A stretch of 52,887 nucleotides of DNA, the filler included, from Sphacelaria rigidula (taxonomy: Eukaryota): NCBI GenBank assembly GCA_964200075.2. It is 3 parts of 3 records of this genome, joined end to end, with 100 filler letters (N's around TTAATTAATTAA, not from the genome) between each part and the next. Parts side by side here need not be neighbours in the genome. Positions count along the whole stretch, not along the records: positions 35,329 to 52,887 come from CAXNAA020001044.1; 2 more parts are not named here. The stretch is one strand, 5' to 3'. Positions 1 through 52,887 of this stretch are shown piece after piece; position 1 is the first letter of the stretch, and each line of letters begins with the position of its first letter. The position numbers and the translations under genes are program-made. The notes under the pieces are model-generated. The model saw nothing but the letters and a program-made list of their open reading frames with translations, did no database searches and was not told where the DNA came from.

Positions 1-409
1 ACGCTTGCGGAGAGCGGTGTGTGGAATGATATAAGCGGAAGATGCCGGCGTCATTTCGGGATCCCACGACGACCTGGCGAGGACAATGACCGTTACAGTG
101 CACGTGTTTGGGGCCTTTATCAGAATACTTCCGACCTGAGTCCCAGTGCACATGTACGTGGGCTATCAGTGCAGATTGACGGTGTTCTAGATTTACGGGG
201 CGGAGATCATGGACCAATCATGACGTCGATATTGTGCTATGACTAGATGTGCCACATGGAAGGCGATGCGTTCTACAGGCCCCCTACTGCCTTCAGTAGT
301 CTTCTATATACTTGTACTGCATATTCCGATACTGCATACTTGGGGTTTGGACGCAGCTCGAGAAGCTTGCACGGTCTACAACGGGTGAGTAAAGGGTATA
401 AGGCGTTAA

Positions 410-1450
410 TGAAGAAGAGTGACTACACATTCCCCTATACCCAGAGCATCCCCTTCAAGGGGCTTTTTCATAGCCCTTGTACTGACAGTGACGGAGATGA
501 AGACGGAGACCCTCTTGATACGGGTACCCGAGGAACCGCCGAAGAAGTGGGAACCACCCTCGCCACCAACAGCATCTCGCCCGCCACTGGCCATGGAAGC
601 AGCGGGCCAGAACCACGGGCAGAGCACTCAGTTCCGATACATGTGTGGTCTCGCCAACGAAGATGGCGAGCTTACACAAGATATCAACCGCCGAAGTAGA
701 CCAGCGTGGGTGTGCGTGAGGAAGCTCCCCCTAGAGCTCTTTGCCCAACCGAGAGCACCGTGGAGACTCGAGGTCCAACTGCTCAAAGCGAAGGCAGTGG
801 AGACTCTACTGTACGGGTGCACGACGTGGCCTCCAACGGCCAGGGCTACCAGTGGATGAGAAGGACGCACGATCGGCTCCTTCTGCGAGTTCTCAGGTAC
901 CGCCTCGTGCGTGGCACGTACCGACAGCTTTCGCACGCCCAGGCCCCCGTGAAGATTGGATGCCAGAGTGCCGATCCGCCCACCGCGACTGCTGTTCGCG
1001 GGAGCTCTGGGTTGACAACCGGATGGATGACTACCGAAGGGACTGGTGTTCGGAACAGCTGTGGGAGGTTGGGGTCCAGGAAAAGGATGCCCGGAGCAAC
1101 ACTAGCTGAAGTGCCTCAGGAACGATCTCGCAGCGCTCGGAGCCAAAGACGGCTCTACGGATATAAAAGCCGTTCGGAGTTGACAGTGTCCTCTCGACTA
1201 GAGCAGCCAAGAAGGTGGGGGGAACGCCATGGCACGCGGGGGTGCTGCGACAATGGAAAAGGTGTATGACGTCATGGCACATGGACAAGGAGGAGGTCAG
1301 CCGACGGCGCGCGAGTAAACGGGACAACAACGGAGTCAGAACAGCAGAGACGACCGCGAAGAGGGTGGTGGGAGGGTGAGGTGTGAACAACCGAAAAAAC
1401 GCATGAAGGTTCTCACTACAAATATCAATGCGGTCGAGGAGAGCAGGAAG
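410..1450 (+). mobile_element. Degenerate non-LTR retrotransposon (RTE-like LINE), 3' part of the reverse transcriptase ORF
   Basis: Frame 419..859 reads ...TEMKTETLLIR...EAAGQ...QSTQFRYMCGLANEDGELTQDINRRSRPAWVCVRKL..ELF.QPRAPWRLEVQLLKAKAVETLLYGCTTW, the typical post-YADD C-terminal segment of RTE-clade RT (F.YLG...D..INRR...AW...LLYGC.TW). It continues in shifted frames (HDRLLLRVL..YRQLS, W.KCL.ND) with frameshifts. Confidence 0.75.
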
Positions 1451-3954
1451 GAGATGGAAGAACGTATACAGTAGCCAGATATGTATCGAGCTGCATGTGG
1501 GGGAGGTTGCAGGAATACCCACCACCACCCCATGCCTTTTTTTCTGACTATTTCCTTCCTTCCCTTGTGCGGTACTCTTCCCCCGATGTGGCGTGTCGTC
1601 ATTGCTGTTCATGTTATGTCCAGTGTAATCGTACATACGGTGGTCCCTCCAATGTCTGCGTACGGCTGGGGTGTACCTGTGCGATGAAATCCCGGCATGG
1701 AATATTCCAGCATGATACTTGTGGGAATGTGGGGTTGACTTGGAGTTCAGGGTACAGGTAAAGAACCTTGCGACTTTCATTGCTACGATTAGGGATCTCT
1801 GGGTATATGCCTGTTCGGCTTCGCCTGTGGGATCTTGTCTCCAGTAGTCCAAATGGTCGCCTGTGACACCGGATTTGATGGGTTAATCAAGATCATGGGT
1901 ACACCCCCTCCGCCCCCCTATTATGGGTAAGACTTGTGGAAGAATACTGTGTAAGGTGAAGGAATACGTGATACGTGCCTACTGGAATCTGCCCATGTCG
2001 ATTTTTCTGGTTCCTGTTTCATTTATCTTCCCCCATCACACCTCATTTGGGCTACTGGGTCTGTGGCCGAGTTCGCATTAGATGCCCAGTGTAAGTACTG
2101 TTCAGATATCGAACCATCCGTGATGTGAAGGCAGCAACAGTGGCCACGGCTGGAATTGTAGCACGTCGGCCAATGTGCGACAATCGACAATCAACGATCG
2201 CATCACTTCGAAATGCTGAGGAACACGTGCGAAGTACACAAACGCGCTGACAGGTGTACATGGAGAAGGTACAGCGCACATACCTAATATAGTTGGCCCG
2301 CGCCTGTTCACGGAAAATTGCCGCGGATCGATGATCAACATCGAGCCCATTTGAGCACATACATTGTTTTCACTCCCAGAGTAGTTCAACAATTGTCCAG
2401 TAATACTGCAACCACGGGCATGTGTTCGTGTTCAGCAGAAGGTACCAAATGAAGCATTGAAGTAGACGTTGAGACACCCCGCATACACCGTCAGACGGGA
2501 GGGTGCTACTTTTATGCCTCTCCATTTTCGTCAACCGACCATGGAATCTCATCAGAAAACACACCCATGTCACTGCGCATGTGAAGAGAGTGCTCCCTGT
2601 CAATCCAGTGGCTGCATGCATTTGTCTTACGAGTACATCATGCAGGTAGCGAGATGAGCGAGAAATAGAACCACAGTTACAAGTGTTATCAGCGTATATT
2701 GTCCAGGTATCATCACCTTTTCATGTCACCACGATGATCACGAAGAAACCATTCAACATCACAACCACACCGTATGCATCCCTTACACCACAACAACTAC
2801 AATCATCTGCCTTGCTTCCCCGACACGTTCCTCCACAACAGTCAGTTCTATCAGCATATTCACCCTATCTATATTTCCCTTCCAGTACACTTTTCGCCAC
2901 CAGTACGAGTAGAATCGTAGCTTTCAAGCCCAAGGTGACCACGCCTAGACCCTATCCGCATCCAGGTGCCTCCTTGGAAAAGAGGGTTGCTACAGCGGGG
3001 TCAAAGACCATCAACATTATGCTGACCGTGACTTGTACCCACAACCCACAAGGGACTGCAGACACGACGGAGCTTTACACGGTCGTGGGCACAACATCCA
3101 CACGCGGAACACGCACACGACAAACACGATACACATCCGTAACACCCGACACACAAAATCACACCAATACGCCCCCCACTGCCACACCTACCCACATTAA
3201 ACGGAAAACAAAGCACAAGCAGGGACGACTCAAGTCAAATCTTAAATACAGTAAATGCCAAACATCCCACAACATGAGACCTACCGCAAACAAACACAGA
3301 CAAGTCAAAGCGAGGGCCACATTTCCATCATGCCCCCACTCTCACGCTCCAATAAGCGAGAAAAGGCTTACTTCCAGCAACTACAAGAAGCAAACCACAC
3401 ACAAGTCGCGTCCATTCGAACCCACTTAGCCTCAAGTTCTACGTTGACGTGACGAAGCTTATCCAGCTAACGGACCGCATGTCTCACTAGGCGTACGCGA
3501 TATCTATGCCCCCCCCTTCATCGAAAGGTCTCGCCCCCCAGTTGAACCAAGGTTCCCTGCAGGCAGGCGCGAGAATCCACATCCCACGCCCCATCATAAT
3601 TCCTTCGTCAGTCTTTCATCAGCCACAGCCGATACAGCGCAACTTGTTTGAAGTCCCGATCGAAGGGTTACACACGATAGCCGGAGCACTGCAGTGATGA
3701 CGATGGCGTCGTCAGTTTCTTCTCCAATTCACCGCATACCATCTGCAACGGAGACAACGTACGACACGCGAAGATCGTTTACGGAAACTCTCCAAGTGGA
3801 AAATGCACCCGTACAGCCAACATTTCCATCATCTCCACATAGCATACATATTCCATGCACATGATAGCCCTGACAGGGAGCAGAGATTGCACGAGACATG
3901 AGATGGCTTGACAAACGTAATCTTCTCACAAATCGCCGACCCACGGTACTCACG

Positions 3955-6900
3955 TTAGACCTCGCGACAACATGTCTCCACACTGCACAGCGCTTCCTCC
4001 ACGCTCGAGCTCGCGCTCCACCAGCTCACAAACTTGTAAGTGCTTCCCGCCCCCCTACCAACAGGAGACCTCAGCATGCGGCGCCCGTCGCCGCTGCCGG
4101 CCACGTCATCAGAGTCCCACTCGTAGTCATCTGACCGGTCATACGACGAGTCATAAGGGAAGTTTTCATCGAAGAAGTCTTTGAAGGAAGAGGACTCGTC
4201 GTCGTAGCCGTAGGAGTAGATGCCGTCGTCTCCATCGGATCCGGGCCCCGGCGCTGGCTCGGGCGGTACCGTTTCGTCGTTGGGGTCGTGCTTGCAGTCC
4301 TTGTCCGCGGCATTGTCTATGATGGCGAAGCCTGCCGGGCACGCGTAGGACATGCAGCTGCCATGTTGCGCTTGGGGTTGGCCTGTAGGAGAAGATACGT
4401 TGCGGCGGAGGGTGCGGGGAGAGTGGGATGATCGAGTGTATTCAGCTGCTGCATGTATGCTGAGACGTGCAATGCTATCTGCTGTCGAGTACAAGAGAAG
4501 GAAAGTATTGTTTTCCGCGTGCGTTTGCTGAGCTGCATGTTGGCGGAAACCCGTCTATGAAACACCTGTGTGTGTCTGACACGGGAGATTTTGGGCAAGA
4601 ATGGAAAATTTGGGGCGTCGATATTCCAGATCTTTTGGCAATGGACAGTCCAAACACCCTGGAATATCCAGTTCTTTGGATGCTGAATCAGTACGCCAGG
4701 TGGTACAGGATACCCACATAGTATTGTCGGCAGTCGTTACCCCGGGTACTTTGGGGTACTCGGCATTTGCAGCGGTCGATATTTCAGGAATATCAGCGTT
4801 TCTGGCAGTTGGTCATCCATTTGCTCTGGGTTGCTCAGCATTTTCGACACCCGATACTCCTTGTACTCGGGAACACTTTGGCGTTCCAGAGGCTAAGTAC
4901 TTACAGGCACTCCTTTAGTACAATACCCGCTACTCTCATTAGTCATTACTCCCAGTTATTTTGGAATACGTGCGTACTTTGGATGAGTCAATGCCATGTG
5001 TATTCTGGGATATCCAAGTGATGCTGGAGACGTCGATACCCTAGGCACTCGGATCATAGCCGTGGTGCCGTCTTCCACCTTTTGAATACTACATAAGGCG
5101 ACAACTCACGCTTCATGGCCGGCCTAACCCACTACTGGCGCTGGTCGCTCGAAACCAACCCATGTCTCCCCCGGTACATGTCTGATACTCACGTATAGTA
5201 CCGCCTACTACATCAGCACTCTAGCGCCGTAATCACATCCTCACGCTTTCAAACAACCGGACCCAAATACTCCTTCGAAAGAAGGCGACAGAGAAATAGA
5301 AGCGGCTGAGAATCGAACCCCCTTCTTCGATTTCAAAATGTATCATGTCGATCACCCACTCCCATCAATGTGTGTGTGTGTTTTCTGCCGGACACATGGC
5401 GACTCGGAAGTCGACAGATCCCATATACGACAGAGGGTTTGTACCTCCATCTGCCTCAACCAGATAGCACGGCTGGAGCTAGGTCGACGTTGCCTTCTTA
5501 CCAACGTCATATCTGCGGAGACAGCGTCTCCACGACGTGGCAAATAAACGTAGATTGGTACTCGGGGCGAACACGCTTAGTTTAAGTCAAAGCCGCACGC
5601 CTACTGGTAGTGAGTACACGTACTCGCACTCTGAAGTATCTCCCCACTTCCACTCACCAGCATCGCAGCACGCTTCCTGCGTGCAGACGCCGTTCTCGCA
5701 CGAGGTCGTGTCGGCGTAGGGGATAGGATTGGTGCCGGCTGCACACCCGAAGCTCGAGCAAAACAACGAACAGCACTGCTCCACCTTGCACTCACCGCCC
5801 ACGCACTCGACCGTGTGCGCGTCGGCGATCGGCACGTACGTGTTGGGACAGCCTATGGAGTTGCAGTATGCCGTGGGTTTTGAGACCTGATTGGGTGTTG
5901 GGGGAGTGCGGCAGCAACAGTGCGGAGAGGAGCAGTTCGCGCACGAATGTGAGAGAAGTCGTGATTAGGTGCTGAAAACCCCTGAACAAGACAAAAGCAT
6001 TGCTTTGCCATTCAACGCAGGCTCTGCAAATCGCATGAGGGAACAGTGACTATTCTTGTGATCGTGGCTATCAAACGGAACATCTTGCGGTTGGCAAGGT
6101 AGTCACAAGTGCTGACGGTCCCGCCATGAGCCATTTGGATGGGACGGGTACATAGCACAAGGACAAGCGCCGCACTCACGTATTGTTGCCAATACAACGT
6201 TGACCGCCATAGGTCCCCCAGAGGGAGGGATCTGAGAGATGGACGGTCTTTGTTGTACAGGAACAGAGCTGAAATGCTGGCCTCGAGTTAGAAATAGATC
6301 TGGACCTAGACAATCCCTTGCACAAGTCACGCGATACAGATATCGGACGTGGTCTTCAGTAGTGGTGAAACTCACGCCATCGGGTCAAAAGGGAAAAACG
6401 GTGTGATTGCCGGTAGAGGCTTTTTTTGCCTCAACAGTGTAGAATTTCCTTTGTTGGAAACGTGAGAACGTGAGTAGCACAAAGAATCTTGCGAGTTGCT
6501 TGGACGGCAGTCAACGCGGTGATCCAAAACGCGATGCCAAAATGTACAGCGTGTACCGGGCGGGGATGGGTCGATCACTTGGACCGGGGGAGGGCAGGCG
6601 TGGGGGAGACAACCGAGTAGATCAAGGCGCGTCGAGGTGAGCGAGGGCGGATGTGGGTTCACTCCTCCAGCCAGCCGAATACTGCACACGTGGACAGGTA
6701 GTACCCTGTGGGGCACGTTTACAGGGTTCATTCAATGACTGTGCAGTGTTTCTCGCGGTAATTTGGCGGTAGGGTGCTTTTTTGCGCCACACATGACACT
6801 TCACAGGGTTTCAATGAAACCGTACAGTGTTTCTAGGGGGATTTGGCTGTAGAGTATTTTTATTGCGCCTCACAGTACGCTTCACTTGGTTACGTCACCC

Positions 6901-8030
6901 CGTGTAGTGTTGATTGCTGTTAAAGTGATGTACAGCACATTTACGCATATACAATATGCTCCACCTTGCAGCGCAGGCACGCTACTGGCCGAAAAAAACG
7001 GTCGAAATATGACAGGTAAAGGTGTCGAACTCCTGCTTCTACGGACGAGAGGACGACTCCCTGAGCATTAAACCATACAACTTTAGTGTTGTCAGAAAAT
7101 ACGCACCGATCGGTGTGGGACATGTTCCGCACATGTGACGGGGTGCATATACTTACCTCAGCCTCGGCGACTCTCCGGGCCCGGCGCGCCCCGCGAAGTC
7201 CCGTCCTAGCGCCATGTTTGACTCCTGCGCGGTACAATTACCGACGAAACGGGACAGGAAATTCGTCGAGGAGTTTGATGCTGGAGTGGTACACGCGGAC
7301 TGCGTGTGGTAGCTATTGCATCAGCTTGTCGGTCATCACGGTCGCAGACCGTTGACAAACTTTGCGCGTTAGAGCTATCCGCTTCTTCTTTGCCGAAGAC
7401 ATGTTTCTTAAAAAACACGAAGCCCAACGGGGTTCGTACAATCCTCAGGAACCAAAGCTACGCAACCGCAATGGAGGGGAAGGTTGAAGCGCAAAATAAG
7501 GTGTGTTGTATATGTATATACGTGTTGTCCTTACTGACTCCTTCTCTCCCTTCGCACGAGTCTGGCCTCTCTCAAGCGATGAACACATCTTCCCCGGTAC
7601 AGTACAGAAAATAATATGCCATGCGAGCATCGTCGCACCCCCATGCAAGGCGTGTGCCATTGAAAGCCACGATGTAGCAGTAAATCAAGAAGCTGGAAAT
7701 GACTGACAAGCAAGATCTCCGGGACGTATGAGGTCTATAGAGTACCCCACATAGTCCATGTCGAAAGTAGATGCCGCGATGCCTATCGTGCGAAACCCCG
7801 AAAGGGGGTATACATACCATGGGTGCCGCAGATTTTGTCAGAAGCACGGTTGAACAACCTCTCTCCTCACGGTGTGTTCCAACACCTGATATTGAGAACA
7901 TACGACGACACACGAGTGATCATCACTACCGTACTATATATGTAACGCAAGCTGGATCCCCACCTCGTGCTCCAACCCCAGTGGTGGTCACGACGAAAGT
8001 GGCCGTCAGCAGAGCGGCGTAGGTCTTCAT
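3955..8030 (-). CDS. Secreted cysteine-rich repeat protein, copy A (~263 aa). Exons 8030-7964, tentative 6247-6180, 5886-5658, 4382-3955
   Basis: Exon 1 is signal-peptide-like MKTYAALLTATFVVTTTGVGAR with donor GAG|GTGGGG. The Cys exon (CAG acceptor, G|GTGAGT donor) encodes two C-x4-C-x14-C-x4-C-x4-CC repeats. The last exon (CAG acceptor, phase 1) encodes a third repeat split by an acidic insert and ends in TAA. The phases close only with a 68-nt middle exon (AAG acceptor, GTGAGT donor), which is uncertain. Confidence 0.7.
6722..6878. repeat. Two diverged ~80-bp tandem units in intron 1 of copy A
   Basis: CAGGGTT..TCAATGA..GT.CAGTGTTTCT.G.GG.ATTTGGC.GTAG.GT..TTTT..TGCGCC.CACA occurs twice, starting at ~6722 and ~6804. 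Confidence 0.6.
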
Positions 8031-9291
8031 GATTCTCGCCAGCGGTCGGTGGTACTTCGACGCCGTGGTAGAGTACAGCACTCCAGACGCTGAGTATAGA
8101 TCCGGTCGATTGATGCAGCGTGTGTTTAGCAGGGTTGACTTCGTTGTCGGTCGGTGTCCTCGTATCCTCAGGCGTCGGTGTAATTGATTGTCTTCTCCGA
8201 TGTCGGTGCTTGAGTACGACCACAGGTATCGATGGTAGACAGCTTCTCTTGTGTCACACGGAGGCGGGAGTGATGACGATGATGGTATTAGTATGCTGTG
8301 AGGGAGTGTTGACTGCGGACTGTGAGGGATGCGTGCGGCTGAGTGCGGGTTGCGGACCCCGGCAGTAGGTTACACTAGAGCAGATGCCACAACTCAAAAC
8401 GGCGTGCAGAATAATCAACCATGCTTGTACAATCGGTATTCAATGGGGCAAGTTCGGGCTCCTTCAAACCCGGGTCTAATTAGCTGTGTTGATTCGTATT
8501 CAGCCCCCACCACCGTTTCCACCGAATCAGCGCCACGGAGTGTGGGGCCCTAAACTTGGCGAGTTCATCGAAATTCCACGGTTGCGAGTTTGAAACACAG
8601 TGTATTTCAGTCCACGACCACCCCATACATTCGGCAGCTTTTGGGAGAGCTGACAGTCCCGAGTCCTGCAATCTTCCGCATCGCGCCCTTGGCCGAGGAC
8701 GCCGTATATAAACACTTCTACAGGTCATTCATCATGGCCGGCACGGGTCGTCCAATCCAGAATGCACCACGGTCGATATAACCAGAACGTTTCGTGAACG
8801 ATCTTCGTCGCACAGCACATCAGAAGGGTACATGCATTTGGAGTTTGAGCGAAACCAAACTTGCATAAAGGTGTGCTGTGGTATGATAGGTTGGTTCTAT
8901 GGTTGATGACTCCAAATAGATAGACCGTTACAGGACTAATTCAGGCGTTGTAACTCACTGTCGGGGTCCGCTGTGTTGCACCGCCCGGCGTCCGGCCGCC
9001 CACATCCCTCACTGTCCGCAGCCAACGCCATCTTTGCATCTTATCACCACCATCACTTGCTTGTACCGGCTGCATACAAGAGAGACAAGACTCACATCCC
9101 CGTCTATCATCGACACTTTTCGTCGCACTCATTCCCCAACACAACAAAGAAAAAGGCAAGTATTAATAGTACTGGCGACAGGATACGAGGGTGGACCGGT
9201 CGACAACGAAACCACCTGTCATAGGCGCCGAGTGAAATACTCCACTGCACCACAGCAAAGAAGTACGGGACGCCAGACGCCAGCGAGAATC

Positions 9292-11973
9292 ATGAAGATC
9301 AACGCTGTTTTCTTGGCCGCCACTGTCGCCGTCGTGGACGTCGGAGCAGCTCGAGGTGAAGTTCAGTTATTATTTCTATTCTACGCGTTCATTCGTCGGG
9401 AACAGGAACGGGATATTTGTGACTGTATTTTTGGTTGCAGACACCATGATGGAGGATAGCACAGGATATGCAGGATCATGATGAGTAGGGCGCGAGATCC
9501 ACAGGACATACATGGACGTCCAGATGAAGCAGAAAAGACCACGCGGCTCGTAAAGAATTTTGGTGGTCTTCTCTTGTGTCTAGAAGATGTGTGGTGGGCA
9601 CTTTCGCGAGTGCCGGCGAGCGTTGCTTGCGTAATACATGAGAAAATAATCAGTGCACCAGGGAGCAGCGCAGACAAGATTAGTAGATGCATCCCGTCGC
9701 ATGTGCGGAACATATCCCACATGAACCAACATGCGTTTTTTGACAGCACCAAATTTGTAATCTTCAGCTAGCTTGAGATGCACACCCATACGACGCCATC
9801 GTCCACCTCGACTTGTCCTATATCGATCGCGATGGCCATACCCGGGCTCAGTATTGTGCGACTTGTACAAGAGATGGTCTAGATCCTCGTCGATTTTCAA
9901 CAACACGAGGTCACGGTTTCAGTACTTTTCACGCACAACAGCGGACATTTGCCTCTCAAACCCCTCGCTTTGGAGGACCTACGTTGCATGGGCAGCGAAC
10001 TGAAGGACATGCATGCGACGCTTGTTCCGGCGCTATGTATCCGTCCCGTCCCAATCGCCCATGGCGGTACCGCTCTTGAGACCACCACGGCAACCACAAG
10101 GTGTTGGGTTCCACAAGCTACGACCACGAAAATAGAAATCGTTCCTTCATGCGATACGAATTGTCCGCGTTGAATGACAAAGCGAGGTGTTTCTCTAGTT
10201 TAGGGGTTCCCCGTCCATGTTGACGATCTCCCTTGCGTTCGTGCGCGAATCGTTTCTCTTCGCACTGTTGCTGCCACACTCCCCCAACACCCAATCAGGT
10301 CTCAAAACCCACGGCATACTGCAACTCCATAGGCTGTCCCAACACGTACGTGCCGATCGCCGAAGCGCACACGGTCGAGTGCGTGGGCGGTGAGTGCAAG
10401 GTGGAGCAGTGCTGTTCGTTGTTTTGCTCGAGCTTCGGGTGTGCAGCCGGCACCAATCCTATCCCCTACGCCGACACGACCTCGTGCGAGAACGGCGTCT
10501 GCACGCAGGAAGCGTGCTGCGATGCTGGTGAGTGGAAGTGGAGAGATACTCCGGACTACGATGACGTGTGACAAACCTTTCCCTACCACGTGATCCTTCC
10601 ATCGCATATCTAAATCTGTCTAGTAGATAACAGCTGAATATCCACGTACCACTGAAGCCGTGCTATTTGGTTGAAGCACATGTAAACTATCTGGTTGAGC
10701 CACGTGAAGGTACAGCCTTTCCGAACGTACACGCATAGATGGGCCTGCGGTGATCGAACTGATTCATCCTGAAATCGGAGTAGGGGGTTCGATTCTCAGC
10801 CGCCTTTAATTCGTTCTCGCCTCTTTTTTCTCAGGACCATTTGGTTTCGATCGTTGATAGCGTGCGGATATGAATACGGCGATAGAGTGCTCATCTAGTC
10901 GGGGGCACTCTGCCTAAATATCAGGCATGTACCGGCGGAGACATGGGTTGATTTCTTCGACACTCTGATCTTGTCCCGAGGAGGGAGACGGGTCGTCATT
11001 TTGACGAAACGACTTCATGCTGTCGTGCCGAGCGACCGGTGCCAACAATTGAGTAGGTCGGCCATGGAGCGTCAGTTTTCGCCCCATCTACTGTAGTAGT
11101 AAGAAGGAGGAGGACGGTACCACGACTATGATCAGGGTGTCCAGAGTATCGGCGCCGGAAATATCACTGAGTATCCCGCACGGCGTTTGGCATTGACTCA
11201 TCCCAAGTACGTGTCCTGGACCATCTCGGGTACTGTCTCATCATCCAAAGAAGCGAATATCCCAGCGTAGCTGGACTGATCACTGAAGGAAGATGTGAAG
11301 TATCGACACCCCAGGTTTTCCATTCTTGTCTAAACTCTACTCTGTCCGGCACAAATCAGGTGTTTCATAGACAGACAGGTTTCCGCCAACATGCAGCTCA
11401 GCAAACGCACGCGGAAAACAATACTTTCCTTCTCTTGTACTCGATAGCAGATAGCATTGTACGTCTCAGCATACATGCAGCGGCTGAATACACGCGATCA
11501 TCCCACTCTCCCCGCACGCTCCGCCGCGACGTATCTTCTCCTGTACAGACCAACCCCAAGCGCAACATGGCAGCTGTATGTCCTACGCGTGCCCGGCAGG
11601 CTTCGCCATCATAGACAATGCCGCGGACAAGGACTGCAAGCACGACTCCAACGACGAAACGGCACCGCCCGAGCCAGCCCCCGGGCCCGGATCCGATGGA
11701 GACGACATCTACTCCTACGGCTACGACGACGAGTCCTCTTCCTTCAAAGACTTCTTCGATGAAAACTTCCCTTATGACTTGTCGTATGACCTGTCGGACG
11801 ACTACGAGTGGGACTCTGATGACGTGGCCAGCAGCGGCGACGGGCGCCGCATGCTGAGGTCTCCTGTTGGTAGGGGGGCGGGAAGCACTTACAAGTTCGT
11901 GAGCTGGTGGGGCACGAGCTCGAGCGTGGAGGAAGCGTTGTGCAGTGTGGAGACATGTTGTCGCGAGGTCTAA
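9292..11973 (+). CDS. Secreted cysteine-rich repeat protein, copy B (inverted paralog of copy A, possibly pseudogenised at exon 2). Exons 9292-9355, decayed or tentative 9942-(9982 or 10100), 10299-10527, 11549-11973
   Basis: Exon 1 is MKINAVFLAATVAVVDVGAAR with donor GAG|GTGAAG. Exon 10299-10527 reads VSKPTAYCNSIGCPNTYVPIAEAHTVECVGGECKVEQCCSLFCSSFGCAAGTNPIPYADTTSCENGVCTQEACCDA. Exon 11549-11973 reads DQPQAQHGSCMSYACPAG...LCSVETCCREV*. These exons have canonical splice sites, but the middle exon has a stop and frameshift unless a weak GTTGCA donor at 9983 is used. Confidence 0.65.
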
Positions 11974-12944
11974 CGTGAGTAACGTTGGTGAGCGCTTTGT
12001 GGGCAGATTTCGTTTGTTAAGTCATGTCTGTCTGTCTGGTGCAATATCTGCTTTCCGTCATGGCACGAGTCACTTGCATGGAATGTATCCTATGGAGTTG
12101 ATGGAAGTGTTGGCTGTACGGTTGCATTTCCCACCTGAGCGGTTTCCATAAATGTGATTTGTTCAACAGCTACCACGGTCGCGGCGACGAGCCCCTGACG
12201 TACCTGTGTTTACTTCATTTTTGCGTGTCGCGCGTTGCCTCCCTTGCAGGTGTTCTGTGGGGGGTGGGGTAGAACTGACGACGCCATCGCCATCACCACA
12301 TGCCTCGGCTATCGTGTGCAGCCCTTGGTCAGGGACTTGGAGTTAGCTACAATGAAGTAGTTGTGACTGAAGGATGAGCACAGTAACATGATGGGGCGTG
12401 TAGTGTGGATTTCAGCTCCTGCCTCCAGGGAACCTTGGTTCAATCTGGGGGCACGACGTAAGGAGGGGGGGCAAGGCACGGTACGCCTAGGATGGAACAT
12501 GGTCGTTAGATTAGTCGACTAGGCATCAGGTCAAGTGAGCTTAAGCAGGCGTGTTTCTTGTTTTTGCTGGAAGCGAACCTTGGCTCGCTTCTTGAACATT
12601 ACGATTGGGGCATGATAAAGTGTTTATCGTTCGCTTAGACTCGTGTTGTAAAGCAGGAGTGTCGTGGGCTTTAGTATCATATTTTCTGCCACAAGTTATT
12701 CTTTGCCATATGCCTCCGCCGATGTTTTGTTTCCCGTTTGACATGGGCAGATAGGTATGTCAATAGGGACCTCTTTTTGCACGTAGTGGATCAATGTTGG
12801 GACCTTGTGCTGTTTAGAGGACGCGACACCATTTGTGATGTGTGGAAATTGGGCTCCTGACAGGGTAAACGCGGAGACGACGTGGTTCTTCCGCGCCTTC
12901 CGTGCGGTATAGTGCAGCGCGTGTGTGTTTTGTACGTGAAACTG

Positions 12945-12945
<1 letters not shown>

Positions 12946-12989
<44 letters not shown>
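12946..12989. repeat. (TG)n microsatellite
   Basis: About 22 perfect TG units. Confidence 0.95.
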
Positions 12990-12991
<2 letters not shown>

Positions 12992-13199
12992 GATGTCTGC
13001 GTATGTGTGTGTCGATGCTGTTATACGTGTGGCGGATAGAGCTCCCTCGTGCGTGTCGCCACTTGTTGGCTGGGAGTGTATATGTTGTGGGACCATTTTT
13101 TCGAGAGGTGGCTAGATGCGGGATGGTTGGCGGTTGCTGTCATCTCGGACGCTACGACGCTACCAGTTGCAAGTAGCATGTCGTTGAGCTCGTCAAACA

Positions 13200-15300
13200 C
13201 TGTATAGCGGGTGGAATGATGCCCTGATGAAAATGATGCAGAAGCATACACGGGAAACCATGTGCGGGATGAATACTGTCGTTGTACTTCTGTACGGTCC
13301 GGTCGCGAATTATTTGTAATGACGTTCTGTGAGCACCATGTACTGAAAAAACACCTCGCTTGGTTCGACTCCGATCGTTGAGCTAGCTGCATTCTGGACA
13401 CATGACTTGTCCACGGTTTGCGGAAGGCATACGAATCGGCGAAGAGGAGGAGAGGGAGCACAAAACGCGGTGGGTATTGATTGAGGTGATGGCGTTGTGG
13501 CCGTATCTGCACATAAATGACACTGGAGAGGGCGAAATGGATTGCCTTCACCCTGACTCCGCTGTTACTGGGCTAGATGAGACGACGATGAGCAGACGAG
13601 AAACAAAGGCGAACCAAGTCGATAGGCCTCTTGTTACAACACCGCCTTCTCTTCTGATAGTGCATGCTGTGAGTCCTCAAACATACCTGCAACTTTCTAT
13701 GAACTTCCTGCGAAGAGTCGCATCATGCTCTCGACACTCATTCCCATCCGATCCCGGAAGTTTGCATGGTAGTGCCCCTGTACCCTCCTATGTACCACGA
13801 TGGTGAGGCACCCATGAGGCAGTATATAAGCCGTGGCTGTTCCTGGAAGTGGCGATACCACACAATAAAGCAACTCATTGTAGGCTGTCATCCGTATGCA
13901 AAATAATCAATAGGCTTCGGACCCAACAATCTTGGCAGGATGCAGCTCACCCTTTATTCGACTCGCCGAACACACTTCGTCGCTTCGCTTAGTGACTGAT
14001 TGCGAGCCTGGTCCGGCGAGAACCTGGCGTGCTGCGTCCTGACTTTGTAGGGATGCGAGGTGAATGGTGGTTTATGACTATGGCATGCATGATCACGAGT
14101 GCACCCTACCTACCGGACTACCGCGCAAATTCGAGCGGATGGTTCGAAGCACACATACACAACCTTGAAATTCTCAAACGCTGTTTGTGTGATGAACCGT
14201 CCAACAGGTGCTCCATCACTGTCAGTAACATGATATATGCCCAACCTGAACCACAGTCCGCCTCGGGTTTGTTGAACGGCAGTACTTGTGGGCGCCAAGG
14301 GAGCATTCAATGGTAGCTTCGCAACCATTTTCCGAGCCAACAGGCCCATGCTGAGTCGTCGTTGGTTTGTGCCGTATCCTCTGCTACATGCGTAGAGGCA
14401 GCATTCAAACGTGTGTATTCTTGCGTAGAGGCAGTGTCATGATTTTCACCTGCTTTGAGACATGGTTTTTGCGGTTTCTCAATTTGACTGCTTCTGTGGT
14501 TGATTTGGTTGACTGTCGTCGCACACCAACTGGTTCCCGGCGGATACAGCCGTCATCATAAGGTAGGCGCACAAGCTGGGGTAAACGAAATGGACGCTCT
14601 CCGAAGAGAAGACGAGCGAGAGAAAAATGACGACAAAAGATACAACAAAGAATTTATAGGGTGAACACCAACGAGCGGAAAGAAGGAATACAATGGGGGG
14701 AATGAAAATAACCGGTTCCGATGAAGAAAGGATATAGTCATCTACTAGATGAAGTAACGAAAAGAATCAAAATTGTCCCGTCCCTGTAGTATGACTTCAG
14801 ATCGAAACTCTGGGCAAAAACGAAAGAGGAGTCGAAAAATGCCGTGGATGTTGACCGGAAGCCACAAAGTCTGGGCATGAACCGTCACCAACGGACTCTA
14901 CAGGGGCGAGAAGCAAAGTCGTAACACCGCTGCCGTAAAAAACTAAGAACCACATCGTACAAGCAAGCACGCAAGGAAACAAACAAACAGACAGTCCCCT
15001 AGTGTTGGATGTTCGTGGTCCGTTCCTCTGGCCAAACTTCGCAAACTAAGGGTCTCAAACTTCGTAAGCTCTGCTTCAATAGTGGGTCGGTTGGCGGTTG
15101 GCGGGTACAGTGTAACAATCTTCGCGAGGTCGTGCATTCGAGTAGCCTTGTGACATGGAATACAAACTACAAACATCACCTCTCAGCTATGGTCTGCAAT
15201 CACGGAAGAGAAATGCCAGGCAATCGATCTGGGGGCAGAGCGCAGGTGATGAAATAATGCAAAGCACTATCAAATGAACGGCCTCAGGATACGGAAACAG
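13200..15300 (-). mobile_element. Possible very degenerate LTR-retrotransposon (Copia-like) relic
   Basis: Only faint motif echoes on the minus strand, such as GIYHVTDSDGAPVGRF (resembles the W-x-K-x-D-G-RFK start of Copia RT) and LLFADSYA. There is no intact ORF. Confidence 0.25.
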
Positions 15301-17564
15301 AATCGCCACGTAGACGGGACATTTTGTCTACCATGTTTCACAGGAGATAGTCCGACTCATCTTTTGGTTACATCTTACTCCTGCGTGCATCTCATGGCAT
15401 CTTCTTCAACGCAGGAGACACATCGCCCTCTATTCAGGCTACAGGCCCAACAAGAGTAAGTGGATCACACAGCGCCATCATCTTAGCATTAAACGACACC
15501 GATAGAGCTACGTCACAACAACACACGGTAATACGATGCATGCAGCAATCGCACGTATGTTGAAATGATGATTATCTATCTTATCCCACTGCGAGTCTGG
15601 CTCGCCTGGGATATAGACAACTGTTGATGCCTTTCTCTACCTAGGCCCAGTGTTTCGTGCTGTACGTACAGTAGATGTTGATGGTACCTCTAGCGGCAAT
15701 CCCAAAACTGCGTGGTTGCTGACACGGTGTGTCCGATTCGACGTGGTGGATTAAATTAAGCGGTGTCAGTTGACGCACCTTGAATTGAAAACAACGACGG
15801 TGCAAGCAATACATGACGCGTATCAGGAGTGCCGCAACACATCAGTTGAGCCCAACCTGAGTACGTTTCTACTGACGAGACGAGCTGTTGTAATAGAGAT
15901 AGAGGGGGTAAAACACTATCGCTTGGGGTAGCTCCGACGGGGAACTACGTTGATGCAGTCCCGTCCAACATGAGACACTCGTACATCAACTGAGTCGAAC
16001 TCGATCATGTCTTGTTTCGTTCCTAAATCTTCGATTTGGATACGTGATCGCTCGGAAAGCTGAACTCTATCGAAATCTCGAACCTTGCACGCGTGAATGC
16101 GATCGACTAAGGTGTTCGACTCTGCGCAGAAACTCGAGGAGTTATCTTCCCCCGTGAAGGCGAGTTCCGCATTTACCCAGTTCTTCATGTTATGACACTT
16201 CGTGTCACCTTCTCTCGCTGTTCGACTTTTTCCCGCGGCTTGCAACGCGGTCGATGTTCCCTGTCCATGCTTCCCGCGTAGGCTCCCCTCAGTATTTGGG
16301 ATCCCCCCCTCTTTTCTCTCTCTCTCTCTCGTTATTTCCTCATATCTTGCGTTCTTCCTTTCTAGCTCTTGTTATGTTGTCCTCCTTGTTCCTTTACGCT
16401 CTTGTTGTTCGTTTCCCCAATATTTCCATTGTTGTTTTGCTTGTGTTTATCTTGGTTCTGTTTCCGGCTTTTACTGAATTTCTTCCTTTCGGTTGTGCCC
16501 CTTTTGCTTGTGGTCTTGCTAGCTTTTGGTACGGCTTCCCTATCTCAAGGCATGCGGAAGGATCCGCTCAGGGACTTTCAGTCAATATTGACATTAGGTC
16601 ATCCCCCAAGATTTTTCTTTGGCTTCTTATTTCCTTTCCTTTCTCGCTCTTCTATTCCTTTTGTTCCAGGTTTCCTTCGTCATCTCTTTTTTCTCCTTCA
16701 TCCTTGCTGTTTTTCGGGTTTGATCCAGCTAGTGCTTGCCGCTTATTGCCTCGGGTGCATCTATCCTTGGGACCACGGCTGGGTTCAACGCGGATCGTAT
16801 GATGCGCGATACATTCGATCAACCAACCAGTCAACCATCGGTGGTACAACGGAGAGATTTCCACAGGAAACCGTTTTCGACGGCTAGCGCGCCGTGAGGA
16901 TGTTCACACCAGTTTTTCACATACAGCACTTCTTGCGTGTGCTTAGTCACGCCACCTGGTCAACGCTGTTCATGGAAGACTAGCACCGTGTTGGGCCCAC
17001 ACTAAGGCGGTACATTGGTTACTGGATCCTAAAACACTCTCCTTACTCGTAGTCTCGCCATGATTTGTGCTGCCCCAGTGCCGGTCAACCACTACCCGCG
17101 AGTTTGTGAACCCCACGTGCATGCTGGTTTCTTGTCTTTTGGGGGACTAGACATCACCGCCTTTTCCTCTAATTTCGGCAAGGGGGAGGAGAAGGTCTGC
17201 ATATTGATCTTAGGCCATCTGGGGTCATGTTGATAATGATTGTCTTGAAGGTTTCCACGGCACATCCAGTCGCCGATTCGACTCGTTTCCCTTGCGGGGA
17301 GCTGTCGGGTGTCTTTTCTTGGGACCCGCACCAGATGTCAGCCTGGCGCTGGTCGTATTTTCTCTCATTCCCTCCCCTTTTTTGTCTCTGTGCCGATTCC
17401 CTCCTTCTTGGTTTGCATTTTGCTGTGTTCCCGTCTCTCTTTAACTGCAACTGATCCTTGTTTTCTGCCCATGCACTTCGAGGGTCACAACAATCGAGAC
17501 GACGCTTGGCAGCCCTGCTGCGAAGTGTTGAGTATTCCGGTACATCTGACCTACACTTAACAGC

Positions 17565-17664
17565 NNNNNNNNNNNNNNNNNNNNNNNNNNNNNNNNNNNN
17601 NNNNNNNNTTAATTAATTAANNNNNNNNNNNNNNNNNNNNNNNNNNNNNNNNNNNNNNNNNNNN
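17565..17664. other. Artificial contig linker or gap (N44-TTAATTAATTAA-N44)
   Basis: Exactly 100 nt with a central spacer that puts stops in all six frames; identical to the linker at 35229. Confidence 0.97.
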
Positions 17665-18399
17665 AATTTCGAGCAACAAATGGCCCAAAATACCCCCCCC
17701 CCTATCGTAAGATGACTCCTTTGTTGAAACCAACTACGGAGTACTTCGTATTAAATATCACTATTTGGCGCCCGAAAATGAATTATATAAAAGTGAGATA
17801 TTTGGGCATTCGAAGGCGTCTTTTCCCTCACGATTGGGGTTACAGGACCACACTCCTTCGGGAACATTTGCAAGGCTTGACAGAGCAAACCCAGAGCAAT
17901 TTTCCGCTCCTCTGCATGTTCTGTTTTGATGCAGACCCACCTTCCCATTTTTGTTCCAAGCGTACGAAGTGGATATCATGAATGAAAGTAGCTAAAAGGA
18001 ACGCTACGCCCGCATCGATAACTTGTGGAGAAACGGAAAATGAAAATTGCTCTGGGTTCGTTTCATCAAAAACCAAAATGTTACTAGAAAAGACTTGAGA
18101 AACTGTGGTCATTTGCCCCCAATCCTAGGGACAAAAACGCCTTCAAATGCTCAAATATCCCATCTTCGTATGATTTACTTCGGGATGGCATGAGAGTTGG
18201 TCCACCACAAACGCAAGTCCAAGTCCAATGCTCAGGCAAGGGCGGTACGAATAGTGCCTGTGGCAAGGTCGGCGCGGATTGAGTTAGGTGCCGATCTGAG
18301 GCAAAATGCATGTTATACTGGGAGGTCCACTACTCCGCACACCGTTTCGCGTACAACACTGCGCACATATCACAGCCTGACAGGCGTAGAGGTAGTCAC

Positions 18400-20584
18400 C
18401 GGTAAGTGTGGGAGGAGCGCGGCGCTCTCTATCACGAACGGCGTGACTCGACACCTCCACACCTCCACACGGACAGCTGTTTGAGGAAAACATGATGCTC
18501 GAGCGCTTCTTCGTAACGTATTCGATGTTGCTGTGAAACAAGAGCAAAAGTTCAGCTAACTCTCAGACAGTGAGCGTCGCCTCAGAGCAGCCTCACAGGC
18601 TAACAGTTCAGGGACACCCGGGGGTTTTCATTGGGCAGGGGGTGGTTTTTAACAGGGGGGGGGGGGGAGCCTGTTGGCAGGACAGCCGAAAAGCTTACCA
18701 TATCAACCATGGGACCATGTGTGCTTGAAATGAGGACCTACACCCGGATGGGTAGGGTGACTCGTCTACAGAGTTGAGCTGGGGGACATTGAAGGAGGTT
18801 TCCTCGGGGAGGAAGTCGCTCACTAGATGAGGAAGAGGGATGCTTTTAAGTCCGAGACTACCGGGGTGGGGGGGCAATCCCACTTTGGTGCCTACCAGTA
18901 CATCCGACCCTCAATGACTATTCAGCCCAAGGGCTGAATACGAAGATTACGGCGGGTGGGACGCACTCGAATGCGTGGTACGAAACTAGACATGGCGAAG
19001 TGCATGGTGAAATGTTCCTACCTGTCTTCTGCAGTCGAAAACAAGAATGTGCTCGGAAGTTTCCCACGAAAAATTAGGAGACAGGAACGAGGCCCGAGAG
19101 ACGCAGACCATCCTGAACAATCGCGGTCGTCAGAATGGTCACTTTGTTCCCCTACAGGTGGACTTTGGGTAGACTACTTCGCTGTACAGCAGCCGTATTT
19201 CTCATTTTGGCCATGACAATTCAAGTATAATGGCACGGACACAAGCAACTCGCTTTTTGCTCTGCTCGTGGTCTACGCCGCCCGCCTGACCCCTCATGTG
19301 TCGCCGGCGTAGCTTCACACAGTCTGCATTGTTCTTGTGAAACACTGAGGAGAGATATCAGCATGCAATAGACTGCATGAGAATCACATGTGCACCCGGG
19401 TGCACCATCTGCACCCTCGGATAATGGCAAAACACGTGCGGCTGGCCTGTGCCGCATGACCACCCCGACCGTGGAGACTTGGGTCACACTCTAATCGGAA
19501 CCAGCACAACCAAAGCGGAATAAAATCAGTAGTACGGCAGTATCATGATGTCGCACTCTCTCTAACCTCTGACTCCTCATCGCGTGGTGGAGTCTGTATG
19601 ACTTCCCACTGCCAGCTCGAACATGAAAAAAATGCTCTGTGTTGATTATTTCAAAGCTCAAAATGTTATGCTCGCTCACCTCCCACCCATGTATGATACA
19701 CACCGACCAAGTACAAGGGGGGAAAGAGCTGCCGCTGTACCTCAAGAGGCACAGAAAACCCAAGGTGAAGAGATTGGCGTGTACCGGGACGGACAACATC
19801 ATGACTATTTCATGAGCTTGTTGTTAGTTGTGTTGAGTGTATCGGTACCATGTGCACCGCGCTGTTTCTACAGCAAAAAATGAGAGATGACCTACAGACG
19901 GAAATGTACACGAAAACCCCCCCAAAAAACAGAGCGTTGTACAATACTGTACAGACGGTACAGTGCGGTGTCTTCCTATTCTCTCCCCCCTCCCGGTGCT
20001 TTCCTTCCTTCGTCTATGAGCATCACTGAAGGATCACATTCCGCCAAATCTCCGGGTAGCGTAACCCCTTTTTGCGGTCAGCTGTTAATTTTAACCTCTT
20101 GACCACCAGGGGGGGCATTTTTTATGTCGAAATTATGCCGACGAAAAAGAGGACTCGGCGTTGGGGTGACACGTTCTCCGTGTTCTTTCAAGCGCGCGGA
20201 CGCTGTGGAGACTGGACTATTTATTGCCGTTGTTTCCAGCGAAAGATGCCGCACACATACACACACAAAAAGACTGCACGCAATTGACTGCAGGGTCAAA
20301 CCGGTCAGGGGTTCTCGGGTACCATTTTTTACATGAATAGCCAAACATCCACATGTTTTTGAGAAATGCGTCTTGTGTAGCGAGAAAAAGGCTGTTGTCA
20401 ACCCCATATGTGACATAGTCCAACTCACTCCACCTTCTCGGGGGTCGCTGTTTGAGGCCTAAGGCACAAGATCTCGGTACAAATACAGCCAGCCTATGGG
20501 GCCCAAAGAAGCCAAAAAGTTGTCTCGTGGAGATCAAAAGGCTCCCGAGAAAGTAGCCGGCGTGCCGACTACACACTGCAAGAC
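18400..20584 (-). pseudogene. Probable multi-exon pseudogene or gene fragment of unknown product, with hydrophobic segments
   Basis: A chain of phase-compatible exon-like segments: 20584-20434 (VLQCVVGTPATFSGAF*SPRDNFLASLGPIGWLYLYRDLVP*ASNSDPRE, two in-frame stops), 19816-19741 (HEIVMMLSVPVHANLFTLGFLCLL), 19615-19567 (WQWEVIQTPPRDEESE), 19333-19254 and 18530-18400. Several splice sites are non-optimal (AAG or GAG acceptors, a GC donor). Confidence 0.4.
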
Positions 20585-20871
20585 CTGTATTTTTTTGTGT
20601 ATTTCATTTTCGGGGGTGGATGGAGCAGTCAAATATAAATGCCGACCCATGTAAACCATGGGACAGATAGATGTTAACCCCGGATTTGGGCGGGTGTGGA
20701 TAGGAGAAGGGTCATTTGAACAGGCACGAAATTGGTAATATTCTATAGTCCATACATGTAGCAACAATAGCCTCCCATGAACCACAAACAGCAATGCCTG
20801 GAGCCTATCCTACGGTGGTCGTTTGTGGATATAGCCAATGCCGAAGAAAATCACCCGAAAGCGAAATGTTC

Positions 20872-21754
20872 CACACGTCGGACAGATCAGCTCCCTATAG
20901 CTCGAGCTAGCTCTTTTTGAGCGTAGCTCCCTAGTGAGCTGCGAGAGCTAAATGAGCTGCACATGTTTGCCCTGGGTGAGCTACCAACCCTTGGCTCATC
21001 AGCTCATATTAGCCCTGGGTGAGCTTTGAGAGCTGCATGAGCTACGCATGTTTGCCCCCGATGAGCTATAAGAGATGCATGAGCTACACATGTTTGCCCT
21101 GGGTGAGCTATGAGAGATACATGAGCTACACATGTTTACCCTGGATGAGCTTTTGAGAGCTATGAGGGCAATGATTGCTCATCCGTTTGACCGCAAGGGT
21201 AGGAGGTTGGCGATCTGATAAATCAGCAGATTTCACTCTCTTCTTCGGGTGTGAGAATGCCACGATCCTGTGTCCCTGGGGTGAGCTACCGGGCGTAGCT
21301 CATCCGCTCATGTTTTTCCCGGGTGAGCTACAAGAGCTTCGTGAGCTACACATGTTTGCCTTGGGTGATGTATCGGGCGTAGCTCATCCGCATATGTTTT
21401 CCCTGGGTGAGCTGTGAGAGCTACATGAGCTGCACATGTTTGCCCTGGATGAGCTACCAACCCGTAGCTCATCAGCTCATATTTGTCCTGGGTGAGCTGT
21501 GGGAGCTGTATGAGCTACGCACATTTGCGATAGGTGAGCTACCAACCCGTAGCTCATCAGCTCATATTCGCCCTGGGTGGGCTAGGAGAGCTGCATGAGC
21601 TACGCATGTTCGCCCTGGGTGAGCTACCGACTCGTAGCTCATCAACGCAAGTTTACCTTGTGTTGAGCTACCAGACGTAGCTCACATGTACATGTTTGAC
21701 TGCGAGTGAGCTACCACCCGCTGATGAGCTAGCTCATGATCTGTCCTACGTGTG
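20872..21754. mobile_element. Non-autonomous TIR element filled with GAGCT/TGAGCTAC degenerate repeats, hAT-like 8-bp TSD
   Basis: TIRs are CACACGTCGGACAGATC (20872-20888) and GATCTGTCCTACGTGTG (21738-21754), a 16/17 match. Flanks AAATGTTC and AAATATTC match 7/8. The interior has many copies of CATGTTTGCCCTGGGTGAGCT...GAGCTACA. Confidence 0.8.
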
Positions 21755-24700
21755 AAATATTCGGCTTGGCATGATTGTGTACACACATAACAAGGTTTTC
21801 GTAAGATTGAGAGTTGGGTGCGGATTGAGAGTGGCTTTGACTATTCACTTTAACTTGGCCAACATTTCATCGCGTGTGTGCTTTTCGTCGTCTCATCACT
21901 GCCATGTGCTTACAGCTACACGTTGATATCCTACTCAAGGGGAGCGAGGGCCTAGTGGCGAGCTACTACAGAGAGAAAATTGGGCCTGGTGGAAGTGCAT
22001 TTCGGAACTCAAACGGCATATTCACTAATGGACCGCTTTTCACTCTCAATCGTACCTTCAACTCTCAATTTCACGAAAACGTTGTCATATGCAGCTCACA
22101 GTACAGTACACGGGGCAACTTTTACAGTACAGTATAGTGGTGCAGCTCTCTCCCATGTTGGAATATTGGAATACTCCACAAACACAAGTACAACAGTACT
22201 TGTGCAAATACACCAGTGCAGACAGTGTGGCCCGAAGTAACTCTTGGCCTAATGCGAGTGGAACAGCGACGGCTGTCGGAAATTGTCGGTCAAAATCGAA
22301 ACACCGCCCAACCATATCCGCGCGCGCCGACAACACGTACATCCCCCACCAATACACGCTACACCACGCTCAGCTGTTCAGCAACAGCTGTCTAAATGCG
22401 TGTTGTATTTTTTGTAGATGCGCACGTTCTACTGAAGGCGCGATCACTGTTCCTATTGATCCATGATCGGTTGTCGCACACTACTGTAACTGCTTGCTCT
22501 AAGTCCAGATGTGATCGTGTTCACGAGATATACATACAGAGCTCAATGTTGAAAAACGGAAACATTGTCTACGCACAAACTGAAGAGAGGGTAAAGTCGA
22601 ACAAGAAAGGAGAAAGCATACGTACATACAATTATTGGAAGAGGAGGCACACAAGGACTGACGCGGAGAAAATATATCGCTTTGTGCCATTTTTACAAGC
22701 TAGATTCATGCATCACCCCTTGACCCACCAGGGTGGGTCCATCTACTGAATCCGCACCATTTTCACATGGAGAATGACCCGTAGACCCAGACTACAACTG
22801 ACAAGTCAAGGGGTTGGATTGCTGACAACGTATTGACATGAACCATGAAATCACGATAGCACCTCTACATGTACCATGAACTCGATATGTTCGCGAAGCT
22901 GCAGGCATATCGTACCTCTGTGTGGACATGAAGGTATTTGCACCAACACTGCGGGAAACTGATGAAAATTGGGCGATGCATGGTCGTAAGCTGCCTCTTG
23001 AGAGGCAGGGCCAACGTGTAGCCAACCGTTGACCAACGAGGTGCGGGGTGTGCAAGTGTCTGAGATGATGAGTGGTCCGATGCCAACACTGCAGGTGATA
23101 ATCCATGAGCGGGGGTTATCACGGGGGTAGTTTTTCGTGACTGCGTTCTGAACCGACTGATGGCCCCTCTGAACTACCTCATCGGCCAGCTTAGCCACTT
23201 TCTCGCCGATGACGGTACGCGGCATTGGATGATGGCAGTGGAACATGTTGCGAATTGATTCCCGCGTCGACATAGGGTGACAGCAGAAATGTCGTCGTTG
23301 AGATCGAAATGTGGCTCAACTGATGCACGCGTGCAAACCAGTTTTTTGAGCGTATAGTTCATGAAGCAAAACGAACTGCCGTGAAGTTAGATGGGACTGG
23401 AAGAAGCTGGATACTGGATCTTGTGTCTTCGGTACTCGTGCCATAAAATATGCCTCGATGATCGTGTGCTTGGTTATTCATGTTGAACCAAAAGAACGTT
23501 GATCAATGCGTTGTTTTCAAAACTGCGATGTTTTGCACCAACGGCCCAGTCGATGCCGTCTTTGCCAACTAAACACCTGCACATGCTAGTCTCCCCCCCA
23601 AAACCCAAAGTTGAGATTCTGAACACTGTATGTGCACCCCAACCCTCAAATCTATACGCAGGCCGTATACGCAAATACCTCGACCCTGAGCGCCCGTATC
23701 AACGAGCACTGCCTTCTCCTAGCAGTAGCCAAACGCAAGCAGGCAAGAGGGGGCCAAGAACACGAAGCTCCGACGCAGCAACACCCCACCATCGCCATGG
23801 GGAAAAATTCCCCACCAAGCGAGAAGGTACTTGCTATTGAGGTGGAGGGCGAGGCTAAGGTAACGAACGTGAGTCAATGCAAGCATAGCGCGGGAATGCG
23901 GTGTGTCCAATAGTCGAGTCGTCACCAGCCCCTCGGAACTTTGCACCCGGGGGCGATACTCTGTCATCTCCGGCAATACCTGAAAGGACCGATCAGCCTT
24001 CTCGGGCAGCATGTGGTCCTACCTGGTAGTAAGTATCTCTCATTGAAAGTAGCTTTAGTTGTTCTGGGGGTTTTCTCGCGTACTATTCGAAATAACTCGA
24101 ATGTGCTAGCGTCGATATATTTTGGGTACAAAAAACAGATCGTCCCCAAAATACAGTCCCCAAGTTAGTGTCAGTTGGTGTTGTCGAGCGATACGAGTAG
24201 ATACCCCGTTTTCCAGGAGGGTGCTATTAACCGTGAAGCACAATTTTTCGGCTCTAGTACAAAATGTAGGTGGAATAAAAAGAAGGAAGTATTTTGCTTT
24301 CTTCACAACTGCGATCGGGATAGGCTCGATCGACCGAAAATACCGAAGAGTCAGAATCTGAAGCTGAAAAGTGGCAGGACCCCCGATGACCCGTCAGCGC
24401 GTAAGTCACTGAATATTGAATACCTTTTTTTTTCCGGGAATGTGGAGCGGATACTAGTATCCTCTGAACCCCGATGTCATGAGCGGTGGCAAGCGAAAGG
24501 ACCTGAGAAATCGCCAATTACGAGGAAATGACCAAATACCGCACTTTGAACGTGAGGTACTGTATCATACAACATGGTAAAAGACGGGATATAATCCGAC
24601 AGGGTCTCATTACGATACTCGAAGAAGAAAATAAAACTTGTTTACCTTGTTCCCAAAATAAAGGGAACATATTTATGATCTTGCTGCTTGCTGGCGTCTG

Positions 24701-24853
24701 AAAGGGGGGCATACGAAGTGATTTTGATGCAAGAACAATTGGAGCCTGACATCCCCTCCCCTGTACTACCGTTGAACGGCTCAGGTGTCGTATGGAACAG
24801 AAGCTGCACTGGGCACCCATACTGACAGTCACCAGCGGGAACGGTCGGTATCG

Positions 24854-27800
24854 ATGGAAGAGCAGGAGCACGATGATGACGTGGTTGTGTTGTCCTCACT
24901 ACCGCCAACACCGCCGTTTTCCACGGGTGCCACCAAGGAAGGCGTGGCCGACGTTACGGCAACGTGTCGAAACGCCTCCAGCGATCGAGATAGCCGCCAT
25001 GAAGCTCGAGAAGCTGGCGACAGTGCTGCTGCTGGCCACGTCAGGCAGCCGATCGCGTTGGTCGGTGACGATCAAGGGACCGAAATGGCCGGAAACCATC
25101 AGCAACCAGTACAGGCGACTGGCGGTGATCATGTGCCGCCGTCAGCCCAATACTTGAGTGGCCGAAACACGCACCAGGATGACCACAGGAACTGGAGCGA
25201 TGATGGTGTGCACGACGATGTGCGCGGGGGAACCTTTGTGCTGGAGGCAGGAGAGGAACGAGATCTCCGCGTGTCGTCGTGTGCGAGCTCTACCTCATCG
25301 GGCGCGGCATCGACTGTCATGGGCTCCATTTGCAGCTCTGGCTCGCAAGAAACCGGCACTTCATTCGGTGGCCCCGACGGCTGTGTTGAGTACTACGGTC
25401 CGCGGGGCAAGGAGGTATGTGCAGGGTTTTTTTCGGAGTGTGTTCCAGCTTTCGGTATGTGTGAGTAATGCGTGTGCGGACGCTGCTCCTTGTACTCTAT
25501 ACTAGGTGCCGAGCTTATAGTGGCAGTGGTGGGCGAGTATAGTCAAGGCACGTACTGCGAATTTTGTTCACGAGTAATACCAGCAGAGTGACAAGCCCAC
25601 GTTGGACTAGGTGGACCTCTGTAGTTCGGTGGAAATGAAGCGTATCTCTGCTCCGCTACGTGTGACTGTTGAGTGAAATGTTAAAATGCTGTGTATCTTG
25701 TACTGCCGTTTTTGACTGTACCGTTTTTTTCTGTTCCCACAGGAAGTGAAGCACCATGCACAACGGCTGCTGCAGTGCAGGCTGCTGTTGCTGGGTCACG
25801 CTGCCGGGTGCTCGGAGGAAGAGGGTCAGTGTCAGCTGTCTCCGCGTTGCGATGCCGTTCGGCAGCTGCTGCTACACATGGCGTCTTGCACACAGAGGTG
25901 AACTCAGTGTAATGGCTGTAGTGTGTTGTACTCTTTTAGCGTTATTCCGGCTATTGCAGTCAGGGTGATGTCGCTGACTCTCGCTTCACGTTCGTGCTCC
26001 GGTACTGGTGTAGATGCCGATAAGTTGTCCCAGCAGCACGGACAGGCGATGATAAGGATGTGGGTGCTAGTTTCGTAGTACGCGCAGCACTGCAAGAGCA
26101 GATGTAGGGCAGCGTCCAGCTTCCGTCGGACGAGTGTTCCGCTAGGGTGCCATCTTTTCCCAACGAACAAGAGGACACGGCCGAAGGTGTTCCGCCCACA
26201 TATACCTGCCGCTTGTAACTTGCTTTGTACAGGTTTTCCCTATTCTACTGTCGAGCGTAATGCTACTGTCTTTTAAAGATGAGTTCATGGTTTCATATTT
26301 CATCGTCGCAAGTGCGACGCACATCTCTCCTTCGCTTAGATCGTGCTCGACGTGCCATTCTCTCTTTCTCTCTCTCCCTGACATCAATGTATGCACCTTG
26401 CTTTTCCTTTGCGGTTGAACCAGGGAGTCCACGTGCGAGTTCCCGCACTGCAGGTCATCTACCACACTCCTGCAACACCAGCAACTGTGCCAAAACCCCG
26501 AGTGCTCCTTGTGCGTGAGCGTCCGTGAGTCGTCGCAGAAGTGCTTCTGGGCCAACGCAAGAGTGAGTCAACAACTAGTAGCAATGTGCAGTAGCAATTT
26601 AGAGTACAAGTGTATAATTAGCTTGCTTTGGTGCAATCAACTCAACGTGCTTGCAGCCAAGGGTCGCTGCTGCTGCCCCAACGTTGAGCTCGCTATGATC
26701 TGTGACCTGCTGCATGCATATAGGTTCACTGTTGTGCGGTAGACATGTTGGTTTGTCTACAATGCTTGAGCAGATCAGCGGCTTCCAGCCGGTAGATACT
26801 TGCCATGTTGAGAATTCATGCTGGTATTTTCGTAGCAGGCCCCGATTTTACCCTTTGGCCGGGCCCCACCAGTGCGTGCTGAACCGTGTCGTTGTTGTTC
26901 TGTTGGCCGATATTGTTCGTTTGGAGCAGCACGCGCACAAGCGAAGGCTGCAAGAGAGCCAAGACCTTCGCAGGAAAAAACGGCAGAGCGAGGGAAAACC
27001 CGTGCCACCTCCCCGTAAAGCACAGGCAAGACCAGTCGTTGAAGAAGCTTGCCAGTAGCACCTGCTTGTGAACATCGGCACGGAGTTGAGTCGTGAAGTC
27101 GCCATGAGTGTGGGTGTGTGGGTAGTGCATGTTGTGCACGAATGTTCTCCTGCATTACTTTTTTGCCCTCCCGCCTGACCTTCGAATCTGTCGTGCACTT
27201 TCAACTCTGAGCAGGGTCGTGAGCAGCCAGAGGGATTCAACATTTGTCGACAGTCGTCTGTTGAGTTGGTTCTGCTTTCAACAATACATACCAGTCTGAG
27301 GAGGCGAGGATTGCCCCCACGTCTTGCCATAGTAGTGACTGGCGCACGAAAATTGTACTCGCTTACCGTACACACAGGTTGCAAAGACTAAGACTCCCCG
27401 AGAGGTGTGCGCTGGCTTAGACGAGGCGGGAAACGACCTGGGCGACATCTCGCTAGGATTCTTCCTCAGACAGGTGATGGTCGCAGTGGAGCTAGAACAG
27501 TATGTACCCGAAGACACGCTCAGTCGAGAGCCCAAAACTTTGTTGTTCGGGCGTATTTAACGCGTTTGGCTCGGTGACAGTAGAGGTGAAAACATGTGGC
27601 GGCGTCAAGACTGAGAAGCGCGTGAAGCTCAGGCACTGAAGAGTGTAATAGTGTTTTCACGAAGTTTTAGCGTGGCTAGGGGTCGCATCAGGAGCATATG
27701 CTTGATAGTAAAACAAGAGTGACTTTGAAACGAGTATGTTTCTTTTTTTGGGGGCACAGTTTCAACCTTGACCCCTCCCCTTTCTCGTGGCAAGTCGTGG

Positions 27801-30800
27801 TCTCCAGGAATTAAGCCGTATCTCCCCCCGTGCAGACCTTGATTGCATTTGGGTCTCGCGGATTGGATCAGTGTGTCCTCACCGTCGTTGGCTCTCGTCA
27901 AACAAACTCCTATGGCCACTCATGTCCCCACGCTTGCAACCGTGGAAACCGGATACTTTGACCCACACGCATCTGTCGGAAATTGATCCGGCGCTCTTCC
28001 CACCCCTATGGAGTCAGTTGTTCCATTCTTATTTAAACCACCGGGGCGCGGCGGAATGTGACGACAGGAGGAAAGAGTGCCCAATGTTCAGGGGAGGTAA
28101 TCCCTATGTACCATGATGACTGAAGCTTTGTTTTTTCGTCACAATTTCACCCCCCCGCGCACCGTTACTCGGACGACTCCGTGGTCTCAGGGAATCGATC
28201 GACCCGTCTCTGCCCCGGTACACCCGTTGCATATTGGTCTCGCGGATTGGATCAGCGGCCCCTCACCGAGTCGACTGTCGTCAAACAAACTGTTACTGCG
28301 CCTCACTCCCTCACGTTTTCCACGATGAAAATCAGATACTGTAATCTCCGAAGAATATCTGCCGGAGATTGAGGAGATGAAACCCACGTCGTTTCCACCC
28401 TCATGGTGTCAGTTGTACACTTGTACCGTCATACTACCGGGGACGGGCAGCGTAGGTGGTCACGTACGGTAAGTCGGAGCGCAAGTGGTGTTGATCTGTG
28501 CTCCGCATCGTGTGCATAATCTATTCAAGGGAATGTTCGGATTTCACCTGCTCTCGTGATTTTCCCTTCGTTTCAACGTTCTGAAGGTTGAAGCAGTCAA
28601 GGATCGCAAGCTGGCAGAAGAGGAGGAACCGACCCCTGACCACGCTGCCGTGCCTGCTGGTGATGGTGATGGTGACTTGAACCATGCATCGGGTACGGTA
28701 CCTATCCAAGCGATTGCTCCCATGGACGTCGAGTACAACAACCAAAGCAACACCTACACCTCTGCGCACATGCAACAACCGTCAACTCATGATGCTCCCG
28801 CTGGCGTTGCAACGGCAACAGCCACGACGGTTACTGCGGAGTCTGCGAACATCACAGCTGGGCCCAGCACGCAGTTGTCGCCATCAACTTCACACGGTGG
28901 GCACGAACAAAGCGTGTGGATCAGTCCCCCTTGCACGAGCAACATCGGTAGTGCCGCTGCTTTCACAAGCCGTCACAGTAGGTCAAGTCCAATGGATGAC
29001 ACTGGCGTTGGAGCGGAGAAATATTCAGAGAGGATGCCGTTTCAAGGAAAGCGCGAGGCTCCCGCACCCGGCACCGGCGCTGGACCGGGCGGTGGTGTTA
29101 CAACAGCGACTTCTTCAGTGGGTCCGCCTGAGATGCTGCTGAATGAAATTGCCGAGTCGCTGAGGGATACGACTCGCAAACCCTCCTTTGCCAAGATCCA
29201 GAGCGTGCAGGTGTGTGAAGTAGCTACGATTTTTTGGGGAGGTCTGCCTCGTGATTACCTGTTGGGCCAGCCTGAAAACGTTTTTCTAAGGTATCCTAGC
29301 CGTATCTCATGGACGCAGAGAAGTTGATCCGTGGCTCGCATATCTGGTTGATCGTGAAGTCAAGTGGCAGATGCCCATCTATTCAACAGCCCGGTCAAAT
29401 GGTTTCTCGTTGACGAAGCACCATGTCGAGTAAATCCCATGACGGATGTTGATCAAGCCAATAACCGCTGAGCTACTCAAATGGCCAAAAAAATGTGTCA
29501 CGGCTGAGAATCGACCTCCGGAAATTAGCTTTTGTTGATGAAGCCAACAACCACTGAGCTTCGCTGATTTGAGTAGCTCAGTGGTCATTGGCTCTCCCAA
29601 CAATAAGTCCATACTATAGTCTAAACGTAACCACGTAAAAAAAAAAAATACAGCGGATAATGATTTTTGGTGTGAATATTCCTTGGGGCACGGGGAAACG
29701 ATCGAAACCCTCATCTTCACCTGATTTGTCATCTGTCGAGATATATGGCGCATATAAAATTCCATACTGCTGAAATGCGCTGCGAAACATCAAAAAGCTA
29801 CCAACACATTTTCCCGCACGACAACTGACGGGAAAAGCTCGACCGCATACACAAATGAGGGGTCGAACGCCGGAGACTCCTCAAAACGTCCCTGTGCCCC
29901 CCAAGATGAGATGGGACCATCGACTGGTCTCAACCTCCGTCCGTCTCCTCGGACGGCGTGCACCCAACCGCCGAGCAAAACAGAGAAGTAGGTACAGTTG
30001 AGTGCGCTTCGCCCGGAAAATCCGCACGTCCGATCGGCGTTGGAGAGCAATTGTATCGCAGGCCATTGTCGCTTAGCTCCCAAATGCCACCAAATCCAAC
30101 GCACTCGTGCATGTGAACGACATGACATCGACCTTTTCCAACGCCCTCCGATAGATGGCCGCGGATACACTCCCTCGCCGCCCGAAGAACCTTCCATCTA
30201 AAGGTTTCAGTGAGTCACCACATGCTCAGGATCGCCTCTAGAAGCGTGGAATACCAGGGAGCGTTCATAGAGAAACTACGCACCAGCCCCGAAGACCCTG
30301 ACCTGAAAAAGGGGCTGAAAGTGACGGACAAGGCGTTCAAGCAGATGAACGATGATGGCCTGCAGAACTTCTTTCACGAGCTTGCCATCAAGACAGCGGA
30401 GTTTGTAGCAGGAAGGACCGAGGGGCTGTACCGGCACGCCACATCCTTGGAATTGGAAGGGTAAAAGTGGTCCCGGCCGGCCTACATCAGGAGGGCGACT
30501 GGCTAGTCGTTGCGGGTCAAGCAATCTATGCTATAACGGTGGATGGAGTGGTTCGAAACGCTTCTGAATGCAACCTCGCCTACACTCAACGGCGCTGTCA
30601 TCAATCTCATCGAGCAGACGCCATCGCACGCACCACTCGCGGCCGAGCCCTCGATTGAAGGAGTGAAAAAAGCAGTGGGCGATTGGTGAACGGCAAGTCC
30701 ATTAGGATTGAAAGATCTGTAGCGAACTATTGACGTTTGATTGCACCGAGGACTGTCATCCTAAAGTACCTCCACGACGTCGTGCTCACAGTGTGGCGTC

Positions 30801-32988
30801 GGGAAGTAGGTACTCCCGGAACAGAAATACACTGTCATCAAGGCGCTTCTCTAAGAAACAGGACTCACACGAATATGGCAACTACAGCGGTATTTCGCTA
30901 GTGTCTCACGCGGGCGAGGTGGTTCTCAACGTGGTCGCAACTTGCCTCAGCGCCCATTCCCACCGCGAGTAGAAGGGAATCCTCCAGCTCAATGTGGCTT
31001 CCGACCCGGCCGGTATACAGTCGACATGATACGTTGTGCGCAGACTTGAGACTTCAAAATTGACCAGCGGGAAGAATCGTGCGTTGTGCATGCGCTCCGT
31101 CGACCTCCAAAAGGCGTACGACTCAGTCGATTGCTCCTCTGTGGACGGTGCTAGCACGATACGGCATCCCCGCCAACATGATATCCATTATCCACCAGTT
31201 CCACGACCGCATGCGAGCATGCGTAATGCCTCGACAGCGGTGGTACGTCTAAGTGGTTTGACGTTCACCAGAGTATGCGCTTAGGTGTGTGCTTTCCTCC
31301 GGTTTTTTCAACATCTTTTTCGCGCCGGTGGTGGCGGTGACGCTCGACTGCCTCTGGACCAATAAAGCGGTGGCGAAGGACCTCATCCGCATAATAGCCC
31401 AAAGGGGCGGGGAGACCAGGGACGAGCCCAGCATAGTGCTCTGGGCCATGGGATGAGGCGACGACACTGACGTTGTCTCGCGATCTCGAGTGAGCCTGGC
31501 GAAGATGAAGGTCGTCGTCGAAGTCATTGCGTCGTTCGGTTTCGTCTTGGCGGAAAAGAAAACGGCCACAATGATCATGCGCTACTCGAACATGAAGGCT
31601 GACGTGGTCGACGTGGAGGCGGCGGGCGACTCATAGCACACCTAGTCTGGATTTGACAGCTCACTTTGAACCTTGTTTCCATGATATAATCTCAACATAT
31701 CGGCGTATCTTTTTTGTCATGCCCTCGCGATTCTTGGTATTAACGGTTGGAGCACGACTCTCAGAACTGAGGTACTGAAATGCAAACAATTTCCGTCTCC
31801 GTTCCTAGGCTGACCCAGCCTGTTCATCTGGATGGAGGTGCCCGCGTTTGAAGGTTTTGCTTTGAAATGTGATGTGCAGAATCGCAGGAGCATGGTGTAC
31901 AAGAGTTACACCAAGATATTTACATTTTTTTCATGAGTTGAGGGCGTTCTTGTGAAGAATAGATATTGCTTTTCCCCCTCAACTCAAGAAATGGACATCG
32001 ACATTTCTTGATATCGTGTTTTTTTGTTGCGTATGCTCTTGTAATACTCCGTACCAGTTTTTCAAAGCACAACCCCCAATACCGAGCATCTCGATCGCCT
32101 GCACCGCTCAAATTTGTTTTCTTGACTGCCCCAGCTCGTAATACAATGGTTGCCAATCTAGAGGTCGAAGCTGCTACCCATCTTGAGAAACGTTTTCGGA
32201 ACGAACACATGGACACATACATATGATTCTTAGCTGAGTGCACGACGTTTTGACATCCCTACACACAGACTCGCCGTCTCACACAAACTCAACCGTGATT
32301 TCACCAACCTTTCGCAGAGAATATCGAAAGCGTACCGCACTCGTTGTCCAACCCTTGTTACAGGAGAAAACCTAGCTACTCTAGGTATGAGGGAGAAGGT
32401 TGAAAATCACTCTCGAGGACGAGGGTGTATCCATGATCTCTCATGCCGTCGGTAATAGGAGCTGTGTGATTCACCTCGAGAAAAAGCAATTCGGGAGGCA
32501 TTGGTGAGCCATGCATTGGAGCTCCAGCTACATCGAATTATCCACTCTGTTGATCATACTTGATATGCTCGGGTTTTAGACCCATGAGCTATTCTTATCT
32601 ATGGGAAAGGTAAAATAGAACCAGCGCACGCAAGACTTGTTGAATCTGTGTTTCCACGAAATATTAGTAGAAAATCTGTTTGTGAACCTCTACAACCGGT
32701 ATTACGTCGATTGTGCTATCATTCCAATTGGTTAAGGTAAACGTCAAGTTATTGTTGATGATGGCAAAACAAGTAAAATTGGATTGCTTGATTCGTTGGG
32801 CACTATTCATTATTCTCGCGTGTTTTGCTTCCAATTGCTTGCGCTAGGCATTCCTGAACGACCATTCGGACCTGAAGGAAAGCCCCAGCTTCGGCGATGT
32901 GTGGACGCTCATGGGTCAGTGGGCCAACCTTGAAGATGGGGTTGGGGACGATGATTACCTTCTACTCTCGAGTGCGCTTAGCTTCTGA
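24854..32988 (+). CDS. TAZ zinc-finger domain protein (~571 aa). Exons 24854-25414, 25743-25897, 26424-26562, 26930-27025, 28587-29210, 32848-32988
   Basis: Spliced exons 2 and 3 give [69 protein letters not shown], three H-x3-C..C..C units as in zf-TAZ. All exon phases close (1716 nt). Intron 4 uses a CAG|GCAAG donor. The last exon reads [25 protein letters not shown]...LSF*. The start codon and exon 4 are less certain. Confidence 0.8.
27790..28420. repeat. Diverged ~240-bp direct repeat (two copies) in intron 4 of the TAZ gene
   Basis: Shared blocks GTGGTCTC.AGGAAT, TTGCAT.T.GGTCTCGCGGATTGGATCAG, CCTCACCG and CGTCAAACAAACT at ~27795-28025 and ~28180-28415. Confidence 0.7.
30200..31630 (+). 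mobile_element. Degenerate RTE-like LINE reverse transcriptase relic in intron 5 of the TAZ gene
   Basis: RT motifs appear in order across frameshifts: [76 protein letters not shown], a decayed YADD-like site (LWAMG*GDD) and [11 protein letters not shown]. Confidence 0.85.
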
Positions 32989-34244
32989 CGGCTTTGTTGG
33001 TCGAAGCGAAGGGGTTCTGCGCTGTACTTCGGGACCAAGTTAGGTCCCAGCGGTGCTGCTCCTGTCAGGCTGCGGAGATGGCGTAGGATGGAAAATTGAC
33101 TCGACGTCCGAGTCGGGTGGATGACGATGACGATGACGTTTAGATGTTCAACGAATCTGTTCAATGTTTTATGTTGATGGTTTAACATGGTGCCGCATGC
33201 TGGGTGGCTCTATTGGTTCAGAGTAGATGGGTTCTAAAGGAGTAGGTGTCTTTTCGGGTCACAATGGGTCATGGATAGGTTGCATGCAGTATGTTGTGCG
33301 CGTCCTTCATTTTGTCTGACGTGCGGTCAGTTCGGGATAAGTCAGGGCGGGTGTGTCGCCGAAAATTTCGGCGGAGGCGGAGCTACGGTGATGGCTAGTG
33401 TTTTGCTGTTCTGTGCGCTGTGTGGTGTGTGGTGTGTTATATGTCGTGTTGTGACTTGGCTTTTGGCTCGCAGCTATTTGGTTTTGTCTCATGAAGTTGT
33501 TGCTACACTCGATACTTTTTCTGTTGTCAAAGTTGGCCGCAATGTGATGAATCCTGTCCTTTTCTGTTCCCGCTAGAAAATGGTTGCAAGGTTACAAGCG
33601 TGCGGGAGAGGGAATAGCACGCGAATTCCGTTGTAGGATTTCCGCAGAAACATGGGCTGGTGAGGCAGTAGATGTTCGTTTGAGTGAGGTGTGTTTGGCA
33701 TGTTGCACGGTTTGGCGAACTTTCTCGAGGGCGCGACCTACATTCTGCGTCTGCGCGCGGTCCTTTGTCGATCTCGTTTGCTGAGACATTTGGTGAGCAT
33801 GGGAGCCAAGTCGACGAGGAGACGAAAATATGTGAGCAATTGTAACGTTTTCTGTTGTGATGTCATGTGACATTGTGTTGCTTTGTCGTAGTTGCATATT
33901 CGTCAGCATTGAACATTACGGGCACTAGAACGATGTTCGTACTGTCTGTTGGGCTCTTCAAGCGAACACGGTCATGAATCAGTGGCGTCGACGACAAACA
34001 GGGACAGCCTCCAGCTGTCCTGCCACGATGCGGCGTAACGGCGCGGCGATGGGGCGGGCGGGGTATGTTTGATATTTCATGTGTCAGACGTTTGAGTTGG
34101 TTGTCGTTTCGGTGTTCATTCGCGTGACTGTGGCTATTCCATAAAAATCGGAGCATGCTATTCCGGGGTGTTTTTTTTTTCCCAACTTTGACGGAAACGT
34201 CCGGCAGCCGAGCGGCCGAAAGTTGCGGCATTGCAAATTGCAAA

Positions 34245-34431
34245 TTATCTCGCCGAGCTTCTTCCCGAGGCGGAGTAGACCCACCCGGGAGTGGAGGATC
34301 TTGCTTGTCGAGGAGACCAAGTCGAGTTTGGAGAAACCACCGCCTGCAGCTGTCGTACTCCGCCGCCTTTCGGAATGATGACCGGTAGGCTAGGATGCGT
34401 GGTGGGCACCGCGTTCAGGTTGATGGTGCGC
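34245..34431 (-). CDS. Candidate 3'-terminal exon of a convergent gene whose upstream exons lie beyond the contig end
   Basis: GC-rich open frame RTINLNAVPTTHPSLPVIIPKGGGVRQLQAVVSPNSTWSPRQ...SSAR* preceded by a CAG acceptor and an ACTGAT branch-like motif. No recognisable domain. Confidence 0.3.
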
Positions 34432-35228
34432 CTGGTGGCGGCACGCACGCGTTTGTTGTGCATAGACGTATCAGTGTTTTTCATTGTGACGGTCGCGATT
34501 TGATGTGTGGGCCGATTTTTTTTTTCGTTTCATCATTCTTTTCCCCCAAAGCATCATGCATAGTTGAAAATAATGTTTTCCTCTTTTTTGTTTCTCTTCA
34601 AATCATGCAATGCTGAAAATGGCGAGGATATTACATGTGGATGATGGTTAATGAGAAATTAATGTTCGGACAAAGAGACTGATCACTGTTTTATAGACAC
34701 GGAACACTCCTTGAGGGTTTGTTGTACGGTTCGACCGGCGACGTCACCTTGATATAATTTGTCGAGGGAAAATATAGAAGTGGTTTGGACGAGGGGGTAT
34801 CTGTTGTTGTGAGTATTGACTACACTACACAAAATGACTTAGAACTGTTAGTTGGGTTTGGAATATTTATCACAAAACACATGAAATAGAGCTCTGTGAA
34901 ACATGGTGTGCATAATAGAGACCAGTGCATGTCGCGGTGCATGGGCACGACGCGTTTTTCATTTTGCTGGCACACATGTGACTGGATACATCGATAATTC
35001 ATGCATCGGATACTTGGACTTGCAATCCATTTAGCGTACAGAGGTAAAATGGGGCAATGGACACAAAATAAAATAATGTAGGGATTTGGCGTGTACGAGT
35101 AAATGAACGCGTGATGACTCACTCAGACATTCTTGGGGGGGGGGGGGGGGGGGGGGGGAGGAGTTACAAGACAAGGAGCAGAAACAAGGACAAAGGAATG
35201 AGAAAAAGCAAAAGAAAAGAGTGGGAGA

Positions 35229-35328
35229 NNNNNNNNNNNNNNNNNNNNNNNNNNNNNNNNNNNNNNNNNNNNTTAATTAATTAANNNNNNNNNNNNNNNN
35301 NNNNNNNNNNNNNNNNNNNNNNNNNNNN
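35229..35328. other. Artificial contig linker or gap (N44-TTAATTAATTAA-N44)
   Basis: Same 100-nt structure as at 17565. Confidence 0.97.
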
Positions 35329-37894
35329 TACCCATCCAAAATGGGGTCCCCCCCCCTACCCCCCCCACCCGTCGCCCAGAATGAGATTTTCGGGAATTTG
35401 GGGCGGTGAATAGCGTATTCCAGTCTGTACGGCCCCTTGGTCCATGCAATGCGTTTCCGGATCTGAGATCCCCCGATCTGCGTACAGATCCGTTTTTTCG
35501 ACAGCCATACAAACTGGTCCAATATATTGATTTTAGTATGGAAACTTATGTGCGCCATATCTCGGGATAGATGAGGAATGAGGTAAAGATGAGGGTATGT
35601 ATCGTCTCCCCTTGCTGCAGAGAATGTCCACACCAAAATTCGTCGTCATCCGCTGAATGCGTCGATCGAGGGTTTCATATAAATTTTAGTATGGACGACC
35701 ATTTCCGTTAGGTATAGGAATTGCTAGACATGGGGTTTAGTCAACGAGAAAATATGGACCCAAACTTATGAGCAGATGAGCACCTTCTCCTTGGGTAGAC
35801 GATTAATACGACATACGGATCATGGCCCAACTCGTGTGTGTCGATGAGATATTGCTTCAAGAGCTTAAATCCGGTTTTAGGCTGGCCCAGCTCGTACCAA
35901 GAACCCTTTGCTGCTCCTGACCGCGGGCTAGATTGTTGCAATCAGCTAATGTGAGATAATCGGTCAATCAGTCAATCAACCCAACAGACGATAAATATTC
36001 CGCGCCCAACGAAAACTAGCCGCCTGCTCTATTCTTCTCCGCCACAAGGTCCCTTTCGAAGTTGAGCGCTCCCATCTGTCCTCACCAGCATCCATTGACA
36101 AACCAACCGCCCATCCTCTCCGGTGTCCATGATCCCCAAACAGTGCCCCCTCTGCTTCATTTCGAGATAAAACCCTTCCTCCTTCGTTACGCACTCTGGT
36201 TCTGGTCTGTCGAAAGTTTCTCGTCCAGGAGGCTCAACCAGACCTAAACCGTCCGTTGACGACCGCTCCTCCTTCATCCTCGTCGCCGAAACCAGTCAAC
36301 ACACCAGCCCACGCTCCTTTTGTATTAAGGGTGTGCGTTCCAGCTTTCCACAGCGGTGTCAACTGCCTCCACACACACACCGAATCCCAACATGCCCGCA
36401 CTCAGGGTGCTGACATATTATACTGCTGCATTGGAACTGGGGTATGCCTAATGAGCACCGCGCTGACCCAACTCTACCACCACACCATGGCCTTGGCCAA
36501 CGGTGATAGTGAGAAGGAATTACTCGCTGAAGGTGATTCGGGTCCTACACCCGCCGAAAAGACCCTCCCCACGTCGTAACGACGAGACAGGTCATGGCCT
36601 TCGTTGGAGGACGGGGAACGGAGACAAGGAATATTATTCGTGTGCCCGGAAAAACGCCGGCATAAGATTGATCTGGGATGTAACAATCAGCATAAAATAG
36701 GGTCAACCACTGTACTATATTGTGGAAGGCATTTGATGATGACAGAATTTCGAACCTTGTCCGTAAACTAACCTGTAATTTATTCGCGTGTTCGAAATTT
36801 CGAAATTCGGATGTTTATCGTCAGCGCTTCATTCATCGTTCTCAAGATTTTTTTTTGTGATATCTCCGGTGAACACAAGTAACGGCACGCAATAGATTAT
36901 CCGTCACAAAAATAGCTTGCGCGGAGGAGGCGAGACGCTGGTCGTTTGGTATCAGCTTGGTTGGCAGATACTTCCTGTGAAAGCTTCACCTTTACCCATG
37001 TTTCCCAGTATATGCATACGAGACATGGAAAAACAGGTCATCCCCTCTGCTGTCAACATTTATTGTATATCAGGGGCGACCATGCCTCTCCCCTTTTCCC
37101 TCCCGCTGCGGAGTGACTATGCTCCTATTATTACTCATCTGCGGCCTTCGTTTGATGATCTCCTACATTTCCGCCCAAGCCTTCCAAAGATTCCGTTTTT
37201 GAATTCATATACAAATCGTATCTGCGGGCAAATAATTGATGTACAAGAGAACACGACAAAACATTTTACACTCCCATGCATTATTTTCCTCCAAGAGCGT
37301 TGAGTTGTCACCGGCTCGCTGCTCTTGCTCGAAAGACCGTGAAGTGTAATCGTAATTTCTGTGCGCATCTACGAATCCATCTCAGCAAACGCTTCACGCT
37401 GCAATCATTGCAACATCGCAGTGCCATAAAGGAGAAAAGTCTTGACCTCTGGCGACGCGACACTAACCGTAAATATTTTAGGATTTCAAAGTCCACTAAG
37501 GTCTCGGCATTTGCGGACAAACAACCATCATGTCCGGAGCCTCTCACGTATTGCATGGAACTTTCGAATTTGCGTTGTTTTCCCCCCGACAACTAACTTC
37601 TCTGCTCACTAGATTCACGGTTGAACGAAGATTGCTAGTGTCTAAGCCTGAGTTTTCCCCTGAGCGAAATCCCACCCAACGCAGGCCGAGAGAACCTCCG
37701 GCTGAAAGGGTACATATATCCAGCCAGCCTCCTGCAAAAGTATCACACCTTGGACAATAAATGATCAACAGATGCAATAGACAAGAAACGTACTGCATAA
37801 AGTACAGGACCATTGCGATTATTGTCGGCCGGCAATTGTTGCTATAGGCCTATACTTTATGCAGTACACTTCTCGCCTATTGCGTCCATTGACC

Positions 37895-37895
<1 letters not shown>

Positions 37896-37920
<25 letters not shown>
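37896..37920. repeat. (TA)n microsatellite upstream of the DUF2064-like gene
   Basis: About 12 AT/TA units. Confidence 0.9.
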
Positions 37921-37925
<5 letters not shown>

Positions 37926-38455
37926 CCAGGGTGTGAAAAGTAGACATAACAAAGTCAAAACGCGAAGCACGCTGGGCGCCCTTGGGACTTTTATATCTAC
38001 TACTGGACCCCCTTGAAGATTCGAATATGACCACCAAATCTACATTTGATAAAACCAGGAAGTTTTACCCATGGATTTCCGAAGCCAATCTAGGAGCATC
38101 TGGTAAAGTTTGACCTACAATAAGCAACCATTGCTTGTTCTTATTTTTTCACCTAACATGCTTTGAATAATTGTCATGCGTCAGATGAGGCCTTGCTCCA
38201 CGAAAAAATTGCCCCAAGAAACATCAGAATTCACGCTCTTACAACTGCATGTGTTTGGACTCGACCCACCAGGTGCAAAGCCCTAGCAGCATACCACTCG
38301 ACAGCCACTACCACGACGCCTCAGCCGCAACAACAAAGCACACGGCGCGCTTACTCCCAGTAATATCTCCTCCTCTTTCTTTGAAGGCGTCATCTCGGCA
38401 GCCCCCCATGCCCTGCTTAATTGTCGAGCAAACCCCAGCGCCGGTGTCGTTCAGC

Positions 38456-41400
38456 ATGACCTGCCCCACTCGCCACGAGAAGAATACCTCTGCTGCACTG
38501 ACTACTGTGACTGGCGGAGCAGGCACCCCGCCAGAAGGTAGCGCGAGTGGAAGGCGACCCACTCTAGTATTAGGTACGCATGGATTTTCTGCGCACGACG
38601 GACGCACTGGGGATATGTTGTGTATGTGTGTGCCATCTCCGGTGTGCGTTTTTCAGTTTTTGGAGTATTGAAAATTATGGCAAACGAACGTGTCCCTTGG
38701 CCTTGGGAGAGGTGCAGAAAGACCAGCGAAATTTTATGTTGTTTTCGTTGTTCATCAAAACATACTCAAGGGTGTCATCGTGTTCTAGGCCGCGCTGTCT
38801 CCGTCAGACATCGGCCACGGCTGAAAGCTGTTGTACAAGCTGTACTGCCAGCACCAAAAGCTGTACTGCCAGCACCAAAGGTGTTCGACATCTTGCGCTG
38901 TCGTTTGTTGATGCTTTGTACGTGAGTGGTGACAAAAAAAATTCAATTCAGCATTTCGCGTGAAGCGGCTCCTGCCACGTGATCCTGTTCCGCCCCCTGG
39001 TAACCCTATCTCCGTCTATTTCCCGGCAGTCTCCAAGTATCCCACTCCTGGGTCCAGCAAAACACGGCTTATCCCGGCATTTGGAAAGATGCTGGCTGCC
39101 AGGCTTGCCATGGCCATGCTCAAAGACTTACTCGCGCGATTCGCTGAAGAGGTGAGATGACCCTGGTGTCCAGGAAGGGGTTGTAAGAAATTCATCCCTC
39201 TCTTGCAGTCAGTCTTGGTCTGTTCGTTTTTACAAGTGGACGGTGTTCATGTATAACAGGTGCGGACCGAACAGGGCACCAAACTTTTTGTATGTAGAGC
39301 TGCATCATGGAAGAACCATGGTGGAGTAGCTGTTTTTACAACTTATTTGCTGTGTACTGTGCTGTCGTCTATTTTGGCCACGCGTACATGACTCAAGCGT
39401 ACTGCTGCACATGAAGATGGCACCTGAAACCCATATGAGCGCCCGCCCTAATCGCCAGTTGGTGATGCGTGACCTGTAGTCCCACCCTGACAAATGGTAC
39501 GCCTCTCCCTTTCGACGGTTCATGGTAGATCTTCCTATGAAGGTGCTTCTTCGTTATCAACAGAGCTCCATATTTTACTTTCACGCACACGTCGCAAGAC
39601 TTCTGCATTGCAAAGCTCTGTGTTTGACGGCCTTGCCTTCGATTCTACGATATCTGTGGCGCCCGTGGTGGGTAGAGGTGGAGAGACGGGGAGCGAAGGG
39701 CCCATTCCGACCGGAACTGACTCTCGGAACAGCAAGATCAAACATTGGAGAAAACCCTGTGTGGTGACTCTTTATATCAGTACACACTGCACTAAAGTGC
39801 GCACAGTACAGTCTATTTTTAACTGTTCCGTGCTTGCATTTGTCGCCTGTACAACTACGGGTATTGTGGCTCAATCAAGAACAAATATCTGGCAGCGAGT
39901 AGCATGGCTGGTGGGTGATGACCTCTCTGCTGAGTTCGCCGCCGCGTAGCTTGGGAGGGTATATGCTGTTTTCATTGCTGCAGCTTTGCGGCCGTTACGA
40001 TACCAGGCCGTGCTGCCCTGCAGGAAGAGCCGCTCAACAGTACTGTACTGTCAACGATAGTTGTTCGTCAATGCCTTACCTGGGGTAAGAGCGAATCTGA
40101 AACCAGTCGTTGAATCTGTTCAGTATCATGTGGCCCACGCACGTTCCGCGTTCATGATCCAAAATGAAAAAAAGCGCTTGCCAGTGAACTCGTCCAAGGG
40201 TTATTTTTCAAACTGCGCCTGTCACATCATGGTTCCCCCTCTTGTATATACCTCCGTGTTTCTGCAAGAGATCACTAGTTCCATGTCTCCCCTAACCTCC
40301 CGAACCTCACGTGTTCCCCAGCGATTGTACTTCTTCGTGATATACCTGGAAGAACGTTGTGGTCGTTGCAGCCACTGGCTAGTCGAACCATAGCCCTGGA
40401 TTGACTCCACACGAAGTTTTCTTCGTGGAACTGTCCCCATGTAAGTCCCTTGCGGCATAGTTGGCACAATTAGCAGCACCAAAGTCCAAACATCTTGCCC
40501 TTTCCCTACTGTTTGCTGTGAATGCCAGCTTTGTGCCCTCAGGGCTTTTGCCCCTGTGGCATGGTCGGTCATGATCTGGTGACGTAGCGTGAAGTGTGGG
40601 TGATGTCTCCAGGATTTTGAGTATGAGAAATACGTGAGTCCCTGCCAACCATGAGCCTGGGTCCGTTGACGATTCGGTGATTGCCTCCACCTGCTGAGGT
40701 TCAGCCCCTGATGACTGACGACTAGCTTTATGGATTTTTACTCGACTGACTGAAACACGCCCAACACAAAAACCCCATGGAAAAACTTGCTGTGTTGAAG
40801 AAGGCAAGTTTTCGCTCCAAACCCGAAACTTTCGCCACCCATCGAGTGTCCTTGCCCTCGGTGTTTGCCGTCTGGCTGTGTACGCGACCCAGTGCCAGTT
40901 TGGGTATATGAGCACACCAGTCGGGGTCACACGAGAAGGTCAACGAATTATTAGTCTGCGTTGTTTTTTCTTCTTTTCAACTCATGTTTGCTCTCGATAG
41001 CATAACGAGATGATGATATGACGGGAGGAACCACACAACCTTCTCTTGATTTCGAAGAAGACGTACGATATTCGTAGCCAGCGATCGCGTCTGTTGTTTA
41101 AAGGGGAAAAAAAAAACGGCGTTTGAATAGTTCGGTGACTACCTCACTTCCACTTCGGCCGTGTGCTGTGGATTATTTGACACTCTCACCCTAGGCAAGA
41201 GCTTTCTACAGTCAGTACTCGTATACAATTTAAAAAGCATGTACTGTGCACAGTATGGAAGCTATTGCCTTCCGTGACGTGCACAGTACTCGTACAAAAG
41301 TGGGGACTGTGCGCAGTATGACTTCAAGACAGGGTAAAAATCTCCACGCGGTATAAATTGTTACCCCCGGCTTGCGCCCCATAGCGGATGTGCTGCCATA

Positions 41401-44400
41401 CAGCTCCGCTCAAGATACAGGCAGGAATTATAGCGGAAGAGGCGACCTATTACCCTTGCGTGCGCCACCCAGGGCGAATGCACACTTGGCTGCAACACCG
41501 ACCGCTGTACAGCAATGACTCGAGTGCTCGCCCTATTCATTTGTTTCCACAACGAGCGATGACTCGAGTGCTCGCCCTATCCATTTTTTGCACAACGAGC
41601 AATGACTCGAGTGCTCGCCCTATTCATTTTTGGCACAACGAGTAATGACTCGAGTGCTTGCCCTGTTCATTTTTGTCCACAACGAGTAATGACTCGAGTG
41701 CTTGCTCTATTCATTTTTTGCACAACGCCCAGTACCAATGTACCGCGCAGATATCGGAACGGCTTTTAATGTGAAGACAACAACAACAACAACGAGTGCG
41801 AGTGCCACGAGTGACACTCGTGCTCGTCCGACGAATGCAGCGTTTAAACCCTTACACCGCGAGGTTAGTCTTCTGTTGAATCGGCACCAATTTCAAGCGA
41901 GAAAAGTATGCATGATCCAGAAAGACTAATCCCGTGGTCTAAGGACAAGTCACCACCCTACATCGATTTTTCTCGGCAAGATTACCGTCATTATCATCAG
42001 GCCACACTGCTGTCATTTGGTGATAGAAGATGACACTGAAAACTCATTCGAAAAAACTCCTGTGTATGTGACCCGCCTGGTGCGCGCCGCCCACATATAC
42101 CGGTCGAAAGGTGTAGACCGGCATCCAGGATAGATGGGACAACACACACACACACACACACACACACAGTGTGGCATTCTCAATGTTCCCCCGGCCATGG
42201 GCTTGACACCCATCCACCAGGGCAGGTCTGTACATACATGAGCTCCGTTTGCCCTGTGAAAGATATCGTCTGTGGATTGAGACTTGGAGACCTCAAAATT
42301 GCCGGCCACCGGTGAAGGTTTAACCCTTAGACCGCGAGATTAGTCTTTCTGGATCATGGATACTATTTTCCACTTGAAATTGATGCCGATTCAACAGAAG
42401 ACTAACTTCGCGGTCTAAGAGTTGAGTGCCATGGCTACCGTGACGCACACTGCAGTCTCTGTGTGTAAAGCCGAGAACTTGGCCTTACCTGTCGTCATCG
42501 TCCTCGAAGTGCGATCTATCCGAGGCCACTCACTCACTATTCCATCCCTCTGCACTGCTGTGGAGTCTCGATATACTTTCTCTCCCGGAAATTATTTGTT
42601 GGATGTTTCACCGCTCCTGCTTTGCAGTGTTGATACACCTTCACTTGGGAAGAAACTGCAGTTTAATATCATGGACGTGTTTTTCAAGAGTGCTGAACGC
42701 GCTCACTCGCTTCCAGTGTCACAGCAGTGATGTGAATTCACCTGTCTAAGGCTGATCTAGTGGCTTGCCATAACAGTCAGCGACCCGCCCGAATCACCAG
42801 GAGTAAAGTCAAAACAAGTCGCATCCCTAAAATATCTTGTTCATTTTTAGGTCGGTTTTCTTCCAATAGAATGAACGGGCCCAGCCATCTACAGCATGTA
42901 GTCCTGCATACCCAAAAAACCCTATGACAAACGACAAAGCAGCCTGACTCCCATATCGTTTTATAAAGAGTGCATGGGCCGGAGTGCAGGTCGCCAGGGT
43001 ATATCCGTTCAGCCTGAGATGTAGGACACGGCTGCTCGCTGCCGGGTGCGTGCCCGCGCTGCGTGGCAGGTGCCATCTGAGTACACAATCCAGCGCCCTG
43101 TGTGACGTATCAAGTTTAGTGCATTACAGACGTGACGAGCTCTGTCTGTAGTCAAGTTTCTACCCCCCTTGCCGGCACAAATGGTTGATCAATCGACATT
43201 GGGTAATAGACGAACGGGCCATGAGACCGTCGTGGTGGACACCTGTTGAATCGGCATCAATTTCGCATACAAAATCACTCACGACCCATACGACCACGCC
43301 TCGGAGGTCCGAGGATGGATCATGATGTACATCTTCCGTTCATTTTTGGAGGAACGTCATGATCATTCAACAGATGACCCACCCTGGCTGTCGCGCGGCT
43401 ATCGCGCTTATCGGGAAGCAGCCCATCTTACTCACTGGAGGTACTCGTATCTCTAAGTTGAAAATTCTCGACATGTTCAACAGTATATTTGTTGCTGTAC
43501 TGTTGGACATGTTGGGAACCTCACCTCTTGAATACCTTTTGACATAGTGGGGTTCCTGGGTCGTGTGACGAACTTGCTCCCGCAGATGAGAAACATGGAT
43601 CAGCATCGGTTGAGGAGGTTACACTACCATCCGCGAAAAATATAGCACCTTTCGGGAGCCCGCAGCCGTCGCGCACAACAGCGCATCCGGAACCTAGGAC
43701 ACTGGTGTACTGACTTTGTAGCCCATCTGCCCCCCTTCACATGGATCGTACTGGTACCTCATATTTCAGTTCTTGAGTTTACTCGAGGCAGTATAGGGTA
43801 AGCCATAAATTCGCGACCTTTTCCCCCAACAGTCCTGCGAAGACGTCTGCTGCTATTTTACCGGGTGGGTTCTCTCATCCTGTGGGTGAGAAATCACGAT
43901 AAAAGAAAACAAGAGATGGTGATTTCTTCAGGGCTCTGGGGGTAACTATAAGTGAAATGAAATATGTTCGCGCGTATGGCCGAGCGTTGTTTGAAAACCA
44001 TCACTCGCCAAGAATCGAGGACCCACCCGAAATCAGGGGAACAACTATCGCATGGGACATGTCTTGTATCTCAACTGTGCCGCAGCACAAACACACTCAT
44101 GCTCTCGTCTCATGTGCCATGGCTGTCGCTGCGCTATCGTGTCTTCAGGTCTTTGTGAAGACGGTTAAGTCCGCTGGGACTGCCTGAGTTGCTTTGTTGT
44201 CAGTGCGTTCGTCTCACTCAAGAATGATGTTCTCGGCACGCAGTGCTCTCCACACAGTGTTCAAACACTCATGGTGTGTTGGCTGTTCCCAAACTCATCA
44301 TCTCTATGCTACAGTTGTTGGTGTGCTGCTGTGTATCTTGACACTATGACAATCATGGTGCGATGTGCGTTGGAGGGTGCCTGACCAGTCGCTGCTGCTG

Positions 44401-47400
44401 CATGACGTGTTTCGGTCTGCACTGAATCGCGGTAGGATCGAAGAGCTATCCAACCAAACGTAAAAGCTATTTTCACGTTACAGCTGTACAGCTGTCTGTT
44501 GCGTCTTCGCTGGTACTTCAGTTATAGCCGGGTGCTGCGACCGGGGAAAATACGCACGGCGGATGCGTGCAGGTTGGGGCCAACAAACTGTGCTAGCACG
44601 GAGCTGCTGTATCCTTGATTGATGGTGACAGCTGTCTGTCTCGCAGCGGCGCAATATGTGGGCCAATCAAGGCTACTTTTCGACTCATATTCCACTCGTT
44701 TTTCTCCTCTGATTCAAGAAAGGTCGCCGCACTTTCGTCTATTCAAAGACTCTGGTCGAAAAACCTTTCCACTTATGATTCTTGCCCCTATCTGTGAGCC
44801 CAGTGCCAAAAGCTGGGTGCATCGAAAGCTCTCGTAGAACGGTAGTACCCGGAAAACATGTCGAGAAATCCATCAGTTTGACGCGAAAAATGGCTTGAGG
44901 GGCAGTATCCCCTTCTACGGTACAGGGAACGGGATACAACACGGTCCATCCTGTCGTGGGAGAGGGGGTTGCTGCCACTCACTGCTGTAGTCGTTCCAAC
45001 AACTTGCGTACTGTGAGGACTGACTGGTGCGGGCTGAATGTTCCTGGACAATGTTGAACGCCCAATGTAGCTGAAGTTCAACCTTCAACATCGAGGACAC
45101 CGTCAAGCAATGATTGTGGGGTCTCTGGAAGATAATTATTGCCCCGAGCTTCGTTCTCCAAATCGTGAAACGACCCTGTGAATGACATTCACATACGCGC
45201 ATGTGTTGAAAATAGCTAAATCCCTATCCTAACCCCAACCAGAAGTATACCGAGAATCGTCGAGGGTTGTTTGGAGAGTGCTGAAGGCAGGGTGTGCCTT
45301 GGCAGTCCTCTGATGGGCGGCGCCGTGGTATACACGTCCAGCCTCTGTAAAGATCCGATTGTCGACGTAAGGGCCGTGTCTTCACTGCTCGGATTTTTGG
45401 GGGGTTGTACTCGTATATTCCACTTTCAGGACATTTTGCGTCGCCCCACTGAGAGTCTAGCCCACGTTCCGATTCGCTTGACTCCGAGGTATCGAGAACG
45501 GTCTCTGAACAAAAGTACGGCTAGAAAATAAAATGCGGTGTCTGCAGGTACTTCCCCCCGAACCGGAGCGCAGACTTGAGAATATCGCCCGTAAATTGAA
45601 GGTCCCGATTCAAGCTCCCTCCATCTGAGCCATATTCGGGGCCACAATACGGCGTTTCCTGATGCGAGCTCCCCTGATGTGCGGGCAGATACGAGATTGC
45701 TGACCGCCGTAATGATAATTCTAACAAGACAACGAGACACGCCCTGTGAGTGTCCTTCTCTTGAACCGAATCTCATATCAACCATCGTGGAGAAGACCTC
45801 TGACCTCCTGGAACCGAAGCTGATTGTATGCACGCCGACCAAAATGATCTGGTTCCAGGTTTCATCGTGCCATGCGTCAGGCGACTGTCATTGATGATGG
45901 TCCGTGTACAAGACGTGGCCTCTGTTTGCCGGATCGTTATTGAGAATGATACTTGGTATCCAGGTAGTGCTGTCCTCGGACTTTTCGCAATTGACATTGC
46001 ATGGATATCATCGACCGTATCCGTCAATCGAATCTGTTGCCCCCTCACCAATTCAGTTCGCGTCCACCCTTTTTTTTCTTCTATTTCTGTTTCCATGAAA
46101 AATTGCAGGATTCAACGAGGGTATTTCGAAAGGTGTTCGTGTACGCTCCTGCTTCTGCTGGCCCGGCGGTTGCTGCAATGCTGAAGGTAATCATGAACCG
46201 AGAAAATAAACGGCACCATCGTGTGTGTGTTTTACTTCGAGGTAACGACGAAAAGTGATACCCTGGAGGGTGGAAAATAGCGACGAAACAGCCACGCGTG
46301 TCTTGTTACAACTTAACCGTTGTGACTCAGCCGCGTGGTCATCCTTCACAGTGATTAGAGTCGACATGGTCACGGCTTGAGAGCACAGCATCAGTGGCAA
46401 AGGGAGTGGGAGGACATGGGCCGACCTGTCCTCAGCGTATGACATTGGTCGGTTGGCGGCAGGGATAAGAAAAATGCGCCATGTAAAATACCGTCATCCG
46501 AGGAGTAGGTCTCATCGGAATCCACGTACGTCAGTCGTAGGTGCGCCATAGTCAAAGCTTCATCTTTATACTTTTCCCCTGTTTTCTATGCAATGCAACG
46601 TATAGTCCATTACGCACTCCCCTCCCCCAGTTCCCCCTTCCCCCCAGATGTGGGGGTGCATCCACATCGTGCGAACACCTGCTGGAGGAGGAGCCGGTTT
46701 CATACTATTCTGCCCGCCCTGCCTCCCTTCGGATGTACTGTGCCCTTCGATCCTCTTACTCAGAACCTGAAGCTGGACAAGGTGTGGGAGGCGGAGCCGG
46801 TTGTGATGGGCACGGCGTTACGGGAAAGCGGACTGACGAACATTTTGGAGTCGGCGCTGGCAAACGCGAGATCAACCGAGAGGTGAGAAGTTATGTGGTT
46901 CTCGTGTGTTTTCGTCCCCTGCAGTCGCTGGTGTGTGTCGGTGAAAACTGTGAGGTTTTAGCGCTCCATAAAGATTCTGCGCTTTGCTTGCTGACGGCAC
47001 GCATGAATCAAAATTGGATGCTGGGCAAGCGTTGCAGAGGGCGCTGGTTGCACTAGACCTCGATCCGTAGGGCTGAAATGGTATGTCGATAGTTGACGCG
47101 GTCACCATTGTTGTGAAGATGGATGGCCCTTGCTTGGCACCAAGTAGCGTAATGGGACGTTACATTCAAGATCGTGACTTCATGAGTTTTTTTTTTCAGG
47201 GCTGTGGGACGAGCGTTGTCTCAAACGCCCGTTCGCGCTAGTGTTGATGTAGTTACAGCCCTCTGTATCGAATGTTGCGGGTTGTCGTGCTCTTTTTGCA
47301 AATAGTGATGGCGGGTCGGTTCAGTCCCTGGAGGATTGCCGAGACTATATTTGGAATCATCTGCTTCGGGTGTGTGTAGGATGTGGAACATTTGAATCGG

Positions 47401-48503
47401 CCGGCTTTACCCTCGTCGCGTTCGATCGTCTTTGAATCCTTTTTCGTGTCGAGTTCCCACCTGATGCGTTTTTTCATTTTTGCGTAGGTGGATGAAAGCT
47501 CCCTTGCTTCATCTGAATGTTCCCCTGACTCTACTTACAAAACGCTTGGCACCGGTGAATCCCTCCCCGCCCTCTCCATACGATGCAGGGATGGGGCAGT
47601 TGTTTTCGTGGGGATGGATACGCCGGAGTTACCATGGTCGGAAGTGATGGCGGCGAAAAACGCGGCCGAGATGGAGAACAACGCGTACATCTGCCCAGGT
47701 TAGTGAAGCAAAAACAAGGCTTGGTCGCTATCATTGCTGCTCGTCGTCGTAGATCTACACTCTTGGGGAAGCGATGTCTCCTGTAGACCGTGTGTAGAGC
47801 GCGGGTTACACGGCGACATCACATGCATTGAAAACTCGCTCCTTTCACGAGGCCTGGGATGAGATCACCAAAGTCGTGTACACGAGCATTTGTGCAGAGT
47901 TTTCATCCTCGAGTCCCTTTGAATGTACACCTTTTGCCTATATGCGACGGCGTCGGGGGTGAGTACGTGTTTGTCAGGGTGCGTTTATAAAACAGGGTCG
48001 CTTCAGAACAGGTACACCTTCGTCATGAAACAGCGTGAGATGTCGTAATAAAGTCATGGTTCTGAACGGAGCAGCGGGAAGGGACCGGGGGTCGGCAGTC
48101 GCCTCATCGTAAGCAAGTACTGTCCTCGAGAGCTCTCTATCACTTGCCCCAATAGATGCAGCTGCAAAATTTGAGTGTCCACTTTCTGACGTACGGCCCT
48201 CGTGCGCCCTGTCCTCTCTTCCTACTTGACTTAACCGCATCCCTAGCGTCGGACGGAGGCTACACACTACTAGGGCTGCCATCAACAGCACGAGAGGGTT
48301 CGTTCGAAGGCGTCTTGTGGTCCGATCCAAGGACTTGCGCCAGCCAAGCCATGGTGCTTTCCTCGAAGCAGGTGCCGACGCGATATGGGGGAACCTATCA
48401 CGATGTGGACGAGGCGGATGATGTGGCTGCGCTGGTGCGCCGGGCTCCAGCCGGTCTGGCCGATGTGAGAGAATGTCCTGCCGCGAAGAACGTGTGTAAA
48501 TGA
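38456..48503 (+). CDS. DUF2064 / TIGR04282-family protein (CofC-like GT-A fold transferase), ~267 aa. Exons 38456-38573, 39030-39151, 46109-46186, 46764-46882, 47589-47698, 48247-48503
   Basis: All introns are GT-AG and the phases close (804 nt). The spliced product has the family motifs in order: LVLVSKYPTPGSSKTRLIPAFG, VFVYAP, AVVFVGMDTPEL, ICPASDGGYTLLGL, FEGVLWS and YHDVDE. An alternative in-frame ATG lies at 38408. The family was recognised by motif recall, not by a search. Confidence 0.85.
41515..41727. repeat. Tandem array of ~5 units of 43-44 bp
   Basis: Unit ATGACTCGAGTGCTCGCCCTATTCATTTTTTGCACAACGAG(C/T)(A/G) is repeated head-to-tail with no unique spacers. Confidence 0.9.
41847..41944. 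mobile_element. ~100-bp piggyBac-like mini-MITE, copy 1
   Basis: It has its own TIRs, CCCTTACACCGCGAGGTTAGTCTT ... AAGACTAATCCCGTGGTCTAAGG, is preceded by TTTAAA, and is the reverse complement of copy 2. Confidence 0.6.
42142..42168. repeat. (CA)n microsatellite
   Basis: About 13 CA units. Confidence 0.9.
42320..42425. mobile_element. ~100-bp piggyBac-like mini-MITE, copy 2 (inverted relative to copy 1)
   Basis: TTAA|CCCTTAGACCGCGAGATTAGTCTT ... AAGACTAACTTCGCGGTCTAAGAG|TTGA: ~24-bp TIRs, a CCC start and a TTAA-like target site. Confidence 0.65.
44500..46030 (+). mobile_element. Highly degenerate Ty1/Copia pol relic (integrase to RT start) inside intron 2 of the DUF2064-like gene
   Basis: Frameshifted echoes of Copia motifs in the expected order: VRTD (~45015), NIE.P.K..WG..KII.A..FV (~45085-45155; compare LNMETPYK.LYG...LKIIGARAFV) and ASVCRI..RMILGI...QL (~45920-45995; compare FAPVCR..SIRMVLAIA...QLD). 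Confidence 0.5.
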
Positions 48504-48709
48504 GTGAGCGTTGCTTCACGGGTATTGATGCTCTTGGCCTTGGGTGCCACTACTCATGTCGCTCAAATTTGTGAAGGGGAAGAATGAACATATTATTGTA
48601 CTCGTACCTCATCCCTGTCGACCGCTGTGCTGTTTTAATCCGGTTGCTTTTCCGTTGTGGATCAACAGTCGCCGTGCCCGCAAACATTGGGGTTGCTGAG
48701 GACAGCGAT

Positions 48710-48712
48710 CCA

Positions 48713-48745
<33 letters not shown>
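48710..48745. repeat. (CAG)n trinucleotide repeat downstream of the DUF2064-like stop codon
   Basis: CAGCAACAG followed by about 9 CAG units. Confidence 0.9.
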
Positions 48746-48748
<3 letters not shown>

Positions 48749-51700
48749 ACAACGTCGAGCCTGCTTATGGTAAAGGCGGCCTCCCAAAGTCGATGGCTCC
48801 GCTAAGAGCGCTCGTTCAACCGGTGGTTGAGAAGAATTCTGCGCCCGGTGGCAGCGATGTTCTTTTTGGCTGTACTGTGCCTCTTTCTGGGAGTTACCGT
48901 AAATCCACTTTCCTGTCCGGCAGGTAGCGGGGAGGGAGAACCGACGGGTGGTCGTCACTGAGTCAGCCGCCACGTGTGTCGAGACGAGAATTGGGAGCAG
49001 GTGATCCCGCCAGCTTCCATCCATTGCCGACGTTGACAGCGGAAAGTGAGCAGAAGGGAAAGGTTACCATGGCGGGTGAATATTGTGCCCCGCTGTGATG
49101 TCGGCGCCAGAGCTTGGCCTCCTACGGTGCTCCGTTTCTTGGTTCTTCGTGTCTTCCCCCCCCCCGACCCACCCCCCTTTCCCCCGTCATTCCCTTTGCC
49201 GCTGTGCGCTTCTTGGTCATGCGTTACAAGCCTGCAGTACTTTGTCACTGAAGCGCCGCATGGATAACCGTTTGTATCTCACGTATGAACGTCTCTTCTA
49301 GTGAAATATTTTTTCATGTGCACTTTGGCATCTCCCATCACTTCAACATCCCGATCTACGACCGTCGTTTCTGATTCTCGAGGGGGGAGAAAAGAGAAGG
49401 CAAATCGAGTTTTCGTAACTTTCATGTATGGCAGTGAAATTCGTGTGTTATGCCCTTGCCGTTTGGTATACCTGTCTCTTCAGCTGCAGCTATAAATAGT
49501 AGGAGAGACCCTGTCGGACATGGTAAAAATGTGTGTTGGCGAATCGAAAAACGGGAGCTGGAGAGGGGGAAGTAGTGTCGGCACGTGGCTATTTGGGAGG
49601 GTGGAATAGGAAGTGTACCGGGCGTTTTTTCCTGTGAACTATGTTGTTTCGAAACTTTCGTCTTGGCGGTAGCGCTCCGAGGGTGTATACACCCTTTGCT
49701 TTTTTTTTTCTTCGGAGAAGTGGAAGACGCCCCTGTATTTTCATGGTGGTACGTACTCGCGAGTTCTGGACGTTCTGTGTTGATGTTGAAGCGTCGCACG
49801 ACGATTGAGGGGAAAAAAATGAGCAAATAATGTACACAGGGTTTTTTCGAGAGTGTGCGATACGTGGTACGTGGTACGTGATACGTGATTCGTGGGGAGG
49901 AAAACTGGAAAGACAAGCACAGAAACAGAAGAGTCTTTATTATTATATTTTTCCTTCTTTTTCTTGCTCTGCTTTTTTCCTTTCCTCCAGCATTGTTGTT
50001 GTGTGAGGGACCGTTAGGTGGTCCACCGACCAATATTTGTAGCCACAGATGACCTTCGGAGCGTCGTTCGTGACTTAAGCGGTTGGAGTCAGTATTTCCC
50101 GCTGGGCCATCCTTTTCCCGAAGGCGGGCAGGAGTCAGTAGTGGCCCTCTCTGGCCTCGAGTGATTCTTGGCGTTGTTTGTTGTTTTCGGACTATTCACT
50201 TTCTTGTGTTGAAAATGTTTGCTCTACTTCGAAAAGTTTCAACTTTGTTGGGACGAACTGTTGATGTGAAAAAAAACGAGGAAAAAAATTGATGCTGTTT
50301 TTTTACATTCGTACCTCACATTTTTTCATTGTGAGCCTGAGGTAAATTATGTTACGCCTCTCTCGCATGCTCTTCCTACAACTGAAAATGCAAAACCCTT
50401 GTGGTGCCTTTTAAAATATCTTTTTTTTTCTCTTTTTTGGGATGTGGACCTGTGTGTTTTTTGTTTCTTGTTCTTTTAGCCTCTTGTGTATCCCGCGATG
50501 ATTCGCATTCGCAAACGCGAACTGTGCTTGTTTCACGTGTTTTTTGTTTTCCGAGTCTTTTTTTTTCCGTCTTGGTTCCTCGGTTTGTTCCACGTTTATT
50601 TGCTTCTTTTTCCCACCACTAGTCGCAGGAAGGAGATGGTGAACGGGTGCTGTGTTTTTATGATGTCCAAGGCGATTTGGTGCTCGTTCGTGTGCCCCTG
50701 TGTCATGTCTTTTTTCTTTTTTTCGAGGGGAAGATTGAAGATACTTGGCCTCTAGGTTGTTCTCGTGCTTACTATAAACCCGTTTACTGTGTCCAAAGCG
50801 AGTTGTGCTGTGTGGTCATTGGTGTTTGTATCGATGTGTGTCATAAGGGCGAGGAGGGGCGTTACGGGCGGCTAGTTACAGAGATGCTTCACGTGTAAAT
50901 GAACGGAGCTCGTGCGTTCGTTCCAGGAGCTCAAACGAGAACGGGCTAGTCGGGTGGTGAATTGGGAGAGCCACAGCCAGGAGCGTGGCGACCTTTTCCC
51001 ACCTCCCACCACTCAGTCCCGTCGGTCACCCGTCGGAGGTGAAGTTTATTGCATATTAGCTTCGTTTATCGGATGTTACGCATTTCTTCGGGGCAGATGT
51101 TGACCTGAAACGGTCCAGATTGCACAGTGTAGAGTATTAGCGCAAGTTGTCATTTCTCTCGGTAGGTGTAGGTTGCCACGCTTTTGTCCATAGGAGCGAT
51201 AGGGGTGGGTGGGTGAGGGAGAGGGAGAGGGAGGAGAAATATGAATGATCCTGGGAGTTTTAGGTTCATTGGGTCGTATATCGAGACGGATAAGATGAGT
51301 CGACCACCACGAGAAGAGGTTGCATGCGAGCGTACGTGTTGTTACTCGCATGCATTCACGCATGCTCGGGTCTCGAAGTCGTGTTGTTTGTACGGTTTTC
51401 CTGTTTTCAATTGTAATTTATCCGTGACGTGATGAGGTAGGTTGGATCGAAGGTACGAGTAAAGATGCCTGGGTAACAAGGAGCCAGGCACTCCTTGATC
51501 AAGGACAAATCTGCCCACTCACGCGCGTACACCTCGGTGTATGTCTTGGTTACTGTATGATCAATAGTTCCATCTGAAGAATTTGTGTCCTTCTATTGCG
51601 TGGGAGAGTCTGCATACTAGGTCTTGATTTGCTAGGGAGCATCACAGATCGCAACAGACTTGATCGTGACTTCGCTAGAGGAGAGTAGACAGATTGAATA

Positions 51701-52887
51701 CGTATCACTTTTTTTGTCCCCGTGCAGTCACTCACTAGTGATCGCTAGACTGCCTAGAGAGCACTACACCAACCCCACCGGTGAACATCCGCGGGTAGAA
51801 GAGTCGAGGTCCATTCGAGAGCAAGATCTATGGACACGAGGGAGGCACCCTTACTGGTGCGTCACGCAGGCCGACCTACATCTTTACCCCAACAAAATGC
51901 ACTCGGTCGCTCGCTATCGAAGGATGAACAGTGGCTGGTGGTGGTGTTGAGAAGGCGACGAAATGAGAATTCAAGAACTAGAAAAATGGACGGCAAGGCC
52001 GCAGGGCGATTGATTCAGGTGTTAGGTTTCTATTCGGTCTCGCTATGTGGTGAGCGATGTGTGTATCGCACGATTCCCAGGGATGGCGTTGGTTGTTTCG
52101 TGTTTTATTTGATACGTGTGTGTGTGTCTCGTGTTGGTTTTTGTGGGGATTTTAATTCGGACAACGTCAGACACTTGTCCGCAGAATGTTTCGAAAGCGC
52201 CGAGTGCGCGAAGGAGAGGGATCTTTGTCTAGGAACATGCGATCCTGAAAAATGGGAACGAGACTTTCTCGTGGAAATGAACACAAGTCTAAATTGTGTA
52301 CGATATTGAACCTGGTACCCGCTAAGCGTCCCGTGAAGTATCAGGAACAATTTCGACCTTGATTCGTTCCCACAAAAGAGAGTAACTCTAAGGTTTCAGG
52401 ATTCCCCATTTGGGGATAGTAGCAAGGCTGAGCCCCGTAAGGGAGGCACACGAATGGATGGCTTCGCCACATCGAACGGTGTACGTTCGGGTGTCTCGCT
52501 TCTGTTTCCCCCTTCTTTGTGCTGCGTGCTTTTCTCAGCTTTGATACGATTTCCACCGGTATACATGTGTTTTTGTACAGTATATGTGCATGTCGCCTTC
52601 TTCTGTGTTGCCGTTTGAAATTGACACCTTGGTAGACATCTCACACATTCGAGGGGGAAAGTAAAAGGGAGGGTTCTTTTTTTATGTCATTTTTTTGTTG
52701 AACTGGTCAACGACGGTGAAATGTTTCCCTCCTTTTTTTTTTTTCCTTTAGCACGTGCTTGTTACTAGCAGGCCTGATCGCGGCTGGAAAAAGGAGAAGG
52801 GGGGGGGGGGGGGGTGGGGGGTTTTTTGGGGTGGTATAATGGTGTGGAACGTTTTTTTTTTTTTTGTTAGTTGGAAAAAAGGAGTGG

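What the first reader, a model, noticed from the sequence alone, without database searches (positions are those of the whole stretch)
38456..48503. Intron-containing eukaryotic DUF2064/TIGR04282-type gene: candidate enzyme for algal arsenosugar biosynthesis
Seen in sequence: six GT-AG exons spread over 10 kb splice into a 267-aa protein that the ORF track shows only as fragments. It has K-x-P-x-PG-x-x-KTRL, V-x-x-G-x-D-x-P-x-L, PA-x-DGGY-x-L-x-G, F-x-GV-x-WS and DVD. Established knowledge: these motifs define DUF2064/TIGR04282, a CofC/MobA-like GT-A-fold family known mainly from prokaryotes, where it often sits beside the TIGR04283 glycosyltransferase and the radical-SAM enzyme ArsS of arsenosugar synthesis. 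Brown seaweeds are major arsenosugar accumulators, and the later steps of their pathway are poorly defined. Inference: this is a domesticated nuclear gene (the introns argue against contamination) that may act in a eukaryotic arsenoriboside pathway or in another nucleotidyl or glycosyl transfer.
Basis: partly seen in the sequence, partly recalled or inferred. Interest (0 to 1): 0.8.

Follow-up and report, generated by a model that had tools for sequence, protein, structure and literature searches.

The report
Seaweed enzyme candidate for arsenic-sugar activation
This is a real, spliced brown-seaweed gene from an unnamed eukaryotic branch of an uncharacterised enzyme family, and it probably activates an arsenic-bearing ribose phosphate, which makes it a testable candidate for a missing step in how seaweeds build arsenic-containing sugars.

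Summary
The gene is real and transcribed. All five proposed junctions appear in RNA-type contigs. It passes Pfam DUF2064 but not the TIGR04282 cut-off. Its fold and three-aspartate metal site match CofC/FbiD nucleotidyltransferases, not the 'glycosyltransferase' of the database name. The same genome holds a spliced ArsS gene above cut-off, 3' exons of a TIGR04283-like glycosyltransferase, and methylthioribose-kinase exons. ArsM was not found, but the search is insensitive. Relatives form one eukaryote-type clade that includes stramenopiles and a fungus, so this is not a brown-algal import. Some relatives are fused to methylthioribose kinase or TIGR04283, others to unrelated domains. Best reading (0.45): it converts 5-dimethylarsinoyl-ribose-1-phosphate to an NDP-sugar for TIGR04283. 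DUF2064 often occurs without ArsS, so a non-arsenic ribose substrate remains open. The scan noted this chemistry earlier for bacterial operons, but returned no look-alike of this protein.

The parts
38205..38455 (+). 5' transcribed leader with in-frame ATGs at 38249 and 38408 (possible 69-aa or 16-aa N-terminal extension)
   Evidence: RNA-type contigs start at 38205, 38214 and 38290; ATG positions; P0009 starts at 38249
38456..38573 (+). exon 1, coding part from the ATG that matches the start of homologue P0002
39030..39151 (+). exon 2: K-x-P-x-x-G and KTRL motifs; K42 sits in the motif position of FbiD K17 (by eye from the alignment)
   Evidence: TIGR04282 E 8.3e-7
39152..46108 (+). intron 2, 6957 nt, with high-copy repeats and a 43-bp tandem array
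46109..46186 (+). exon 3
46764..46882 (+). exon 4
47589..47698 (+). exon 5: G-x-D-x-P motif; D156 (codon 47617-47619) corresponds to FbiD D116
48247..48464 (+). exon 6: DGGY (D185) and DVD (D235, D237, corresponding to FbiD D188, D190)
   Evidence: TIGR04282 E 1.3e-7
   Evidence: joint 48464 to 48669 in runs X1, X2, X4, not in X5
48669..48773 (+). exon 7, coding part: C-terminal stretch with a CAG repeat encoding polyglutamine; stop TAA at 48771-48773
48774..52744 (+). probable long 3' UTR (inferred; the assembly breaks at the CAG repeat, so one transcript is not shown)
   Evidence: one unspliced contig of about 4 kb in each of 3 RNA-type runs; 0 of 4 long frames there hit Pfam

Best explanation
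The gene encodes a Mg-dependent nucleotidyltransferase of the CofC/FbiD type (DUF2064), and its likeliest job is to activate the sugar donor in arsenosugar synthesis. Proposed route: (1) ArsM makes dimethylarsenic and ArsS makes 5'-deoxy-5'-dimethylarsinoyladenosine (published for ArsS). (2) A methylthioadenosine-type phosphorylase, or a nucleosidase plus methylthioribose kinase, removes adenine and gives 5-dimethylarsinoyl-ribose-1-phosphate (inferred). (3) This enzyme joins that phosphate to an NTP, releasing pyrophosphate and giving an NDP-arsenoribose (inferred; base unknown). (4) The TIGR04283 family-2 glycosyltransferase passes the ribose, with inversion, to glycerol-type acceptors, giving the beta-ribosides of seaweeds (inferred). 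Shown here: gene structure, splicing, family, fold, metal-site residues, partner genes, fusions and neighbourhoods. Not shown: any activity, substrate or arsenic response. My odds: nucleotidyl transfer about 0.8; a 5-substituted ribose-1-phosphate as substrate about 0.65; the arsenic one about 0.45.
For: Fold: the model of homologue P0002 (74% identical, pLDDT 89.2) matches 3CGX (Z 26.6, rmsd 2.2, 224 aligned), then CofC/FbiD (2I5E Z 21.4, 7P97 Z 19.6, 6BWH Z 18.6), then IspD, TarI and GlmU; all 50 rows shown are nucleotidyltransferase-type by title. Active site: the three aspartates that hold two Mg ions in FbiD (PMC6450877, passage; PMC8764529, passages) align with D156, D235 and D237 and are invariant in 44 of 44 sequences of alignment A4. 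Fusions among the long relatives scanned: methylthioribose kinase in 4 (2 above its cut-off) and TIGR04283-like in 2. Metagenome contig L066 has kinase pieces followed by DUF2064 pieces on one strand. Neighbourhoods: TIGR04283-like gene in 24 of 45 prokaryotic loci, MTAP-like phosphorylase in 10 of 45 (about 6 independent); L030 holds ArsM, DUF2064, TIGR04283, ArsS and a phosphorylase together. Co-occurrence: 72 of 74 ArsS-positive genomes of 151 also have DUF2064, and 5 of 6 in a second sample of 81. Own genome: ArsS modelled from 11 exons, open to its stop, with the CxxxCxxC motif (P0039 341.9 bits, cut-off 300); TIGR04283-like 3' exons; kinase exons. Stereochemistry fits: arsenosugars are beta-D-ribofuranosides (PMC10456119, table passage) and nucleoside phosphorylases give alpha-ribose-1-phosphate (PMC7226091, abstract start); GT2 inversion is recalled.
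Against: No activity data. DUF2064 often occurs without ArsS: 16 of 88 and 19 of 24 DUF2064-positive genomes in the two samples (4 of the 24 are weak hits and may be CofC). ArsS lay inside only 6 of 45 loci, ArsM in 3, kinase and MazG in 0. The co-occurrence is lineage-driven: 69 of the 72 double positives come from two of four interleaved handle series, so the Fisher p is not an independent test. Fusion partners are mixed: MazG-like 4, AAA 3, ankyrin 2, flavoprotein 1, RNA cyclase 1, so a fusion alone proves little, and methylthioribose kinase is a housekeeping salvage enzyme. Three of the four kinase fusions group together, so they may be one event. ArsM was not found in the own genome with four queries, nor any nucleosidase or phosphorylase. 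A soil fungus (Coccidioides) carries the TIGR04283-DUF2064 fusion; whether it has ArsS was not tested. The nearest characterised relatives act on three-carbon phospho-acids, not sugars.
Confidence: 0.45

Rival explanations
1. Same chemistry, other substrate. The enzyme activates a non-arsenic 5-modified ribose-1-phosphate (methylthioribose-1-phosphate, 5-deoxyribose-1-phosphate or similar) for an unknown riboside. Arsenosugars would be one use of a broader module, or a side product.
For: DUF2064 without ArsS in 16 of 88 and 19 of 24 genomes. L060 pairs DUF2064, TIGR04283 and an MTAP-like gene with a radical SAM enzyme that scores far below ArsS (61 bits). The kinase and phosphorylase partners act natively on methylthio compounds (recalled). 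The clade includes a soil fungus.
Against: ArsS almost never lacks DUF2064 (2 of 74 and 1 of 6). This genome keeps an ArsS gene above cut-off, and ArsS relatives are labelled from the same brown-algal genera as the DUF2064 relatives (Ectocarpus, Pylaiella, Ascophyllum).
Confidence: 0.22
2. The enzyme works on the acceptor or head-group side. Like CofC, IspD and TarI it activates a small polyol or acid phosphate (for example glycerol phosphate, or arsenoribosyl-glycerol phosphate) to build the phosphate arsenosugar and arsenosugar phospholipids.
For: The closest characterised folds use three-carbon phospho-acids or polyol phosphates (PMC8764529 passages). Algae make phosphate arsenosugars and arsenosugar phospholipids (PMC10456119 and PMC11009773, passages).
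Against: It leaves the TIGR04283 glycosyltransferase without a known donor. It does not explain the ribose-kinase fusions or the phosphorylase neighbours.
Confidence: 0.15
3. It is itself a glycosyltransferase, as the NCBIfam name says, moving the arsenoribose directly to an acceptor.
For: NCBIfam names TIGR04282 'arsenosugar biosynthesis glycosyltransferase'; PDB titles 3CGX a putative nucleotide-diphospho-sugar transferase.
Against: The model type is 'hypoth_equivalog' and its short name is glyco_like_cofC. The structural neighbours are nucleotidyltransferases, and a separate family-2 glycosyltransferase is already beside or fused to it.
Confidence: 0.08

Closest known systems
Pfam PF09837 DUF2064 / NCBIfam TIGR04282 (solved member 3CGX, Desulfovibrio)
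   Same: Pfam cut-off passed; TIGR04282 model covered 1-189 of 189 by the full-length homologues; same motifs; best fold match.
   Different: Scores 42-56 bits under the TIGR04282 cut-off; belongs to a separate eukaryote-type clade; six introns; not in an operon.
CofC/FbiD guanylyltransferases of F420 synthesis (TIGR03552; 6BWH, 7P97, 2I5E)
   Same: Fold (Z 18.5-21.4) and the three-aspartate two-metal site.
   Different: 16-21% identity; 30.5-35.9 bits against a cut-off of 105; carries the PA-x-DGGY segment of DUF2064; partners are TIGR04283 and ribose-processing enzymes.
ArsM-ArsS arsenosugar pathway of Synechocystis (Xue et al. 2019; Cheng et al. 2021; titles seen only in reference lists)
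   Same: An ArsS gene above cut-off is in this genome. ArsS makes DDMAA from dimethylarsenite (PMC13598754, passages).
   Different: The steps after DDMAA have no assigned enzyme in the passages I read. Here the genes are scattered, spliced nuclear genes, and ArsM was not found.
Sugar-1-phosphate and polyol-phosphate nucleotidyltransferases (GlmU, RmlA, IspD, TarI)
   Same: Same superfamily fold (Z 13-16) and the proposed reaction type.
   Different: About 8-16% identity; no substrate assignment carries over.

Membership tests
Pfam DUF2064 (PF09837) | score above the gathering cut-off 25.8 | tested here: met
   P0009 (100% identical to the first 231 aa of the spliced product) 46.0 bits; 4 of 4 other brown-algal proteins 42.9-46.7
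NCBIfam TIGR04282 | score above the curated cut-off 134 | tested here: not met
   77.6 (partial P0009) and 85.0-91.8 bits for 4 homologues
NCBIfam TIGR04282 | model covered end to end with the K-P-G, KTRL, GxDxP, DGGY and DVD motifs | tested here: met
   1-189 of 189 in 4 of 5 proteins; motifs
NCBIfam TIGR04282 | genomic association with TIGR04283 and ArsS | tested here: inconclusive
   both present in the genome but on other contigs; TIGR04283 only as 3' exons, best E 2.4e-4 over 2922 frames; the TIGR04283 model itself found nothing
CofC/FbiD (TIGR03552) | score above cut-off 105 | tested here: not met
   30.5-35.9 bits in 5 of 5
CofC/FbiD-like nucleotidyltransferase (works-like claim) | fold and three-aspartate two-Mg site | tested here: met
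   (model is of homologue P0002)
CofC/FbiD-like nucleotidyltransferase (works-like claim) | NTP-dependent activity, nucleotide and phosphate-ester specificity | not testable with these tools
   needs an enzyme assay
Arsenosugar pathway | ArsS (TIGR04167) in the same genome | tested here: met
Arsenosugar pathway | ArsM in the same genome | tested here: inconclusive
   0 matches with 4 queries. The same search also found no PF01048 gene and missed the TIGR04283-like exons, so it is insensitive to short exons. AS3MT is listed for Ectocarpus siliculosus in PMC5398495 (passage).
Arsenosugar pathway | loss of arsenosugars on knockout | not testable with these tools
   needs genetics and arsenic speciation

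The most novel reading that the evidence does not exclude
A four-step module (ArsS, adenine removal by methylthioadenosine-salvage-type enzymes, DUF2064 as NDP-arsenoribose synthase, TIGR04283 as inverting ribosyltransferase) completes arsenosugar synthesis. It is old in eukaryotes, with pieces in stramenopiles, a fungus and marine invertebrates. It would imply an undescribed arsenic-containing nucleotide sugar, and that some animals and fungi hold part of the route themselves.
Probability: 0.35. Interest if true: 0.85.

Novelty: new variant of a known kind. Interest (0 to 1): 0.6.

Why it matters
Arsenosugars are the main arsenic form in seaweed eaten by people (PMC8787705, passage). In the passages I read, enzymes are assigned only up to DDMAA. 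This work gives a corrected, transcript-supported algal gene, a specific reaction and substrate to test, the residues to use as negative controls, and the partner genes in the same genome. If right, it names the missing steps and a new nucleotide sugar and gives markers for breeding low-arsenic seaweed. If wrong about arsenic, it still points to an uncharacterised ribose-activation enzyme found in several eukaryotic lineages. The family and its tentative link to arsenosugars are already in NCBIfam, so the gene alone is only moderately surprising.

Tried and rejected
Single exons against Pfam: only exons 5 and 6 hit DUF2064, below cut-off. The TIGR04283 model found nothing in the own genome; the exons turned up with eukaryote-type queries. 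ArsM: 0 matches with NF008823, NF038099 and two bacterial proteins. PF01048: 0 candidates. These blanks are not taken as absence. Viral contigs: 0 of 20 pattern matches encoded a relative. No run is on record as RNA; the RNA nature of X1, X2 and X4 rests on their spliced contigs. ESM Atlas returned only bacterial DUF2064 clusters, which says nothing on range. The hit on C15222 has 2 stops and was judged chance. Contamination rejected: spliced, and nested among brown-algal orthologues. Brown-alga-specific transfer rejected: the clade holds Tribonema, a pelagophyte and Coccidioides. Plastid origin was not tested because no identified cyanobacterial sequence was in the trees; no sister group was resolved. 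Of 30 relatives looked up for names, most had no organism label, so 'eukaryote-type' is shown for few rows, and the set was chosen with an algal profile, which favours its clustering. P0250 was dropped from the tree for short coverage. Literature: 'DUF2064' or 'TIGR04282' occur in 3 held papers, 2 listed, both on bacteria or soil metagenomes by title and abstract start. Searches listed nothing that assigns a function to this family or describes algal ArsS, judged from titles, abstract starts and the passages read. Most subscription journals are not held, Xue et al. 2019 could not be read, and no supplements were read, so a prior assignment cannot be excluded.
Full report
Setting. The window is three contigs joined by N-linkers at 17565-17664 and 35229-35328. 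The gene lies on the third, G000:C1044. A public protein, P0009, labelled Sphacelaria rigidula, is identical to the first 231 residues of the spliced product, so the organism is a brown alga and the gene is already deposited as a partial 'unnamed protein product'.

Observation. Contigs of four public runs were laid on the contig. Three runs of one study (RNA by the tool's guess) show all five joints, and the fourth run, whose contigs cross introns unspliced, shows none. The three runs also skip 48465-48668, a sixth GT..AG intron. Exon 7 starts at 48669, encodes a polyglutamine run and stops at 48773, which gives 289 aa. The corrected end aligns with P0002, P0007 and P0011. Two upstream in-frame ATGs (38249, 38408) lie within the transcribed stretch, so the start is not settled; P0002 begins at the position of 38456. 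A 4-kb unspliced contig follows in each RNA-type run and is probably the 3' UTR.

Family. P0009 and four homologues pass Pfam DUF2064 (42.9-46.7 bits, cut-off 25.8). They match TIGR04282 along the model but stay at 77.6-91.8 bits against a cut-off of 134, and CofC (TIGR03552) at 30.5-35.9 against 105. It is a DUF2064 protein, TIGR04282-like, but not a TIGR04282 member by the curated test.

Chemistry. The full-length homologue P0002 (74% identical) was folded (pLDDT 89.2). It matches 3CGX, a solved DUF2064-type protein of unknown function (Z 26.6, rmsd 2.2, 224 aligned), then CofC/FbiD guanylyltransferases (Z 18.5-21.4), then IspD, TarI and GlmU. FbiD holds its substrate phosphate through two Mg ions bound to D116, D188 and D190 (PMC6450877, passage; PMC8764529, passages). 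A profile alignment places these on the GxD and DVD motifs (tag offsets worked out by me), which are D156, D235 and D237 here and invariant in 44 of 44 aligned sequences. The enzyme most likely joins an NTP to a phosphate ester. The database name 'glycosyltransferase' is not what the structure suggests.

Relatives. A profile of seven eukaryote-type sequences found 180 clusters at E up to 1e-30, of which the best 150 were listed. With five further brown-algal rows and minus one short row, 153 of 154 form one clade apart from 99 prokaryotic or CofC-like rows (FastTree 97). A 70-row IQ-TREE run gives SH-aLRT 99 for all 29 such rows. Labels exist for few: brown algae, Tribonema, Pelagophyceae sp. 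CCMP2097, Coccidioides, transcriptome entries of eukaryote collections, and one gene id that I recall as Corallochytrium. The Coccidioides row and that row group together (96). This fits an old eukaryotic gene rather than a brown-algal import. The set was chosen by an algal profile, no sister group is resolved, and cyanobacteria were not identified in the sample.

Fusions. Thirty mostly long relatives were scanned with Pfam and 25 with NCBIfam. Four are fused to methylthioribose kinase (331 and 319 bits, above the cut-off of 275; two partial at 200 and 134), two to a TIGR04283-like glycosyltransferase (155 bits, cut-off 182), four to a MazG-like domain, three to AAA, two to ankyrin repeats, one each to a flavoprotein and an RNA cyclase. 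Metagenome contig L066 has interrupted kinase pieces followed by DUF2064 pieces on one strand. Three kinase fusions group together and one sits elsewhere. The kinase phosphorylates C1 of a 5-substituted ribose (recalled), the shape expected once adenine is removed from DDMAA. The unrelated fusions show that this evidence is suggestive only.

Prokaryotic context. In 151 genomes of one phylum, 72 have both DUF2064 and ArsS, 16 DUF2064 only, 2 ArsS only, 61 neither. Sixty-nine of the 72 come from two of four interleaved handle series, so this is largely lineage structure. In 81 genomes of a second phylum, 24 have DUF2064 (4 weak), 6 ArsS, 5 both (two DUF2064-only genomes, G173 and G223, are unpublished). 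ArsS nearly always comes with DUF2064, but not the reverse. Among 45 loci of 6-20 kb (8, 20 of the 88 and 16 of the 24 positives picked for long contigs, 1 metagenome locus) a TIGR04283-like gene lay in 24, an MTAP-like phosphorylase in 10, ArsS in 6, ArsM in 3, kinase and MazG in none. Four phosphorylase loci are syntenic relatives and two are sisters, so about six are independent; no random-locus control was run, and some panel queries came from these loci. L030 holds ArsM, DUF2064, TIGR04283, ArsS and a divergent phosphorylase; L023 has the fused pair abutting an MTAP-like gene.

Own genome. TIGR04167 hits seven exon-sized stretches on two contigs. Eleven exons with AG/GT ends give an open frame with CxxxCxxC and a Cys-rich C-terminus; the 5' end is missing. 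The public piece P0039 scores 341.9 against a cut-off of 300. Contig C3186 carries 3' exons of a TIGR04283-like gene with compatible splice phases, the last exon present twice; the 5' exons were not found. Methylthioribose-kinase exons are present, which is also expected from methionine salvage. ArsM was not found with four queries. The same search found no PF01048 gene and missed the TIGR04283-like exons, so these blanks carry little weight; Ectocarpus siliculosus is listed with AS3MT in PMC5398495 (passage).

Mechanism. ArsS makes DDMAA (PMC13598754, passages). Arsenosugars are beta-D-ribofuranosides (PMC10456119, passage). Phosphorolysis gives alpha-ribose-1-phosphates (PMC7226091, abstract start). 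An inverting family-2 transferase (recalled) acting on an alpha-linked NDP-ribose would give the beta product. A CofC-like enzyme between the two fills the gap. Each link after DDMAA is inference. I put this reading at 0.45, a non-arsenic ribose phosphate at 0.22, head-group activation at 0.15 and direct glycosyl transfer at 0.08.

What is known. The family names are in NCBIfam. Nine literature searches listed no paper assigning a reaction to DUF2064/TIGR04282 or describing its eukaryotic branch, but most subscription journals are not held and Xue et al. 2019 could not be read. I had written down the nucleotidyltransferase reading before looking at the scan's notes; those notes propose the same for bacterial operons, report an algal ArsS, and hold no look-alike of this protein. 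They are leads, not support.

Verdict. Observation partly confirmed and corrected; interpretation partly supported and sharpened. A transcript-supported member of an unnamed eukaryote-type DUF2064 clade with a specific, testable role. Interest 0.6.

Noticed in passing
window 17565-17664 and 35229-35328: Two N-linkers, the second seen to hold a TTAA-repeat spacer, join three unrelated contigs of about 17.5 kb; gene order across them is not real.
   Followed up: yes
P0058, P0059, P0063, P0065, P0066, P0068, P0069, P0072, P0073, P0077, P0078, P0094: ArsS relatives in bivalves, starfish, a sponge and an annelid; the two tested (Mya, Sycon) pass the TIGR04167 cut-off at 414.8 and 409 bits. Whether these animals have DUF2064 was not tested.
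   Followed up: partly
P0054, P0055, P0056, P0060, P0059, P0077: Eukaryotic ArsS proteins begin with Arg/Ser/Leu-rich, acid-poor stretches that look like mitochondrial presequences by eye, while the algal DUF2064 proteins show none. No predictor was run.
   Followed up: no
L018:1838-1931, 3255-3380, 9359-9539 (G000:C3186; approximate): The last exon of the TIGR04283-like gene occurs twice, 6 kb apart, both in a splice phase that fits the preceding exon: alternative ends or a tandem copy.
   Followed up: partly
P0303: Coccidioides carries a TIGR04283-DUF2064 fusion, annotated in some strains as two adjacent proteins of 299 and 240 aa.
   Followed up: partly
P0168, P0173, P0210, P0274: MazG-like pyrophosphohydrolase fused to DUF2064 in four clusters that group together; unexplained.
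   Followed up: no
L060:4288-10645: Cluster of DUF547, a radical SAM enzyme that is not ArsS, an MTAP-like gene, a MerA-like gene, TIGR04283 and DUF2064.
   Followed up: no
L039:9233-10288 and L047:12785-13825: APH-family kinases near DUF2064 and TIGR04283 in two genomes without an ArsS match; possible stand-ins for the ribose kinase.
   Followed up: no
plasmid collection: 49 of 55 plasmid records with a TIGR04282-like match are Burkholderia, mostly B. glumae among those listed.
   Followed up: no
window 41511-41727; 20934-21644: A 43-bp tandem array (5 copies) inside intron 2, in a stretch of very high depth in all four runs, and 42/85-bp arrays on the middle contig.
   Followed up: no
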